A stretch of 64,000 bases of DNA from an uncultured Roseibium sp. Its GTDB lineage: Bacteria; Pseudomonadota; Alphaproteobacteria; Rhizobiales; Stappiaceae. Position 1 is the stretch's first letter. Each line of letters opens with the position of its first letter. Positions 1 to 64,000 of the stretch are shown here, piece by piece. Below the pieces are notes generated by a model, which was given only the letters and a program-made list of their open reading frames with translations, did not search any database and was not told the DNA's origin. The DNA lies in the NCBI RefSeq assembly GCF_947494555.1, contig NZ_CANLVF010000006.1, forward strand, positions 101,374 to 165,373. The letters are read 5' to 3'. A program made the position numbers and the translations under genes.

Positions 1-695
1 CGCGCATCGATGATTGAAATACCATTCAGATATGCGCGCGCGCCCAGAGGGTGGTAGGGCAAGAAACTGGACTTTCGACCCGCAAGCACCACACGAATTC
101 TTGGCTCCAACTCTAAAGTCGCCTTAACAACATCGGGTTCTTTGGCATCCTCTTTCAAAGCCACCACTTCAGGGATGCGCGCCAAGGACTGCAGCAATGA
201 TATCGGCCAGTTCATCTGCTTCCCGTCTTGCCCGGACAGGAAAGGCATTTCGTGAACCAGAACACCCAGCCCCGATTCCCGTCCGACCGTCGCAAAGTGC
301 TCCAGAACCTGATCGTCCTCGAAGTACTTTTCGCGGCAAATCACGGATATCAAATCGGCGCCGGCTTCTCGCGCCGCCCGGGCGCATTCAACACTGTGTT
401 TCGTGGAACAGTGGATGGGATCACCGACTATGACGGTGGACTCGGGGTCCATCTTTTTCACGGTTTGTGCGCAAAAGCGGTTGAGTTCGAAAATCTCATC
501 CATTGTCATTTGCGAGTAGCGCGAGTTGTACGCCATCGCATAGAATCTTCGGGCACCTTGAGCGTGTAGCGTGCGCAAATAGGCTTCGATACTGTCATAA
601 TCGACGTTTTCGTTCGCGTCGAAAGGCGTAAAAATAGTGTAGACGCAGCCCACAAGTTGGTCGCGCGCACGTTCAGCAACGTCTTTGTCAAACAT
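1..695 (-). CDS. DapA/N-acetylneuraminate lyase family (class I aldolase) protein, 3' end truncated by window edge
   Basis: Not in the ORF track; translated by hand. ATG at 695 with GGGGAG RBS, overlapping the stop of the upstream gene; open to position 1. MFDKDVAERARDQLVGCVYTIFTPFDANENVDYDSIEAYL...GADLISV...VVALKED. TPF..VDY N-terminus and Schiff-base Lys (codon 153-155, residue 181) fit the DHDPS-like TIM barrel. Confidence 0.8.
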   Translation of the reverse strand, partial: MFDKDVAERARDQLVGCVYTIFTPFDANENVDYDSIEAYLRTLHAQGARRFYAMAYNSRYSQMTMDEIFELNRFCAQTVKKMDPESTVIVGDPIHCSTKHSVECARAAREAGADLISVICREKYFEDDQVLEHFATVGRESGLGVLVHEMPFLSGQDGKQMNWPISLLQSLARIPEVVALKEDAKEPDVVKATLELEPRIRVVLAGRKSSFLPYHPLGARAYLNGISIIDA

Positions 696-1725
696 TGTGC
701 TCTCCCCTAATCCAGCGTTTCTTGTCTTCTTCGATCATCCTAGAGGCAAGCATTTCCACACTTGTCGTCGGGCGCCATCCAACGGCCTCTTCCAGCCGCG
801 AACAATCACCTCGCAGCGCCGGCGTCGGATTGCTTCGAAAATATTTTGGCGAAACCACCGCCAGTTCCAATCCGGACTCGGTATCCACGCAGCGTTCCGC
901 CAGGCCTTCACCCTCAAAGTGCGGATCAAAGCCGGCAGCCCGTGCCGCGCACTCGACAAACGTGCGCACGCTTGTGAGCTTGCCTGTGGACACGATAAAG
1001 TCTTCCGGCGGGTCATGGCGAATGATTGCGCGCATCGCCCCGACAAACTCTTCGGCGTCACCCCAGTCCCGCTCCGCAGACAGGTCTCCAAGAGCCATGG
1101 GCGGGCCACCTTCGATGGCAAGGCGCGCAAGATTTACAGTTATTTTGCGGGTAACAAACGAGCGGTCTTTCCATGGGCTTTCATGGTTAAACAGAATGCC
1201 GCTGGCAACGTGTAGTCCCTGGGTTTCACGATAAATTCGACCGAGGTGCAACACACTCAACTTTGCAAGACCATAAGGATTGCGAGGAGCGGGCAGACTT
1301 GTTTCTGACACCGGAGCCCCGGCGACTGACTGGCCGATCGCTTCTGAACTGGAAGCAAGGAAAACCCGGGCTTCCGGCGCGGCGACTCCAACGGCAACCA
1401 AAACGTTCAGCGTCCCGATGGTGTTCGCTTCCATCGTGACATTCGGATGGCGCAAGCTGTCTGCAACGTAGCTGTGACCGGCAAGATGGTAAACCTCGTG
1501 AGGCCTTGAGATCTTCATCGCTTCAATAAGCGAGTGCATGTCGTTGAGGTCCAACTCAACCAACTGGATGGAATCCTCCAGCGACATTTCCTTCAAGCGC
1601 CACAAACGCGCCGCACCACCTCGCCGGAAACCGCCGAATACCTCAACGCCTTCCTTGACAAGCTCGCGTACCATGAGGGCGCCGTCCTGCCCGGTTGCGC
1701 CAATGACAAGCGCTCGCGTTGCCAC
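688..1725 (-). CDS. GDP-mannose 4,6-dehydratase-like extended SDR (second, divergent Gmd/Rmd paralog)
   Basis: GATGQDG Rossmann motif, [29 protein letters not shown] motifs. Confidence 0.85.
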   Translation of the reverse strand: MATRALVIGATGQDGALMVRELVKEGVEVFGGFRRGGAARLWRLKEMSLEDSIQLVELDLNDMHSLIEAMKISRPHEVYHLAGHSYVADSLRHPNVTMEANTIGTLNVLVAVGVAAPEARVFLASSSEAIGQSVAGAPVSETSLPAPRNPYGLAKLSVLHLGRIYRETQGLHVASGILFNHESPWKDRSFVTRKITVNLARLAIEGGPPMALGDLSAERDWGDAEEFVGAMRAIIRHDPPEDFIVSTGKLTSVRTFVECAARAAGFDPHFEGEGLAERCVDTESGLELAVVSPKYFRSNPTPALRGDCSRLEEAVGWRPTTSVEMLASRMIEEDKKRWIRGEHNV

Positions 1726-1728
1726 GGT

Positions 1729-3546
1729 TCAAAGTTCCGTCAAGCGACGAATCGCTTCGCGAAAGCCGGCACCTCTGTCGAGATGACCTTGCCAAACCTC
1801 AATCACCTTAAGTCCCGGCAGTGCGAGTGCATCGCGGATAATGTCGTTGTTTCCGGGGTCTCCGTCGCCGAATTGCATGCCCTCACCATCCGTTCCAAGT
1901 GCGTCCGCCAGATGTACATGTCTCACTTGCGGGAGGAGCATATCGACAATTTCCGCCAAGTCGAAGCCGAACATGTTGCGACCAAGTAGCAAATGGCAAA
2001 CATCAAGACAGACGGGCATGTCACGCTTCACAAGATGTTTGGCATCAACAACGTTATTCATCGCCTTCAGCGCAACCGAGCCGCCAAAGTACCACGCAAT
2101 CGGAGGCAACCACTGCGGAGCAATCAATGCCCCGCGTTCAGAATAAGATCGGACAAGTTCGGCGTGACTGTCGTAGAATTTTTCAAGGCCGCCTTCGCTG
2201 TCCACTGGTACGGCTGAAAAACTTCCGACGATCGGCGTCTCAACGCCGGTCCTGTCACTCAGTGCGAGTGCAAAATCGACTGTCTTATCGAGAACTGACT
2301 TGCTCGCTTCACGCTGGCAGATATCCTTTGCAAAAGGATCCATGAGTTGCATGGAGTTTACGTAATCGGGAAGATGAACGCTGTAACTGCAATTGGGATC
2401 GGCGTTTCCCGCATCGGGAGTTGAAAGCACTTCCTTATAGGAAAGATGAAACTCGTAAGCTCCTATTGGAAACTGCCGGGCCATCAATCCCAGATCGTGC
2501 AGACGCACCGGAAGTGCAAGTTTCAGATCTTTTGCCCGGTCCAGATGCCAGTCTTCCAGTGGCGCCGCCGCGTCGAAATCACTGGGGCAAAGCGCATCGC
2601 CTTCTACAACGTCCACCCGTAGTGGACGCCCCAGATACGCGGCGATCTGGTTCCTGTCGAAACCGGTGTTTGGAGCTCGGTAAACCAAATCACGCGTGTC
2701 GAGCGTTTCTCCAGCACTGAGTGGCTTTGCGGCGTAGAAACAGCGCCCCAGATTCTGCCTGTTCATGAGCTCGCCCTGATTGGCAGCCCGCGGCCCGTCA
2801 CCAGCAACAATCAGCGGCAATGCATCGGCGAAAGACCTGATTTTCTGAAATTCATCCGGTGTTGAACTGCTGGAGTGATCAAGGCCCGGCCCGCTGCGGT
2901 CGAACGTCAGGTGCCGTTCAATCGTTGTCGCACCCTGTTGCAGTGCCAGAAGGCAGACTTCCCAGTGATCGTCATGGCTGGAATAGCCGACCGGACGCCC
3001 CCACCGCTGACGGAGATGGGCAATCTGACCAAGCCGGGCGTTTTCCAGCGACGTCGGATAGTTTGAAATGCAATGCAAAGGTGTCCAGTCAAATTCCGAC
3101 AGTGCGGAAAACGCCGCCTCGATGTCAGGTTCCGCATGTGCACCTGTTGAGAGATAGAGCGGTTTGCTGAGGCCACCTAAGAACGCCACGAGCGCAGCAT
3201 TGGTAAGTTCCGCGCTCGGAACCTTGAAAAAATCAAACTGTTCGAGCGAAGCGCCAAAATCGTCCGCATCGGCGTGGTCAAAAAAACTGATCCCTGCGTC
3301 CAGCCCCAGAGCCTGCGCTTGCGACGATAATTCCAAAAGACTTTCCGGCGGAAGGAAAGTTTTCCTGATCTCATCGATGAGTATTTCATCACCAATCTCG
3401 GTGGGCTCACCGTAATATGCCCGATCGAGGTTCCTGTATTGGAACTTTACCGCCGAGGCGCCGGATCGCGCAGCGGCACTGATCATTTCTTTTGCTTTGG
3501 CAAGGTCGCCATCATGATTGATGCCGATTTCCGCAATGAGATACAT
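1729..3546 (-). CDS. N-acetylneuraminate-synthase (NeuB) family protein fused to SAF and a C-terminal xylose-isomerase-like TIM barrel
   Basis: IAEIGINHDGD, AVKFQ, LHCISNYPT, GYSSH, IERHLT, DH motifs; SAF-like segment (CFYAAKPLSAGE); ~260 aa C-terminal domain with EFHL, SVHLPD, CLDVCH, HVHLAD, IEVWQGH metal-ligand pattern. Confidence 0.85.
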   Translation of the reverse strand: MYLIAEIGINHDGDLAKAKEMISAAARSGASAVKFQYRNLDRAYYGEPTEIGDEILIDEIRKTFLPPESLLELSSQAQALGLDAGISFFDHADADDFGASLEQFDFFKVPSAELTNAALVAFLGGLSKPLYLSTGAHAEPDIEAAFSALSEFDWTPLHCISNYPTSLENARLGQIAHLRQRWGRPVGYSSHDDHWEVCLLALQQGATTIERHLTFDRSGPGLDHSSSSTPDEFQKIRSFADALPLIVAGDGPRAANQGELMNRQNLGRCFYAAKPLSAGETLDTRDLVYRAPNTGFDRNQIAAYLGRPLRVDVVEGDALCPSDFDAAAPLEDWHLDRAKDLKLALPVRLHDLGLMARQFPIGAYEFHLSYKEVLSTPDAGNADPNCSYSVHLPDYVNSMQLMDPFAKDICQREASKSVLDKTVDFALALSDRTGVETPIVGSFSAVPVDSEGGLEKFYDSHAELVRSYSERGALIAPQWLPPIAWYFGGSVALKAMNNVVDAKHLVKRDMPVCLDVCHLLLGRNMFGFDLAEIVDMLLPQVRHVHLADALGTDGEGMQFGDGDPGNNDIIRDALALPGLKVIEVWQGHLDRGAGFREAIRRLTEL

Positions 3547-3874
3547 TTACTTCCAACAATCCTTGAGCCGACCGGGAAAAATTCAAGACTATCTACTCAA
3601 ACAGACGCCGGTCTGCAAACCAGGCAAATTGCAGCCTAAGCCTTTCTGCCGGCGCGCAACGCATTCCGCTTTATGGATGTCATCGATAAGCGCTTCTTGT
3701 CTTGCCCGATGAGGCTCAACCCCCTTGCGCAGCCTGCGCTTTAAACCAGTTCCCTTTTGAAAGCGCAACCCAAAAACTGCCTGTATCCCCGCGGACCAAA
3801 CCCGAATCCGGAAAGGTTTTTTGGTGCAATCGGACAAGTTGCCGGGAAGCCGAATTTGGCGATTGACCAGACTG

Positions 3875-5686
3875 TCAGGCGGCCTTTTCCTTTTTGTTCT
3901 GGAACTGCAACTCGCAGAGCCTGCGGTAGATGCCATCGTGATCGAACAGCTCATCATGCGTGCCGCTTTCCACGACCTGGCCGTCGTCCATGACGTGAAT
4001 CATGTCGGCGTGCCTAACGGTGCTCAAACGGTGAGCGATCACCAGTGTGGTTTTGCCCTTGGTGAGCCGCTCAACGGCGCTTTGGATTTTGGCCTCAGAT
4101 TCCGAATCCAGCGCAGATGTCGCTTCGTCGAGCAGCAGGATCGGGGCGTTGCGGAGCATGGCGCGCGCGATGGCAATCCGCTGGCGCTGCCCGCCCGAAA
4201 GCTTGTTCCCGCCCTGCCCGGTGCTCGAGTCGTAACCCTTGGGCATACGCATGATAAAGTCATGGGCATTGGCGGCCTTTGCCGCGGCTTCGATTTCTTC
4301 CTGCGTCGCTCCCGGCTTGCCGATAGCGATGTTGTCGCGGACACTGAGTTCAAAGAGAAACGGGTCTTGTCCCACATAGGCAATCGATTGCCGCACTGAA
4401 TCGAGATTGCGTGACGGCAACGTCTGGTCATCTATCAGAACGTCTCCACTGTCGGGGTCGTAAAACCTTTCGATCAAAGCAAATACGGTCGATTTGCCAG
4501 CGCCGGATGCGCCCACAAGTGCAGTCATCTTGCCGGACCCTGCAGCAAAGCTGGTACCCTTCAGCGCCGGCGCTCCCTCGTAGGAAAAGACTACGTCCCG
4601 AAATTCGATCTTCCCGCCCGTGACACTCAGATCAGGGGCGTTCTCAATCTCTTTCATGCCCGGCACGCGATCGACCAGCTCATACATCATGCGAAGACCG
4701 ACCATGTTTTTACCGAGGTTCACGTTCAAACGCGCCAGACGCTTGGCCGGGTCGTATGCCAGAAGCAGGGCCGTGATGAACGAAAACAGTGCGCCCGGGT
4801 CCTGGCCGAGCTCAATAACCGAGAACCCTCCGTAGAACATGACGCCTGCAATCGCGAAGCCCCCTAATGTATCCATCAAAGGAGCCGTTCTGGCGGACAG
4901 GGAAGCAATCTTGTTCGACTGCCCCTGAACTTCGAGAATGCCCACTTCCATCCTTTGCATCATGAAAGATTCTAGGCTGAACGCCTTCACAGTGCGTATC
5001 CCGAGGACTGTGTCCTTTTGGGCGGCTCCGATTTTGACGCTCGAGACAACCTTCCGCTTGACGTATTGCTTCGTTCGTTTCACCAGAAAAGTCACGCCAA
5101 GGACCGCTGGCGGCATAATAAGCAGGGCAAAAATGCTCAGAAACGGGTTTTGAAGCAACATGACGAAAACCAGCCCGATAAGCGTCAGCAAATCGCGGCC
5201 AAGCGAAACAATGATCAGGTCAAGTGTCGTTTTCGCCGCCCCGACACCCTGTCCGATCCTAACTCCGATTTCCGAGATCGTGTTCTGGTCGAAGAAGGTC
5301 TGATCCTGGCGGACCATGTGAGCGAACATGCGCCTTCTCAGATCCGAAACGATTTCGTTGCCGACCCTGGACAGAACAACAAGTTGGCCGTAGGTCGACG
5401 CACCCTTCAGGACGAAAATAATCAGCACGGCGGTCGCAATGACATACACCATCGCCGCGTCCTTGTTGACGAATACCTCATTGACCACGTCGCGCATGAT
5501 CCAGGCACTGGCCGCCGTTGTCGCCGCGATAATACCCATGAAAACGAATGCCAGTGCGTATTTAGGCAGGTATTTCCTGAAATTCTCGCTTAACAGCCGC
5601 TTGACCAGCTGAACTGTTCCATCAGGGTCTTTAAATGTTTTCGAAGCGAATGGATTTCGCACGAAGCGGTTCCTTTCTAAGGCCAT
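3875..5686 (-). CDS. MsbA-like ABC exporter (fused TMD + NBD)
   Basis: N-terminal TM helices; Walker A GASGAGKS, signature LSGGQRQR, Walker B ILLLDE, IAHRLST. Confidence 0.9.
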   Translation of the reverse strand: MALERNRFVRNPFASKTFKDPDGTVQLVKRLLSENFRKYLPKYALAFVFMGIIAATTAASAWIMRDVVNEVFVNKDAAMVYVIATAVLIIFVLKGASTYGQLVVLSRVGNEIVSDLRRRMFAHMVRQDQTFFDQNTISEIGVRIGQGVGAAKTTLDLIIVSLGRDLLTLIGLVFVMLLQNPFLSIFALLIMPPAVLGVTFLVKRTKQYVKRKVVSSVKIGAAQKDTVLGIRTVKAFSLESFMMQRMEVGILEVQGQSNKIASLSARTAPLMDTLGGFAIAGVMFYGGFSVIELGQDPGALFSFITALLLAYDPAKRLARLNVNLGKNMVGLRMMYELVDRVPGMKEIENAPDLSVTGGKIEFRDVVFSYEGAPALKGTSFAAGSGKMTALVGASGAGKSTVFALIERFYDPDSGDVLIDDQTLPSRNLDSVRQSIAYVGQDPFLFELSVRDNIAIGKPGATQEEIEAAAKAANAHDFIMRMPKGYDSSTGQGGNKLSGGQRQRIAIARAMLRNAPILLLDEATSALDSESEAKIQSAVERLTKGKTTLVIAHRLSTVRHADMIHVMDDGQVVESGTHDELFDHDGIYRRLCELQFQNKKEKAA

Positions 5687-6046
5687 CGGCCAACGGCAAG
5701 CTCGTTGAGGCCTGCATTGCAGACTTCTCCTCCATCGGCAGACAAATACTCAATTTTGCTGCGTTTCTGCAAGTGGCCACTATTGTACCCCGGACAGGAC
5801 CAGCTACACATGCGTTTCTTGCGATGACACAGGCGTCGAAAGCAAAGATCAAACAATAGCAAACGGCGCATATTTCGATTTGAGCCCCGCGAACGGAATG
5901 TCCTGTGCCGACCGACCTGGTTGTTTGCCAGCTACAGCATGCCAAAATCAATCAGGGCAAACTTCCTACTACACCTATGGTGCTGAGTCACATATACCGA
6001 TCTGCAGTGAAACGCACAGCGCGGCTTTGCCGCGACCGAGGCCATT

Positions 6047-6967
6047 TTGGAAAAGAAGAGCTATTTCAGCTACGACCGTCACGAAAGCGAGTGGCAAAAG
6101 GTCATAGACGACCCTGCGAGAAACGCAGTGGGCGAGACATGGCAATCCAACGATACTCTGGATGCCTGGCGGCACGATCGCATGCGTGAGCCCATGAAAA
6201 CGATCGTTGCGGCCGATCCCGGCGCAAGTTGGTTGACGGTCGGAGATGGAAGATACGGATCAGACGCACGATTTCTGGCTGCCTGTGGCGCGACGAACGT
6301 GCATGCCAGCGACATTTCGGACAAATTGTTGAAAATCGCCGCAGAAAAGAAACTGATTGAGGCTTATTCAGAGCAAAATGCAGAACGGCTGACCTTCGAA
6401 GACGACAGTTTCGACTACGTCTATTGCAAGGAATCTTTTCATCATTTTCCCCGCCCCTACATCGCTCTGGATCAGATGTTCCGTGTTGCACGAAAAGGCG
6501 TCATCCTGACCGAGCCAAGGGACCTTAGTATCGATCAACCCGCCTATGAGAAACGCAAGTGGAAGATTTCTCGCTTGTTCCGAAAGAAGAAGAAACCCGT
6601 CTACAAATCAAAAAATCATACGTTTGAACCCGTTGGGAACTATGTCTACAGCTTGTCTGAGCGCGAGGTCGAAAAGTTCGCGCTCGGCATACATAGAAAC
6701 TTGGTCGCGTTCATCGGATGCAATGACGCTTACAGGGAAGGGATCGAGTTCGTTAAGCTGAACAGCAACGACGAGAAAGACCTTGCTGCCATTAACGAGG
6801 TCAAAAGTGCAATAAAAGCCATGGATGAAGCCTGTGAGGCCGGCAAAAAACGGACAAAGTTGCTCACAGCAATGATTTTCAAGGATGCTCCCTCTTCCGC
6901 CCTGACCGACGCCATGAAGCGCGCAGGCTGGGACGTCCGCGAACTTCCGCTGAACCCCTATCTCTAG
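6047..6967 (+). CDS. Class I SAM-dependent methyltransferase
   Basis: TTG start with GAGG RBS; LTVGDGRYG, ASDIS, NAERLTFEDDSFDYVYCKESFHH motifs; opposite strand to the surrounding locus. Confidence 0.8.
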   Translation: MEKKSYFSYDRHESEWQKVIDDPARNAVGETWQSNDTLDAWRHDRMREPMKTIVAADPGASWLTVGDGRYGSDARFLAACGATNVHASDISDKLLKIAAEKKLIEAYSEQNAERLTFEDDSFDYVYCKESFHHFPRPYIALDQMFRVARKGVILTEPRDLSIDQPAYEKRKWKISRLFRKKKKPVYKSKNHTFEPVGNYVYSLSEREVEKFALGIHRNLVAFIGCNDAYREGIEFVKLNSNDEKDLAAINEVKSAIKAMDEACEAGKKRTKLLTAMIFKDAPSSALTDAMKRAGWDVRELPLNPYL

Positions 6968-6995
6968 TGCAAGAAATTCCTGCAGACCTGAAATC

Positions 6996-7970
6996 TCAGT
7001 TCAATTTCCCGAACAGCCTACCGAGTATTTTTTTCTTTATTTTTTCTATCTTGCCCGGGCCTCGCTTCTTGAGCCTGTAAAACCCTTGCAAGGCTTCGAA
7101 TGCTTCCGGGTCTTCCGCCAGAACATCCGGATACTCAATATTCAATTCCTGATTCAGTTTTCTCGCCTTGTTGCGAATTTCATCGACGTTGCAATGCTCG
7201 CCGCTTCCGTCAAAACCAATATTTTGCACGTAAGAAACGTTTGGGTTCAGACACAATCCGTCCTGTTTGAAGATCGTCGCATACCAGAAAATTGCCCAAG
7301 TGTTCATTCTGCCATCGGCATTGGCCAGAACCTGGAACCAGAATTTTTCACCGATTTCCAGATCAAATCGGTTGATCATGTCCGGCGTGAATTCACTCAG
7401 GAGCTTTTCAGGGTCCTTTTCGAAATGCTGCCATCTGTCGCGCCAGGTCGCCCACCCCCAGCAATTCATCAATCGTGAAAAATGGGTTTTCGTGAAGGCC
7501 TTGCTTCGCGTTGGTTCATTGTAGCCGCAGACATGCCAGACCTTTTTCTCGTCTTGGAAGTGCGAAAGACTGCCGTTCATGTAGTTCAGAAAGGCCGGGC
7601 TGGTGACGATGTCGTCTTCAAGGACAACTATCCTGTCGTGCTCCTCAAGAACCTTGGTTATTCCTTGGACAATACTCCCTGCCAAACCGATATTGGCCTC
7701 CTGCCGGACAATGGTGACCGACTTGAAGCCCTCTACCGCATCGGCGGTTGCGCAAATTTCCTGGATTGACGCGATATCTTTATCGGTTCGGGGACCGTCC
7801 ACAAACACGAACAGATCCGTATCGCCCACAAGATGGTTTTTCGCGATTGCGTCGAGTGTCTTGCGAGTATGATCCGGCCGATTGAAAGCAAAAAGCGCGA
7901 CGGGTGCCAGTTCCTTATTCTTCATCTGATGGCCTTCCTGCGCGTCTGTCACTGATGCTAAACCCGACAC
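6996..7970 (-). CDS. GT-A fold glycosyltransferase (GT2-like)
   Basis: LFAFNRPDHT, FVDGPR, VLEDD, CWGWATW motifs; alternative start at 7925 (MKNKE) has a GGAAGG RBS. Confidence 0.75.
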   Translation of the reverse strand: MSGLASVTDAQEGHQMKNKELAPVALFAFNRPDHTRKTLDAIAKNHLVGDTDLFVFVDGPRTDKDIASIQEICATADAVEGFKSVTIVRQEANIGLAGSIVQGITKVLEEHDRIVVLEDDIVTSPAFLNYMNGSLSHFQDEKKVWHVCGYNEPTRSKAFTKTHFSRLMNCWGWATWRDRWQHFEKDPEKLLSEFTPDMINRFDLEIGEKFWFQVLANADGRMNTWAIFWYATIFKQDGLCLNPNVSYVQNIGFDGSGEHCNVDEIRNKARKLNQELNIEYPDVLAEDPEAFEALQGFYRLKKRGPGKIEKIKKKILGRLFGKLN

Positions 7971-7998
7971 TCATGAAACATCTCGAATAAACCAGTCT

Positions 7999-9180
7999 TC
8001 AAACTGTACTTCTCATCTGTTCATTTATGTTCTGGATATAGGTGCTGTTTCTTTTCGTAAACGAGGCCAGCCATTCTCGTTTCTGGTCACTGTCCACCGA
8101 TCGCTCTGATGACAGGTACTCCGCCAATTGCATGGCAGCTTTTTCAGGATAAGCATCCAAATGCAGAACGACGCCTTCCGGTATTTCATCCGAGAAGCTT
8201 GTGGAGTTCACGGCAACCGCTGTCGTGGAAGCAAAGCGAATGTTCTTGATAAGCGCCCCTTCGATCGACGCCGACCAGAAGGACGGCGAAAGGACGACTT
8301 TGCAGGACGAGACTGCGTCTCTAAGCCCGCTCGTCCAACTCATCTGAACAAAGGAACAGTTTTCAGGTGCATCATCGACATCCGCAGGACACTTGAACGG
8401 AAACAAGAATGAAAGCTGCGGCGCATGGCGTGCAACCGAAAGCGCCCAGCGGCTTCCTTTTGCAAGAACGTCGTTCCCGTGAAAGACGATATCCCACTGG
8501 GTATCGCCCGGCTTCGGCTCTTCGATGCCCTTTGTGCCTGCAATCAGGGACTCTTCAATGTCCGCTGTCCAAAGACCCACGACAGGCACAGGCATTCCAA
8601 ATTGCTGTTCGGCGAGCTTCGCCTGCCGTTCATTTTGCGCCAGAAATTGAACCTTCCCGGCGCGCGCGAGTGAATACAGCTTGCGAACAAACACAGTGGC
8701 GCTTGATGTCTGCCGGGGAAATGGCGAACACCCGTACATCTTGGCGGCATGCTGGTCGGGGTCGCCCAGGCATCTCAGACATGCCGCGTGTTCCATTGGC
8801 TGGTGGTTGTAGCTGCGGACGCAGAAGAAGCTCGACTCCAACAGGTAGATCCAGCAGTTCCCGCGCAGGAATTTAATGATCTTCAACGTCGCGGAAAACC
8901 CAAGGTCCTGCGGGTGCAGCAAGAGCACCGGCGTCTTTGACCTTCTCAGAAACCAGAGGCGGACAAAAAACAGGAGCCAACGCGGTGCGCCTTTCAGCCA
9001 CAAGAACAGTTCGCGAAAGACAGATCGGTCATCCCTCTTATCCAGCCTGGGACCCGGCTCGATGTACGGCAGTCCTTGCGCCACCAGGTAAGCCACCAGC
9101 TGACCGGTTCCGGACTTTCCCGCCGGGATCCCGCTGACGACTGCAAAATCACCTGAGACATTCGGCGCGGCACCGCTCAA
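7999..9180 (-). CDS. Putative GT-B glycosyltransferase-like protein with a Cys cluster
   Basis: Operon position (overlaps the rfbF stop); C-terminal VLSPSFWSASIEGAL resembles the GT4 donor-binding region; FFCVRS...CLRC...GCSP Cys cluster. Confidence 0.5.
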   Translation of the reverse strand: MSGAAPNVSGDFAVVSGIPAGKSGTGQLVAYLVAQGLPYIEPGPRLDKRDDRSVFRELFLWLKGAPRWLLFFVRLWFLRRSKTPVLLLHPQDLGFSATLKIIKFLRGNCWIYLLESSFFCVRSYNHQPMEHAACLRCLGDPDQHAAKMYGCSPFPRQTSSATVFVRKLYSLARAGKVQFLAQNERQAKLAEQQFGMPVPVVGLWTADIEESLIAGTKGIEEPKPGDTQWDIVFHGNDVLAKGSRWALSVARHAPQLSFLFPFKCPADVDDAPENCSFVQMSWTSGLRDAVSSCKVVLSPSFWSASIEGALIKNIRFASTTAVAVNSTSFSDEIPEGVVLHLDAYPEKAAMQLAEYLSSERSVDSDQKREWLASFTKRNSTYIQNINEQMRSTV

Positions 9181-9965
9181 CGGATATCCCTCCAGACCTT
9201 CCAGGGGGCATCACCGCTTTGCCATAGGTTTTCCAGATACTGCTTTTCGCGCAAGGTATCCATCGGTTGCCAGAACCCCTCGTGAACGAAGGCCGACATC
9301 TGGCCATCGTGCGAAATGCCCTTCATCGGAGCCTGTTCCCAAGGAGTGTCCTCGATATCAGGAGCCTGAAGATATGCTTCGATCTTCGGTGAAAGCACAA
9401 AAAAACCACCGTTGATCCAGCCGCTTTCCCCTCTGGGTTTCTCCACGAAGCCACTCACTTTTGTGTCTTCTATTTCAACCGCGCCGAAACGGCCGGGCAG
9501 CCTCACTGCAGTAACCGTTGCGAGGCGGCCTTCCTTGCGATGAAAAGCGATGCTCTCGGTGATGTCGATATCGGACAGACCATCGCCATAGGTCATGCAG
9601 AAATCGCTGTCACCCACATAAGGCAGTATCTTCTTGATCCGGCCGGCCGTCTGTGTGTTCAGCCCCGTCTCGATAAGCGTGATTTTCCAGGGTTCGGACC
9701 TGTTTTCGAGCAGCTCCACACCGCCGTTTTTCAGGTCTATCGTGACGTTTGATACATGCATCAAGTAGTTGGCAAAAAACTCCTTGATCATGTAACCCTT
9801 GTATCCGAGGCATATGATGAACTCGTTGATCCCGTGCGCGGAATACATCTTCATGATGTGCCAGAGGATCGGTTTGCCACCGATTTCGACCATTGGCTTT
9901 GGCCGGGTGACCGTTTCTTCGGCCAGCCTTGTTCCGAGCCCCCCCGCCAGAATTACCGCTTTCAT
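9177..9965 (-). CDS. rfbF: Glucose-1-phosphate cytidylyltransferase
   Basis: AVILAGGLGTRLAEET..PKPMVEIGGKPILWHIMK, TYGDG, WINGGFF, FWQPMDTLR. Confidence 0.95.
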   Translation of the reverse strand: MKAVILAGGLGTRLAEETVTRPKPMVEIGGKPILWHIMKMYSAHGINEFIICLGYKGYMIKEFFANYLMHVSNVTIDLKNGGVELLENRSEPWKITLIETGLNTQTAGRIKKILPYVGDSDFCMTYGDGLSDIDITESIAFHRKEGRLATVTAVRLPGRFGAVEIEDTKVSGFVEKPRGESGWINGGFFVLSPKIEAYLQAPDIEDTPWEQAPMKGISHDGQMSAFVHEGFWQPMDTLREKQYLENLWQSGDAPWKVWRDIR

Positions 9966-11059
9966 TTAATCGGTTCCATTTGTTCCATTGAGCTTAGAGC
10001 GGTCTCATATTCATTGATCTGGGCCAGCGTCAATGCTGTCAGGTCTTCGCCATCATTGAAGCCCCTATACCATTCAACCGTTCTTTGCAGTGCGGTCCGG
10101 GTGTCCCACACCGGACGCCATCCCAACCCGAAAAGCGCCTTCGAATTATCCAGTGCAAGTATCCTGGCTTCTTTCTTCTCTGTGTCAGCGTGCCCCGTAG
10201 TGCCCCAATCGGCACTCCCACCCCAACACGCTTTCAAGACATTCGCGATTTTCCTGACTTCCCAGATGCCCTCGACATTCGGACCAAAATTCCAGCCTTC
10301 GCCGAATTGTTTCGGGTCTTCGGCGAGCCGTTCGGCAAGGAGCATATACCCGCTCAGCGGCTCCAGAACGTGTTGCCAAGGCCTGATCGCATGCGGGTTC
10401 CTTATGATCGCGGTCTCGTTTTTCATGAAAGAGCCGACAATATCCGGAACCAGTCTGTCGATTGCCCAGTCGCCGCCGCCGATCACGTTGCCGGCTCTGG
10501 CAGTTGCCAATCCCGTCCGGTTTTGCGCAAAGAAGGAATGCCGGTAGGACGCGGTAAGAATTTCCGCCGCCCCCTTGCTGGCTGAATACGGGTCCTTGCC
10601 GCCGATAGCCTCGTTCTCACGATAGCCCCAGACCCATTCCTTGTTGTCGTAACACTTGTCGCTGGTTATGACGACAATCGCTTCAAGCCCAGTGACCGTC
10701 CGGAGCGCATCGAGCAAGTATGCGGTTCCCATGACGTTTGTTTCGAACGTTTCGAGCGGGCTGTCATAGGACAATCGCACCAGCGGCTGTGCGGCGAGAT
10801 GGAAGACGATTTGAGGGCTGCAACACTCAATCGCGTCCCGGACCAGCGCCGGATCCCGCAAATCCACCCTGAAGTCGTTTTCCAGACCGTTGCCCGCGTC
10901 AGTGCAGACATAAAGATGCCGTTCGCTTTCCGGGTCGAGTGCAACGCCGCTTACATTCGCGCCAAGCCGTTTCAGCCAGTGGAGCAGCCAACTGCCCTTG
11001 AACCCCGTGTGACCGGTGACCAGAACGCGCTTGCCCTGCCAAAATTCTTTTTTGAGCAT
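9962..11059 (-). CDS. rfbG: CDP-glucose 4,6-dehydratase
   Basis: FWQGKRVLVTGHTGFKGSWL, HLAAQPLVR, TSDKCY, DPYSASK, RAGNVIGGGDW, RPWQHVLEPL. Confidence 0.95.
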   Translation of the reverse strand: MLKKEFWQGKRVLVTGHTGFKGSWLLHWLKRLGANVSGVALDPESERHLYVCTDAGNGLENDFRVDLRDPALVRDAIECCSPQIVFHLAAQPLVRLSYDSPLETFETNVMGTAYLLDALRTVTGLEAIVVITSDKCYDNKEWVWGYRENEAIGGKDPYSASKGAAEILTASYRHSFFAQNRTGLATARAGNVIGGGDWAIDRLVPDIVGSFMKNETAIIRNPHAIRPWQHVLEPLSGYMLLAERLAEDPKQFGEGWNFGPNVEGIWEVRKIANVLKACWGGSADWGTTGHADTEKKEARILALDNSKALFGLGWRPVWDTRTALQRTVEWYRGFNDGEDLTALTLAQINEYETALSSMEQMEPIK

Positions 11060-11088
11060 AATATCTTTCTGACGCTAGATGTCCCCGG

Positions 11089-11982
11089 TTATCCGGCTGT
11101 GTCATCCCATTCCCGCAGCAATTCTTCAACACCTTCCGCGATTTTTATCTTTGGCTCCCACCCACTGAGTTTTGGTCCGACAAACGGCACCATAAGCTGA
11201 TTGCTGCGATAGGGGCGCGCTCCCCAATTGACGTTCATCGCCCGACCAGAAACCGTTTCGACAACGCGTGCCAGCTCTCTCACCGTTATGACTTCATCGC
11301 CGCAAACATACTGATTGGGGTTGGATGACCCGGTACCATCGCTCAAGTTCTCGAGCGCCAAAATAACCGCGGCAACCGCATCCCGAACATGGAGTGGCAC
11401 CATCTTCTGCAGGCCCGGGGTCGCATCCATCGAGTTGCCGGTTCTGGCAGCCGAAATCAGCTCCGGAAGAAGCTTCGGCCTGGTGTCGCCAGGGCCATAC
11501 AAGTCGTACAAAACAAGAGTTATCGCATTCAAATCATGCCAGTCAGCATAATAGCTCAGCATCTCGGAAAACGCTTGCTTGGTAGCCGCGTAGAGCGAAT
11601 TGGGCTTCACATCACCGTTTTCACCAAACTGCGAAAAGGTGCCCATGTTGACAAAACCGGTCACGCCCGCCAGCCGTGAAGCCTCAAGGATCTTGCCGCC
11701 GAAAAGCAAATTGGCGTTCAGAATGTCCATTGCGTTTCCGGCAGTTTCATCAGCCGGATAAATTGTCGCCACATGGATGACGCGCGATATCTTCTGGCGT
11801 TTGAAATCATCTGCGAGCTTCTGGACGTCACCGTCATCCCGAAGGATCTGAAAGTTCGCATATGCCTCCGGCGGTCGTCCCGCCCGAACCAGGGCGAAGG
11901 CGGGAATGTCTCGCTTCTGGAGTTCACGCATTATGTGCCTTCCCAAGAACCCGCTCGCCCCTGTTACCAGAACAGCACTCAT
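11089..11982 (-). CDS. NAD-dependent epimerase/reductase, RfbJ/RfbS (abequose/paratose synthase)-like
   Basis: GASGFLG, YAATK, DLYGPGD, WGARPYR; immediately upstream of rfbG. Confidence 0.75.
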   Translation of the reverse strand: MSAVLVTGASGFLGRHIMRELQKRDIPAFALVRAGRPPEAYANFQILRDDGDVQKLADDFKRQKISRVIHVATIYPADETAGNAMDILNANLLFGGKILEASRLAGVTGFVNMGTFSQFGENGDVKPNSLYAATKQAFSEMLSYYADWHDLNAITLVLYDLYGPGDTRPKLLPELISAARTGNSMDATPGLQKMVPLHVRDAVAAVILALENLSDGTGSSNPNQYVCGDEVITVRELARVVETVSGRAMNVNWGARPYRSNQLMVPFVGPKLSGWEPKIKIAEGVEELLREWDDTAG

Positions 11983-12245
11983 TCATAATCCCCTTCAGCG
12001 GTACATTGGTGCAAAGACATCTAATTCGAAGGACTGACAGTCAACAAAACAAGACCCGTTGCCATCCCTAGATCTATGCTCAGACCATTTTGAACTATCC
12101 CAGTTGCAAACCAACCTTGACAGCACAATCGATAGAAAGTGGTTTTCTGGCCGATACGCATCGCAACGATATCTCACCTTGTGCGGCAAATAATCAAAAC
12201 GCACTGCTTCACCTTCATCTGAAAGGTATTTTCGTAAAAAATAGC

Positions 12246-13088
12246 CTATTGCTTTCTGTAGAAGAGAAAGTTTGCACGTCCGTCGGACCAAACGACTTTG
12301 TAGCCTCGTTTCTTTAGAAGAGTGCTTACCTCAGTGGCCCTGCCATAAGCCACTTTTGAGGGGAAATTCAATTCATCAATTTCCAGAAGTATCTGTTTTG
12401 GATAGAAGTCCTTGGACAGCATGTGCCTGATGACTTCAATCTCCGCCCCTTCGATATCCAGCTTGACAAGCTTAACCTGAGACAGATCGACACCCATTTC
12501 GTCGAGCATCGAAATCATATCGATTGCCGGCACATCAATGTAGTCCGTCTCTTTGCTGTACTCATTTTGAAAATTACTGATTGAATGCGAGACGTTTTTC
12601 TTGTCCTTCGGCTCATAAAACCGAACGGATGTGACTGCGTTCCAAAGAGCCTTTTTCACAAGTATCAGTTTGGACGTGTCGATTTCCGACAGTTCATACG
12701 CAGCAGGGTCTTGCTGCCCTGTACTGTTGAAAGACTGGCTGCTTGGCAAACCAAATCTGTCGCTAATCTGTTCGAAGTGAACGACGGCTCGAGGTGTCGG
12801 ATCAACGATGATTACCTTCGCGCCGTAGCGATTTGCAAAAGCAACATCAAAAGAAGCGTCTTCGCCCAGTCCCGCAGATATGATCACGGAGCCTTTGAGG
12901 TCGTCGTCGTCAACGAAGGTCCAACCGCCATACTCGGTACCTAACGCGATGAGCGGATGATCACTCGATGAAAAGCGAAATTGCAAAGAATGTTTCTTGC
13001 CGCGAAGCACCTTGATTTGATGTTTAGCTCTTTTGACCAGATCAGAGATCGGTCTTTTTTTGTTTTTTGACTTCGCAGGTTTCAACAT
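12246..13088 (-). CDS. FkbM-family methyltransferase
   Basis: SAGLGEDASFD, IVDPTP, KALW, VKLDIEGAE motifs. Confidence 0.8.
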   Translation of the reverse strand: MLKPAKSKNKKRPISDLVKRAKHQIKVLRGKKHSLQFRFSSSDHPLIALGTEYGGWTFVDDDDLKGSVIISAGLGEDASFDVAFANRYGAKVIIVDPTPRAVVHFEQISDRFGLPSSQSFNSTGQQDPAAYELSEIDTSKLILVKKALWNAVTSVRFYEPKDKKNVSHSISNFQNEYSKETDYIDVPAIDMISMLDEMGVDLSQVKLVKLDIEGAEIEVIRHMLSKDFYPKQILLEIDELNFPSKVAYGRATEVSTLLKKRGYKVVWSDGRANFLFYRKQ

Positions 13089-13332
13089 TCACCCCATTTC
13101 TCGCAAATCTTCACGCGCAATCTTGGCATCGCGCTGCCAACCTGTCTTCGTTTGACATTCAAATTACAAGGTGGTGTTCACCGTACCAGGCCCTGGAATG
13201 CGCACCGTGACATGATGCAAACAGTTTTCCAATATTCCTGTATAGTTGGATCGTCCACGACCCTTGTTGTTTTTGAGATAACAACGAGCTTATCGGACCA
13301 CCTCGGGTTGGCGACGATTGGAGCTCGCAGCG

Positions 13333-14583
13333 TTATACTTGCGCATCTGCTCCGATCAGAAAGTTGTTCCCTAGACTGGCCAGATATTTCTCCCGCGCCG
13401 CACGGCGATTGTGGTGACTTTCCCCTCGCGACATGGCTGCTTCACAGATTGCCTCCGCAAAACCGCTGTCCGAAGAGGCTGCAAGCGCGTTGCCACTGTT
13501 CAAAAGGTTCTGCATCGAGATCCCCTCCGAATGAATGACAAACTTTTCTGCTGCGACCGCGTCCTGGATGATCCCCGATCCCTGCAGGCCATAGACAGCA
13601 GTGTCGTATGGAAGCAAGATCGCATCGGTTGAAAGAAAACGGTCCGTAAACTCACTCGGGTCCAGGCGGTCAGAGAGTTTTAGAATACGAAGTATGCCCT
13701 CGTCGGCTTTGTATTTGTCTGCAAAGGCGTAGACACCACCATCAACGTAGTTTTCTTCAGCGCCTTGAAGCAGTATCTCGATTGGCCTTTCCTGTGGCGC
13801 TGTTTTCAACCGGTCTTCGATGCAGGACACAATGGCGCCGATCCGTTCGTAACCTTTTCCGGGCCGTGGAGCGCCAAAAAGCCCAATTCTGAAAGCGTCG
13901 GATATTGGCCTTTCCGGCTGTATCGGTGGGTCCGCGGGGTCGAAACTGCACGGGAGATAAAAGCCGCCCTTAACGTCCAGCCCATATTGCGCATTCAGAT
14001 ATGCGGCCATCTCCTCGGTTTCGCAGGAAAGCACCAGATTGTTCGCAGCTGCCAAGGTCTTTGACAGAACCTTCAAACGTTCTTTCCGGCGGAAACCCTT
14101 GTGCTCACCCAGTTCGGGATCGAGGAAGCGAAGAAGAAGGCGCGGCGTTTGGCCTTGCTTGTTTTCAACAAACCAGCATGTGGATTCGAGCGACTCCAGA
14201 TCTGCCGAGGGGACAATAACCAGATCGTCCGAGCTCATCTGCAACGCATCGCAGGTCTTGGCCAGGACATGCCCGTAAGATGATCCGGGCAGAGACAGGA
14301 TCTGTCCCGCTACCAGCGCCCGCAAGGCTGCATCTATTTTCTGCCTGGCGGATCCGTGCCTGGTCCGCCAGTACAGTTTCGACAAGTCCCTGGAGCGTTT
14401 TGACGTTCTCGCGGTCGCTTCGCCCAGGAATCCGTTGTAATCCTCCCCGGTGATCAAATGAAGATCAAATCCGGGTAGCATATTGCGCAACGCACCGATC
14501 TGGGTGTGCTGGTGCCCGCGATTGCGGACGAGTTTCTGCTCGACGATAACCAGCTTTCGTTGAGGGCTATCCTGAAAAGACAT
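13333..14583 (-). CDS. GT-B (GT4-like) glycosyltransferase
   Basis: GHQH N-terminal motif, LFGAPRPGKG, DAILLPYD...SGIIQDA; directly downstream of fcl. Confidence 0.65.
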   Translation of the reverse strand: MSFQDSPQRKLVIVEQKLVRNRGHQHTQIGALRNMLPGFDLHLITGEDYNGFLGEATARTSKRSRDLSKLYWRTRHGSARQKIDAALRALVAGQILSLPGSSYGHVLAKTCDALQMSSDDLVIVPSADLESLESTCWFVENKQGQTPRLLLRFLDPELGEHKGFRRKERLKVLSKTLAAANNLVLSCETEEMAAYLNAQYGLDVKGGFYLPCSFDPADPPIQPERPISDAFRIGLFGAPRPGKGYERIGAIVSCIEDRLKTAPQERPIEILLQGAEENYVDGGVYAFADKYKADEGILRILKLSDRLDPSEFTDRFLSTDAILLPYDTAVYGLQGSGIIQDAVAAEKFVIHSEGISMQNLLNSGNALAASSDSGFAEAICEAAMSRGESHHNRRAAREKYLASLGNNFLIGADAQV

Positions 14584-14589
14584 GCCGCT

Positions 14590-15561
14590 TCAGCGTCCGG
14601 AACCAAAGGCCTGAGAATAGGTATCCGAGATGCCCTCGCGCAGCGCGCGCGCGGCGTTCCAACCGAGTGAATTCAACAAAGATGTATCAGCCAGTTTACG
14701 AGGTGTCCCGTCCGGTTTGCTTGCGTCAAATTTCAACGTTCCGTCAAAGCCGACAATCTCGCAAACGAGTTCCGCGAGAACCCTGATGCTGATTTCCTCG
14801 CCCGATCCGATGTTGACCGGTTTCGCCCCCGAATAGGTCCTGGCCAGATGCACGACCGCATCGGCGAGGTCATCGACATGCAAAAACTCTCTCAACGGAG
14901 TGCCACTGCCCCAAACTTCCAGCGTGTCGTGACCTGCCACCTTGGCTTCATGCGCTTTTCGCAAAAGAGCCGGCAGCACGTGGCTGGACTCAAGGTCATA
15001 GTTGTCCCCCGGACCGTAGAGGTTCGTGGGTTGGACTGAAATGAAATTGCTTCCATATTGCGCGCGATAGGCCTGACACAGCTTCACACCTGCGATTTTT
15101 GCGATCGCATACCACTCGTTTGTCGGCTCGAGCGGTCCTGTCAGGAGACTGTCCTCGCTTATCGGCTGAGGCGCCATCTTGGGATAGATACAGGTCGATC
15201 CCAAAAAGACGAGTTTTTTGACTAAAGTCTGATGAGCCGCATGAATGACATTCGCTTCAATCATGAGATTGTCATAAAGAAACTCTGCCGGATGGGAACT
15301 GTTGGCCTGTATGCCGCCGACCTTCGCAGCGGCCAAGAACACGACGTCAGGCCGACTGGCGTTCATCCAGGCTTCAACTTCACCCTGTTGCTTCAAGTCA
15401 ACCGCCTGCCTGTCGACCGTAAGGATGTTGCATGCTTCGCTCTGCAAACGGCGGCAGAGCGCGCTTCCAACCATTCCATTGTGACCGGCAACGAAAACCC
15501 GTTTTGCCGTCAGGTCGAATCCGGACCGGCCTGTGAGGTCGCTTGAAGGTGTTCCTTGCAT
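14590..15561 (-). CDS. fcl: GDP-L-fucose synthase
   Basis: VAGHNGMVGSA, LAAAKVGGI, LGSTCIYPK, EPTNEWYAIAKIAG, PTNLYGPGDN, REFLHVDDLA, KPDGTPRK. Confidence 0.95.
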   Translation of the reverse strand: MQGTPSSDLTGRSGFDLTAKRVFVAGHNGMVGSALCRRLQSEACNILTVDRQAVDLKQQGEVEAWMNASRPDVVFLAAAKVGGIQANSSHPAEFLYDNLMIEANVIHAAHQTLVKKLVFLGSTCIYPKMAPQPISEDSLLTGPLEPTNEWYAIAKIAGVKLCQAYRAQYGSNFISVQPTNLYGPGDNYDLESSHVLPALLRKAHEAKVAGHDTLEVWGSGTPLREFLHVDDLADAVVHLARTYSGAKPVNIGSGEEISIRVLAELVCEIVGFDGTLKFDASKPDGTPRKLADTSLLNSLGWNAARALREGISDTYSQAFGSGR

Positions 15562-15573
15562 GAAAGCCTCAGT

Positions 15574-16653
15574 TCAAGCGTCCGTCCGAGAGGAATTCTT
15601 GGCATTGTCCAGCTCGGCCGGAACAGTTTCCAAATCGGATCGCACCATTTGTGCCACCATGTCCTTGAAGGACGTTTCAGGCACCCAGCCCAAGGTGTCG
15701 CGAGCTTTGCGGGCGTCACCGATCAGGAGATCAACTTCAGTCGGCCGGAAGTAACGCGGATCGACCGAGACGATCACGTTACCCGTCTCTTTATCAATCC
15801 CCTGTTCGTTCACACCTTCACCTTCCCAACGAAGGGCAATTCCGACCTCGCCAAAGGCCAATTCAACAAACTCACGAACCGAGTGCTTTTCGCCGGTTGC
15901 CAGCACAAAATCATCCGCGACATCGTTTTGAACGATGCGCCACATCCCCTCGACATAATCCTTTGCATGGCCCCAGTCGCGCTCTGCGTCGAGGTTTCCG
16001 AGGTAAAGCCGGTCCTGCAAACCAAGCTTGATCGCAGCAACCGCGCGAGTAATTTTTCGGGTGACGAAGGTCTCTCCGCGGATAGGGCTTTCGTGATTGA
16101 ACAAGATGCCGTTGCTGGCGTGAATTCCGTAGGCTTCTCGGTAGTTTACGACAATCCAGTAGGCATATAGCTTGGCTGCCGCATAAGGACTGCGCGGGTA
16201 AAACGGCGTCTTTTCCGATTGCGGCACTTCCTGCACCTTGCCGTAAAGCTCGGAGGTGGACGCCTGGTAAAATCGCGTTTTGTCCGTGAGGTTCAGGAGA
16301 CGGATCGCCTCAAGCAGGCGCAGCGTTCCCAGGGCATCCGCGTTGCCCGTATACTCGGGCGTTTCGAAGGACACCTGCACGTGGCTTTGGGCGGCCAGAT
16401 TGTAGACTTCGTCAGGCTGAACTTCCTGCATAATGCGGATCAGGTTGGTTGAATCCGTCATATCCCCGTAGTGCAGGTGCAGCTTTACATTCTTCTCGTG
16501 CGGGTCCTGGTAGAAATGATCGATCCGCGCGGTGTTGAACGATGAGGATCTGCGTTTGATCCCATGAACCGTGTATCCCTTGCCAAGCAGAAGTTCCGCG
16601 AGATAGGCGCCGTCCTGCCCTGTGATACCGGTGATAAGTGCTGTTTTTGTCAT
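15574..16653 (-). CDS. gmd: GDP-mannose 4,6-dehydratase
   Basis: Start re-assigned to ATG 16653 ([23 protein letters not shown]); [41 protein letters not shown]. Confidence 0.97.
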
Positions 16654-17016
16654 CTGTCCCGTATGTATTGTGCGCGGATACCCGTTGATTGCTGACTGCC
16701 AATCTTTGAGGAATATCTGTGCCGTCGGCGCTGAACCAATTCTCACATTGAATTCAACGCGTAACCGGCTTGACGACGTGTCGGTGGATCGGAGCGTTAT
16801 AGTCGCTCCAACTTCAAAAAAAAAGCGGAAAACGCCAGTTTTCGCTGGCATCGCGGCCGTATCGCACAAATCGGGATTGCCAGTACTCCGGATGTGTTCG
16901 TGAACGCTTGTTTGCCGAACAATCACTGGATTTCTGGTATCCCCGTTGGCATAAGGCTTTAGTTGCGTTCGCCAGGTGGAGAGGCACAAGCCGGTTCTTT
17001 GCCGGCCCGAACAAAA

Positions 17017-17760
17017 ATGAACAAGATCCCGATTGACGTCACGCTTGTGTCCGGCGCGCGAACCGGTCTTCTGCAAAAAACGCTTGAGAGTTTCTCCGAG
17101 CGGCTATTCCGGCATTTCACGCTGGAAACACTTTTCGTGAATATCGATCCATTTGAAGGCGGACGTGCAGAGGTCGAAGAATGCGAGCGCATCTGCAAAA
17201 ATTTCTTTCCTGAGGTTGTGGCCCACAAACCGGAAACGCCGCACTTCACCAAGGCCGTGAAATGGTTGTGGCAACAGCCCTACGCCGAGTGGAGTTTTCA
17301 TCTCGAAGACGACTGGGTTTTGGCGCGGGATGTCACCTATGAGGACTTCGCAAATGCGCTAAAGCGGCGTGTGACTCAGATCTCTCTCATGACCAAAGAG
17401 AAAAACTGGGGGTACCGCTCCCCGTATCACTATGAACCGAGCCGCTTCAAAGTTCTCGGGCACGACCTCGGAAAAGGTCTCAACAAGAAGAGACCGATTT
17501 TCACGACCAGTCCAAGCTTCGTAAAGCGGGAATTTGCGCACGAATGTGCGTCTCTGATGCGCGACGAGCTCGACCCTGAAAAGCAGCTGAACGTACTGAA
17601 TCCGCCACTCAATCAATACACCGCACGCTATCGCAACCACTTCATCGGAAAGCGCCGAGAATATGTGGCAGCAGACATCGGCAGAGAGCACAGGGAAGAA
17701 GTGGGCTTGAAAAAGACGGTCGTCGAAGGAAACAGCGTCTGGACAGAGAAAGGCGAGTGA
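17017..17760 (+). CDS. GT-A fold glycosyltransferase-like protein
   Basis: Start re-assigned to ATG 17017; RxxLLxKTLESF, NIDP, FHLEDDW (DxD-type) motifs; divergent from gmd. Confidence 0.6.
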
Positions 17761-17769
17761 GCCGCGACT

Positions 17770-18513
17770 CTACGCCGCGGTTGTGAAAATCGTGCCTTTT
17801 TGCGCCGCCGTATCGAAGTCGAAGCCGAACAGTTCAAGGTCGGACGCGTACCAATCGGCGACCGCCTGTATGGCGCTTTTTGAATAGAAATCCTTGTAAG
17901 ATGCACTCGCATTGCGAGACACATTCTTGGATTCGAGCCTGTCGGCAACGTCGAAATAGCGCGAGACCTCCTCGCTCAGGTTTTCCTGACGCAAGATCTC
18001 GACCGCAACCCGGCCCGTTTCGTCAACGACGTAATCCGACTGCGGATACCAGCCGAGCGATGCCCTGTGCCAAAAATAGTCCTGTTTGCCGACATCGTGA
18101 CGTGTTTCCAGGAACGCTTCAAAACCGCTCGTGGAAAGCTCGGTTTTCGGCAGTTTCCCACCACCGGTTTGAAGGTAGAACTTGTACCGTGAAAACGTGC
18201 GGGCCCAGGGATTGCGGATCACTGCAAATGCGATGGTCCCGCCGCGCACGGACTTGTCGATATCGCGCAAGCGTGCGTGCTCGTATCCTGGATGAAGTTT
18301 CCTGGATGTCATGAAGTTCTGAAGCTCGTCCGCATACTTCTTGCTGACCAGGCGCCTGCGATGCGCGATGATGATCCGGTCCTTCAAGGCAGGCGCTTCG
18401 CGAAGCGCCATCCCGCCGTTTTTGGGGATGTGCACAAGAAGGTGTTTTTTAGCGGCAAGACCAAGACGTGCGGGCGCAAATTTCAGGAAGTTCTTGAGCT
18501 GGTACTCGTCCAT
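17770..18513 (-). CDS. Sulfotransferase family 2 domain protein
   Basis: 5'-PSB-like VHIPKNGG and 3'-PB-like IRNPWARTFSRY motifs; terminal YASDLELFGF. Confidence 0.75.
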   Translation of the reverse strand: MDEYQLKNFLKFAPARLGLAAKKHLLVHIPKNGGMALREAPALKDRIIIAHRRRLVSKKYADELQNFMTSRKLHPGYEHARLRDIDKSVRGGTIAFAVIRNPWARTFSRYKFYLQTGGGKLPKTELSTSGFEAFLETRHDVGKQDYFWHRASLGWYPQSDYVVDETGRVAVEILRQENLSEEVSRYFDVADRLESKNVSRNASASYKDFYSKSAIQAVADWYASDLELFGFDFDTAAQKGTIFTTAA

Positions 18514-18557
18514 GATTTCTTCTGGATCGTTGCGTCCACTGCGGGACGAGCGGCGTT

Positions 18558-19475
18558 CTACCGCCGCATGTCAATTTGGTGGTGCCTTATCCCAATCTTC
18601 CAGTCCTGTCCATTCATCGGCTCGCCATCCAGGTTGAACTGGACAGGTTTTGCGGTCTGAATGACGATCTCGCGCGCTTTTCTCTGGACAAGGCCGTTCT
18701 TCATGCCGTCGACGCCACTGTCCAGGAGTGTCGAAAGCAGGTCCGTAACTTTCCCGGACTTCGGAAACGGCACAATGGTCAGGTCGAGAAATCCATCATC
18801 GAGCTTGGCACGGGGGCAAAGACGGATCCCGCCTCCGGCGCGCCGTCCATTGCCGACGGCAAGTGCAAGAAAGGCACCTTCCCAGCAAAATCCTTCCGAT
18901 TCGATCCTGCCTTCGCATGCAGCCAGTTCCGAAAACCGGTGCAGACCGGTGAACAAATAGGCCGCCCCGCCAAGGACACGCTTCAGGTTCGGGTCCGTTT
19001 GAGAGGTCACCTGGGTTCCAAATCCACCCGTTGCCATATTGACGAAACAGCAACCGTTGACCTCACCGACATCCATCGGTTTGGCACTGGCACGCGCTAT
19101 AAAACGCAGGCAGCCCGGAATGTCGGCAGGATCCAGACGTATGTGACGGGCAAAGTCATTCGCGGTTCCCAGCGGCAGCACCGCAAATGAAAAGGGTGGC
19201 TTCTCCCCGTCGCCCAGTTCTTGCAGCACCGAATCCACAACTTCATGGATCGTTCCGTCACCGCCGGCGCTCACCAGTGTGTCGATCTCGTCTGCCGCCT
19301 GATCCCTCAATGCTTCCTTTGCAAGCCGCTCCGTATCTCCGGCCTCATAGGTTACACGAACCGAAACCGTATGGCCCATCGCCCTGACCGCGCTCACCGC
19401 CGTGCGCACGTCGTTCCGTGCAGCCGACTTTCCGTTCAAGATCAAGCGCAGGTGTTGCTTGTCATTCCGTCTCAT
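18558..19475 (-). CDS. yegS: YegS-like lipid kinase (DAGK catalytic family)
   Basis: LNGKS, AGGDGT, LPLGTANDFA, FVNMATGGFG, GNGRRAGGG, NLDGEP. Confidence 0.85.
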   Translation of the reverse strand: MRRNDKQHLRLILNGKSAARNDVRTAVSAVRAMGHTVSVRVTYEAGDTERLAKEALRDQAADEIDTLVSAGGDGTIHEVVDSVLQELGDGEKPPFSFAVLPLGTANDFARHIRLDPADIPGCLRFIARASAKPMDVGEVNGCCFVNMATGGFGTQVTSQTDPNLKRVLGGAAYLFTGLHRFSELAACEGRIESEGFCWEGAFLALAVGNGRRAGGGIRLCPRAKLDDGFLDLTIVPFPKSGKVTDLLSTLLDSGVDGMKNGLVQRKAREIVIQTAKPVQFNLDGEPMNGQDWKIGIRHHQIDMRR

Positions 19476-19517
19476 GTATTCGTCGCATTCAATTGTTCTG
19501 GCAGTCTGTCCCGGCAG

Positions 19518-20444
19518 TTACTCCGGCAGCATGGTTTCCCTGTCGACCCGCGCGGTTCTTGCCTCTTCCATGAGCCACTGCCGAAACGCGGCAACGACCG
19601 GACGCATCGTCCGCCCCTCCGGATAGACAAAGTAATAGGCGGTCTGCTGGTCAAGTGACAGATCAAACAGACGGACAAGACGACCTGACGCCAATTCGGC
19701 CTCAATAAAGAAACGCGGAATAAGCGCTGCTCCCGCGTGGTGGATAGCAGCCTCCGATATCATCACAAATTGTTCGAAACGTGCTCCCTGAAAGGCGCTA
19801 TCCGTTTCCACGCTGGCAAGATCGAACCACTGCCGCCATGCCAGTGGTCTCGTTGCCAGTTGGAGCCGGGGCACACGTATTAGATCCTGCGGTGTTCGAA
19901 TTTCATGCCTGTCCCGGAAGACACGCGATGCGACAGGGATTACTTCCTCGGCAAAGAGCCTTTCTGTGATCGCACCTGCCCAGACCGGATCACCGTGGTG
20001 AATTGCTCCGTCAAACGGTTGTTCATCAAAATCGAAGGGCTGAAGGCGCACACTCAAATTCAGCCCGGCCTGCGGATACCGGCGCCCGAAATCCGCCAGC
20101 CGCGGGGCAAGCCAGCGTGTTCCAAATGTCGGTAACACAGCCAGGTTCAGAACATCGGCGCTGCCGGCATACGACATCACCTGGCGGGTTGCCGCGGTCA
20201 TCTGCTCCAACGCTCCGCGGATGTCGTGAAGATAGAGACGGCCGGCATCCGTCAGCACAATGCGTTGCCTTACGCGTCTGAAGAGCTCAACGCCAAGCCG
20301 GTCTTCCAAGTGACGTACCTGTTTCGAGATAGCCCCTTGAGTGAGGTGCAGCTCTTCCGCAGCCCGAGTGAAACTCAAGTGCCTTGCCGCGCACTCAAAC
20401 GCAATCAGGGTGTCCGCCGCGGGGATAAAGGCTCGCTTCATCAA
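19518..20444 (-). CDS. LysR-family regulator (GcvA/GcdR-like), divergent from gcdH
   Basis: [32 protein letters not shown] helix-turn-helix; [13 protein letters not shown]. Confidence 0.92.
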
Positions 20445-20454
20445 TTTCTCTTAC

Positions 20455-20475
20455 TTCATTCCAATTGGTTATGAA
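20455..20475. promoter_or_regulatory. Candidate LysR recognition site (T-N11-A within a palindrome)
   Basis: TTCAT-N11-ATGAA in the lysR/gcdH divergent intergenic region. Confidence 0.45.
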
Positions 20476-20614
20476 CTTTGAACCAGCTTTCGCTTTTCTG
20501 CAAATAAAAAGCCGGTCACACTCTCCAAATCAGAATGATCTCCGGTCAAATCGATTGCGCAATGCGCAATTTGGAGGTCAACAGATTTGCCAGCCTCGCA
20601 ACAGGAGCAGCGCC

Positions 20615-21832
20615 ATGAATGCACCCGTACAGATCAAGTCCTCCCCGTCCGGTGGCGGCACATTCGACTGGCAGGACCCATTTCACCTGCGCGACCAGTT
20701 GAAAGAGGACGAACAGCTCATCCAGGATACGGCGCGTGCCTTTGCACAGGAAAAGCTGTTGCCGCGCATCATCGATGCGTACCGGGAAGAGACAACGGAT
20801 CGTGGCATTTTCAATGAAATGGGCGCCCTTGGATTGCTCGGTGTCACTCTTCCGGAAGACTACGGCTGCGCCGGTGCCTCGTATGTTTCCTACGGTGTGG
20901 TCGCGCGCGAAATCGAACGGGTCGATTCCGGTTACCGGTCGATGATGAGCGTGCAATCTTCTCTCGTCATGTATCCAATTTATGCATACGGCTCTGAAGA
21001 ACAACGCCGGAAATACCTGCCCAAACTGGCCACGGGAGAGTATGTCGGCTGTTTCGGGCTGACCGAGCCTGACGCCGGTTCCGACCCCGCCGGAATGCGG
21101 ACCCGCGCCGACAAGATCGACGGCGGATACCGGCTGACCGGCAGCAAAATGTGGATTTCAAACTCCCCGATTGCTGACGTTTTTGTCGTCTGGGCGAAGT
21201 CGGAAGCCCATGACGGTGCGATCCGGGGTTTTGTGCTCGACAAAGGCATGAAGGGTCTCTCGGCACCCAAGGTCGGTGGTAAGCTGTCGCTGCGCGCGTC
21301 GATCACCGGTGAGATCGTCATGGACGGCGTCGAAGTCGGCGAAGAAGCTCTGCTGCCCAATGTCTCCGGACTGAAGGGGCCGTTTGGATGTCTCAACCGG
21401 GCAAGATACGGCATTGCATGGGGTTCCATGGGTGCGGCGGAAGACTGCTGGACCCGTGCGCGCCAATATGGCCTTGACCGTGTGCAGTTTGGCCGCCCGC
21501 TGGCGCAAACCCAGCTGTTCCAGAAGAAACTCGCCGACATGCAGACCGAAATTTCACTGGGCCTGCAGGCTGCCTTGCGTGTCGGACAGCTTTTCGACGC
21601 CGGGAAAGCTTCTCCGGAAATGATCTCCATCATCAAGCGGAACAACTGCGGCAAGGCGCTGGAGATCGCGCGACAGGCACGGGATATGCACGGAGGCAAT
21701 GGTATTCAGGAAGAATATCACGTCATGCGGCACAGCCAGAACCTTGAGACCGTAAACACTTATGAGGGCACGCACGACATTCACGCGCTGATCCTCGGCC
21801 GCGCGCAAACCGGTCTTCAGGCCTTTTTCTAA
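20615..21832 (+). CDS. gcdH: Glutaryl-CoA dehydrogenase
   Basis: Start ATG 20615 with AGGAG RBS; [57 protein letters not shown]. Confidence 0.9.
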
Positions 21833-21848
21833 AAACGATCGTGAAAAC

Positions 21849-21871
21849 GTGTGCGAGCAGCGCTCGCACAC
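21849..21871 (+). terminator. Hairpin after gcdH (possible terminator)
   Basis: GTGTGCGAGC-agc-GCTCGCACAC, a perfect 10-bp stem 17 nt past the stop; no clear U-tract. Confidence 0.4.
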
Positions 21872-22005
21872 CGTCGGCAACTGCCCAATTCCAATCTTCG
21901 GGTGGCTTTCAGCCCGTTCACAGCAGTGGGGAGAAGCTTGCCGGCGATCAATCGGCCTGATCGCAGGGATAACGCCGACAGCCGCACCCGAACGAACGGG
22001 TCACT

Positions 22006-23061
22006 TCATTCGGCGACCAGCAGCGGGACCGGCCTATCCGGGTTCTGGGGATCATCGCCGGGCGCTGCATTTTGCGTCAGGGTCATTGGATCGACCGGAA
22101 TGATCTCCTCTTGATCCGATGATGCCTGTGTCGGGTTTTCTTCAGATAGCGATACATTTTCTTCCGCCGGTTCAACCTCACCATCCTGAGCAGGCGTCTC
22201 GTCTGCATCGGTGTGTTCGACGGCATCCGGCGAGACCGGGTCACCGGTCTCGGTCCTGACAGCCTCAGTTCGTTCCTGCGTACCAACCCAAGCTATAATT
22301 CTTGAAAAACTGTCCGCGAGAACGGCCTGCAAGCGCGAAACACGGGTCCGGTCGGGCTCGAAGGGCGGGGACTCGTGACGAAGGTAGGATCGCTGCGCCA
22401 GAAGCAGCGTCAGGCAATGGATACCCTGTTCGGGCCTGCCGTAGGTCCGAACGATGTATCCGCCAGTCGTTTGCTCATCAACGCCAACGGTAAAGCCCTC
22501 CAAACCGCTGAACGACCCGACGAACAGGTTTCGCAGGTCAGCGTCGCAGGCAGTTCCGCCGGCGCTTCCGATGTTGACGACAGGCAATCCCTTGTCCGTC
22601 ACGCCCTTGATCTGAGAACGCATCGACTGACAGTCCAGCAAAACAATGTTGCGATGCCTGCGCATCAACCTGTCGACCTGCTTGCGCAACTCCATATGAA
22701 ACGGCGAATGAAACAGGAGAACCCTTTGTTCCAATTCAGTCGGGCCGGGTTCTTCGCCTTCCTGGTAGATTTTCTTGCCGTCCAGTGTCGTTTCCGGACA
22801 GAGGTCGGCGTTATCGACAGCGGCACCCGGTTGCGACGCAGGATCGACATCCGGATCGATGACGTAACGCGAAACGGAAGAACGCAGGACGGTCAGATCG
22901 AGGTCAGCGTGAAACCCGAACACACGCTCCAGCCGCCATGCCAGGTCTGCCTGAAGGCGGCCTGTCGCGTTGAACCGGCCTGACACCGCATTGGGCACAT
23001 CGGTGCCGCTGTGCGGCAGGCACAGGATGATCGGGCTCTGTCCTTCATCAACCAAAATCAT
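22006..23061 (-). CDS. N-formylglutamate amidohydrolase (HutG) family protein, degenerate active site, acidic C-terminal tail
   Basis: LPHSGTD, SRYVID, FHSPFH, LDCQS (family has D-x-H-S); the last ~90 aa are acidic and low complexity. Confidence 0.7.
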   Translation of the reverse strand: MILVDEGQSPIILCLPHSGTDVPNAVSGRFNATGRLQADLAWRLERVFGFHADLDLTVLRSSVSRYVIDPDVDPASQPGAAVDNADLCPETTLDGKKIYQEGEEPGPTELEQRVLLFHSPFHMELRKQVDRLMRRHRNIVLLDCQSMRSQIKGVTDKGLPVVNIGSAGGTACDADLRNLFVGSFSGLEGFTVGVDEQTTGGYIVRTYGRPEQGIHCLTLLLAQRSYLRHESPPFEPDRTRVSRLQAVLADSFSRIIAWVGTQERTEAVRTETGDPVSPDAVEHTDADETPAQDGEVEPAEENVSLSEENPTQASSDQEEIIPVDPMTLTQNAAPGDDPQNPDRPVPLLVAE

Positions 23062-23430
23062 GTTGCAACGCCTAACCGACGAGACGGGACCTGCGCTAGA
23101 GTGAAGAATTTACTTTGCGGAAACAAGACATTTTCTTTGCAGCAGCAAGACATCCGCTTTCACGGTAAACGGCAGCGGATGCCGCAGCTGCCTGTGATTC
23201 CTAGGCTTATTACAGTCTGCCGGGCTTTCCAAGGCGCAACGGAATCAACTGATCGGGATCGAAGACCCAATCCGGATGTTCGCGTGCGCACAAAGCGCGG
23301 ACGCGCGCGGGTGTTGCCCGTTCCCTTGACGCGCACACCAATGCAGGCAATTTTCTGTGTATTGCTTCCAACCTGCGGGCGCACTTGATCGCCCGGTCCA
23401 GTCTGATAACCGACCGCAAAAGGAAACCGG

Positions 23431-24609
23431 ATGTCACTTCGCCACGGCAAAGAATTCCTGATGATTCCAGGACCGACCAACGTGCCCGACGAGGTTCTTA
23501 GAGCGATGCATCGCCCGGCGGTTGACATCTATGAAGGCCCACTGCTTGAGACGACGGATTTTTGCCTGACGAGCCTCAAGCGGCTGTTCCGGACAGAGGG
23601 CAAAACCTACATCTACACCGCCAACGGCCATGGCGCCTGGGATGCGGCCCTATGCAACACCTTGAAGCGGGGCGACAAAGTCCTCGTTCTGGAGTCCGGC
23701 CGTTTCGCGCTCGGTTGGGGGGAAGCTGCCGAGATTGCCGGGATAGAAGCGGAGATTCTCGAAGGTTCCTGGGACAAGAGCGTCGACCCGGCACGCCTGG
23801 AAGAACGCTTGCGCCAGGACACCGCACACGATATTGCAGCCGTTCTTGTGGTTCAGGTCGATACGGCTTCCGGGGTCTGGAATGACATTCTCGCCTTGCG
23901 GAAAGCCATCGACGCAGCCGGGCATCCCGCACTCTTCATGGTCGATACGATCGCATCACTTGGGTGCATGCCCTTTGAAATGGATGCATGGGGTGTCGAT
24001 GTCGCCCTCACCGGATCACAGAAGGGCCTCATGTGTCCCCCCGGTCTTTCCTTTGTTGCGGCAAGCCCCAAAGCGGACAAAGCACACGAAACCGCGACCT
24101 TAAGAACCAATTACACAGACTGGACCTTCCGGCAGGGTCCCGAGCATTACCAGAAATACTGCGGCACGCCGCCGGAGCATCTGCTTTATGCCTTCCAGAG
24201 AGCGCTGGAGCTTTTGTTTGAAGAAGGGCTGGAACAGGCCTGGCACCGCCACGCACTTCTCGGCGAGGCCACCCGCCGCGCCGTATCAAAATGGTCGCAA
24301 GGAGGCGCTGTCGATTTTAATATCAGCGAGCCTCATGCACGATCAAACAGCGTAACTGTAGTGCGTCTGGAAAGCACACATGCATCGGACCTTCGCGAAT
24401 TTACCAAGACCGTCTGCGGTGTAACGATCGGCGGTACGATCGGCGATATTTCCGGAAAAGGCATCCGCATTGCGCATATGGGGCACGTAAACGCGGTTAT
24501 GCTGCTTGGAACACTTGGCGCGATTGAGCTCGGCTTCGATAAACTGTCCATTCCCCACGGCAAAGGCGGCGTTCGGGCGGCTATCGACTATCTCGCCGAG
24601 ACGCTGTAA
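23431..24609 (+). CDS. Class V PLP aminotransferase (serine/alanine-glyoxylate aminotransferase-like)
   Basis: MIPGPTNVP, NGHGAW, VQVDTASG, DTIASLG, TGSQKGLMCPPG (PLP Lys), RIAHMG. Confidence 0.9.
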   Translation: MSLRHGKEFLMIPGPTNVPDEVLRAMHRPAVDIYEGPLLETTDFCLTSLKRLFRTEGKTYIYTANGHGAWDAALCNTLKRGDKVLVLESGRFALGWGEAAEIAGIEAEILEGSWDKSVDPARLEERLRQDTAHDIAAVLVVQVDTASGVWNDILALRKAIDAAGHPALFMVDTIASLGCMPFEMDAWGVDVALTGSQKGLMCPPGLSFVAASPKADKAHETATLRTNYTDWTFRQGPEHYQKYCGTPPEHLLYAFQRALELLFEEGLEQAWHRHALLGEATRRAVSKWSQGGAVDFNISEPHARSNSVTVVRLESTHASDLREFTKTVCGVTIGGTIGDISGKGIRIAHMGHVNAVMLLGTLGAIELGFDKLSIPHGKGGVRAAIDYLAETL

Positions 24610-24699
24610 CGGCGTTGCCGGAAGTCCCTGGTTTTGGCCGCAGCTTGGCATCAGCATTCTTTGCAGAAAATACACCACGACCCTTAAGCGTCTGAGGTA

Positions 24700-26169
24700 C
24701 TAGAGCTTTTCTTCCAGACGACCGCAAATCGTTTTCAGCACCTGGATGCGTGCGTGCCTTTTGTTTTCCGATGAAACCAGCGTCCAGGGGGCATAGTGCG
24801 TCGACGTTCTGTCGACCATGTCCCCCGCGGCAATGGCATACTGGTCCCATTTCAGCCGGTTGCGCCAATCTTCATCTGTGATCTTGTGCTGCTTGTAGGC
24901 TGTGTCTTCCCGGGCCTTGAAGCGGCGGAGCTGCTCTTCCTCAGAAATGGCCAGCCAGAATTTGCAGACAATATATCCGAAATCGGTCAACTCCTGTTCG
25001 AATTCATTGATTTCGTTATACGCCCGCAGCCAGTCATTATGTCCCGCGAAACCCTCGACGCGTTCGACGAGGACACGCTCATACCAGGACCGGTCAAAAA
25101 TCGCGAAATGCCCCTTGCGCGGAACCCGGCGCCAGAACCGCCAGAGATAGGGGCGCGCCTTTTCCTCGTCTGTCGGTGCCGAGATCGGATGCACCTTGTA
25201 GATCCGCGGATCGAGCGGGCGGATGACCCGCCGGATCGCGCCGCCCTTGCCGGCCGCGTCATTTCCCTGAAACACGAGAACAACGCCGGTCTTTGACATT
25301 GATTTGCGATCGGAAAGCTCCGAGAGCGTATCCTGATATTTGCGCCGGAGTTTTTCGTATTCTTCCTTTTCCAGCTTCTCGGTCAGATCGATGGTGTCGA
25401 CGGCCGTCTCCCGTTCCAATCCACCTACCACAGGCGGTGCGGCGACGGATTGAGGTTCGCTATCTTCCAGTTTCAAGCTCATCGACCTTGCCACTGTCTG
25501 CGCGAGAGCGGCATCGCGGTATTCAGGATCCTGCGAGGGGATAACGAACCAGGGGGCATATCCCTTGCTTGTTTCCAGAACTATTTTTTCGCCCGCTTCA
25601 CTCGCCCTCTTGTGGTGTTTGAGGGCGGCCCAGTCGGCCAGGACATGGCGGGCTGCGTTTTTCTTCTCGATTTTTTTCAGCCGTTCCTCCTGCACATCTT
25701 TGGGCAGAAGGAACCAGAACTTGAGTATCAGCACGTCCTCGTTGGAGAGCATTTCCTCAAACTTGCGGATCCGGACAAGCGCTTTTTCAAACGCGTCCTC
25801 GTCGATTTTCTTATAGATCCAGTCCCGCAAGACGGACTGGTACCAGCTACCGAATACAATCGCCGTTTCCCCCTTGGCAGGCAGATCGCGCCAATAGCGC
25901 CACAGAGGCGGGCGCAGCCGGGCTTCGTCCGTCGGTTCGCCATAGGCGTTGCAGACCAGATGACGCGCGTCCATCCATCCGTAAAGACGTGCCACAGCTT
26001 CGCCCTTGCCGGCTCCATCCAGTCCGTCGACAAGGATCAGTGTGGAATAGGGTTTGTGCTCAATGACCGGCAGCTGTGCCGTAAGCAGGGATTCCCGCAG
26101 CTCGGGCTCCATCTTCTTGAAGATCTTTTTTGTCATTTTTTGCGGCAAACGGGCGGATTCAAACATCAA
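24700..26169 (-). CDS. pap: Two-domain PPK2, polyphosphate:AMP phosphotransferase type
   Basis: Two P-loop repeats (DGLDGAGKG; QGNDAAGKG); FDRSWY intact in domain 2 and degenerate (FGSWY) in domain 1. Confidence 0.88.
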   Translation of the reverse strand: MMFESARLPQKMTKKIFKKMEPELRESLLTAQLPVIEHKPYSTLILVDGLDGAGKGEAVARLYGWMDARHLVCNAYGEPTDEARLRPPLWRYWRDLPAKGETAIVFGSWYQSVLRDWIYKKIDEDAFEKALVRIRKFEEMLSNEDVLILKFWFLLPKDVQEERLKKIEKKNAARHVLADWAALKHHKRASEAGEKIVLETSKGYAPWFVIPSQDPEYRDAALAQTVARSMSLKLEDSEPQSVAAPPVVGGLERETAVDTIDLTEKLEKEEYEKLRRKYQDTLSELSDRKSMSKTGVVLVFQGNDAAGKGGAIRRVIRPLDPRIYKVHPISAPTDEEKARPYLWRFWRRVPRKGHFAIFDRSWYERVLVERVEGFAGHNDWLRAYNEINEFEQELTDFGYIVCKFWLAISEEEQLRRFKAREDTAYKQHKITDEDWRNRLKWDQYAIAAGDMVDRTSTHYAPWTLVSSENKRHARIQVLKTICGRLEEKL

Positions 26170-26407
26170 CGGCTCCTGAAAAGGCGTGCTGAGTGCATCT
26201 TGTCGCAGCCGGCGTCAAAATTCTATCGTTGATATCAATCCTGCGCCGAAACGATTTTTCGCTATTGGTTGCAGGGTTCAGCGCTTATATGAAACGCTAA
26301 TCGAATCAACCGGGCCGGATTTTACTCCCGGACCTGGCTCAATCGATACGTTTGGCCGTACCCGAGCCTTTTGAAATGTTGCATTACAGTCAGACTGACG
26401 GACATCC

Positions 26408-28456
26408 GTGACCGAACTTCTTGACCACGTACTGACCTTTATTGCCGAAAACCCGGGGCTGGCCGGCCTTATTTGCTTTCTGGCCGCCATGGGCGAAGCA
26501 CTTTTCATTATCGGCCTGTTCGTCCCCACGACCGTCGTTCTGGTCGGCGCGGGAACACTTGTCGGGCTGGGCAAGCTGGACCCGGTTCCGCTCTTCATCT
26601 GGACAACGCTTGGCGCGACGGCAGGAGATGCGATTTCCTACTGGATCGGCTATCGGTTCAAAGACAAGATCAAAAGCATGTGGCCGCTCAACAAGTACAG
26701 CCACATGATTGAAAGCGGCGAGAAATTCTTCCAGCGCCATGGCGGGAAGAGCGTGTTCTTCGGCCGGTTCGTTCCGGGCGTAAAGTCCGTCGTGCCTGGA
26801 ATCGCCGGTATGGCAGGCATGAACTTCACGCGTTTTTCCATCGTCAATGTCACGTCGGCCTTTGCCTGGACGATCGCCCATATGGGCCCTGGTATCATCG
26901 CAGGCTCCGCCCTCAGCGCCATCGGTCAGATCAGCGGCCGGCTTGCCTTTGTTCTCGGCGCACTTTTGCTCATCATTTTCCTCATCGTGATGCTGGGACG
27001 GTGGCTCATCCTGATCATTCTGCCGCTTTTTCCAAATGCTCACGCCGCGATCATTTCATGGGTTGCCAAACATCCGGACCGGGTGTCGCAATGGATCGCG
27101 CGCAATTTCGATCCCAAGCACCCGCGATCGGCAGGCATGCTTGCCTCGGCACTATTGCTTCTGATCACCATGCCCGCCTTCTTCTGGGTTGTCGGGCAGG
27201 TTGCCCCCGGCGAACCGATGGTGCGCGCCGATCTGTCGATCCTGAACTTCTTCGACAGTCTGCGCACACCTGTCGGCGACAAGATCATGGTGTTCTTTAC
27301 GACACTCGGCGACGGGGTCGTGGTAACGGCTGTTACGCTCGCGGTTGCGGTCTATCTTTTCGTGCGGAAAGCCTGGCGCCGGGGCATCGGGTTCATCATT
27401 GCCATGGCGGGGACGGCCATGTTCGTGCCCCTGTTCAAATTGCTCCTGCACCGCTCACGTCCGATCGAACTCTATGCGGGAGCGGATGCCTACAGCTTTC
27501 CAAGCGGCCACGCGACATTGACCGCCGTCCTGTTCGGTATTTGTGCTGTCCTGATCGCGCATGACCTGAACCGGTGGCTGAAGGCCACAGTCTTTACCGT
27601 GATTGCGACGCTGGTGATCACGATCGGGTTTTCCAGGGTCTATCTGGGCGCTCACTGGATGTCTGACGTCCTCGCCGGGCTGCTTTTCGGAACCGCGATG
27701 GTCTCAGCCTTCGCCTTCGTTTTCGGACCGATCCATAACGAGAAGATCGGACGGTCGACACTTGCCGGACTCGTCTTTGCAACATTGGTGGTCTTCGGTG
27801 GATGGCACATCCATGCAAGCTTCGACCATGCGCTTCTGACATATCAGCCGAGAAGCGATACGGAGGTTCTGACCGCGTCGGGCTGGCGTGAAAGCGAGTG
27901 GCAATCTCTTCCCGCCAGAAGGATCGAGCTGAACGGCGACCAGGAAGAACCCCTCGTGATCCAGTTTGCCGGTTCACTTTCGAGCTTCGCAACAACCGCA
28001 GAAAAAGACGGATGGCTGCGTCCGCCGAAGTGGTCCCTGACGACAGCCGGCGGCTTCGTTGAAGGCGAGACACCACCCGATTCCCTTCCAATCCTGCCGC
28101 GCAGCCAGAACGGCAGGCAGCCGGACCTCGTCCTGATACACAAGGATCCGGACGAAGAACGCGGCGGCCGCTGGGTTCTGCGCCTGTGGCCAAGCAGGTA
28201 CCAGATTCTGGAGGGCGGCGTCCTGCAACCGCTCTATCTCGGCAGTGTGGTCCACGAAGATATTCTGCGCCCCATGGGCGAGTTTTCCGGCCCAAGAACG
28301 GATCGCTACACGCCACCCGCTTCAGAGAACCCGGCTTTGCTTATCCCGGGTGCCCAGCAGAAAACACGCCCCGATGGAATCGGAGTGGTTCTAAGCTTCG
28401 GCAAAGAAAGAGCTGATCCGGCAGACAAATCTGCAGCCGGCGCGCAAGGTCAATGA
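26408..28456 (+). CDS. Bifunctional DedA / PAP2 phosphatase membrane protein with LssY-like C-terminus
   Basis: DedA FFGRFVPGVKS; PAP2 KLLLHRSRP, SFPSGH, SRVYLGAHWMSDV. Confidence 0.9.
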   Translation: MTELLDHVLTFIAENPGLAGLICFLAAMGEALFIIGLFVPTTVVLVGAGTLVGLGKLDPVPLFIWTTLGATAGDAISYWIGYRFKDKIKSMWPLNKYSHMIESGEKFFQRHGGKSVFFGRFVPGVKSVVPGIAGMAGMNFTRFSIVNVTSAFAWTIAHMGPGIIAGSALSAIGQISGRLAFVLGALLLIIFLIVMLGRWLILIILPLFPNAHAAIISWVAKHPDRVSQWIARNFDPKHPRSAGMLASALLLLITMPAFFWVVGQVAPGEPMVRADLSILNFFDSLRTPVGDKIMVFFTTLGDGVVVTAVTLAVAVYLFVRKAWRRGIGFIIAMAGTAMFVPLFKLLLHRSRPIELYAGADAYSFPSGHATLTAVLFGICAVLIAHDLNRWLKATVFTVIATLVITIGFSRVYLGAHWMSDVLAGLLFGTAMVSAFAFVFGPIHNEKIGRSTLAGLVFATLVVFGGWHIHASFDHALLTYQPRSDTEVLTASGWRESEWQSLPARRIELNGDQEEPLVIQFAGSLSSFATTAEKDGWLRPPKWSLTTAGGFVEGETPPDSLPILPRSQNGRQPDLVLIHKDPDEERGGRWVLRLWPSRYQILEGGVLQPLYLGSVVHEDILRPMGEFSGPRTDRYTPPASENPALLIPGAQQKTRPDGIGVVLSFGKERADPADKSAAGAQGQ

Positions 28457-28580
28457 CCGGGGTTCTCGATCCAGGCCCCTGACGCGTGTCAGCGAGCCCT
28501 ATTCTCAAAGGCAACAATCCAGACGCAGACAAAATGTAGCAGGCCGTGAAAGCGGGTTGTGGGTTGCGACTTTTTCATAA

Positions 28581-28600
28581 TATTCATATATTCGAAAATA
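28581..28600. promoter_or_regulatory. Candidate persulfide-responsive ArsR (SqrR/BigR-type) operator
   Basis: AT-rich patch TATTCATATATTCGAAAATA containing ATTC-N8-GAAA (28582-28597), about 20 nt upstream of the sulfur operon. Confidence 0.45.
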
Positions 28601-28620
28601 ATATAAACATGAGGCTCATG

Positions 28621-29049
28621 ATGACCGATTTCACACCCCTTCAAAGCCTGACTGGCGGCATGCTGATCGGATTGGCAGCAGTCGCCCTGATGATGATGCA
28701 CGGACGCATTGCCGGGATCAGCGGTATCGTGAACGGCCTCTTGACCCTGCAGTTGAACAAGGACTGGGCCTGGCGCGCCGCATTCCTTGCCGGAATGATC
28801 CTTAGTCCCTTGATCCTGCTGGTCGCGACCGGACGGCTGCCGGACATTCAGATACCCGTAGCGGCACCACTTCTTGCCGTCGGCGGATTTCTCATAGGCA
28901 TAGGCGTGACCCTAGGGTCCGGCTGCACAAGCGGTCACGGTGTCTGCGGCATGTCACGCCTTTCAAAACGCTCGATCGCAGCAACACTCACGTTCATGGT
29001 CACCGCAGTGATCACCGTTTTTGTTATCCGGCACACACTGGGAGGCTGA
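28621..29049 (+). CDS. YeeE/YedE-family sulfur transporter subunit
   Basis: GGMLIG, GRIAGISGI, GSGCTSGHGVCG motif; GAGG RBS (alternative ATG 28618). Confidence 0.88.
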   Translation: MTDFTPLQSLTGGMLIGLAAVALMMMHGRIAGISGIVNGLLTLQLNKDWAWRAAFLAGMILSPLILLVATGRLPDIQIPVAAPLLAVGGFLIGIGVTLGSGCTSGHGVCGMSRLSKRSIAATLTFMVTAVITVFVIRHTLGG

Positions 29050-29050
29050 T

Positions 29051-29491
29051 TTGGCACGCATTCTCTCCGCCTTTGTCATCGGCCTGATCTTCGGCACCGG
29101 CATCCTGGTGTCCGGAATGGGAAATCCGGCAAAAGTTCTCAACTTCTTTGATCTTGCAGGAACATGGGATCCCAGCCTTGCCTTCGTAATGGGTGGCGCA
29201 CTGCTCGTCACGGCAATCGGCTATCGTGTGGTCCTCACAAAACCCGAACCTGTCCTTGAAGGATCTTTTTTGCTGCCGGCGAGGCGCGACCTGGATTTGA
29301 AGCTCATTGGCGGTTCCGCGGTTTTCGGCATCGGCTGGGGCATGGCCGGATTTTGCCCGGGCGGCCTCGTGCCCGTGCTCGGCCTTGGAATGGCTGAACC
29401 CGCGCTGACGGCAGTTTCCATCGTGGCAGGCATGCTGGCGGCCAGGTGGACGTCCCGGATAGCCCTCAAAAAACAACCGGCCGGTGCCTGA
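29051..29491 (+). CDS. YeeE/YedE-family partner subunit
   Basis: TTG start 1 nt after the previous stop with GGAGG RBS; SGMGNPAKVLNFFD, WDPSLAFVMGGA, GFCPG. Confidence 0.85.
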   Translation: MARILSAFVIGLIFGTGILVSGMGNPAKVLNFFDLAGTWDPSLAFVMGGALLVTAIGYRVVLTKPEPVLEGSFLLPARRDLDLKLIGGSAVFGIGWGMAGFCPGGLVPVLGLGMAEPALTAVSIVAGMLAARWTSRIALKKQPAGA

Positions 29492-29528
29492 CCAACTTCA
29501 GCAACCGGCTCACCCATGGAGGAATATG

Positions 29529-30422
29529 ATGTTGCGCTCGAACTACCCGGTCGACATGACGGTTGTCCCCGAGGTGAAGGCTTTCTTCGATCCGGCGACG
29601 AATACCATCAGCTATGTGGTCAAGGACCCGGCATCGAAGGCCTGCGCCGTCGTCGACAGCGTCATGGATATCGACTATGCCGCCGGGCGGATCACCTATG
29701 ACCATGCGGACGAGATCATCGCCTATATCCAGGACAATGGTCTGGACCTGGAATGGCTGATCGAGACCCATGTCCATGCTGACCACCTGTCCGGTGCGCC
29801 CTACATCCAGCAAAAGCTCGGCGGCAAGCTGGGCATCGGTGACAAGATCACCGTGGTGCAGGAAACCTTCGGCAAGGTGTTCAACGAAGGCACGGAGTTC
29901 CAGCGCGACGGCAGCCAGTTCGACCGCCTGTTCCAGGACGGCGATACCTACACGATCGGCGGGATGACGGCCTTTGCCATGTCGACCCCGGGCCACACGC
30001 CGGCCTGCATGGTGCATGTGATGGGCAACGCCGCCTTTGCGGGCGATACGCTGTTCATGCCGGACGGGGGCTCTGCGCGGGCGGACTTTCCGGGTGGCGA
30101 TGCAGCCATGCTTTACGATTCGATCCAGAAGGTCCTGGCGCTGCCGGACGACATGCGGCTTTACATGTGCCACGACTACGGCCCGAACGGGCGCGACATC
30201 CAGTGGGAGACCACGGTCGGGGACGAGAAAGAGCACAACATCCATGTCGGCGGGGGCAAGTCGAAGGAGGATTTCGTCAAGTTCCGTACGGAACGCGATG
30301 CGCAGCTGGCCATGCCGAAGCTGATCATCCCGTCACTTCAGGTAAACATGCGCGCCGGCAAGCTGCCACCGGCCGATGACAGCGGAAAAACCTTCCTGAA
30401 GGTCCCGGTGAACGGGATTTAG
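29529..30422 (+). CDS. Persulfide dioxygenase (Blh/ETHE1-like MBL-fold)
   Basis: ETHVHADHLSGA (HxHxDH), TPGHTPAC, GDTLFMPDGGSARADFPGG, CHDY; GGAGG RBS. Confidence 0.9.
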   Translation: MLRSNYPVDMTVVPEVKAFFDPATNTISYVVKDPASKACAVVDSVMDIDYAAGRITYDHADEIIAYIQDNGLDLEWLIETHVHADHLSGAPYIQQKLGGKLGIGDKITVVQETFGKVFNEGTEFQRDGSQFDRLFQDGDTYTIGGMTAFAMSTPGHTPACMVHVMGNAAFAGDTLFMPDGGSARADFPGGDAAMLYDSIQKVLALPDDMRLYMCHDYGPNGRDIQWETTVGDEKEHNIHVGGGKSKEDFVKFRTERDAQLAMPKLIIPSLQVNMRAGKLPPADDSGKTFLKVPVNGI

Positions 30423-30450
30423 AGATTTTCGCAAAACCAGGGAGGACACA

Positions 30451-32127
30451 ATGCCAACACACAAAATCGATGAGCAACTTTCCGTTTCGCCTCAGATAAA
30501 ACCGGAAGATCTCGCAGACATAGCGCAGTCGGGCTTCCGGTCCATTATCTGCAACCGGCCGGATGGTGAAGGCGCGGACCAGCCTACTTTCGAAGAGATA
30601 GAAACTGCTGCCGGCAAATTCGGCATCGAAACGCACTATCTGCCCATCGTTGCCGGGAAGGTTCGGGACGAAGATGCGGCTGAGTTCGGCGATCTTCTGA
30701 AAAGATTGCCAAAACCCGTGTTTGCCTATTGCCGGACAGGAACGCGATCGGCAACGCTCTGGTCGCTTTCACAGGCCGGGTCGCTTTCCGTTGCCGATAT
30801 TCTGGCGCGAACAAAGACTGCCGGATACGACATGGCAGGGGTCGTCCGTCGCATCGTCAACGGCGGCCGAACGCCGACTGAGACAGCTGAAGACGCACGT
30901 TTCGATGTTGTCATCGTCGGAGGCGGTGCCGCCGGCATATCCGTTGCGTCCAGTCTCCTCTCCCGCAAGCCAGATCTAGAGATCGCAATCATCGATCCTG
31001 CCGACGTCCACTACTACCAGCCCGGCTGGACGATGGTTGGGGGCGGTGTTTTCGACGCCGCCCATACCGCCAAGACGATGGGTTCGCTCATCCCCAAGGG
31101 TGTTCACTGGATCAAGTCAGCCGTTGCAGCCTTTGAACCGAAGGACGACGCCGTTGTTCTGGATGGATGCAGGGTCGTGAAATATGGCCGTCTTGTCGTG
31201 TGTCCAGGTCTGAAACTTGACTGGCATGGCGTCGAAGGGCTTGTCGACACGCTTGGCAAAAACGGCGTGACGTCGAATTACCGCTATGACCTTGCGCCCT
31301 ACACCTGGCAACTGGTTCGGGAAACACAAACAGGCCGCGCGGTCTTCACGCAGCCACCGATGCCGATCAAATGTGCCGGTGCGCCTCAAAAGGCCATGTA
31401 CCTGTCAGCCGATCATTGGCGAAAAACGGCAAAGCTCGGCAATATCGATATCCAGTTCATGAATGCGGGTGGTGTCCTGTTCGGCGTGAAGGACTACGTT
31501 CCCGCCCTTATGGGCTATGTGAAACGCTACGGCATTGCCTTGAATTTCTTTCACAATCTGGTTTCGATCGACGGACCTGCAAAGCGCGCGACATTCGAGG
31601 TGCGCGAAGCGGACAAGGAGCCGCGTCAGGTCAATATCGAATTCGACATGATCCACGTGACCCCGCCGCAGTGCGCGCCGGATTTCATCCGCGTATCGCC
31701 GCTTGCCGACGCGGGCGGCTGGGTCGATGTCGACCAGACGACACTCCGCCACAAGACACACGAAAACATTTGGGCCCTTGGCGACGTCATGAACGCTCCC
31801 AACGCAAAGACGGCGGCGGCGGCCCGCAAACAGGCTCCCGTCGTTGCCGAAAATCTGATTTCGGATATCAAGGGCCACAGTGCCACAGCCCAGTATGACG
31901 GATATGGATCCTGCCCGCTCACAGTCGAGCGCGGCAAGATCGTCCTGGCTGAATTCGGCTACGGCGGCACGCTGTTGCCGAGCTTTCCGCGTTGGCTGGT
32001 GGACGGGACCAGACCAACGCGGACGGCATGGCTTTTAAAGGAACGGGTCCTGCCACCGGTCTACTGGCGTGCGATGTTGCGCGGCAAAGAGTGGATGGCG
32101 AAGCCGGAAAAAGTGTCTGCGGCGTAA
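30451..32127 (+). CDS. sqr: DUF442 (TIGR01244) sulfurtransferase fused to a type II sulfide:quinone oxidoreductase
   Basis: N-terminal ICNRPDGE...YCRTGTRS; FAD motif IVGGGAAG; catalytic Cys motifs KCAGAPQK and GYGSCP. Confidence 0.9.
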   Translation: MPTHKIDEQLSVSPQIKPEDLADIAQSGFRSIICNRPDGEGADQPTFEEIETAAGKFGIETHYLPIVAGKVRDEDAAEFGDLLKRLPKPVFAYCRTGTRSATLWSLSQAGSLSVADILARTKTAGYDMAGVVRRIVNGGRTPTETAEDARFDVVIVGGGAAGISVASSLLSRKPDLEIAIIDPADVHYYQPGWTMVGGGVFDAAHTAKTMGSLIPKGVHWIKSAVAAFEPKDDAVVLDGCRVVKYGRLVVCPGLKLDWHGVEGLVDTLGKNGVTSNYRYDLAPYTWQLVRETQTGRAVFTQPPMPIKCAGAPQKAMYLSADHWRKTAKLGNIDIQFMNAGGVLFGVKDYVPALMGYVKRYGIALNFFHNLVSIDGPAKRATFEVREADKEPRQVNIEFDMIHVTPPQCAPDFIRVSPLADAGGWVDVDQTTLRHKTHENIWALGDVMNAPNAKTAAAARKQAPVVAENLISDIKGHSATAQYDGYGSCPLTVERGKIVLAEFGYGGTLLPSFPRWLVDGTRPTRTAWLLKERVLPPVYWRAMLRGKEWMAKPEKVSAA

Positions 32128-32146
32128 AACGCAAGAGAACGTGTGT

Positions 32147-33931
32147 ATGAGATTGATCCGTCGCTATCTGCCCATTCTTGACTGGGGCCGCGAGTATGAC
32201 AGGGCGACAGCGACGGGTGATCTCGTTGCGGCGGTCATCGTGACCATCATGCTGATACCGCAATCGCTTGCCTATGCGCTGCTCGCAGGTTTGCCCGCCG
32301 AAGTCGGCCTCTATGCGTCCATACTCCCGCTGGTCGCCTACACCATCTTCGGCACGAGCCGTGCCCTTGCCGTCGGACCGGTCGCGGTTGTCTCACTGAT
32401 GACGGCATCCGCTGTCGGCGAACTCGCCGCGCAGGGCACACCGGAATATCTGGGGGCTGCAATCGTTCTGGCGTTTCTGTCCGGTATCACCCTGCTGGTC
32501 ATGGGCTTCTTGCGTCTCGGATTTCTTGCCAACCTGCTCAGTCATCCGGTGATTTCAGGTTTCATCACCGCGTCCGGATTGCTGATTGCCGCCAGTCAGC
32601 TGAAGCACATCCTCGGCATACCGGCCAATGGCCACACGCTTGTTGAGATCCTGCAGTCGATCTTGCAGCATGCGCATGAAATCAACTGGCTCACCTTTGC
32701 AATCGGGGCAGGCGCCACGGCTTTTCTGTTCTGGGCACGAAAGGGTCTCAAGAAGCTTTTGCTGCGACTTGGAACAGGAGCGTTTCTTGCCGACATTCTC
32801 GCGAAAGCCGGGCCAGTCGCCGCTGTCGCTGTCACGACTCTCGCTGCAACCCTCTTTGACCTGGCGGACAGAGGCGTGCGCCTTGTTGGTGACATTCCGC
32901 AGGGCCTGCCAATTCCGCAACTGCCTACCTTTGACAGCGAACTCTGGCTGGCTCTGGCGGGTCCTGCATTGCTGATTTCGGTCATAGGCTTCGTGGAGTC
33001 TGTTTCAATCGCGCAGACACTTGCGGCGAAAAAGCGCCAACGGATCGACCCGGATCAGGAACTTATAGGACTGGGCGCTTCAAACATCGCCTCCGCAGTC
33101 TCAGGCGGTTATCCTGTTACCGGAGGATTTGCGCGCTCGGTCGTCAATTTCGATGCGGGAGCCGCAACACCGGCCGCCGGGGCCTTTACCGCTGTCGGCA
33201 TTGCACTTGCGGCACTTTTCCTGACCCCTCTTCTCTCCAATCTTCCTCAGGCGACACTAGCCGCAACCATTATTGTCGCGGTCCTGTCACTCGTCGATCT
33301 TGCCGCGATCAAGCGCACATTCATCTATTCAAAAGCTGACTTTTCGGCGATGGCCGTCACAATTCTTGTAACACTTCTCGTCGGCGTTGAGACCGGTGTC
33401 GTCACCGGCGTCGCCCTATCGCTGGCGCTTCATCTTTACCGCAGCAGCAGGCCCCATATGGCAATCGTCGGCGTTGTTCCTGGCACGGAACATTTCCGCA
33501 ATGTCGACCGGCACAAGGTGGTGACGGGCAACAGCGTCCTGACGCTCAGGGTCGATGAGAGCCTGTTCTTTGCCAATGCCAGATTTCTGGAGGACAGGAT
33601 CTACCAGCTGGCGGCGGAAAGGCCTGATCTCAAACACATCGTGCTCATGTGCCCGGCGGTCAACGCAATAGACGCAAGCGCCCTTGAAAGCCTGGAAACC
33701 ATCAATCACCGGCTTTCGGAAGCAGGCGTTCTGTTCCACCTTTCCGAAGTCAAAGGGCCGGTCATGGACCGGCTGAAACGCTCAGATTTCCTGCAGGAAC
33801 TTTCAGGTCAGGTGTTCCTGAGCCAGTACGACGCGCTTTCAACGCTCGATCCGCTGACATCTCATATCGCGGACGGAGCTGGAAAAAACGATCCCACAAG
33901 AACACCCGCCTGGGCCGGACCGGTGATTTAA
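32147..33931 (+). CDS. SulP-family anion permease with STAS domain
   Basis: LIPQSLAYALLAGLP..GLYAS, GTSRALAVGP, GGFARS; STAS RVDESLFFANA, DASA. Confidence 0.92.
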   Translation: MRLIRRYLPILDWGREYDRATATGDLVAAVIVTIMLIPQSLAYALLAGLPAEVGLYASILPLVAYTIFGTSRALAVGPVAVVSLMTASAVGELAAQGTPEYLGAAIVLAFLSGITLLVMGFLRLGFLANLLSHPVISGFITASGLLIAASQLKHILGIPANGHTLVEILQSILQHAHEINWLTFAIGAGATAFLFWARKGLKKLLLRLGTGAFLADILAKAGPVAAVAVTTLAATLFDLADRGVRLVGDIPQGLPIPQLPTFDSELWLALAGPALLISVIGFVESVSIAQTLAAKKRQRIDPDQELIGLGASNIASAVSGGYPVTGGFARSVVNFDAGAATPAAGAFTAVGIALAALFLTPLLSNLPQATLAATIIVAVLSLVDLAAIKRTFIYSKADFSAMAVTILVTLLVGVETGVVTGVALSLALHLYRSSRPHMAIVGVVPGTEHFRNVDRHKVVTGNSVLTLRVDESLFFANARFLEDRIYQLAAERPDLKHIVLMCPAVNAIDASALESLETINHRLSEAGVLFHLSEVKGPVMDRLKRSDFLQELSGQVFLSQYDALSTLDPLTSHIADGAGKNDPTRTPAWAGPVI

Positions 33932-33949
33932 GACCAAGCCGTGGAAAAG

Positions 33950-34438
33950 CTATTGCCCGTCTTCCGCCTTCAGAACCGGTGTAATCATTTCACAGAAGCG
34001 AAAATGGACCGGGGGCCGCTCGCCCTCCTGAACCAACAGACCGCGATTACCGCGCGGCTGAACCGTGACGAGTTCGATCGATTCCGCGCCATTGTTCAAC
34101 AGGCAATTGATGGCCGCACGCTGCGTGTCCAGCCGCCCAAGTTCAGCGCCGTATACTTGGCAGATTCGGTCCGGCATTTCCCAAAGTCCGCGATAGATCG
34201 CGAGCGTGCTTCCCGGTTCGCTCTGGTCGATACGCGAAGCCGGGCAGTCGTTCAAATCCCGCACCCAGATGCCTTGTGCAAAATCGGCAAAACGCAAATC
34301 CAGTGCCCGTCCCTTTAATAGCGGTGCGGATTTCGGCACCTGTACTTTCAGGTCACCCTTGGCGGCATTAGCGGGATTGACCGGCAAGACGACGATTGCG
34401 GTCACCACAATTGCCCGCCAAAGAAAATCGAAACGCAT
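33950..34438 (-). CDS. Hypothetical secreted protein with four Cys
   Basis: ATG 34438 with AGGAGG RBS; signal-peptide-like MRFDFLWRAIVVTAIVVLPVNPANA-A. Confidence 0.6.
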   Translation of the reverse strand: MRFDFLWRAIVVTAIVVLPVNPANAAKGDLKVQVPKSAPLLKGRALDLRFADFAQGIWVRDLNDCPASRIDQSEPGSTLAIYRGLWEMPDRICQVYGAELGRLDTQRAAINCLLNNGAESIELVTVQPRGNRGLLVQEGERPPVHFRFCEMITPVLKAEDGQ

Positions 34439-34545
34439 AACCCCTCCTGGTTTCTTGGCCTTCACCATAGCCGCGCTGCACAAATCTAGAAACCGGCAAT
34501 TTTTCCCAAGCGACAACCAGGATAATCGGAGCTCTTGCAAAAAGC

Positions 34546-34560
34546 GAACAAAAATGGAAC
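34546..34560 (+). promoter_or_regulatory. Alphaproteobacterial LexA (SOS) box
   Basis: Exact GAAC-AAAAATG-GAAC (GAAC-N7-GAAC), 9 nt upstream of mmcB. Confidence 0.8.
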
Positions 34561-34569
34561 AAAATAAGC

Positions 34570-35079
34570 ATGATGGAAAACCCGCAGCAGACAAAGGGAC
34601 GGATTCGGCTGGATGATCCGCTGGTCGACGGACGGCAGTCGGAGACCGCTTTGAAGGTCTGGCGGGGAACTGCTCGGCTCATGCGGCAGCTTGACTTTGC
34701 GTGTCTCGCCGAAGTTACGCTTGCTTCATCGCGCCGGGCCGATCTGCTTGCGCTCGGTCCTAAACACGAGCTCTGGATCGTCGAAGTCAAATCCTCGATT
34801 GCAGATTTTCGCGCCGATACGAAATGGCCCGAGTACAGGCAACATTGCGACCGGCTTTTCTTTGCAACACACGCGGACGTCCCGCTGGATATCTTCCCCG
34901 AAGAGGCAGGTCTCATCGTTTCAGACGGCTTCGGCGCCGAGATTCTGCGCGAAGCGCCGGAACACAAACTTGCAGCCGCGACGCGAAAGTCCGTGACCCA
35001 CCGGTTCGCGCGTCACGCGGCCAACCGCTTGCACGATATTTCCGATCCCGACGGAAAGCGGTTCCCGGAAGGTCTTTGA
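34570..35079 (+). CDS. mmcB: MmcB-family DNA repair endonuclease (DUF1052)
   Basis: RRADLLAL, WIVEVKSSIADFRADTKWPEYRQHCDRLFFA (PD-(D/E)xK nuclease pattern). Confidence 0.85.
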   Translation: MMENPQQTKGRIRLDDPLVDGRQSETALKVWRGTARLMRQLDFACLAEVTLASSRRADLLALGPKHELWIVEVKSSIADFRADTKWPEYRQHCDRLFFATHADVPLDIFPEEAGLIVSDGFGAEILREAPEHKLAAATRKSVTHRFARHAANRLHDISDPDGKRFPEGL

Positions 35080-35161
35080 TCGCAGAGCGCCATAGGCGAT
35101 CCATTTGCTTTGCGATGCGTAGACTGTCCCATTACCACCGACAAGTGAGCGTGCCGCATCC

Positions 35162-36718
35162 GTGTCTCCTACCGTACAAGTTGTCTGGTTCAAGAAAGAC
35201 CTGCGCATTCAAGATCATGCGCCTTTGAAGCGTGCCAGCCTGCGCGGACCTGTCTTGCCGCTCTACGTGGTTGAGCCGGATTTCTGGCGGCAGCCCGACT
35301 CGTCGGAGCGTCACTATCTGTTTTTAAAAGAATGCCTTGCTGATCTGCAGCAGGAATTGGCAGCGCAGGGGCAACCGCTGCTCATTCGGACCGGCGAAAT
35401 CGTTGATGTGCTCGAGCATCTTTCAAAGGACGTTGTGATTGCAGGTCTCTGGTCTCACGAAGAAACCGGCAACAACTGGACCTATGGGCGTGACAAGAAA
35501 GTTGCTGACTGGTGCAGATTGGAAGGCATTCCCTGGACAGAGTGCCGCCAGACCGGCGTCTTGCGGCGCTTGAAAAACCGGGATGGCTGGGCGGCGAAGT
35601 GGGACAGCTTCATGGCCGAACGACCGGTCGACCCGGCCCGGCTGAAGCCAGTTCATGGGCTCGAACCCGGAAATCTGCCGGACGCCAGCTCAATCGGACT
35701 TGCTGCAGATCCCTGCCCTCAGCGGCAAAGCGGAGGACGCGCGGCGGGCCTTGAAACCCTGCAGAGTTTCCTCTTCGACCGCGGCAAGCCCTATCGAGCG
35801 GCGATGGCAACCCCGGTTCGCGCTTTTACGGCCTGCTCAAGACTGTCTCCGCATCTCACCTTTGGAACGCTTTCCCTGCGAGAAGTCGCACAAGCCACCT
35901 GGGCGCGGCAGAAAGACCTGAAGCAAAGTGATTTCAAGGGCCGCAGTACCTGGCAGGGCGCAATGCGCTCTTTTTCAGGACGGCTGCACTGGCACTGCCA
36001 TTTCATGCAGAAGCTTGAGGATGAACCGCGTTTGGAGTTTGAAAACCTTCATCGTGCCTATGACGGGCTTCGTCCCAGGGAATCCGATCGGTCACGGTTG
36101 GCAGCCTGGCAAGCAGGCGAAACGGGCCTTCCATTTGTGGATGCCTGCATGCGATGCCTTGCTGCGACCGGCTGGATGAATTTTCGCATGCGCGCCATGC
36201 TGATCGCTGTCTCCAGTTATCATTTGTGGCTCGACTGGCGTGCGCCCGGTGAACATCTCGCGCGCCTTTTCACAGACTATGAGCCCGGCATTCACTGGCC
36301 GCAGGTGCAGATGCAGTCCGGCACCACCGGGATCAACACGATTCGGATCTATAATCCTGTCAAACAGGGACTGGATCAGGATCCGGACGGGGACTTCGTC
36401 CGGCGGTGGGTGCCGGAACTCCAACAGATCGACACGGCCCACATACATGAGCCCTGGAAAGCAGAAAATGCAGGCAGCGTCCTTGGAAAGATCTATCCGT
36501 TCCCGATTGTCGATCACGTTAGCGCGGCACGCGACGCACGGGAAAAGGTCTGGGGCGTGCGCAAAGGCCAGGCGTTCAGAGGAAGAGCGGCCGATATTCA
36601 AAGCAGGCATGGCAGCCGCAAGAGCGGCATTCCCATGCGGGGCCAGGAGCGTTCCCGGGGGCAGGGGCGCAGGAAAACTTCGCCGGACCAGGCCGATCTT
36701 TTTGGCGAAACCTTATGA
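35162..36718 (+). CDS. Deoxyribodipyrimidine photolyase/cryptochrome family protein
   Basis: [66 protein letters not shown]. Confidence 0.9.
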
Positions 36719-36921
36719 AAATGCGCAGAAAAGGCGATTTGCCGCAAAAGATCTGCGCTGCATGCGGCCGTCCTTTCGCGTGGCGGAAAAAGTGGGAGCG
36801 GGTCTGGGAAGAGGTTCGGTTCTGTTCGGACAGGTGCCGACGGCAACGCGCAAAGCAAAAGCCACCCGCTGCGAGAATGGCGGGCCCGGCATCCATTTCA
36901 CGAGGTCATTGCAGGACTTGA
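36715..36921 (+). CDS. DUF2256 zinc-ribbon protein
   Basis: [35 protein letters not shown]; ATGA overlap with the photolyase stop. Confidence 0.85.
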
Positions 36922-36997
36922 TCCTGCAATCCATTCCGATCCGGTGCCGCCAATGCAGGCGCGTTGGAGACACAACAGCTTGGATGCAATGGTCCGG

Positions 36998-37291
36998 CCC
37001 ACTGCTGTCCGGTTTAACCCGAAATAGGTCTAGTGAGGTGATCACCAGCCAATGATCTTGTCATTCCGGCTAAAGCGCAGCGGAGGGCCGGAACCCAGTA
37101 GCCACCAGCTTTTCTTTCTATTTTAACTCCGGCCACAAACGGTACTGGTTCCCGGTCTTGCCGCTTTCGCGGCAAACCGGGACGACAATTCCAGGAGATA
37201 ATCCGGTATCCCGACTTGGAAACGAACGGAATTATGCCGCCTACTCAACGGCATATGTTGGAAAGTGACTTCTAAACCGGACAGCAGTGGG
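36998..37291. mobile_element. MITE-like non-coding element with 19-bp perfect terminal inverted repeats
   Basis: CCCACTGCTGTCCGGTTTA (36998-37016) and TAAACCGGACAGCAGTGGG (37273-37291); no ORF with transposase features inside. Confidence 0.6.
37058..37188. repeat. RIME-like cruciform palindrome (innermost layer)
   Basis: Ends TTGTCATTCCGG / CCGGGACGACAA; inner arms GGAACCCAGTA / TACTGGTTCC; sub-hairpin TTGCCGC-tttc-GCGGCAA. Confidence 0.65.
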
Positions 37292-37337
37292 TCGAGCCAA
37301 GGCATGACCAATGCGGTGTTGCTTTCAAATGCTCACA

Positions 37338-37380
37338 GTGTCGTCCCGGTTCCCCGTTTTCGCGGCAAACCGGGCGACAC
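37338..37380 (-). terminator. Hairpin downstream of xylA derived from the same repeat family
   Basis: GTGTCGTCCCGGTT...AACCGGGCGACAC; shares the exact 17-mer TTTCGCGGCAAACCGGG with 37165-37181. Confidence 0.5.
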
Positions 37381-37388
37381 ACGTGTCG

Positions 37389-38708
37389 TTAGACAAACAG
37401 GTTCGCAAGGCTCTCCAGGTATTCCTGCCGACCCGACTTCGGCTGCGGCTCCAGGTCTGCGGCGTGAACGCGATCGGCGAGGGCTTCGAGTGAAGACCCG
37501 CCCTTGAGGATTTCTGCGTTTTCAGGCTTTTGCCAATCTGCATAGCGGTCATCGACAAAGCCTTTCAGCCGCCCGTCCTCAATCATGGCCGCCGCAGCTT
37601 TCAGACCACGCGCGATCGCATCCGCCGACCCGACATGGCCCTGGATCAGATCAACCGGGTCCAGCGACTGGCGGCGCAGCTTGGCGTCGAAGTTGGTGCC
37701 GCCTGTTGCGAAGCCGCCATCCATCAGGATCTCGTAGTATGCGAGCGCCAGTTCAGGCACGTTCATGCCGAAATGGTCGGTGTCCCAGCCGCACTGGTAG
37801 TCATTCCGGTTCATGTCCACGGACCCGAGAATGCCGAAAGAGCGGGCCATATGAAGTTCGTGTTCAAAGGAATGGCCGGCCAGGATCGCATGACCCTGTT
37901 CAATGTTCATCTTGACTTCGTTTTCAAGGCCATAGGCCTGCAGGAAGCCGTAGACGGTCGCCACGTCGTAGTCGTACTGGTGCTTGCTTGGTTCCTGGGG
38001 CTTAGGCTCGATCAGAATCGTCCCGGTAAAGCCGATCTTGTGCTTGTACTCAACCACCATGTTGAGGAACCGGCCAAGCTGGTCGAGCTCCTGCTTGGCG
38101 TTGGTGTTCAGAAGCGTTTCGTAGCCCTCCCGGCCACCCCAGAGCACGTAGTTGGAACCCTTCAGGCGATAGGTGACATCCATCGCGTTTTTGACCTGGG
38201 CAGCCGCATAGGCAAAGACATCCGGGTCCGGATTGGTCGCGGCACCCGACATGAAGCGGCGGTTGGAGAACATGTTGGCCGTTCCCCACAGAAGCCCGAT
38301 GCCGGTATCGGCCATCTTTTTCTCGAAGATGTCGGCGATCGCGTTCACATTGGCATTGCTCTCGGCCAGTGTGCTGCCTTCCGGTGCGATGTCACGGTCA
38401 TGGAAGGTAAAGAACGGCATTCCGAGGATCTGGAACATCTCGAAGGCCACGTCCGCCTTGAGCTTCGCCTGCTCCATTGGGTCGCCACCGGCCGCCATCC
38501 AGGGCCGCAGGAAGGTTTCGCCGCCAAACGGGTCTCCACCCGGCCAGCAGAAGCTGTGCCAGTAGCAAACGGCAAGCCGAAGGTGATCCTCCATCCGCTT
38601 GCCCAGAACGACTTCGTCCTTGTTGTAATGGCGATAGGTCAGCGGATCGCGGCTGTCAGGTCCGGAATATTCAATCGGCTGCAGATCGCCAAAAAACCCA
38701 GTGCTCAT
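37389..38708 (-). CDS. xylA: Xylose isomerase
   Basis: ATG 38708 with GAGGAG RBS; [66 protein letters not shown]. Confidence 0.97.
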
Positions 38709-38718
38709 GTTTTGCTCC

Positions 38719-40170
38719 TCAGAAGCCGGCCTGTTTGAATGCCGGATACAGTTTGCGCCAGCGGCCATAGGCCTCGGCATAGTGTTCGGTAAGAGACGGA
38801 ACCGGTTCAATGCTGGTTTTCAGAGCCGGTTTTCCAAAAACGCCATCGGTCGATCCGAGCGCGGCGGCCTGACCCAGCCTCGCGGCTCCCAGCGAAGCGC
38901 CGAAATCTCCGTCGACCGGGACGTCCACGGTAACGTTCAGCAAGCTGGCGATGATTTCGAGCCAGGCCTCGGACCGCGATCCACCCCCGACGGCAAGGAC
39001 GCGGTCGATCTTCGTTCCGGCAACGCTCAATGCTTCCAGGCAGTCTTTCAGCGCGAAGGCAACGCCGTCGACTACGGCGTGGGTCAAGGCGTTGTCATCC
39101 GTTTCGTGCGAAATGCCTGCAAAACCGGCGCGGATGGCAACATCATTATGAGGCGTGCGCTCGCCGCCTAGATAGGGAAGGAAGGAAACCGCCGAGGGTC
39201 CTGAGACCCGCCCCAGCGCTTGCGTCAATTCTCCTGGTGTTTTTTTCAGGATCCCGGCGAGCCAGTTAAGGCTGTCGGTAGCCGACAGGATCACACCCAT
39301 CTGATGCCAGGTTTCAGGCACCGCATGACAGAACGCATGCACGGCGCCGTCCACATTGGGCGAGAAACGATCGTTTGTGACGAAGAGAACGCCGGAGGTT
39401 CCGAGCGACACGAAGGCCGACCCCGGATCGACCGCACCGACGCCGCACGCCGATGCGGCATTGTCACCGCCGCCACCGGCGACCACGGGCGGGGCCGAAA
39501 AGCCCCAGCGTGAACAAAGGTCCGGCGTGAGCGTTCCCGACGCTTCCGATCCCTCAACGAGCCGGGGCATTTGAGCACGCGTCAATCCGGTTGCCGCGAG
39601 GAGCTCCTCGCTCCAGTCTCTTCGTGCCACATCCAGCCAGAGCGTGCCCGCGCTGTCGGACATGTCGCCGGCATATTCGCCGGTCAGCTTGAAACGCACG
39701 TAGTCCTTGGGCAGAAGCACCATTGCCGTTTTTGAAAAAATCTCCGGCTCGTTCTCGCGCACCCATTGAAGTTTCGGAGCCGTGAAGCCCGGCATCACCA
39801 GGTTACCGCCAAGGCTATGGAACTTCGGCTCCGCCTTTGTCAGCTCTTCGCACTGTTTTCCCGAGCGGCCATCGTTCCACAAGATGCAGGGGCGCAAAGG
39901 TTGTCCGCTGCTGTCGAGCAGCGTCGCGCCGTGCATATGCCCGGATAGTCCGATCCCTTTCACCGCGGCGAGTTCCGCCGGCGCCTTCGTCTTCAAGGCA
40001 TCCAGCACAATCTCGCAGGCGCGCCACCAGCTGTCGGGATCCTGCTCCGACCAGCCGGGATGCGGACGCTCGACGGTGAGGTCCGACGTTGCCGATGCGA
40101 TCAGGGACTGATCTTCGCCGAGCAGAATGGCTTTGACAGAACTCGTTCCGATGTCGAGACCGATATACAT
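38719..40170 (-). CDS. xylB: Xylulokinase
   Basis: [55 protein letters not shown]. Confidence 0.95.
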
Positions 40171-40330
40171 GAGGTGCGTTCCTCAGACTGCATCAAAAAG
40201 AAGGCCGAGCCCCGAGGACGGGATCCGGCGGGAAATTCGCCTATGCGTCATGAGCCGCCAAATTCCGCGGCGGCCAAATTGGGCCTGCGGGCCGGCTCCG
40301 AATTGCCGGACGCCCGCAGGCTCAACCGGT

Positions 40331-41119
40331 TTAGCCGACGGCTTCGTCTTCCACAAGCGCGCCCGGGCCGGGTGTGGCGCCGGGAGGACACTTGCCGAGA
40401 ATGATCATGCCCAGCACGTCATCATCCGTAACGTCGGTCGTCTTAGCCGTGCCGACCAGCTGGCCGTTTTTCATAACCGCCAGGCGGTCGCACAGCTGAA
40501 AAACGTCATGGATGTCGTGGCTGATCAGGAAGATACCGAGGCCCTGTTTCTTCAGTTCCTGGATCAGTTCCGCCACCATCTGGGTTTCGTGAACCCCGAG
40601 TGCGGCGGTCGGCTCGTCCATGATCAGGATCTTGGCGTTGAAATAAACCGCGCGCGCGATGGCGACCGACTGGCGCTGACCACCCGACAAGGCCTTGACC
40701 GGCGCATGGAACTTTTTGAAGTTCGGGTTGAGCTTGCCCATGATCTTGCGGGTTTCCGCCTCCATGGCGTCGTCGTCGACGAAGCCGAAGGCGGTTGTCA
40801 GTTCGCGCCCGAGAAACAGGTTTGATGCCGCATCGAGATTGTCCGCCAGAGCGAGCGTCTGGTAAATCGTCTCGATGTTGTAGGAGCGAGCATCGCGAGG
40901 CGAGTGAATATGCGCCTCGTCCCCATTGATCAGGATCTGTCCGCTGTCAGCCTTGTAGGCACCGGAAAGAATCTTGATCAGCGTCGACTTGCCGGCACCA
41001 TTGTGGCCAAGCAATCCAACAACTTCACCCGGATAGAGATCCACCGTAACGTGGTCGACTGCGTGCACCCCGCCGAAGGAGATGCACATGTCTTTCAATT
41101 CTACGAGAGGTGCTGACAT
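40331..41119 (-). CDS. xylG: Sugar ABC transporter ATP-binding protein (single NBD)
   Basis: [25 protein letters not shown]; context in xyl operon. Confidence 0.85.
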
Positions 41120-41122
41120 GTC

Positions 41123-42418
41123 TTACTCTCCCGTGCGCTTGCGATAGATGATGTCGACCAGGACAGCCAGAACCAGCACGACGCCGACAACGATGTTCTG
41201 AAGCGGTGCATCCACACCGACCATAGCCATGCCGGACTGGAGCGACTGCATGATCAACGCGCCGAGAATTGCGCCATAGATCGTACCCACACCGCCTGAA
41301 AGAGCGGTCCCGCCGATCACGGCAGCCGCGATAACCCGTAACTCGTCCAGTGTCCCGATATCGTTGGTCGAAAATCCGAGACGCGCCGAGGCGACCGCTG
41401 CGGCAAGGGCACACAATCCACCCATGATCGCGAAGATTTTCACTGTGAGAAAACGGGTGTTGATGCCTGAAAGTTCGGCAGCGTCCGGATTGCCACCAGT
41501 TGCGAATATGTAGCGACCGAGACGCGTGCGCCGCGCGGTAACGGTCATGGCGACAGCTACGAGAATGAGAAGCACCACCGAATACGGAATGCCATATCCA
41601 ACCTGCAAGCCTTCCGGCATGGTCTCGCCAGCCGCCTCAAACATCCGTTTCAGACGGGCGGCGGGGATATGGTAGGCGTTCAAAACGGCGACAAAGCCGA
41701 GGATTGCGAATGTGGTGATAGCGCCCAGTGTCAGCTCGGCCCAGACCGGCTTCACCGGAAAGCCGTGGGACGCGCGCCGGCGGCGCGAGGCAACCTGGAG
41801 CCATAGAACCAGTCCGACAGCAAGCAGGCCGAAGATCCAGGAGGCGCTTTCGCCCATGGTTCCGCCAATGCCACCAAGCATGGTGAAAGTCTCGTTCAGC
41901 GGTCCGATGGTCTGGCCGGACGTGATGAACCAGGCCACGTTTCTCCAGACCAGCAAACCGCCGAGCGTCACGATGAAAGCCGGAATGCCGAGATAACCGA
42001 TCATCCAGCCCTGAAAAGCACCGATCAGGACACCGACGATGACACCCGCAATCAATGCCAGGACCCAGATTGCAGGATGGCCGAGGCCCAGAACTTCGGG
42101 GTGCGCGAGAATGTCCGTCTGAACGACCGCCATCACAGCCGCAACTGTCGCCAGCAGCGAACCGACAGACAGGTCAATGTGACGGGTCACGATGACGAAA
42201 ACCATTCCCGTTGCCATTATGGCGACCGAAACCGTCTGGATCGTGAGATTGAAGATGTTGCGCGGCGTCAGAAACCGTCCATCGGTGAATACGTTGAACA
42301 CCAGGCATAGGACAACAAATGCCCCGATCATACCCAAGAGACGTGTGTCGAGCTGTAACGCGGCAAACATGTTTCGAGCCGCCGGGCGGTCTGAGCCGGG
42401 CAGAGCGGTTTCGGACAT
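41123..42418 (-). CDS. xylH: Sugar ABC transporter permease
   Basis: HIDLSVGS, IPAFIVTLGG, GGNPDAAELSGI, IAAAVIGGTALSGG; ATG 42418 with AGGAG RBS. Confidence 0.88.
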   Translation of the reverse strand: MSETALPGSDRPAARNMFAALQLDTRLLGMIGAFVVLCLVFNVFTDGRFLTPRNIFNLTIQTVSVAIMATGMVFVIVTRHIDLSVGSLLATVAAVMAVVQTDILAHPEVLGLGHPAIWVLALIAGVIVGVLIGAFQGWMIGYLGIPAFIVTLGGLLVWRNVAWFITSGQTIGPLNETFTMLGGIGGTMGESASWIFGLLAVGLVLWLQVASRRRRASHGFPVKPVWAELTLGAITTFAILGFVAVLNAYHIPAARLKRMFEAAGETMPEGLQVGYGIPYSVVLLILVAVAMTVTARRTRLGRYIFATGGNPDAAELSGINTRFLTVKIFAIMGGLCALAAAVASARLGFSTNDIGTLDELRVIAAAVIGGTALSGGVGTIYGAILGALIMQSLQSGMAMVGVDAPLQNIVVGVVLVLAVLVDIIYRKRTGE

Positions 42419-42542
42419 CGAGGTAACTCCTGCTTGGAGACCATTACGCTTTTGCATCGGGTGGTCTGCCCGGGGCGCCGCTTATGCGCCCGTTATATAC
42501 GGCCCCGATCTTACGACCGGGGCCGTGTTTTCGGCAAGCCGA

Positions 42543-43574
42543 TTAGTTACAGGGAGCCGGACCGCCGGAAACACCCTGGCAAAGATCGTCCTTGGAGATC
42601 CAGCCGGCATCGACCACGGCGCTCAGATTGTCCTTGGTGATCGGAAGCGGAGCCAAGAACTTGGCAGTCAGTTCCGTACCGCCCGGTGACGTCCAGCTTG
42701 CGGAGCCGTCGACATCAGACATCTCGGAACCACCTGCAAGTGCGACGGCGATTTCGCCGGCAGCCTTGCCGAGTTCACGTGCGTCCTTCCAGACCGACAC
42801 GGTCTGGGTGCCCTTGGCAACGCGGTTCAAGGCAGCATGATCGCCGTCCTGTCCGGAAACCGGAATGCCGTCCATGCCCTGTGCGGTGAGTGCAGCAACG
42901 ACGCCGCCCGCGGTGCCGTCGTTCGACGCGACAACAGCATCAACCTTGTTGTCGTTCGCCGTCAGGATCTGTTCCATGTTGCGCTGTGCGTTCGCAGGCA
43001 GCCAGCCGTCGGTATAGGCTTCGCCGACGATCTTGATATCGCCGGAGTCGAGCGCGCCCTGAATGACTTCCTGCTGACCACCGCGGAGGAAGTCCGCGTT
43101 CGGGTCGGTCGGAGAGCCTTTAATCATGACGTAGTTGCCCTTTGGCTGAGCAGCGAGAACCGCTGCCGCCTGCATGCGGCCGACTTCGACGTTGTCGAAC
43201 GTCAGGTAGAACGCACGCGGATCGTCGATCAGGCGGTCGTATCCGACAACCGGAATGCCTTCGTCTGCGGCAGCCTGGACAGCCGGGCCGATTGCCTGTG
43301 CGTCCTGCGCCAGGATGATCAGCGCAGTTGCGCCCTGCGCAATCAGCGCCTCAACGTCGGAAAGCTGCTTCGCGGACGAGCTTTGTGCATCAGCGGAAAT
43401 GTATTTCGCGCCGGCAGCGTCCAGTGCGCCCTTGATGGCTGCTTCATCTGTCTTCCAGCGCTCTTCCTGGAAGTTTGACCAGCTGACGCCAACAACAATG
43501 TCTTCTGCACTGGCAGCTGTAATAGCAGTTGCGGACAGCAGAGCTCCCGCCAGCAAAGTGGTGATTTTACGCAT
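42543..43574 (-). CDS. xylF: D-xylose ABC transporter substrate-binding protein
   Basis: Signal peptide; SWSNFQEERWKTD, YDRL, FDNVEVG, NDGTAGG, VSGQD; ATG 43574 with GGAGG RBS. Confidence 0.92.
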   Translation of the reverse strand: MRKITTLLAGALLSATAITAASAEDIVVGVSWSNFQEERWKTDEAAIKGALDAAGAKYISADAQSSSAKQLSDVEALIAQGATALIILAQDAQAIGPAVQAAADEGIPVVGYDRLIDDPRAFYLTFDNVEVGRMQAAAVLAAQPKGNYVMIKGSPTDPNADFLRGGQQEVIQGALDSGDIKIVGEAYTDGWLPANAQRNMEQILTANDNKVDAVVASNDGTAGGVVAALTAQGMDGIPVSGQDGDHAALNRVAKGTQTVSVWKDARELGKAAGEIAVALAGGSEMSDVDGSASWTSPGGTELTAKFLAPLPITKDNLSAVVDAGWISKDDLCQGVSGGPAPCN

Positions 43575-43683
43575 TGCGATGTTTCCTCCAGTTGGCACGG
43601 CTACCAAGTGAGCCCCGCCGAAAATGCGTTATATTCGCCGGCACCTTGTTGCGGTGCCGCATAAAGGACAGCCTTGTTGTTAT

Positions 43684-43705
43684 TTTTTTTGGTGCCCGAA
43701 AAAAA
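43684..43705. promoter_or_regulatory. Candidate ROK (XylR) operator
   Basis: T7-GGTGCCCG-A7 inverted tract in the xylF/xylR divergent promoter region. Confidence 0.35.
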
Positions 43706-43841
43706 GTTGCAGGAAAGCGCAGCTCCTGTCAACATGGTTTTGCAAAACTCTGGTCACGAAGGCTATAAATTGTCATCGGAACGGAGAAAAACCGGGAGAA
43801 ACCCGGGACAGAGGAAACACCTTGGGAAGAGCTGAGCGAGC

Positions 43842-45107
43842 ATGACACGCAAGGCGGACCGGGATCAGATCCGGCGGCAAAACAGAAGTATCGTACTCCA
43901 GGCACTGCGCAGGAGCGGTCCCATGGCGCGGATCGATCTTGGCCAAATCACGCGGCTCAGTCCTGCGACGGTTACGGCCATAACCTCCGATTTGCTGGAT
44001 CAGGGACTGATCCTGAGCCTGGAAAGCGAGGAACCGAAAACGCACCAGGCGCGGGGCAGGCCACGAACGCTTCTGAAGCTTGCGCCGGGTGCCGTCTACA
44101 TCATTTGTGCGCGGCTGTCGGTCAACAATATCGACCTTTCGCTGGTCAATTTCGCGGGCGAAGTCGTGCGGGACAAGCGAACCAAGTTCGACAGTGCCAA
44201 GGCAGATGCCAGCAGCTTTCCCGGCGCCTTGACCAGCGCAATCCGAGCCTTTCTGGAGGAAGCCGGGGTCGACCCGTCACACGTCTGCGAGATCGGCGTT
44301 GCGGCTCAAGGTGTTGTCGAAACAGAAACAGGCCAGGTGGCCTGGAGCCCAGCCTTTTCCGGGCGCAAGATCCCGATTGTGGCCCCGCTCCAGGACGCCT
44401 TTGCTGCGGAGTGCTACATCTCCAACGATACCAACATGATCACCGAAGCGCTGCACTGGTCCGACCCCAGCCGGTACAGCGGAACCTTTGCCGTGATCAT
44501 GCTCGACTACGGTGTCGGGATGGGCCTTTATCTGAACAATCAGCTCTTTTCCGGCGCCAGCGGAACGGCCGCGGAGTTCGGGCATGCGAATCATATCCCC
44601 GGGGGTGCGCTCTGTCGGTGCGGAAAACGCGGCTGTCTGGAAGCGTATTTGTCCGACTATGCCCTTGTCAGGGCCGCAAGCCATCTGCCGGAAGACACGG
44701 ACCCAGTCACCATAAAGGCGGGCGTCAGTGGCCTTGCACAGCTGCTGGAACGTGCCGGATCCGGCGACGCGGACGCACTCGACACATTCCAGGAAGCCGG
44801 ACGTGTCCTGGGTTACGGAATTGCGCGGGTGATCGCCATGATCGATCCAAAGCGAATCGTCCTCACGGGCGCTGCGGTACGCGCCTTCTCCTTCATGGAA
44901 CAGAGCATGTGGGAAGGCCTGGAAGAGGCGCTGGTTGCGGACCTTCGGAACAATTTTTCCCTGGATGTGATGCCCTGGAACGAGGACTTCATCCGCAGCG
45001 GGCTGATCGCGCAATCCATGGAACGTCTCGACAAGGACTTTCTCGGAGCCGCCTCACAACGTAGCCGCCGGATCGGGCGTGCGGACAGCGAGGAGTTATC
45101 TGCGTGA
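43842..45107 (+). CDS. xylR: ROK-family transcriptional regulator (XylR-like)
   Basis: N-terminal HTH (ARIDLGQITRLSPATVTAI, GRPR); GVGMG, EFGH, CRCGKRGCLEAY zinc motif; divergent from xylF. Confidence 0.88.
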   Translation: MTRKADRDQIRRQNRSIVLQALRRSGPMARIDLGQITRLSPATVTAITSDLLDQGLILSLESEEPKTHQARGRPRTLLKLAPGAVYIICARLSVNNIDLSLVNFAGEVVRDKRTKFDSAKADASSFPGALTSAIRAFLEEAGVDPSHVCEIGVAAQGVVETETGQVAWSPAFSGRKIPIVAPLQDAFAAECYISNDTNMITEALHWSDPSRYSGTFAVIMLDYGVGMGLYLNNQLFSGASGTAAEFGHANHIPGGALCRCGKRGCLEAYLSDYALVRAASHLPEDTDPVTIKAGVSGLAQLLERAGSGDADALDTFQEAGRVLGYGIARVIAMIDPKRIVLTGAAVRAFSFMEQSMWEGLEEALVADLRNNFSLDVMPWNEDFIRSGLIAQSMERLDKDFLGAASQRSRRIGRADSEELSA

Positions 45108-46531
45108 CCGATTTTTCGCGACTGGGCGTCCTGATGACCTGCGCCGGGTTGGCCTTTCCCACGCCCTTGTCTGCCGACCCGGATCTACCGCCCTGGAGCG
45201 AGCGGGCGATCCAGGAGGATATCGACATTGAAGCGCTGGCAGCGTCGGGGCAGGATCCAATTCCCGTTCTCCAGCCACTCGGCGAGCACTTGTTTTCCGC
45301 CAAGTTCACAAGTCTCGACGGCGCGGGCCGGCCTGACGCAACTGGAGCCATTGTTCCGACAAAAGTCCGCCGGAAGTCGCATCTCACTTTCCAGCGCCTT
45401 GCCGGACCGGATGCAAACGCGTGTGCGTCCTGCCACAACGAACCCGTTGTCGGGGGCGCCGGTTCGTTCACCGCAAATGTGTTTGTATCCGAAGGCTTCG
45501 AAAGTGCGGATTTCGATACGATCGACCCGCAGTTCTCAAACGAGCGCAATACCAATGCGCTCCAGGGAGCAGGGTTGATCGAATTGCTTGCCCGCGAGAT
45601 GACGACCGATTTGCGCACAGCAAGACAGTCGCTTCTCAAAAAGGCGCGCACCAGCGGACAGCCGGAGAAGACGGAACTTGAAACCAAGGGCGTAACATTC
45701 GGGAGCCTGACAGCCTTCCCGGACGGTACGCTCGATGTTTCCGGGCTGGACGGCGTCGACGACGACCTGACCATCCGCCCCTTCAGCCAAAAAGGTGTCT
45801 TTGCCTCGCTCCGCCAGTTCACGGTCAATGCCATGAATGCCCACCACGGAATTCAGCCGAGCGAACGTTTCGGCCCGAAGTGGACCGGCACGAGAGATTT
45901 CGACGCCGACGGCATCGCTGACGAGATGTCGACAGGCCAGATTTCCGCACTGGTGGCCTGGCAGGCGACACTGCCGGCACCGACACGCATGCAGGATTTG
46001 CCCGACGTCTGGGAAACCGCCAGCGCCGAGGGCGAACAGGTTTTCGGGACAATCGGATGCAGTTCCTGCCATATTCCATCCTTGCCGCTGGACTCGCTCG
46101 TCTTTCACGATCCTGGCCCGTTCGATACGGCCGGAACCCTGCGCCCGAGCGACTTGGACACACCGTTGGCGCTCGATCTTGCGACGCTGAAGTGGGTGCA
46201 GGCCCTGCCGAAGGACGCGCAGGGCCGCGTGCTGGTGCCGCTTTACGGCGACCTCAAGCGCCACGAAATCGCAGATACGCAAAACGAGACCTATGGCAAT
46301 GAACTCCTTGCTCAGAGATTTGTTGCCAGGGATGTCTTCATTACCGCCGAGCTCTGGGGGATCGGCAGCACGGCGCCTTATGGTCATCGCGGCGACCTGA
46401 CGACATTGAACGAGGCGATCCTCGCGCACGGTGGTGCGGCAACAGAAAGCCGCAAGGCCTATTCGGGCCTTGCGGAAGAAGAACGGCAATCCGTTATCGC
46501 ATTCTTGCGCAGCCTGGAGATCGCCCAATGA
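45104..46531 (+). CDS. Secreted di-heme c-type protein (di-heme oxidoreductase DHOR-like)
   Basis: GTGA overlap with the xylR stop; signal peptide; CASCH and CSSCH heme motifs; C-terminal LWGIG..PYGH.G..TLNEAILAHGG..FLRSL. Confidence 0.75.
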   Translation: MTDFSRLGVLMTCAGLAFPTPLSADPDLPPWSERAIQEDIDIEALAASGQDPIPVLQPLGEHLFSAKFTSLDGAGRPDATGAIVPTKVRRKSHLTFQRLAGPDANACASCHNEPVVGGAGSFTANVFVSEGFESADFDTIDPQFSNERNTNALQGAGLIELLAREMTTDLRTARQSLLKKARTSGQPEKTELETKGVTFGSLTAFPDGTLDVSGLDGVDDDLTIRPFSQKGVFASLRQFTVNAMNAHHGIQPSERFGPKWTGTRDFDADGIADEMSTGQISALVAWQATLPAPTRMQDLPDVWETASAEGEQVFGTIGCSSCHIPSLPLDSLVFHDPGPFDTAGTLRPSDLDTPLALDLATLKWVQALPKDAQGRVLVPLYGDLKRHEIADTQNETYGNELLAQRFVARDVFITAELWGIGSTAPYGHRGDLTTLNEAILAHGGAATESRKAYSGLAEEERQSVIAFLRSLEIAQ

Positions 46532-48189
46532 CGCGCACTGTTTCGTCCGTGAGCGCTTTGCTGGCCTGCACTCTTGCCGCGTCCGTGCTGCCCGCAACGG
46601 CATCGGAACGGGAAATGTCCCTGGCGCCGGTTCCAGGTTTTGTCGAAGAAGCGCAGGCTGCAGGGCTCGCGCATGTTTATGACGGCGCCTGGGAGTATTT
46701 TGTCGGCGGCGGTGTCGCGATTTTCGACTGCGACGGCGACCGCCGCCCGGATCTCTTCCTGGCTGGTGGCAAGAACCCGTCACAGCTGTTCAAGAATGTT
46801 AGCCCGACCGGGGGTGAACTGGCATTTTCAGGTGTCGAGAGCGGACTTGCGCAGAAGCAATCCGAGAAGGTGCTGGGCGCTTACCCGATCGACTTCGACA
46901 ATGACGACATTCTCGACCTTGTCCTGTTGCGTCTTGGCGAGAACCTGCTCCTGAAGGGCCAGGGAGACTGCACGTTCGAAGTCGCGAACCGTGCGCTGGC
47001 GTTTGACGGTGGCCGCGCTTGGACAACGGCCTTTTCAGCCACATACGAGCCGGGCAGCGAGTATCCGACACTTGCCTTCGGTAACTATGTCGACCGGTCG
47101 CAGCCGGGAGCACCCTGGGGAACCTGTCACGACAATTCCCTGTTTCGGCCGGAGAAATCTGAAGGTGGCACGGTCGCCTATCCGGAGCCCATCCGTCTTT
47201 CGCCCGGATACTGCGCCCTTTCAATTCTGTTCACGGACTGGAACCGTTCCGGCGAGCCGTCGCTGCGGGTTTCCAACGACCGCCACTATTACAGGGGCGG
47301 ACAGGAGCAGCTCTGGGCCGTTCCCCCGAACCGGCCACCGCGTCCGTACCGCAAGACCGACGGCTGGCAGCACCTGAAGATCTGGGGCATGGGCATTGCC
47401 TCCGTTGATCTCGACGTGGACGGCTTTCCCGAATACGCGCTGACGAGCATGGGCGATACCAAACTCCAGAAACTTGATGTGGAATCGGACGAGACGGTTC
47501 CGGTCTATCAGGATATTGCTTTCGATCTCGGACTGACCGCTCACCGCCCCTATGCCGGAGAGGACCTGAAGCCCTCCACCGGCTGGCACTCGGAGTTTCA
47601 GGACGTCAACAATGACGGACTGTGGGACCTCTTCATTGCCAAGGGCAACGTTGAGGCGATGCCTGATTTTGCTGCTTTCGATCCGGACAACCTGCTGATC
47701 GGACAGTGGGACGGAGGCTTTCGGGAAGCCGGTGACCTTTCCGGGATTGGGCTTGACCGGCGGGGCCGCGGAGCCGGGCTTGCGGACTTCAACTCAGACG
47801 GGCTACTCGATCTCGTGGTCGTCAATCGCGCCGCTCCTGTCAGTTTGTTTCGCAATGTCGGACAAGGAAATGCCGCTGCGCCCCAACCTCTCGGAAACTG
47901 GCTTGCCGTCGACATTCGCCAGCCGGGCAGCGCCAACTCAAGAGCGATCGGTGCCAAAATCAGCGTGAAAACCGGAAACCATACGATCGTGAAGGACATC
48001 CAGATCGGCGCCGGCCATGCGTCCGGGCAACTGACATTTGCGCATTTCGGTCTTGGCGTTGCCGAACGGGCGAATGTTCGAATCAAATGGCCGGATGGCG
48101 ACTGGAGCCACGCCTACCGGGTCTTTGCCAACAGCCATGTCATCATTGAACGCGGCTCGGAAAAAGCGCGCCTCTGGTATCCTGAGTAG
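46528..48189 (+). CDS. CRTAC1-family protein (FG-GAP/VCBS propeller + ASPIC/UnbV domain)
   Basis: Signal peptide; repeated DxDGD/DxNND/DFNSDG Ca-binding motifs; C-terminal NSRAIGAKI...GHASGQ...HFGLG...IKWPDG. Confidence 0.85.
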   Translation: MTRTVSSVSALLACTLAASVLPATASEREMSLAPVPGFVEEAQAAGLAHVYDGAWEYFVGGGVAIFDCDGDRRPDLFLAGGKNPSQLFKNVSPTGGELAFSGVESGLAQKQSEKVLGAYPIDFDNDDILDLVLLRLGENLLLKGQGDCTFEVANRALAFDGGRAWTTAFSATYEPGSEYPTLAFGNYVDRSQPGAPWGTCHDNSLFRPEKSEGGTVAYPEPIRLSPGYCALSILFTDWNRSGEPSLRVSNDRHYYRGGQEQLWAVPPNRPPRPYRKTDGWQHLKIWGMGIASVDLDVDGFPEYALTSMGDTKLQKLDVESDETVPVYQDIAFDLGLTAHRPYAGEDLKPSTGWHSEFQDVNNDGLWDLFIAKGNVEAMPDFAAFDPDNLLIGQWDGGFREAGDLSGIGLDRRGRGAGLADFNSDGLLDLVVVNRAAPVSLFRNVGQGNAAAPQPLGNWLAVDIRQPGSANSRAIGAKISVKTGNHTIVKDIQIGAGHASGQLTFAHFGLGVAERANVRIKWPDGDWSHAYRVFANSHVIIERGSEKARLWYPE

Positions 48190-48440
48190 GTTTGCGAACT
48201 TGGCGTAGAGGGCAATTGGCCGGCCATTTTCATGTCGGCAACCGGAAAATGGCCTGGTTTGAAACAAAGTAAAATTTTCTGGGCATAACTTTTAACAAGC
48301 TCGCCGCGTGCCCTTCCCTGCGGCGCTTCTGCCACAATCCAAGGTATAGTCTACAGACTGATAAGGTCGGTTTTCCGCATTCGGGGTGTTGGGCAATTGT
48401 TCCGAACTGCGGGCTAGAGTAGCCGAAGGTGGGCAGTAAA

Positions 48441-48695
48441 ATGTTTGTTGGGTTTTTGATCGGAGCCATATTTTATGGCGCCATGACGCTTGTTTTCCTA
48501 ATCCTTTCGTCCGCGGAGCTTCTGGAAAACTGCATGAGCACGCCGTCGCGGCTCGCCCGGGTATTCGTCATATCCATATTCTGGCCCATGAGCCTCGTTC
48601 TGCTTTCCCTGATTTTTGCATTTACGCGTTACGGCAGGTTGCTTCATCGCCTCGGCGAGAGACCGGTCTTCCGCTTGTCGCATGGCGCTTCATAA
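48441..48695 (+). CDS. Small hypothetical two-TM membrane protein
   Basis: Two hydrophobic segments, the second containing SIFWP; alternative GTG start 48429. Confidence 0.5.
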   Translation: MFVGFLIGAIFYGAMTLVFLILSSAELLENCMSTPSRLARVFVISIFWPMSLVLLSLIFAFTRYGRLLHRLGERPVFRLSHGAS

Positions 48696-48869
48696 AGCGA
48701 CCCGCAATTCCGCGATTCAACCTCTAAACGGTCCGATTTGCGCTATCGGAGCGCAAGTGCGGGTGATGCCGAAATTTTAATCACGCCACTTTTTTGTCAT
48801 AAGTCTTTGCGAATTCAGCATTTTATTTGCTGAATTTTTTTCTCAAGTTTTTAATCGTTCTAAAAATAT

Positions 48870-48885
48870 TTGACTAACTGTTCAA
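48870..48885. promoter_or_regulatory. RutR/PydR-like operator upstream of preT
   Basis: TTGACTAACTGTTCAA; 2 mismatches to TTGACCAnnTGGTCAA; in an AT-rich promoter region. Confidence 0.6.
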
Positions 48886-48971
48886 ATTTTTGCCCAATAG
48901 CATCATAAGCTTCCTCAAAAAAATGAAGGAGGCCACCCAGAGACATGATCGCCAACCTTCCGGAGATCTCC

Positions 48972-50321
48972 ATGACCCAGACCAAAGCCGGCCCGGACAT
49001 CGCCGCCGGACGCCTGCCTGAGGATGCATATTCTGAGAACTTCAGTGACCTGCATCCGCTGCTGGAACAGCATGAAGCACAAGTCGAGGCAGACCGTTGC
49101 TACTTCTGCTACGACGCACCGTGCATGCAGGCTTGCCCGACAAGCATCGACATCCCTCAATTTATCCGCCAGATCTCGACCGGAAACCCCGACGGATCGG
49201 CAAAGACGATCTTCGAGCAGAATATTCTGGGCGGCATGTGCGCGCGCGTCTGCCCGACCGAAACCTTGTGCGAAGAGGTTTGCGTTCGGGAAGTTGCAGA
49301 AGGCAAGCCAGTCAAAATCGGTCAGCTGCAGCGGTATGCCACCGACCATTATATGAGCGGGCACGACGAGACACCCTTTTCCAGGGCCGCTGCCAGCGGC
49401 AAAAAAGTTGCCGTTGTCGGAGCCGGTCCTGCAGGCCTCTCCTGTGCCCACCGGCTGGCTGTTCACGGGCATGAGGTCACGCTGTTCGACGCCCGCGACA
49501 AGGCCGGCGGACTGAATGAATTCGGTATTGCTTCCTATAAATCCGTCGAAAATTTCGCGCAGCGCGAAGTGGACTTTGTGCTGTCGATCGGCGGCATTGA
49601 GCTCAAGACCGGTATGCGCCTTGGAGACAACATTGATCTTGCAGAGCTGCGCGCGACGTTTGACGCAGTTTTCCTCAGCATCGGCCTTGGCGGCGTGAAC
49701 GCGCTCAACAAGGAAAACGAAAGCCACAACGGCGTTCTCAACGCAGTCGACTATATTTCCGACATTCGCCAGGCGGACGAACTTTCGCAGTTGCCTGTCG
49801 GGCGCAACATAGTCGTCATCGGCGGCGGCATGACCGCTGTCGACATCGCGGTACAGAAAAAGCTGCTTGGTGCCGACGATGTTACAATCGTCTACCGGCG
49901 CGAACAGGACCGCATGAACGCTTCGAAATTCGAACAGGAACTCGCACAGACGACCGGTGTCAAAATCCTGACGAACGCGCAACCGCATGCCCTGGTCACC
50001 GAAAACGGGCATATCAGCTCCATCGAGTTGGAACGGACAGTGTCATTGGCGGATGGTACCCTGAACGGCACCGGCGAGATTCTGTCGCTGCCCGCCGATA
50101 TGGTGTTCAAGGCCGTTGGGCAGACGCTGGTGCGTGATGATCTTGACGCCACCATCGCCCTTGAGAAGGGGCGGATCGTCGTCGACGCGGATCGCAAGAC
50201 CAGTCTCGACGACGTGTGGGCAGGAGGCGACTGCGTCCTGGGCGGCGAAGACCTGACTGTCACCGCGGTGGAAGACGGCAAAATCGCAGCAGAAAGCATC
50301 AACGCCGCCCTGAACGCCTGA
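48972..50321 (+). CDS. preT: Dihydropyrimidine dehydrogenase subunit PreT (Fe-S flavoprotein)
   Basis: RCYFCYDAPCMQACP, CARVCPTETLCEEVC, VVGAGPAG, IGGGMTAVD, WAGGD; alternative start 48945. Confidence 0.88.
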   Translation: MTQTKAGPDIAAGRLPEDAYSENFSDLHPLLEQHEAQVEADRCYFCYDAPCMQACPTSIDIPQFIRQISTGNPDGSAKTIFEQNILGGMCARVCPTETLCEEVCVREVAEGKPVKIGQLQRYATDHYMSGHDETPFSRAAASGKKVAVVGAGPAGLSCAHRLAVHGHEVTLFDARDKAGGLNEFGIASYKSVENFAQREVDFVLSIGGIELKTGMRLGDNIDLAELRATFDAVFLSIGLGGVNALNKENESHNGVLNAVDYISDIRQADELSQLPVGRNIVVIGGGMTAVDIAVQKKLLGADDVTIVYRREQDRMNASKFEQELAQTTGVKILTNAQPHALVTENGHISSIELERTVSLADGTLNGTGEILSLPADMVFKAVGQTLVRDDLDATIALEKGRIVVDADRKTSLDDVWAGGDCVLGGEDLTVTAVEDGKIAAESINAALNA

Positions 50322-50358
50322 TCGGCGTCCGGCGTTTCGGATCTAGGGGAGAGTCATC

Positions 50359-51672
50359 ATGGCTGACCTGCGTACAAATTTTATCGGCATCAAATCGACC
50401 AATCCGTTCTGGCTGGCGTCGGCACCGCCAACAGACAAGGAATACAATGTCGTTCGCGCCTTCAAGGCAGGCTGGGGCGGCGTTGTCTGGAAAACGCTCG
50501 GCGAAGACCCGGCGATCGTCAATGTCAATGGACCGCGATATGGCGCAATCCACGGCAAGGACCGTCAGCTTATCGGTCTCAACAACATTGAACTGATCAC
50601 GGACCGACCGCTCGAGGTAAATCTTCAGGAGATCAAGAAGGTCAAACGCGACTGGCCTGACCGTGCGCTTGTTGTCTCGCTCATGGTTCCGTGTGAGGAG
50701 GCAAACTGGATCAACATCCTGAAACGCGTTGAGGATACTGAAGCGGACGGCGTCGAACTCAATTTCGGCTGCCCGCACGGTATGAGTGAACGCGGCATGG
50801 GTTCGGCCGTGGGCCAGGTGCCCGAATATATCGAGATGGTCACCCGCTGGGTGAAACAGCATTCACGCATGCCCTGCATCGTGAAACTCACCCCGAACAT
50901 CACCGACGTTCGCAAGCCGGCAGAGGCAGCAAAGGCCGGCGGCGCCGATGCCGTCTCGCTGATCAACACCATAAATTCCATCATGGGTGTCGATCTCGAC
51001 GAAATGTCCCCTTCGCCTTCCGTCGATGGCAAAGGTGCGCATGGCGGATATTGCGGACCGGCGGTGAAACCAATCGCGCTCAACATGGTTGCGGAAATCG
51101 CGCGCGACCCCGCAACGCACGGATTGCCGATCTCCGGTATCGGCGGCATCACGACCTGGCGCGACGCAGCTGAGTTCATGGCGCTCGGTGCAGGATCGGT
51201 CCAGGTCTGTACTGCTGCGATGACCTACGGGTTCAAGGTGGTGGAGGATATGATCGACGGTCTGAGCGACTGGATGGACCAGAAGGGCTATACTTCGGTT
51301 GACCAGTTCGTCGGCAACGCTGTTCCGAATGTTTCCGACTGGCAGTATCTCAACCTCAACTACATCGCGAAGGCCAAGATCGACCAGGATCTTTGCATCA
51401 AGTGTGGCCGTTGCCACATTGCCTGCGAAGACACCTCACACCAGGCTATAACAAGCATGGTGAACGGCGAACGCCGCTTCGAGGTGATCGACGAGGAATG
51501 CGTCGGCTGTAATCTTTGCGTCAATGTGTGTCCGGTCGAGAACTGCATTACGATGGAGCCGATGGCGGCCGGCAGTATCGACCCGCGCACCAAGCAGGTC
51601 GTTGAAAAGGGCTACGCCAACTGGACGACGCATCCGAACAATCCGATGGCTGCCAAGGACGCAGCGGAATAA
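50359..51672 (+). CDS. preA: Dihydropyrimidine dehydrogenase subunit PreA
   Basis: FWLASAPPT, VWKTLG, ELNFGCPHGMSERGMG, KLTPN, GGYCGPAVKP; two ferredoxin motifs (CIKCGRC, CVGCNLC..CP). Confidence 0.95.
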   Translation: MADLRTNFIGIKSTNPFWLASAPPTDKEYNVVRAFKAGWGGVVWKTLGEDPAIVNVNGPRYGAIHGKDRQLIGLNNIELITDRPLEVNLQEIKKVKRDWPDRALVVSLMVPCEEANWINILKRVEDTEADGVELNFGCPHGMSERGMGSAVGQVPEYIEMVTRWVKQHSRMPCIVKLTPNITDVRKPAEAAKAGGADAVSLINTINSIMGVDLDEMSPSPSVDGKGAHGGYCGPAVKPIALNMVAEIARDPATHGLPISGIGGITTWRDAAEFMALGAGSVQVCTAAMTYGFKVVEDMIDGLSDWMDQKGYTSVDQFVGNAVPNVSDWQYLNLNYIAKAKIDQDLCIKCGRCHIACEDTSHQAITSMVNGERRFEVIDEECVGCNLCVNVCPVENCITMEPMAAGSIDPRTKQVVEKGYANWTTHPNNPMAAKDAAE

Positions 51673-51694
51673 CATTGGGCTGCATTTCACGAAC

Positions 51695-51729
51695 GCGCAG
51701 GCAAGTCCCGAATTTGCCTGCGCTTTTTC
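51695..51729 (+). terminator. Rho-independent terminator after preA
   Basis: GCGCAGGCAA...TTGCCTGCGC 10-bp stem followed by TTTTT. Confidence 0.75.
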
Positions 51730-51798
51730 GTTTCAACGCATTGATGTCTGCGACGTCGCCCTCTAGCCTACCCGGAAGTAAAATTCAGGTGGGCGCGT

Positions 51799-53298
51799 AT
51801 GCAAGATTCCCGGCTTCTGTTAGCGACCTCGATCGGCCTCTGCGCCGTTATCGGTTTTTGGGGTGTCATCGACCCGGCAAGTTTGCAAGCGATCGCAAAG
51901 GAAATCGTCGACCAGTATTTCTTCAGCCGCGGCTGGTTCGTCATGTTGTCCGTGACGCTCATGCTGCTCTTCTGTCTCGGGCTGACTGTCACGAAATACG
52001 GTGACATTCGACTTGGGGCGGACACAGACAGGCCAGAATATTCGACACCCACATGGATCGCGATGCTCTTCGCCGCGGGCATGGGTGTCGGTCTCTTGTT
52101 CTGGGCGGTCGCCGAGCCGCTCACACATTTCTACTTCGCAAAGGACTTTCTGCCGACACCGCTTGCGGCCGAACAAGCCCTGCTTGCCGCAAACTTCAAC
52201 TGGGGCATTCACGCCTGGGCCATCTATGGCACGACAGCGCTGACAATTGCCTATTTCAGCTTCCGGCGCGGGACTCCCATGCTGGTCAGCGCGCCGGTGA
52301 AGAACCTCTTTCCCGGCGAAAGCTGGGCGACTGCCGTCGGCTGGTTTTCAGACTTCATGGCAATTGCGGCGATCGCCATCGGGGTCGGCGGCTCAGTTGC
52401 AATGGGGGTGTTTCAGGTCGCCGACGGGGTCACGGTGCTCTTTGGCGGCGACGTGACGCCGTCCTGGCTGGTCGCTGCCGTTTTCTTCCTCATGATTGCG
52501 GCCTATATCCCGCCTCTTCTTGTTGACCTCGGTAGCGGGATGGCCCGCCTGTCCAACATAGCCATGGCGCTTGCGATCGCGCTTGTTGCCTATACGGTCA
52601 TTCTCGGGCCTTCCGAGTTCCTGCTGAACTCCATCATCGGCGGCATCGGGAACTACGTGGCGGAAGTTCTCCCGCGGGGGCTGCAGACTTTCACGTTTTA
52701 CGGGGACGAAACCAGTAAGTGGTTCCAGGACTGGACGCTCACCTACATGGTCTGGTGGATTGCCTGGGGACCGTTTGTCGGGGTTTTTGTTGCCCGTATT
52801 TCCAAGGGCCGGACGATCCGGGAGTTCGTTCTGGGCGTCTTGATCGGCCCAACCCTTTTCTCAACCATCTGGTTCGGTGCCTTTGGCGGCGTCGGTCTTT
52901 ACGAATCTCTGGATGGCCAGGGCGAACTGCTTGCGATGACGCAGACCAATGTCGAGCGCATGACCTTCGCGCTTCTGGACCGGTTGCCGCTTGCCACATT
53001 GACCACGCTTGTAACGATCGCCGCAGCGTTCCTTTTCATCGTCACGAGCGTCGTCAGTGCCGCCTTCGTGCTCGGCATGTTCTCGACCGGTGGCAATCCC
53101 GACCCGAGCGCAAAGGTGCGGGTCATCTGGGGCGGCCTCCTCGGCGTGTTGGGCGCCGCCATGATCCTGTCGGGCTCCATGAACGCTGTCAAAACACTGA
53201 TCGCGCTCGGAGCCCTGCCATTCGTTTTCATCACCGTTCTCCTGATGACGTGCCTGATCCGAGCGTTGTTGCAGGACAGTCAGGAGAATAGGCAATGA
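51799..53298 (+). CDS. BCCT-family (betaine/carnitine/choline) transporter
   Basis: WIAMLFAAGMGVGLLFWAVAEP, NWGIHAWAIY, WTLTYMVWWIAWGPFVGVFVARISKGRTIREF. Confidence 0.92.
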   Translation: MQDSRLLLATSIGLCAVIGFWGVIDPASLQAIAKEIVDQYFFSRGWFVMLSVTLMLLFCLGLTVTKYGDIRLGADTDRPEYSTPTWIAMLFAAGMGVGLLFWAVAEPLTHFYFAKDFLPTPLAAEQALLAANFNWGIHAWAIYGTTALTIAYFSFRRGTPMLVSAPVKNLFPGESWATAVGWFSDFMAIAAIAIGVGGSVAMGVFQVADGVTVLFGGDVTPSWLVAAVFFLMIAAYIPPLLVDLGSGMARLSNIAMALAIALVAYTVILGPSEFLLNSIIGGIGNYVAEVLPRGLQTFTFYGDETSKWFQDWTLTYMVWWIAWGPFVGVFVARISKGRTIREFVLGVLIGPTLFSTIWFGAFGGVGLYESLDGQGELLAMTQTNVERMTFALLDRLPLATLTTLVTIAAAFLFIVTSVVSAAFVLGMFSTGGNPDPSAKVRVIWGGLLGVLGAAMILSGSMNAVKTLIALGALPFVFITVLLMTCLIRALLQDSQENRQ

Positions 53299-53714
53299 CG
53301 CGTCTGAAGCACTTTGCATCTGCTATGGTTTTGATTGTGAGCATCATTGCGCCTGCCCCTGCGCAAGCGTGCAGGCTCATAAGCAGCGAAACCCAGACCT
53401 TTCTTAACTATTTGCCGATAACTGCGGTCAATGAGGAGGTTATTGCGCTTGTCTCCATTGAGGAGAGATCCGTCTCTTACGACAAGCCGTTTTTGAAGGT
53501 AAAAGTCGTAAAGTCGATAGCAGGCGTATCGACCGGACAACTTCTCAATGTTGCCTGGGAGCGTCATTCCTGTTCACGCGACCGCGATGTTACAACGGGA
53601 AAAATGTACTTTATTGCTGGCTCAATCGATCGGAACAACCTGTTTCGCGGTGAATGGAAGAACATCCCTCTGTTCGCCATATATGCGCGTGGCCAGCCCT
53701 CTAAAGTGCCATGA
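53295..53714 (+). CDS. Hypothetical secreted protein, mature chain predicted to begin with Cys (TIMP/NTR-like pattern)
   Basis: ATGA overlap with the BCCT stop; signal peptide ending APAQA-C; second Cys in HSC followed by GKMYFIAG. Confidence 0.55.
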   Translation: MTRLKHFASAMVLIVSIIAPAPAQACRLISSETQTFLNYLPITAVNEEVIALVSIEERSVSYDKPFLKVKVVKSIAGVSTGQLLNVAWERHSCSRDRDVTTGKMYFIAGSIDRNNLFRGEWKNIPLFAIYARGQPSKVP

Positions 53715-53757
53715 CCCAGCAAACCAGCGTATCAGTTCAAACGAGGAGAGGAGCGCC

Positions 53758-53856
53758 ATGCTGATCGGTGATCCGGTAGACACTTTCCTGAACCTTGGCA
53801 CCTTCGCTTTCATCGGAGCGATGATCTGGATCCTGATGCGAAAGCCGCCTGCCTAA
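53758..53856 (+). CDS. 32-aa single-TM small protein
   Basis: Strong purine-rich RBS (GAGGAGAGGAG) before ATG; MLIGDPVDTFLNLGTFAFIGAMIWILMRKPPA. Confidence 0.5.
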   Translation: MLIGDPVDTFLNLGTFAFIGAMIWILMRKPPA

Positions 53857-53968
53857 AGCATCTAGTGAAAAGTTGGATCGCCTGCCGCTTCCTGAAATCG
53901 TAGATTTCAACGCGATAGGTGATAAGCTTTGTTTCAAGGTTTTCCCGAAACGCCATAGGTCAGCCGGT

Positions 53969-54448
53969 TCAAATCCCAACTGTCAGATCAGGCCTAGTGA
54001 GCATCAGCCAGATGATCGCAAGGACCGCAAAAAAGGCCGGAAACCCACACGCGAACCATACCCTATAGAGCCTGTGATATTCGGCCGGCAACGGCGCACC
54101 GTCGGCGGCAGCGGCTTGCGCGAGCCGGCGCATCCTGATCTGGATCCAGACAACCGGCAGCCAGAAGGCGCCAACAAACACATAAAGACACAAGGAAATC
54201 AGAACCCAGCCTTCCAGGAGCGACCAGCCGATTTCGCGGGTCAGAAGATAGCCGGTGACGGGCTGAAAAATTGCTGCGGTTGCCGTGAATACGGTATCGG
54301 CCACAACGACAATTCCGGCAACATGGGCGATCAGGACCGGGTCCTGGGACCGGTTGGACATGACCATGAAAAACGCAATGCCAGCGCCGGTCCCTAAAAG
54401 CACACAAGCGCCGCTTACATGGGCAAAGCGCAGCAGATCGTACCACAT
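53969..54448 (-). CDS. DUF2269-family integral membrane protein
   Basis: MWYDLLRFAHV..LLGTGAGIAFFM, ADTVFT, WLPVVWIQ, WFACGFPAF, WLMLTRP; TGATG coupling and GGAGG RBS. Confidence 0.8.
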   Translation of the reverse strand: MWYDLLRFAHVSGACVLLGTGAGIAFFMVMSNRSQDPVLIAHVAGIVVVADTVFTATAAIFQPVTGYLLTREIGWSLLEGWVLISLCLYVFVGAFWLPVVWIQIRMRRLAQAAAADGAPLPAEYHRLYRVWFACGFPAFFAVLAIIWLMLTRPDLTVGI

Positions 54449-55746
54449 CACCTTTCCTCCAGGACGAGTGCGACAAGAAGGGCGAGTGCCATTCCCGGAA
54501 GAACTTTCACAAAAACACCAAGCGGATCGAGCCAGAGGTGCGGCGTCAGTATCGTGCCGGCGGCCAGATAGACTGCGGAAAGGGCAATCATGCCAAGGCA
54601 CGCCAGACGCGTCCATCGCCGGAACAAGACAGCAAGTCCAAGGCCGAGGTCAAGGATAGAGCCGGATACCACCGCTGCGGCCGCAATCGACACCGAGACG
54701 CCTTGATCGGTAAGCACCGCCGTCGCTTTGCTGAAAGACACCAGTCCGAACATGCCGGACAAAAGCCAAAACAGCGACAGACAGCCGATCGCAAGGGGGA
54801 GCGCCAGATACAAACGTGAAAACATGCGCTCCTGCGCTGTCGCGGGCATTTCGTCCAGTGTCTCGCGTAGCGATTTCAGCGGCGCGCCGTCCAGGCTCTT
54901 CCAGGTGTCCGGATCACCGGTGATACCGGCTTCGAGCGATCGCAACGCATTCGTTCTCAGCGGTGAACGCCAACCCAGCCACCCGAGCGCATCGGCGCAG
55001 CGCCCCAGCAGCTTAAGCGACCACGCAGGCACTTTGACCCGAAACCGCCAGGCAGGAAATCCCAGCCAGGCGCGCAGCTTTTCGGTCAACTCGGAAAACG
55101 TCTGAGACCCTGTTTCGGTGAGGTCCGCGACGAAGCGGGTCCCAAGGCGGCCTTCTGCCGCTTCCGCGACTGCGCCCGCAAGATCGCCGACATGTATCGT
55201 CTGAACCTTCGCTTCCGGCATGATCATGCCCTGAACGGCGGGAAAAGCGGCGGCCGCCCGCAACAGAGCCGTGCCTCCATAGGCCTGGGACCCGAGAACA
55301 AGCACGGGACGCAACACAATCCACTCGATATCGGACGACATGATGATTGCGTCGCCCCTGGCTTTGGTTCGGAAGAAATCGGTCAGTGCATCTTCCGTCA
55401 CCCCGGCCGCGGAAATCTGAATGAGTTTTGTCCGGGTTCCGGCCAGTGCATCACAAATGTTGCTCACAGCCGTTTCGTGGATGGCTTTCAGATTATCGCG
55501 CGCACCGTCCTGAAGCGTGCCGGAAGCATTCACCACTACGTCTGCGTCCGCCAGAAGCTGTTTCCAGTCGCCAATCGAGGTTTGCGCGATATTGCGGATC
55601 GACCACTCGATATCGGGGAATTCCGCATTAGCGAGCTTGGAGGAACGTCCAACGCCGCAGACCGAAAAACCTTTCTTTTCCAGCGCCCTGACACAGGCAG
55701 AGCCTATGAACCCATACGCTCCGAGAACAACGGCTTTTTTATTCAT
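54448..55746 (-). CDS. SDR/NAD(P)-binding oxidoreductase with C-terminal DoxX-like TM domain
   Basis: LGAYGFIG, VNASG, ISAAG, TKARGD, LRPVLV; C-terminal helices ending WLDPLGVFVK; start re-assigned to 55746. Confidence 0.8.
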   Translation of the reverse strand: MNKKAVVLGAYGFIGSACVRALEKKGFSVCGVGRSSKLANAEFPDIEWSIRNIAQTSIGDWKQLLADADVVVNASGTLQDGARDNLKAIHETAVSNICDALAGTRTKLIQISAAGVTEDALTDFFRTKARGDAIIMSSDIEWIVLRPVLVLGSQAYGGTALLRAAAAFPAVQGMIMPEAKVQTIHVGDLAGAVAEAAEGRLGTRFVADLTETGSQTFSELTEKLRAWLGFPAWRFRVKVPAWSLKLLGRCADALGWLGWRSPLRTNALRSLEAGITGDPDTWKSLDGAPLKSLRETLDEMPATAQERMFSRLYLALPLAIGCLSLFWLLSGMFGLVSFSKATAVLTDQGVSVSIAAAAVVSGSILDLGLGLAVLFRRWTRLACLGMIALSAVYLAAGTILTPHLWLDPLGVFVKVLPGMALALLVALVLEER

Positions 55747-55808
55747 GCTCTCTGCCTTGCTGGATGACGCCCAGTTGTGTTTAAGCTGCTTCATCTGTTC
55801 AGTAAAAT

Positions 55809-55836
55809 GAAAAAGGCCGCCTCTAAAGGCGGCCTT
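55809..55836 (-). terminator. Rho-independent terminator after the binding-protein gene
   Basis: AAGGCCGCC/GGCGGCCTT 9-bp stem with T-tract on the minus strand. Confidence 0.7.
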
Positions 55837-55864
55837 CGCAACTACTCAAGCAGGCAACGACCCA

Positions 55865-56860
55865 TCACATCTTGTCGGTGACGGCCGTCGATGTCGCGCC
55901 TTCAGGTGCCTTTGTGATAACCGGGTCGGAACCGCCTGCGAGCAAGGACTTAACCGTGCGGTCGTAGGCAGACATGTCGAGTTTGCCATCAGAGCCGTCG
56001 ACCAGCTTGACGATCTCGCCAACCATGCGAACCTGATGCTTTTCGGTCTGGGCGCCGGTAGCATCATTTTCCAGAACGATTTCCGCTGCTTCTTCAGGGT
56101 TTTCCGCTGCATAAGCCCAACCCTTCATGGAAGCACGTACGAACCGCGCCAGCTTGTCGACCATCGCCGGATCGTCCAGGCTTTCTTCCAGCACGTAGAG
56201 ACCGTCTTCCAGCGTCGCAACACCCTGGTCTTCATACTTGAAAACCACAAGTTCCTCCTCCGGAATGCCGGCATCGATCACCTGCCAGTATTCGTTGTAG
56301 GTCATCGTTGAGATACAGTCCGCCTGTTTCTGCAGGATCGGATCCACGTTGAAGCCCTGCTTCAGAACAGTGACACCCGCATCACCGCCTTCTGTCGGAA
56401 TTCCGAGCTGGCTCATCCAGGACAGGAACGGATATTCATTGCCGAAGAACCACACGCCGAGCGTTTTGCCTTTGAAGTCGTCCGGCGAGGTAATGCCGGT
56501 GTCCTTGCGGCAGGTCAGCATCATGCCCGACTTCTTGAACGGCTGCGCGATATTCACAAGCGGCACGCCCTTTTCGCGCGAGGCCAGCGCAGACGGCATC
56601 CAGTCGATGATCACATCAGCACCACCGCCGGCGATCACCTGAGGCGGTGCAATGTCCGGACCGCCCGGCTTGATGGTGACGTCGAGGTCTTCTTCTTCAT
56701 AGAAGCCCTTGTCCTTGGCAACGTAATAGCCGGCAAACTGGCCCTGCGTGACCCATTTCAATTGCAATGTCAGTTCATCTGCTGCCTGTGCGGCCCCGGA
56801 CATCAGGCCCATGCCAAGTGCTGATACAAGCGCGAGACTTTTTATTGTCTTCATTGCCAT
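55865..56860 (-). CDS. NMT1/THI5-type ABC substrate-binding protein, likely pyrimidine-binding
   Basis: Signal peptide; LQLKWVTQGQFAGYYVAKDKG, PGGPD, QGFNV, TMTYNEY, GWAYA. Confidence 0.85.
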   Translation of the reverse strand: MAMKTIKSLALVSALGMGLMSGAAQAADELTLQLKWVTQGQFAGYYVAKDKGFYEEEDLDVTIKPGGPDIAPPQVIAGGGADVIIDWMPSALASREKGVPLVNIAQPFKKSGMMLTCRKDTGITSPDDFKGKTLGVWFFGNEYPFLSWMSQLGIPTEGGDAGVTVLKQGFNVDPILQKQADCISTMTYNEYWQVIDAGIPEEELVVFKYEDQGVATLEDGLYVLEESLDDPAMVDKLARFVRASMKGWAYAAENPEEAAEIVLENDATGAQTEKHQVRMVGEIVKLVDGSDGKLDMSAYDRTVKSLLAGGSDPVITKAPEGATSTAVTDKM

Positions 56861-57020
56861 TCCCCTACTGGTTATGGACCCGGCACACGGGGCTGGGTCC
56901 TTCTCTGGAATATCAAACCTTTACACAGCGATGAACCGGGCTTTCACAACCGCGCTGATCACCTGCTGCAATCCGGTCGTACGTGAATGAACGGGCGTTT
57001 TGCCTTCTGAACATCCGGCA

Positions 57021-57036
57021 CTGACCAAATGGTCAA
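57021..57036. promoter_or_regulatory. RutR/PydR-like operator upstream of the binding-protein gene
   Basis: CTGACCAAATGGTCAA; 1 mismatch to TTGACCAnnTGGTCAA; 160 nt upstream of the start. Confidence 0.7.
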
Positions 57037-57194
57037 GAAAATCTAGAAAGGTGCTGCCTTGCCGGTCAAGGTTATTTTTTCATCAGGCCCCGATTCCGGG
57101 CAATTTTACACGTATGAAACGATACGCGTGACGATTCCCGGCCCTCGGGAACACATCGCTCAAAGCCAGACACCGGTACGCGGCGCATGTTCCG

Positions 57195-59042
57195 TCAGGA
57201 CGTCGCTGCCGTCTCCAGGACGCCGGGTGCGGCATGCAGCAGCTCAACGATCCGGTTCAACAGGTCCTTTCGCTCGTTGCTGCCGTCAGCCGAATAGTTG
57301 AGGTTTTTGAACAAAGAGGTCTGTTCGGTGAAGAACTTGCGCACTGCGTCCTTGTCCCCAAACGCAAAGTCGGTCTTGGCAATCTTGTAGACCAGATCGA
57401 ATGTCTCCTGCTGGCGCGCCAGCGGCGCGGACACGTCAACATCATCAAACGCATCCTGCTGCAGATAGACCATATCGAGAAACAGTGCCTTCTGCTGAAG
57501 CACGAAGTCCTCGGTCGAGACCCCTTCTTCGCCCGTTACCTGCATCATGCGTGTGATCTCATCCCCTTTTCTCAGAAGTTCGATCATCTCCTCGACGCGC
57601 GGCACCCAGTCAGGACCGATATTGTTCTCATACCAGTCGCCAAGCTGGCTGTGGTAGCGCGACCAAGACAACAGCGGATCGACCGCGGGATAAAACCGCT
57701 TGTAGGCCCGCTCCGAAGAAAGCCCGAGGAACGTCTTGACGGTCCCGAGCGTGGACTGCGTTACCGGCTCTTCGAAATTGCCGCCGGCCGGAGACACCGT
57801 GCCGATCATGGTAAGACTTCCGGTCTCGCCGCCCGCCGTCCTCAGAACACCGGCACGCTCGTAAACGCCCTTGATGGCTGAGTCGAGATAGGCGGGAAAT
57901 GCTTCTTCGCCCGGAATTTCCTCAAGACGGCCGGAGGTTTCGCGCATCGCCTGCGCCCAGCGAGACGTGCTGTCGGCGATCAGCAAAACATCATAGCCCA
58001 TCTGGCGGTAGTACTCGCCCAGCGTGATGCCTGTGTAGATCGAGGCTTCGCGGGCGGCGACCGGCATCGAGGACGTATTGCAGATGATCACCGTCCGGTC
58101 CATCAGCGTTCCGTCTCCCGAAGGGTCCGGCTGATGCGGAAATTCCGTGATGGTTTCCACGACTTCGCCGGCCCGTTCTCCACATGCAACGACAATCACG
58201 ATGTTCACCGCGGAAAATCGCGAGATCAGGGATTGCAGGACCGTCTTTCCGGCACCGAACGGTCCCGGGATACAGCCCATTCCTCCACGGGCAATGGGAA
58301 AGAACGTGTCAATCAGGCGCAGCGTGGTTATCAGGGGTTCGCTGGGATAAAGCCGCTCACTTTGCCCGGCCTTGACGAGCCCTTCGGGAAGGGCGCGCCG
58401 TACAGGCCAATGCTGAACCATCGTCAGATCGCGGGTTTCACCGCGATCGTTCTTCAGTGTGATCACGACTTCGCTGATGGTGAAGGTGCCTTCCCGAACC
58501 CTTTCGACGGACCAGCTTCCCGTCATAGAGAACGGCGCCATCACCTTGTGTTCGAAACGGCCTTCCGGCACCGTGCCGAGCGTGTCTCCCGCTTTGACGG
58601 GATCACCTGCCTTGACCTTCGGCTCAAACGCCCATTTGCGAGTTTCATCCAGGACATTGGTCAATACACCCCGGGGCAGAAAGAATCCGTGCTCAGCGGC
58701 AATTTCGGCGAGCGGGTTCTGAAGGCCGTCGAATACGGTGCTGAGCAGGCCCGGTCCGAGGGCAACGGACAGCATTTCACCGCTCTGGATAACCTTGTCG
58801 CCCACGCGGACACCGGCCGTGCTTTCAAAAACCTGCGCCTCGGCCGACTTGCCCCGCACGCGCAGGACCTCGGCCTTCAGATATTCCCGGGGTTTGCCCT
58901 CGCGCTCGGGTCCGTGCGGAATGATGTACACCACTTCGTTCTTGATGAGCGGCGCGTTTTCCAATGGCGAAAGCGTCACAAGATCATCCTGGACGGCGAT
59001 GATTTCGGCAGTCGGTTCCGGAAGCTGAACATGGCTTGTCAT
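57195..59042 (-). CDS. V/A-type ATPase catalytic subunit A
   Basis: GPGLL, FDGLQNPL, WPVR, P-loop GPFGAGKT, ACGERAGE, NTSSMPVAAREAS, DSTSRWAQAMRE, EEAFPAYL. Confidence 0.95.
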   Translation of the reverse strand: MTSHVQLPEPTAEIIAVQDDLVTLSPLENAPLIKNEVVYIIPHGPEREGKPREYLKAEVLRVRGKSAEAQVFESTAGVRVGDKVIQSGEMLSVALGPGLLSTVFDGLQNPLAEIAAEHGFFLPRGVLTNVLDETRKWAFEPKVKAGDPVKAGDTLGTVPEGRFEHKVMAPFSMTGSWSVERVREGTFTISEVVITLKNDRGETRDLTMVQHWPVRRALPEGLVKAGQSERLYPSEPLITTLRLIDTFFPIARGGMGCIPGPFGAGKTVLQSLISRFSAVNIVIVVACGERAGEVVETITEFPHQPDPSGDGTLMDRTVIICNTSSMPVAAREASIYTGITLGEYYRQMGYDVLLIADSTSRWAQAMRETSGRLEEIPGEEAFPAYLDSAIKGVYERAGVLRTAGGETGSLTMIGTVSPAGGNFEEPVTQSTLGTVKTFLGLSSERAYKRFYPAVDPLLSWSRYHSQLGDWYENNIGPDWVPRVEEMIELLRKGDEITRMMQVTGEEGVSTEDFVLQQKALFLDMVYLQQDAFDDVDVSAPLARQQETFDLVYKIAKTDFAFGDKDAVRKFFTEQTSLFKNLNYSADGSNERKDLLNRIVELLHAAPGVLETAATS

Positions 59043-59782
59043 GAAGAGGCTCCCTCGAGCGGTGGTGACGTGGTTGAGAGAAAGTCTGTTTGAACCTGCG
59101 CCTCGGTGGCATTCGAACCCTCAAGCGCTGCCGCAACCAAAGCTTCAAGACGGTTGCGCGCATCGGTTTCGTCGTAGCGCGACCAGCGTTCGACAATCAC
59201 CCAGCGCAAGACATAGATGGCAACGGCTTCGAAATCGAATTCGTGCAAGGCGCCGTAGTGGTCGAGTTGACGGAACACCTGGGTCAGCGTCAGCCGTTCC
59301 ATGGCAATATGGTCACCTGCCTGCATCAGGCGATGCGCCTCTGCGATCCACGGCATGAAATGCCCGAGCCCGAAGGCCGGATCGCTCCAGTTCGCCTTGA
59401 CCTGTGCGCACCAGCGGCCATAACCCCACAGCGCGATGTCTCCAGCGGCTTCCTGGCCGTCCCTCCGCCTGCGCAGGGCTGCGATCAGGGTTCTGGTCTC
59501 CATTCGCGTGCCGACCAGGTGCTGCAGATCCGGATACTCCTTCAAGTCGTCAATGACTTGTTTTGCGCGCCGAACAACCTCCAAGTCCTGATCATATTTC
59601 GCAACACCGGCCCATGCAGTGATTTCGACCAGCTCCCGCAGAAATTTCCTGTGATCCGCTTCCAGCATCGACAAGCGCTGCCTTAGCCGGAATTCGGATA
59701 TCGGAACCTCTTTGCGGGTAAACAATTCGCCCAGATGCGGAAGGCTGGTGACGAGCGCGATATATTGGTGCGGTGCAGACAT
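59039..59782 (-). CDS. DUF2764-family protein (V/A-ATPase subunit C-like)
   Basis: QYIALVTSLP N-terminus, FDFEAVAIYVL C-terminus; position between E and A. Confidence 0.75.
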   Translation of the reverse strand: MSAPHQYIALVTSLPHLGELFTRKEVPISEFRLRQRLSMLEADHRKFLRELVEITAWAGVAKYDQDLEVVRRAKQVIDDLKEYPDLQHLVGTRMETRTLIAALRRRRDGQEAAGDIALWGYGRWCAQVKANWSDPAFGLGHFMPWIAEAHRLMQAGDHIAMERLTLTQVFRQLDHYGALHEFDFEAVAIYVLRWVIVERWSRYDETDARNRLEALVAAALEGSNATEAQVQTDFLSTTSPPLEGASS

Positions 59783-59784
59783 GG

Positions 59785-60486
59785 CTACCGGAGAACCCCT
59801 TCCATCACCGCGCGCAAACGCGGCTGAAGGTGGCGTTTCAGCAAGCTTGCGATTGCCTCTTCGGTGAGATCGATGGAAACATTCCGCTCGGTGAGCTTGA
59901 CCTTGATGCCGTCAAATCCGGGGGCGGTGGAAAATGTGACACCGTCGCGCAACGCCTCGCCTGCAAGCGCGATGACGAAGTGAGTGAGTGTTCCCGGTTC
60001 GACCGCCTCTGGTGACTGCTTCAACTCCTCGAACGTCACGACCTTTTCCGGCAGAATGATCTCCATCGGCTCCGTGTCACTGACAGATGCGTTGTCCTTG
60101 GCGTTGCCAGCCATCGCAAGAATGAGCTTTTGCAGATATTGCTGATCGCCGAGCGTCGTCCCCACAAGCCGGCCCGCTTCCTGCTGGATCCGGTCGCCGA
60201 GTTCATTTCTGAGGCTCAGAACCAGATCCCGTGCGGCAACCTTCAATCCGTCTTCGGTCGCCGCCTTCTCCTTTGCCGCTTCTGCCCGTGCTTCGCTGAG
60301 AAGGGCATCCGCTTTCTTCTGCGCATCATTCACAATGTCCTCGGCCTTAGCCTTGGCCTTGGCAAGGATTTCCTCGCCCTCGGTTTGGCCGGCAGACACG
60401 CCTTCCGATTTCAAACGTTCGATCAGAGCCTGGACACCAGCCCCGGCCGCGTTTTCAAGATCGTTCGTCTCTTTGTCCCTGGACAT
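59785..60486 (-). CDS. V/A-type ATPase subunit E (peripheral stalk)
   Basis: LIERLKSEGV, charged helical A/K/E-rich N-terminus, DLTEEAIASLL..HL.PR; operon context. Confidence 0.8.
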   Translation of the reverse strand: MSRDKETNDLENAAGAGVQALIERLKSEGVSAGQTEGEEILAKAKAKAEDIVNDAQKKADALLSEARAEAAKEKAATEDGLKVAARDLVLSLRNELGDRIQQEAGRLVGTTLGDQQYLQKLILAMAGNAKDNASVSDTEPMEIILPEKVVTFEELKQSPEAVEPGTLTHFVIALAGEALRDGVTFSTAPGFDGIKVKLTERNVSIDLTEEAIASLLKRHLQPRLRAVMEGVLR

Positions 60487-60495
60487 GACCGCCTC

Positions 60496-60945
60496 CTAAC
60501 TCGGGATCGAACCGGCCAGCACCAGCGCGAAGACAAGAGCGAAGACGGAAAACCCCTCGAGCACTGCCGCAGGGGCGAGAGAGATCCCGAAAATCTCGGG
60601 CTTCGCCTTGGAGGCGTGGATCGCCGAAGCGAGCACCTCGCCCTGACGGATCCCGGTGACAAGCATCGTGAACCCGGACAAAACACCTATGCCGAAAAGT
60701 GCCGCACCATTTGCTGCATCCACACTTGATTGCTGCAACGAGAACATGATCACGATGCCGTAGATCACCTGAGATGAGGGCATGAGTGAAACACCGATGA
60801 AACGGCCGTAACCGCCGTCACTGTCCAACATGGCGCCGATCGCGGCACTGCCGCCAAGCGCGCACCCCCAGGCACTGCCGATCGCCCCAAGGGCAACCGG
60901 CGCATAAAGCCCGAACCAGCCGAGAGCCACAACGAATTCGTTCAC
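60496..60945 (-). CDS. V/A-type ATPase rotor subunit K (duplicated 4-TM proteolipid)
   Basis: GTG start 60945 with GAGGAG RBS, overlapping the subunit I stop; PSSQVIYG, GIRQG, VLEGFSVF. Confidence 0.9.
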   Translation of the reverse strand: MNEFVVALGWFGLYAPVALGAIGSAWGCALGGSAAIGAMLDSDGGYGRFIGVSLMPSSQVIYGIVIMFSLQQSSVDAANGAALFGIGVLSGFTMLVTGIRQGEVLASAIHASKAKPEIFGISLAPAAVLEGFSVFALVFALVLAGSIPS

Positions 60946-62735
60946 AGGCGTGTCTCCTCTTTCTTGAACGGACGGAAAGGCTTGCCTTCGTCCTTCAAAC
61001 CCCAATTAAAAAATTCAATGACATTCAGACGCAATCCATGAACACAGCCGGCAATCAGACCGAGCCCGATGTTGATCGCATGGCCGATCGCAAGCACGAG
61101 GATTGCTATCAGAATGCCGATGCCGGGAACCGCCTGATTAAGCTGTCCGGACAGCGAGTTGATTGTCTCCGCCAGCGAGGCGGCGGCAAGACCCAGGGCA
61201 AACAGGCGCATGTAGCTCAAAACATCGGAGAAGATGTTGACGATCCTCGCAAGTGCCGCCAGACCGTCGAAAACGCGCAGTCCGCCGGATGACACGGAAT
61301 CGACCATCCGGTCGCTGCCGAAAAAGCCCACAAGGAGCAGGCCCACGACCACTGACACCGGCCCGATCGTCGCAAAGAGCGTTGCCTGACCCAAAAAGGT
61401 CGCGAGACCGCCGAGAGCGACAAGGCTCCAGCCAAGCGGCTGAAACCGGGCGCTTGGTGTTTTGGCGTTAATCGCACGCATGGTATTTGCCAGAACGATA
61501 TGAACAACGCCGATTGTCAGCGTGATCTTCATCATGACGTCGACATCTTTCAGATCGAGGATCTTGAGATGCGCCAGAAAGCTGCCCTGCGGCGGGGCGA
61601 TCCCAAAATAACTGCCCGTGGCAATTCCGAATGCCGTGGTCGAGATCATCAGCCAGGCCGACATGCGCAACATGCGCGTCCCGAGTTCGGAACCGCCAAA
61701 TCGCTTGCGGAAGAGGAACAGGACGAGCAACAGCAAAAGCCCGTAACCGGCATCGGTCATGATCATGCCGAAAAAGATGATGAACGACACATAGACGATC
61801 GCCGACGGGTCCCAGTCCCGGTAACCCGGCGTCTGGTAGAACGCGACCAGGTCTTCGCCGCCTTCCATGGAATGCGTGTTCTGAAGAAGTGTCGGCGGTT
61901 TGTCCTTGTCCGAGACCTGGTCGAACAAAACCGCTAGTCCGAGCGCACCGGCAAGGTCCTCAATCTCGGACACCTGGTCCTTGCGTGCCCAGGCCTGCAA
62001 CACGAAGACCCGTTCTCTGTCGGCCGTTTCAAGGCCGGCCCGATGCCGGGCAGAGCGGTCACGTGCCGCGGCAAGGTTCTGCGCCAGAACATAGCGCCAC
62101 TTCGTCAGAGACTGACGCTCCAGCTCAAGGTCTTCAAGTTCAATCGCAGCCTGTTCGTAACGATGGTGGAGTTGCGAAAGCGACAGCGTCCCCACATGAA
62201 CGCGCGGCACCGGCATGGCATCGGACGGTGGTTCTTCAGGCGACAGCAAAACCACATAGGCCCGGTATTTGTCACGGTGCACGATTTCCATGATCTTGCC
62301 TGCAGGATCGATCAGGTCGATTTTTCCATTCGGCACAACATAAAACCACAACCTGTTGTCGCCGATTTCCGCGAGGTCGGAAAAGCTGAATTCGCCCCAG
62401 GGCTCGACATCCCGTATCCGGCGTTCGAGCTGAGCAAGCCGGTCCTGACAGGCCTTCAGCGCCTTACGGTTCTGAAGGGCCTGCGGCACGATGGTTTCCA
62501 GATCGAAGTCATCTGAAACAGTCACAGGCCGCCGCTGCACCGGGCCCTCCACGAGCCAGCGCAAAGCCTCCACAGCTTCTCGCCCGAGCCCTTCCGGCAC
62601 CGCCTCCAGTTCCTTTTGCGCAGAACTGAGCGGGATCAGATGGAGAGACCCAAATGTCTGTGCGGCCTCCAACACCTTGTCCTTGTCATCCAGGATGCCG
62701 ATCAGATTGACCTTGACGAGAGGAACAATGGTCAT
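60942..62735 (-). CDS. V/A-type ATPase subunit I (a)
   Basis: PPTLL.N, FFGMIMTDAGYG, DVLSYMRLFALGLA (essential Arg), HGLRLNVIEFF. Confidence 0.93.
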   Translation of the reverse strand: MTIVPLVKVNLIGILDDKDKVLEAAQTFGSLHLIPLSSAQKELEAVPEGLGREAVEALRWLVEGPVQRRPVTVSDDFDLETIVPQALQNRKALKACQDRLAQLERRIRDVEPWGEFSFSDLAEIGDNRLWFYVVPNGKIDLIDPAGKIMEIVHRDKYRAYVVLLSPEEPPSDAMPVPRVHVGTLSLSQLHHRYEQAAIELEDLELERQSLTKWRYVLAQNLAAARDRSARHRAGLETADRERVFVLQAWARKDQVSEIEDLAGALGLAVLFDQVSDKDKPPTLLQNTHSMEGGEDLVAFYQTPGYRDWDPSAIVYVSFIIFFGMIMTDAGYGLLLLLVLFLFRKRFGGSELGTRMLRMSAWLMISTTAFGIATGSYFGIAPPQGSFLAHLKILDLKDVDVMMKITLTIGVVHIVLANTMRAINAKTPSARFQPLGWSLVALGGLATFLGQATLFATIGPVSVVVGLLLVGFFGSDRMVDSVSSGGLRVFDGLAALARIVNIFSDVLSYMRLFALGLAAASLAETINSLSGQLNQAVPGIGILIAILVLAIGHAINIGLGLIAGCVHGLRLNVIEFFNWGLKDEGKPFRPFKKEETRL

Positions 62736-63355
62736 AAGTCGGCCATCCTTTCCCCAGCTGCACGCGCCGCCGTCTTTCGCTTGGAAATCTTTGCCCGCAC
62801 CACCGCGTCACGCTCGGCATCGGCAAGTGCCATGCGGATCTTCTTGATGTTCCGCACCGCCCTTGGGATGAGCACTTTCTCGAACAAATTGACCCGCCGC
62901 GAGATGACGGCCTCGGCCTCGACGAGCTTTGCAATCCGTTCGCGGGCGACGTCGCGTTCCAGGTTGAGGCGAAGCAGATCCCGCATCCCTTCTACGTAGG
63001 GGTCGACCCAGTGCGGACGGGCGAGCAGCGAATAGCTTTCCGTTTCAACTTCAATATCTCCCAGAACAGGCAAGATCGTTCCAGAGAGGTTCTGTTCGCC
63101 CCTGACCGCCTCCTTCAGTCTCACCAAACCTTCAAGCGGGACATGTGTGTTGGCGATCATTGGCAACTTGGCCGCAAGATCCCTGAAACGCTGCTCATAG
63201 TCCCGATCCAGGCGCGCGAGTGTTTCTTTCGCCTTTGCCCGTTCCGCCATGATTTGAAGCCGCTTCAGCTCAAGCGACGGCAAGAAGCGTTTGTACTCGG
63301 CAAGCTGTGTGCTTTCCCTTGCAAGCGACGACTTGTTGAGCGCCAGTTTTGCCAT
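62732..63355 (-). CDS. V/A-type ATPase subunit D (central stalk)
   Basis: LPSLELKR, RRVNLFEKVLIP, IKKIRMAL.D.ER. Confidence 0.9.
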   Translation of the reverse strand: MAKLALNKSSLARESTQLAEYKRFLPSLELKRLQIMAERAKAKETLARLDRDYEQRFRDLAAKLPMIANTHVPLEGLVRLKEAVRGEQNLSGTILPVLGDIEVETESYSLLARPHWVDPYVEGMRDLLRLNLERDVARERIAKLVEAEAVISRRVNLFEKVLIPRAVRNIKKIRMALADAERDAVVRAKISKRKTAARAAGERMADL

Positions 63356-64000
63356 CAGGCGGCAGCCTCCTCGTCACCATCCGGCGCTTGTTTCTTGAGT
63401 TTTGGAAAGTACTTGTCGATCAATCCCTGTTTCATCAAAAGCTGCTCGGGCTCGAAACATTCGGCCAGCGTCTGCCAACAAAGGTCCAAAGCGTCCTCAA
63501 GCGGCCTGGTTACCTCGATATCCATGAAACGCTCGCGGAACAGCTCACCGAATTTCAGGAGCTGGCGATCATGATCGGAAAGTTCAAACGCCATCGACTG
63601 CTTCTGTTCGGCGTCGCGCGCACCGGAATAGAAACGGATCATGGTATTCATGATCTGATTGTGATCTTCCCGGGTGACCTTGCCGATCACATGCTGTTTG
63701 AGCCGCGACAACGAGCCGAAGGGATCGATGACCCCGCTATGAAGGTAGAACTGACCTTCGGTTATGTAACCGGTATTGTCCGGCACGGGATGGGTGACAT
63801 CATTTCCGGGCATGGTCGTGACGGTCAGAATGGTGACCGACCCCGAGCCCTTGAAATCACAGGCTTTTTCATACCTTCGCGCAAGCTGCGAATAGAGATC
63901 TCCCGGATACCCGCGGTTTGCCGGAACCCGCTCCATCGCAATGGAAACTTCTTTCATGGCGTCCGCGAATGCCGTCATGTCCGTGAGCAGAACCAGGACG
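63355..64000 (-). CDS. V/A-type ATPase subunit B, 5' part outside the window
   Basis: Frame open to the window edge ([14 protein letters not shown]); [40 protein letters not shown]. Confidence 0.93.

Follow-up and report, generated by a model that had tools for sequence, protein, structure and literature searches.

The question raised by this locus

Bacterial nonulosonate pathways known to date almost all yield aminated sugars (Neu, Leg, Pse), and the nonulosonic acids on bacterial surfaces influence phage recognition, immune recognition and marine particle chemistry. The biochemistry of Kdn biosynthesis in Proteobacteria has, to our knowledge, not been worked out. A locus at the start of a 64,000-nucleotide stretch of DNA from an uncultured Roseibium sp. 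(that whole stretch being the window referred to below) poses the question of which sugar is made where a NeuB-type synthase carrying a metal-binding TIM barrel as a fused domain is accompanied by a Gmd-like dehydratase and a DHDPS-like gene and by none of the usual amination genes. The gene content, its conservation, the identities of the domains and the lack of amination and NeuC genes are matters of observation. These genes most likely serve to build a modified relative of Kdn for a surface polysaccharide, which would be a nine-carbon acidic sugar free of nitrogen and activated with CMP.

Gene arrangement

The sequence-only reading described three co-oriented genes with 3-nt or overlapping junctions, and this is what is found, all on the minus strand (Table 1). 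The stop of the fusion gene (1729-1731) is separated by 3 nt from the GTG start of the Gmd-like gene (1723-1725), whose own stop (688-690) overlaps the DHDPS-like (aldolase) gene, with its ATG at 693-695, the ORF overlap being 8 nt. Of the latter gene 231 N-terminal codons are inside the window and the remaining 279 nt are to its left. Since each of the three has hundreds of homologues (45-67% identity) and their order is kept in unrelated bacteria, they are genuine genes and not chance ORFs.

Table 1. Features of the cassette and its surroundings (window positions unless L001 is given)
Feature	Position	Strand	Evidence
Divergent DHDPS/NAL-family Schiff-base gene	1-695, cut by window edge; in full L001 14721-15695	minus	PF00701, 61.5 bits for the full protein (324 aa)
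Gmd-like SDR (GDP-hexose 4,6-dehydratase paralogue)	688-1725	minus	345 aa; PF16363 GDP_Man_Dehyd, 276 bits
NeuB-SAF synthase fused to metal-binding TIM barrel	1729-3546	minus	605 aa; PF03102, SAF, PF01261
C-terminal metal-binding TIM barrel (xylose-isomerase/endonuclease-IV superfamily)	1732-2556	minus	residues 331-605 of fusion; PF01261 AP_endonuc_2, 41 bits
NeuB (PEP-condensing ulosonate synthase) + SAF domain	2557-3546	minus	residues 1-330 of fusion; PF03102, 152 bits (cut-off 22.1); SAF, 19.6 bits (slightly below cut-off 21)
MsbA/PglK-type fused ABC exporter, upstream of cassette	3875-5686	minus	PF00664 + PF00005; TIGR02203, 479 bits, below cut-off
GT2/GNT-I-like glycosyltransferase	6996-7970	minus	Pfam GT2/GNT-I
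GDP-L-fucose synthase (fcl), context gene	14590-15561	minus	NF047922, 500.5 bits, at cut-off 500
Canonical GDP-mannose 4,6-dehydratase (gmd), context gene	15574-16647	minus	TIGR01472, 606 bits (cut-off 415)
CMP-sugar cytidylyltransferase	L001 14002-14742, immediately left of window		PF02348, 66 bits

That no CMP-synthetase had been noticed is true of the window, but its absence there is an effect of the window's edge. The same reading had allowed for missing genes there, and a cytidylyltransferase does lie to the left, right after the aldolase gene, so fewer genes are missing than was first apparent; the aminotransferase, N-acetyltransferase and NeuC sought with it are not there. The enzyme has the CTP_transf_3 domain expected, next to synthase genes, of a CMP-nonulosonate or CMP-Kdo synthetase. 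It is PseF-like (110 bits, under the cut-off of 205.7), with KdsB matches that are much weaker and limited to the N-terminal part. Beyond it are a PhyH dioxygenase, a methyltransferase and a 481-aa putative sialyltransferase-like glycosyltransferase, from a family in which QxG, HP and ST..E motifs are invariant and which has weak polysialyltransferase matches.

A conserved cassette

Judged from homologous loci, a four-gene cassette has been kept by many bacteria of marine and fresh waters. Its order (fusion, Gmd-like, DHDPS-like, cytidylyltransferase) is repeated in seven unrelated loci (L002-L005 and L087-L089) from Gammaproteobacteria, Burkholderiales, Thiotrichales and metagenomes, which bears out the earlier view of the three genes as one unit. 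The neighbourhood comparison of homologues that had been proposed as a check gave a recurrent four-gene order with amination genes absent. Congeners have a shorter, three-gene form that lacks the DHDPS-like gene, and in G036 the three genes stand alone with no other sugar genes around. Homologues of the fusion number about 1000 and orthologues of the DHDPS-like protein about 500, in Methylophaga, Roseibium, Thiotrichales, Burkholderiales and many metagenomes, and many of the best DHDPS-like matches are on contigs equal in length to those of fusion homologues, as expected under co-occurrence. In most loci manC adjoins the cassette; in Ensifer canadensis manC, cytidylyltransferase and NeuB-TIM genes are contiguous.

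The synthase domain and a proposed route

The N-terminal domain of the fusion is a NeuB by Pfam and by structure (its best Foldseek matches being NeuB and PseI), though scoring well below the Neu5Ac synthase equivalog level (TIGR03569, 190 bits versus a cut-off of 399.65) and the PseI level (TIGR03586, 139 versus 340.25). The catalytic and PEP/metal residues of Neisseria meningitidis NeuB (1XUZ), namely E25, K53, Q55, K129, S132, E134, S154, H215, H236, D247 and R314, are on alignment identical in the window protein (E6, K34, Q36, K108, S111, E113, S133, H191, H212, D223 and R290), and are invariant or nearly so across 43 fusions. These residues do not tell substrates apart, which counts against the reading preferred here.

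From this gene set we infer a substrate, an order of steps and a product. The Gmd-like enzyme would first 4,6-dehydrate GDP-mannose, as its retained catalytic and NDP-binding residues suggest. The TIM domain would then ready a free aldose, either by GDP release in place of NeuC, LegG or PseG, or by isomerisation or epimerisation of the keto sugar; this is the weakest step, and we know of no precedent for nucleotide-sugar release, or the like, by such a domain. The NeuB domain would join the aldose to PEP, giving a Kdn-type nitrogen-free 3-deoxy-non-2-ulosonic acid that would lack the 9-hydroxyl and possibly carry a 7-keto group. The DHDPS-like enzyme might form a lysine Schiff base with the open-chain 2-keto acid and so tailor it (C4 epimerisation or dehydration), a step that would be optional given the absence of its gene from the three-gene form. 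The cytidylyltransferase would yield the CMP-sugar, the adjacent PhyH dioxygenase and methyltransferase probably decorate the sugar, and the 481-aa HP-motif protein probably transfers it onto the glycan. The 3,9-dideoxy-nonulosonate suggested by the sequence-only reading is a reasonable candidate for the specific product. Taken whole, this reading, in which a GDP-hexose 4,6-dehydratase feeds a Kdn-type pathway that leads to an undescribed 9-deoxy or keto nonulosonate, has in our estimation a probability of about 0.5; the core cassette contains neither a 4-ketoreductase gene nor a recognised nucleotide-sugar hydrolase, which counts against it. A more elaborate version, rather unlikely in its entirety, would make it a new route. 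In it, a dedicated GDP-hexose 4,6-dehydratase and the NeuB-fused barrel (as a new nucleotide-sugar-releasing enzyme replacing NeuC, PseG and LegG) would provide NeuB with a 6-deoxy, possibly 4-keto, hexose, and the DHDPS-like enzyme would remodel the 2-keto acid through a Schiff base (by dehydration, by inverting C4, or even by closing a ring onto a 7-keto group); the resulting 9-deoxy nonulosonate, without nitrogen and with added hydroxyl or methyl groups, would be widespread on marine bacterial surfaces.

The TIM barrel, and whether it acts on a phospho-sugar

The AlphaFold2 model of the TIM domain (pLDDT 87) has as Foldseek neighbours UlaE, APN1/EndoIV, MJ1311, ketose 3-epimerases and AsbF; the closest structures, keto-sugar epimerases and Endo IV, reach a TM of only about 0.6, which weighs against the role proposed above. 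Profile comparison gives E values of 6e-13 with MJ1311 and 3e-5 with Endo IV. With the MJ1311, ketose 3-epimerase and endonuclease IV barrels (PF01261) the domain shares its fold and, as metal positions, D-x-x-H, H-x-x-D and a terminal Glu, and with MJ1311, for which we know of no function, also the stretch HxHxxDxxGxDxE(G/H)LxIGEG. It differs from all of them in being fused to NeuB, in having Gln (Gln478) in the window clade as first canonical metal/base Glu, with Glu only in some distant fusions, and in extra invariant His, Asp and Arg residues. Invariant across 17 distant fusions are R348, D351, E365, H367, H391, D515, H518, H543, H545, D548, E555, E583 and H588. Ketose 3-epimerases (DTE/UlaE) have a pair of catalytic Glu in an E-D-H-E metal site; mapped through the motifs of MJ1311 and Endo IV, this site is not complete in the window domain, and the Gln at its first position likewise counts against the role proposed above.

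The endonuclease IV-like features are what gives weight to an alternative in which NeuB condenses mannose-6-phosphate with PEP to Kdn-9-phosphate, the barrel is the phosphatase (in place of a HAD enzyme), and the Gmd-like and DHDPS-like enzymes tailor Kdn or, following CMP activation, CMP-Kdn (e.g. by C5/C7 dehydration or C4 epimerisation). Fusion of a synthase to the next enzyme of its pathway is a common arrangement, and for the capsule locus of Serratia marcescens, where neuB is required for Kdn, only neuA and the fused neuB are reported for sialic-acid biosynthesis (PMC9000132). However, the presence of manC beside the cassette in most loci does not favour it. Of the nine ligand positions of Endo IV, nearly all survive in distant fusions, which speaks for the alternative, but two of those for Zn1 are lost in the window clade, and motifs of the Gmd-like enzyme that we take to bind the NDP-hexose diphosphate suit a GDP-sugar better than a CMP-monophosphate sugar. 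Such a phospho-sugar route is improbable.

The Gmd-like enzyme: pathway member or passenger

The Gmd-like SDR has Aquifex Gmd (2z1m, 257 bits) as its best PDB match and on alignment retains the catalytic motifs S-x-E (S/T-x-E in Gmd) and YxxxK and the NDP-hexose-binding motifs NHE(S/G)P, VTRKI, RDWG and YFR, of which the last three, with their Arg residues, are the presumed diphosphate binders. The Glu of RPxEV, which we assume to contact guanine in Gmd, is Asp in orthologues and absent in the window copy. A TIGR01472 score of 247 bits, below the equivalog cut-off of 415, counts against dehydration of GDP-mannose as proposed, and the canonical gmd/fcl pair in the same cluster (38% identity between the two Gmd proteins) means that the paralogue could have a different substrate.

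About as improbable as the phospho-sugar route is the possibility that the locus makes ordinary Kdn in the Serratia manner, with the Gmd-like and DHDPS-like genes as passengers that serve other residues of the polysaccharide, e.g. GDP-D-rhamnose or a deoxy sugar. The cluster does have many other deoxy-sugar genes (gmd, fcl, CDP-glucose 4,6-dehydratase, SDRs), and short Gmd enzymes such as that of P. aeruginosa (1rpn match, 200 bits) are real GDP-mannose dehydratases. Against passenger status, the Gmd-like gene is in every locus between the synthase and cytidylyltransferase genes and translationally coupled, of the six congeners that have the shorter cassette, five contain no other Gmd homologue in the genome (which supports the earlier placing of the gene in the pathway), and the isolated three genes of G036, with the contigs apparently shared by DHDPS-like and fusion genes, point the same way.

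Absence of an amination route

The sequence-only reading found no aminotransferase, N-acetyltransferase or 2-epimerase companions, and this extends from the window to the left flank and the seven related loci. None of the three (the last as hydrolysing 2-epimerase) is encoded by the ORFs on either side of the cassette, and the complete canonical Neu, Leg or Pse set that might have been next door (DegT aminotransferase, N-acetyltransferase, NeuC/PseG hydrolase) was looked for in the locus and is not there. NeuC (PF02350) has no match in the whole genome, DegT (PF01041) has none on the contig of the cassette (C6), and neither is in the Pfam lists of the seven related loci. A canonical aminated nonulosonate, made with aminotransferase, acetyltransferase and hydrolase genes elsewhere in the genome, is very improbable despite a second NeuB on contig C2, 14 DegT-family matches on other contigs and Hexapep acyltransferases or a GlmS-like gene in some related loci, for besides these absences the match of the Gmd-like enzyme to LegB reaches just 53 bits, PseB gives no match, and the studied Serratia relative of the fusion yields mainly Kdn (PMC9000132).

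The DHDPS-like enzyme

The DHDPS-like protein has its best NCBIfam match in the KdgD subfamily (58 bits), every equivalog score being under 60 bits and far below cut-offs. Its VALKEDA Lys aligns with the GIKEA Lys of DHDPS and is invariant among orthologues, a tight group of about 500 proteins with at least 60% identity. With the N-acetylneuraminate lyase/KdgD branch of the DHDPS superfamily, whose known enzymes dehydrate 2-keto-3-deoxy sugar acids or split them by aldol cleavage, it has in common the TIM barrel and this Schiff-base lysine. In contrast to that branch, the carboxylate-binding GxTGE (S/T-T) and catalytic Tyr (YNxP) motifs are replaced, GTTGE by AYNSR and YNxP by HEMP, and both replacements are invariant in the orthologues. 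The sequence-only reading gave a role neither to this enzyme nor to the TIM domain, and those put forward here are tentative.

Relationship to known systems

The legionaminic and pseudaminic pathways (LegB-C-H-G-I-F; PseB-C-H-G-I-F) follow the logic proposed here, in which an NDP-hexose 4,6-dehydratase leads to a free 6-deoxy sugar, NeuB-type PEP condensation and CMP activation, and their products are 9-deoxy nonulosonates, as the product of the cassette would be. The cassette differs in having no aminotransferase, N-acetyltransferase or NeuC/PseG-type hydrolase, in its dehydratase being Gmd-like and not LegB or PseB, and in its TIM domain and DHDPS-like enzyme, which have no counterpart there.

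Closer is the KL1/KL2 capsule of S. marcescens, where neuA and a NeuB with an extra COG1082 domain, the sole such fusion studied, are required for a Kdn capsule (PMC9000132); the earlier suggestion of a nitrogen-free nonulosonate fits this case. Both loci pair a NeuB fused to a barrel of the sugar-phosphate isomerase/epimerase type (AP_endonuc_2/COG1082) with a CMP-sugar cytidylyltransferase and lack aminotransferase and NeuC, the Serratia side being taken from the published description; the Serratia product is a nitrogen-free nonulosonate in a surface polysaccharide, which for the window is a likeness suggested by the genes. However, the Serratia module as described is neuA and neuB only, with a longer NeuB (2241-bp ORF) and no mention of a Gmd-like or DHDPS-like gene (PMC9000132), and that ordinary Kdn is made without any Gmd-like gene counts against the dehydratase-fed reading. 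The window fusion is only about 30% identical to long-form fusions (L024, L095), the Serratia NeuB having been compared by its description.

Solving the cassette would show how NeuB-TIM fusions build nitrogen-free nonulosonates, those of clinical Serratia capsules included, and would probably uncover a new sugar. It would also give functions to a large branch of the DHDPS family and to MJ1311-like barrels, and provide enzymes for modified Kdn donors.

The surrounding surface-glycan cluster, of about 24 kb and dependent on the ABC exporter, contains gmd/fcl, a CDP-6-deoxyhexose branch (CDP-glucose 4,6-dehydratase), SDRs, methyltransferases, a sulfotransferase and glycosyltransferases. Some of this context recurs with the cassette. 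An ABC exporter is also ahead of it in L004, L087, L088 and L089, fcl is kept nearby in most related loci, and the canonical gmd is 64-73% identical to the gmd beside the cassette in L002-L004 and L087-L089. The GT2/GNT-I-like glycosyltransferase travels with it too, being 36-37% identical to the one encoded next after the HP-motif protein in L003, L004, L087 and L088.

The cassette and its surroundings

Three minus-strand genes occupy the first 3.5 kb of the window (see table), a 3-nt gap separating the fusion gene from the SDR gene and an 8-nt overlap joining the latter to the DHDPS-like gene, just as the sequence-only reading had it. The DHDPS-like gene is whole in the left flank, L001, where it encodes 324 aa, and further left come genes for a 246-aa cytidylyltransferase (CTP_transf_3; PseF-like at 110 bits), a dioxygenase of the PhyH family, a class I methyltransferase and a 481-aa protein without a match in a Pfam search. 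Beyond its gene both strand and theme switch (class II aldolase, HAD, kinase). The earlier caution that missing genes might lie to the left of the window was justified for the CMP-synthetase, which is there, and not for aminotransferase, N-acetyltransferase or NeuC.

To the right of the three genes are a fused ABC exporter, glycosyltransferases, methyltransferases, a CDP-glucose branch, fcl, gmd and a sulfotransferase, followed by a LysR regulator, the whole locus, about 24 kb, being a surface-glycan cluster. Both fcl (500 bits) and gmd (606 bits) are of the true type. The CDP-hexose branch implies that a CDP-6-deoxyhexose enters the same glycan, and since a sulfotransferase occurs here and also in two of the related loci (L004 and L089), the glycan may be sulfated. 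Two ORFs inside the cluster, of 393 and 416 aa, had no match in Pfam or NCBIfam, nor in tblastn against related loci. The true start of the canonical gmd is probably near 16647, with the 143 upstream codons likely untranslated, because the gmd model begins only at residue 144 of the longest ORF.

Features of the cluster, by position in the window (C6:101374-165373 of the 7.0-Mb assembly)
Feature	Position	Strand	Remarks
DHDPS-family protein, N-terminal part	3-695	-	ORF leaves window
Gmd-like SDR, 345 aa	688-1725	-	GDP-mannose dehydratase Pfam model, 276 bits
NeuB fusion, 605 aa	1729-3546	-	PF03102, 152 bits; weak SAF; C-terminal xylose-isomerase-like TIM barrel PF01261, 41 bits
GT2/GNT-I-like transferase counterpart	6996-7970		36-37% identity to transferases of related loci
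ORF, 393 aa	7999-9180	-
CDP-hexose branch	9177-11982	-	NTP_transferase-family nucleotidyltransferase; CDP-glucose 4,6-dehydratase TIGR02622, 467 bits; 297-aa SDR
ORF, 416 aa	13333-14583	-
Canonical gmd, longest ORF, 500 aa	15574-17076	-
Sulfotransfer_2 protein	17770-18513	-	right end of cluster
YegS/DAGK-type lipid kinase	18558-19475	-	right end of cluster

Recurrence of the cassette

The order fusion, Gmd-like, DHDPS-like, cytidylyltransferase recurs in seven loci from unrelated bacteria (Aurantivibrio, one Burkholderiales MAG, Thiotrichales and several metagenomes). Upstream, the usual neighbors encode an ABC exporter, a methyltransferase and a PhyH dioxygenase; downstream there usually follows a protein that matches nothing in Pfam and is about 480-500 aa long, then the GT2/GNT-I-like transferase, and manC, gmd and fcl are often next to the cassette. 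A role in secondary metabolism was rejected: glycosyltransferases, ABC or Wzx exporters and nucleotide-sugar genes mark all the loci as glycan clusters.

The fusion has its nearest relative, 87% identical, in Roseibium sp. MMSF_3544; of about a thousand homologues, the best 120 are, that match aside, about 50-59% identical. (A scan of genome contigs for fusion relatives was dominated by the generic NeuB motif IAEIGINH.) The DHDPS-like orthologues, about 500 sequences, group tightly; the best 120 are at least 60% identical, and Methylophaga is among the cultured carriers. Many are on contigs whose lengths match contigs listed with fusion homologues, as would be expected from co-occurrence of the two. 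Full-text literature searches gave no paper on this cassette, nor on the Gmd-like or DHDPS-like partners. As predicted from its genes, the unit is a new and widespread form of nonulosonate biosynthesis, and its product is probably a sugar without prior description.

More distant full-length fusions (27-34% identity) are present in Pelagibacter, Prochlorococcus, Actinobacteria, Verrucomicrobia and others, usually accompanied by a cytidylyltransferase and an SDR. In loci from Pelagibacter (L085, 16123-20977) and Prochlorococcus (L086, 16320-19768) the fusions are beside heptose-type genes, namely SIS isomerase, PfkB kinase plus CTP_transf_like, HAD phosphatase and, in Pelagibacter, a transaldolase-like gene; with such neighbors, some NeuB-TIM fusions may use larger aldoses.

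Features of the individual enzymes

The Gmd-like SDR scores 247 bits against a gmd equivalog cut-off of 415, but retains S-x-E, YxxxK, NHE(S/G)P, VTRKI, RDWG and YFR and is 45% identical to Aquifex Gmd, so it should be a competent NDP-hexose 4,6-dehydratase. At the position of one Gmd Glu, which we take to be a guanine contact, the Gmd-like enzymes have Asp or no residue, a change judged too weak for reassignment to another nucleotide.

The DHDPS-like protein keeps the Schiff-base lysine, with AYNSR in place of the carboxylate-binding GxTGE and HEMP in place of the catalytic Tyr motif; among families it comes nearest, though very weakly, to the KdgD dehydratases. The HP-motif proteins, of about 480-500 aa, share invariant QxG, HP and ST..E positions, and two of five match a polysialyltransferase family in Pfam weakly (E 0.003), while a profile search against the PDB gave no match; the protein is a putative CMP-ulosonate transferase.

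Proposed route and its alternatives

The route favored overall, at a probability of about 0.5, starts from a GDP-sugar. The Gmd-like enzyme would dehydrate GDP-mannose, and the TIM domain might then prepare or release the free 6-deoxy sugar, with the 4-keto group perhaps still on. NeuB would condense this with PEP to a 9-deoxy Kdn-type acid, which the DHDPS-like enzyme may remodel via a Schiff base. After activation by the cytidylyltransferase, and possibly decoration by the PhyH protein and methyltransferase, the HP-motif protein would transfer the sugar, and the ABC exporter would handle the glycan. GDP-mannose as sugar source is also pointed to by the Ensifer canadensis replicon pT173e (1.9-Mb, without annotation in PLSDB), where a long-form NeuB-TIM fusion directly follows manC and a cytidylyltransferase (L095, 9363-13920); this rhizobial locus is a candidate for Kdn synthesis.

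The NeuB domain retains all catalytic, PEP-binding and metal residues of the N. meningitidis enzyme, the SAF-domain arginine included, and as all are canonical the active site gave no substrate clue. A Foldseek search with the entire fusion gave only NeuB-like proteins and DAHP/KDO8P synthases. Modelled on its own (pLDDT 87), the TIM domain shows moderate likeness (TM about 0.6) to keto-sugar 3-epimerases, MJ1311, AsbF and endonuclease IV, the closest profiles being MJ1311 (E 6e-13) and Endo IV (E 3e-5). Thirteen of its polar residues are invariant in a comparison of 17 distant fusions; in the clade of the cassette Gln takes the place of the first canonical Glu, which speaks against the usual mechanism of ketose 3-epimerases. 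That the TIM domain is instead a Kdn-9-P phosphatase in a phospho-sugar route, with tailoring afterwards, is unlikely.

About as unlikely, or slightly more so, is plain Kdn as product, with other sugars served by the two extra genes.

Kdn, plus some Neu5Ac, is what Serratia marcescens KL1/KL2 capsule strains make, and deletion of neuB ends production (PMC9000132), the one functional study found and the sole paper mentioning the fusion. Since that neuB is needed for Kdn, NeuB-TIM fusions are linked to a nitrogen-free nonulosonate, the Serratia NeuB being likened on its published description. Bearing on the extra genes, six of 12 congeners have fusion (45% identity), Gmd-like gene (39%) and cytidylyltransferase without the DHDPS-like gene, an arrangement present also on a Thioploca contig. 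In one such congener, G036, no other sugar-pathway gene is recognizable within the 20 kb read, where the neighbors include housekeeping genes along with two proteins unmatched in Pfam, and in five of the six the Gmd-like gene is the sole Gmd homologue of the genome. The Gmd-like enzyme is therefore part of the ulosonate pathway; an extra tailoring step, we infer, is what the DHDPS-like enzyme adds.

A canonical aminated pathway with its remaining genes elsewhere in the genome is very improbable: the genome has 14 DegT matches, none on the contig of the window, and a whole-genome search for NeuC (PF02350) gave none. The cluster lacks aminotransferase, N-acetyltransferase and NeuC genes, which lends partial support to the initial proposal of a nitrogen-free pathway; the CMP-synthetase that it had not seen lies outside the window. 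(Magnetospirillum C10 ulosonic acids are N-acetylated, and the relevant passages of the SugarBase preprint tie them to no gene cluster.)

A second NeuB

Another NeuB, short at 301 aa and lacking a SAF domain, is encoded outside the window, at C2:731569-735451, in a locus unrelated to the cassette. By eye, its neighbors include a 394-aa cytidylyltransferase-like protein with an additional C-terminal part, two methyltransferase-like proteins and a TPR-like repeat protein of 614 aa. The same neighborhood in G036 (ferredoxin-NADP-reductase-like gene, AlkZ, DUF4139) carries the three-gene fusion cassette instead, and it may be a protein-glycosylation site, perhaps for flagellin, at which the sugar module is exchanged between species.

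Follow-up and report, generated by a model that had tools for sequence, protein, structure and literature searches.

The rotor proteolipid NtpK of the V-type ATPase of Enterococcus hirae (2BL2) is a duplicated protein of four helices with a single glutamate on helix 4. According to the structural study (Murata 2005), as quoted in two papers, Na+ is bound by the side chains of T64, Q65, Q110, and E139 together with the carbonyl of L61, and Y68 belongs to the hydrogen-bond network of the site. T140, which follows the coupling glutamate, is absent from the ligand list as quoted. The literature on rotor rings formulates a general rule: all rings studied intrinsically prefer H+, polar ligands weaken this preference, and the ion that is in large excess wins. 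The Na+ coupling of I. tartaricus and E. hirae is attributed to three polar side chains that coordinate the ion, with no specificity coming from the a-subunit. The E. hirae ring is described as almost non-selective, and its pumping of Na+ is put down to the surplus of this ion. The A1AO ATP synthases of Eubacterium callanderi and Pyrococcus furiosus, which are archaeal-type enzymes of nine subunits, likewise have a single Na+ site for every four helices; a T/Q/Q/E/Y set of site residues is tabulated for P. furiosus.

A seven-gene V-ATPase composed of subunits A, B, D, E, I, and K and a DUF2764-like protein occurs in Chlamydiae and Bacteroidota (PTOS_002482-88 in B. fragilis), and in the literature it is Na+-type by prediction only. 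The K subunits of Chlamydia (MPSSQSIY/QGK/VESF) and Bacteroides (PGTQGLY/RQGQ/PELY) are labelled 'Na+' in Additional file 1 of Mulkidjanian et al. 2008 (PMC2359735). Table 1 of that paper lists the genus studied here as having both V-type and F-type enzymes, and the additional file predicts 'H+' for the K subunit of Stappia (now Roseibium) aggregata IAM 12614 (gi 118434482), without a stated reason or experiment. The K subunit analysed here is 93% identical to the S. aggregata protein over 135 aligned residues, and the segments MPSSQVIY, GIRQGEV, and AAVLEGF are identical in the two. The published 'H+' label is thus the opposite of the Na+ coupling favoured both by an earlier reading made from the sequence alone and by the present analysis.

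The window, which is the whole stretch of 64,000 nucleotides of Roseibium DNA that was analysed, contains a V-ATPase operon of seven genes on the minus strand in the order B-D-I-K-E-DUF2764-A. The first gene, identified by Pfam, is represented by the C-terminal part of subunit B (63355..64000, minus strand), and its start lies beyond the window end (G000:C6, L004 1729-3249, minus strand). The longest reading frame of subunit B, at L004 1729-3249, encodes 506 amino acids from a TTG codon and has an apparently non-homologous N-terminal extension of about 50 residues; a start at an internal Met (MLVSHTRIVDIV...) would yield a subunit B of typical length. The remaining genes, all on the same strand, encode the central stalk subunit D (62732..63355, 207 aa), the stator a-subunit I (60942..62735, 597 aa), the proteolipid K, the peripheral stalk subunit E (59785..60486, 233 aa), a DUF2764-like protein in the place of the C/d subunit (59039..59782, 247 aa), and the catalytic subunit A (57195..59042, 615 aa). 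Subunits D and A were identified by Pfam. Subunit E was assigned from its operon position, with matches to V-type subunit E models that were weak and below the cut-offs. The match of the DUF2764-like protein to PF10962 (E 5.7e-4, 20.1 bits) is below the Pfam cut-off of 24.1. Six V-ATPase subunits were recognised, with no C, F, or G gene among them, and the operon contains no further open reading frame. The E. hirae operon, ntpFIKECGABD, includes the C, F, and G subunits. Two reading frames downstream of subunit A were read from the sequence: one of 331 aa just beyond the operon (55865-56860, minus strand) as a periplasmic solute-binding protein, and one of 499 aa (51799-53298, plus strand) as a BCCT-type betaine/choline/carnitine transporter.

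Subunit I has its best match among PDB structures in NtpI of E. hirae (8wci_P, E 6.7e-27), and the match to the Thermus protein has an E-value of 1e-14. The arginine helix, with the pattern SYxRLxALG, is kept: SYMRLFALG of subunit I aligns with SYTRLMALG of NtpI, and the membrane arginine is retained. Subunit I was considered as a marker of ion specificity and dropped, as the literature assigns the choice of ion to the ring. It is an intact stator partner of K and does not indicate the ion.

The K gene occupies positions 60496..60945 on the minus strand and is the fourth gene of the operon. The frame contains 149 codons and is free of stops. Its GTG start at 60945 and the TGA stop of subunit I, the gene before it, overlap by two bases (GTGA), and a GGAG sequence is located 7-8 nt 5' of the start. 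A longer reading frame of 169 aa, from a TTG at 61005, was rejected as an over-extension, because the close homologues, which are 148-151 aa long and cover 99-100% of the 149-aa reading, align from the GTG codon, and this codon has the ribosome-binding site and the overlap with the subunit I stop. The protein contains two ATP-synt_C hairpins (PF00137) and scores 153.9 bits against NF007200/PRK09621, a K subunit model of 141 positions with a cut-off of 108. This is the sole K model exceeded, and the other NCBIfam K models were matched below their cut-offs. Judged by its sequence, K is a V-type proteolipid in which the c-hairpin is duplicated to give four transmembrane helices.

In a phmmer search of K against all PDB chains, the top match was NtpK of E. 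hirae (2bl2, E 3e-8). The two proteins are 26% identical and their alignment contains a single gap, three residues long and located in the loop that joins helix 2 to helix 3, so that the helices forming the ion site are ungapped. The three motifs named by the sequence-only reading were located at residues 56-62 (PSSQVIY), 99-102 (IRQG), and 128-132 (VLEGF), and the alignment with NtpK that it proposed as a check bore out its ligand set residue by residue, in register, and conserved in the family. In helix 2, the site codons M55 to Y62 span 60760..60783 (minus strand), and their codons were checked on the sequence. M55 (60781-60783) corresponds to L61 of NtpK, where only the backbone carbonyl is a ligand, S58 (60772-60774) to T64, Q59 (60769-60771) to Q65, and Y62 (60760-60762) to Y68. 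In helix 3, where the codons R100 to E103 span 60637..60648, Q101 (60643-60645) corresponds to Q110. In helix 4 (60553..60558), the coupling carboxylate E130 (60556-60558) corresponds to E139, and G131 (60553-60555) takes the place of T140. The five side-chain positions of the NtpK site are therefore matched in K or, for the change of T64 to serine, conservatively replaced. K has the same three polar side chains as NtpK, plus the tyrosine. Two glycines that flank ligands in NtpK are changed in K, G63 to S57 and G66 to V60, in addition to the replacement of T140 by G131. S57 is at the ancestral position of the carboxylate, which is occupied by Glu in rings built of single hairpins. In helix 1, C28 (60862-60864, minus strand) within the segment GSAWGC is at least 97% conserved in the 80 family loci described below; it is at the position of V34 of NtpK, and a cysteine is present there also in chlamydial K (SAVGCG).

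The sequence-only reading had described a single glutamate, that of VLEGF, as the carboxylate of the four helices. One coupling carboxylate per four helices, E130, is indeed present, but it is not the only glutamate in a helix, as helix 3 carries E103 (60637-60639, minus strand) two residues after Q101. E103 aligns with K112 of NtpK and, among the 80 loci compared, is restricted to Roseibium and Stappia, with Q, K, R, or H in other lineages. The possibility that it is a second coupling carboxylate, comparable to the two-carboxylate motif of F. nucleatum, was considered and discarded: it is at i+2 from Q101 and, being confined to Roseibium and Stappia, is not a conserved coupling residue. R100 and E103 flank the ligand Q101 (IRQGE) as a pair specific to Roseibium and Stappia, and elsewhere the segment reads [RYWKF]QG[QKR]. 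On the inner helix, the two residues may be linked by an i/i+3 salt bridge.

The glycine following the coupling glutamate had been raised as a caveat to Na+ binding. The concern is borrowed from the ES/ET motif of F-type rings, and it weighs little because T140 is not among the NtpK ligands as quoted. Moreover, the K subunits predicted to be Na+-type have Ser (Chlamydia) or Leu (Bacteroides) at this position.

The AlphaFold model of K, built on an alignment of 27 sequences, has a pLDDT of 93.3 and contains helices at residues 2-40, 47-70, 80-114, and 121-144. The best match to its fold in the PDB identified by Foldseek is 2bl2_A, with TM scores of 0.86/0.83 and an rmsd of 2.5 Å over 148 columns. 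However, eukaryotic H+ V-type c subunits superpose on the model nearly equally well, and therefore the fold does not discriminate the ion.

The site is almost invariant in the family. Among 121 K homologues with identities down to 66%, the columns of NtpK residues 61, 64, and 110 are invariant (121/121), the equivalents of Q65 and Y68 are kept in 119 and 120 sequences, respectively, and the E139 column in 119-120. The glycine after the coupling glutamate is present in 120 of the 121. A scan of one genome per species identified more than 515 loci encoding relatives, the best 80 of which were compared. The site columns are preserved in 73 of these 80 best loci, against a mean column identity of 81%. 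Among the 80 are loci of Roseibium and Stappia, Chromatiaceae (Thiocapsa, Thiocystis, Marichromatium, Halochromatium), Methylococcales (Methylomonas, Methylotuvimicrobium, Methylomarinum, Methyloprofundus), Woeseiaceae, Ca. Thiodiazotropha, Halieaceae, Cellvibrionaceae, Hoeflea, and a Planctomycetota MAG. The full gene order B-D-I-K-E-X-A was found in 68 of them, in Alpha- and Gammaproteobacteria and the Planctomycetota MAG, and most of the others have shorter stretches of that order on short contigs. In the tree of subunit A, the protein of the window falls within Roseibium, with R. album and two MAGs as its nearest neighbours, and the Stappiaceae group together in a single supported clade. 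Of 121 genomes sampled from the family, 57 were found to have subunit I, as were 46 of 60 genomes of the window's own genus. The placement in the tree and the frequency in the genus indicate that the operon has long been resident in this lineage.

The PSSQ motif is present in 73 of the 80 loci, and in the remaining seven it is replaced by PST[L/F]VIY, in which the equivalent of Q65 is lost (L072, L074, L085, L087, L089, L090, and L091, with K at about 9001-9444 in most). The six of these loci that could be placed in the subunit A tree form one branch with support of 100/99. The branch mixes Alteromonadaceae, Rhodovibrionaceae, and Hyphomicrobiaceae, with Aestuariibacter salexigens and Algihabitans among the hosts, which suggests that the ion site changed once and that the variant then spread laterally. 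The PSSQ...Q...EG site is also present in MAGs of Methylomonas, Methylococcus, and Thiocystis, many of which we take to be non-marine. Judged by organism names alone, loss of the Q65 equivalent does not track fresh water: the Q to L/F clade occurs under marine-type names (Aestuariibacter salexigens, Algihabitans, Alteromonadaceae), and the methanotroph MAGs keep the glutamine.

By mechanism, K would be a single-site, four-helix proteolipid of the NtpK type, and by family it groups with the seven-gene DUF2764-type V-ATPases. The chlamydial K shares with it the MPSSQxIY...QG...E site, and the Roseibium operon has A, B, D, E, I, and K genes and a seventh gene that would correspond to DUF2764, with a Pfam match below the cut-off. 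A feature that distinguishes Roseibium K is the near-invariant Gly beside the coupling Glu, where the K subunits of Chlamydiae and Bacteroidota have Ser or Leu; the orthologue from S. aggregata has been tabulated since 2008.

It is proposed that K subunits assemble into a ring in which each subunit would provide one mid-membrane ion site enclosed by helices 2, 3, and 4. Glu130, Gln101, Ser58, Gln59, and the backbone carbonyl of Met55 would make up the site, Tyr62 would keep the glutamate in place, and the same constellation binds Na+ in the K10 ring of E. hirae. Na+ in seawater exceeds H+ more than 10^6-fold by our own estimate. Given this excess and the polar character of the site, loading with Na+ and coupling to Na+ are the most likely outcome, and hydrolysis or synthesis of ATP would then be coupled to the translocation of Na+ past the conserved arginine of subunit I. 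We therefore consider it probable, with moderate confidence, that the rotor couples to Na+ in this marine host. An alignment argument of the same kind has been published for Halomonas and Bacteroides, and the inference is a routine one, concerning a widespread enzyme family and not a new mechanism. The literature searched contained no assay of any member of this K family. The distribution of the site speaks against Na+, since, to judge from the names of the organisms, its occurrence shows no relation to salinity. The changes from NtpK close to the ligands, to S57, V60, and G131, also count on this side.

The site could alternatively belong to a V-ATPase that pumps or uses protons exclusively, with the polar residues forming a hydrogen-bond cage that locks the protonated Glu130. 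The published in-silico 'H+' label of the S. aggregata orthologue (PMC2359735) agrees with this explanation, but it was given without reasons and conflicts with the 'Na+' label of K subunits sharing the ligand set: in the same table, Stappia (SSQ/Q/EG) is 'H+', and Chlamydia (SSQ/Q/ES) and Bacteroides (GTQ/Q/EL) are 'Na+'. The table also assigns 'H+' to M. acetivorans, whose enzyme was later reported to be coupled to both ions. A proton pump was argued in 2018 for the V-ATPase of an acid-soil Methylobacter, related to planctomycete operons, in a paper that notes how similar the motifs are among acidophilic, neutrophilic, and halophilic methanotrophs (PMC6119699). This enzyme probably belongs to the same family as the Roseibium one, and both Methylococcales and a Planctomycetota MAG are present in the 80-locus set. 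Proton coupling is also in line with the intrinsic H+ selectivity that the literature reports for all rings studied so far, and with the occurrence of the same site in taxa presumed from their names to live in fresh water or soil. The c subunit of the H+-type V/A-ATPase of Thermus thermophilus forms a V-type ring and also retains equivalents of the Gln, Glu, and Thr. However, this subunit consists of one hairpin only, which gives a site for every two helices, and it has Leu and Phe in the place of Gln59 and Tyr62, both of which are kept in Roseibium K; the Q to L/F clade resembles Thermus at the Gln59 position. The known Na+ rings have three buried polar side chains beyond the glutamate, and the excess of Na+ over H+ in seawater also stands against an enzyme restricted to protons. 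This explanation is regarded as quite improbable.

A less strict possibility is that the ring is promiscuous and would couple to Na+ in seawater at pH 8 and to H+ at low Na+ or low pH. According to the literature, Na+ enzymes move H+ when Na+ is absent, and the report on M. acetivorans describes the use of both ions by one enzyme. Lineages that share the identical site include marine, haloalkaline, and probably acid-soil ones, and Na+ may be bound less tightly than in NtpK owing to the Gly, Ser, and Val replacements around the ligands. Such promiscuity is considered unlikely, though less so than exclusive proton coupling, and its practical outcome in a marine host would still be coupling to Na+.

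The direction in which the enzyme works is not decided by its sequence. The sequence-only reading had argued that the halved ion-to-ATP ratio of a four-helix proteolipid favours an export pump, but this argument does not hold, since the ratio is set by ring size. The number of ions per ATP equals the number of sites per ring divided by three, and the E. hirae ring, with its ten K subunits, transports 3.3 ions per ATP, inside the range of 2.66-5.6 quoted for F-type rings. Furthermore, c subunits of this type also occur in enzymes that make ATP: synthesis from 90 mV is reported for an A1AO enzyme whose V-type c subunit has one site per four helices, and rotor design alone therefore does not imply a pump. 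On the model of E. hirae, the analysis leans slightly towards ATP-driven extrusion of Na+ and energisation of the membrane, given that the genome also has an H+-type F1Fo synthase. The F1Fo is complete; its c subunit, the single F-type one encoded, has a proton-type AVTEALG site and lies in an atpI-a-c-b'-b operon.

Sodium-linked enzymes are encoded elsewhere in the same genome. The nqrA-B-C-D genes of a Na+-NQR (G000:C7:365013-369074, L006) all score above the NCBIfam equivalog cut-offs, and the genome also contains an NDH-1-type NuoL/M/N cluster (contig C9), a Mrp-like pair or cluster (C1), and NhaA (C5). The Na+-NQR, NhaA, and the Mrp-like cluster indicate that a sodium cycle exists in this genome. 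A further possibility, separate from the question of the ion, is that the enzyme serves mainly as an ATP synthase driven by the sodium-motive force of the Na+-NQR, a role that has been proposed in the literature for the related seven-gene enzyme of Bacteroides together with its Nqr. With ten sites in the ring, the computed reversal potential would be 155 mV at a phosphorylation potential of 50 kJ/mol and 187 mV at 60 kJ/mol. These values fall in the range assumed for a marine cell that respires and possesses Na+-NQR as well. However, the ring size is taken from E. hirae and not from Roseibium, and the standard route is already available through the complete H+ F1Fo and the NDH-1-type NuoL/M/N cluster. 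The V-type enzyme is a pump in E. hirae, which the literature presents as the sole characterised bacterium with both enzymes and a four-helix Na+ K ring. A main role in ATP synthesis is accordingly held to be a tentative, minority possibility next to the slightly preferred extrusion of Na+. A broader proposal, which we consider doubtful, is that the marine proteobacterial V-ATPases with the B-D-I-K-E-X-A order are Na+-coupled and work chiefly as ATP synthases powered by the sodium-motive force that Na+-NQR generates, and that the Q59 to L/F clade, exemplified by Aestuariibacter salexigens, is a natural switch to protons. If this were true, aerobic marine bacteria would possess a second, sodium-based route of oxidative phosphorylation, and the PSSQ and Q59 to L/F enzymes would be a matched pair for the study of ion selectivity in four-helix rings with Gly beside the coupling Glu.

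The value of these results is modest and lies in exposing a conflict between the structural ligand rule and the published 'H+' label of a near-identical protein. The Q to L/F clade is a natural variant of the site and offers a comparison set within an easily testable family. If the Na+ reading is true, Roseibium and several hundred other Proteobacteria, among them purple sulphur bacteria, methanotrophs, Woeseiaceae, and Thiodiazotropha symbionts, would carry an ATP-linked sodium machine beside their proton F1Fo, which would bear on the exclusion of sodium or on the supply of ATP when the proton gradient fails.
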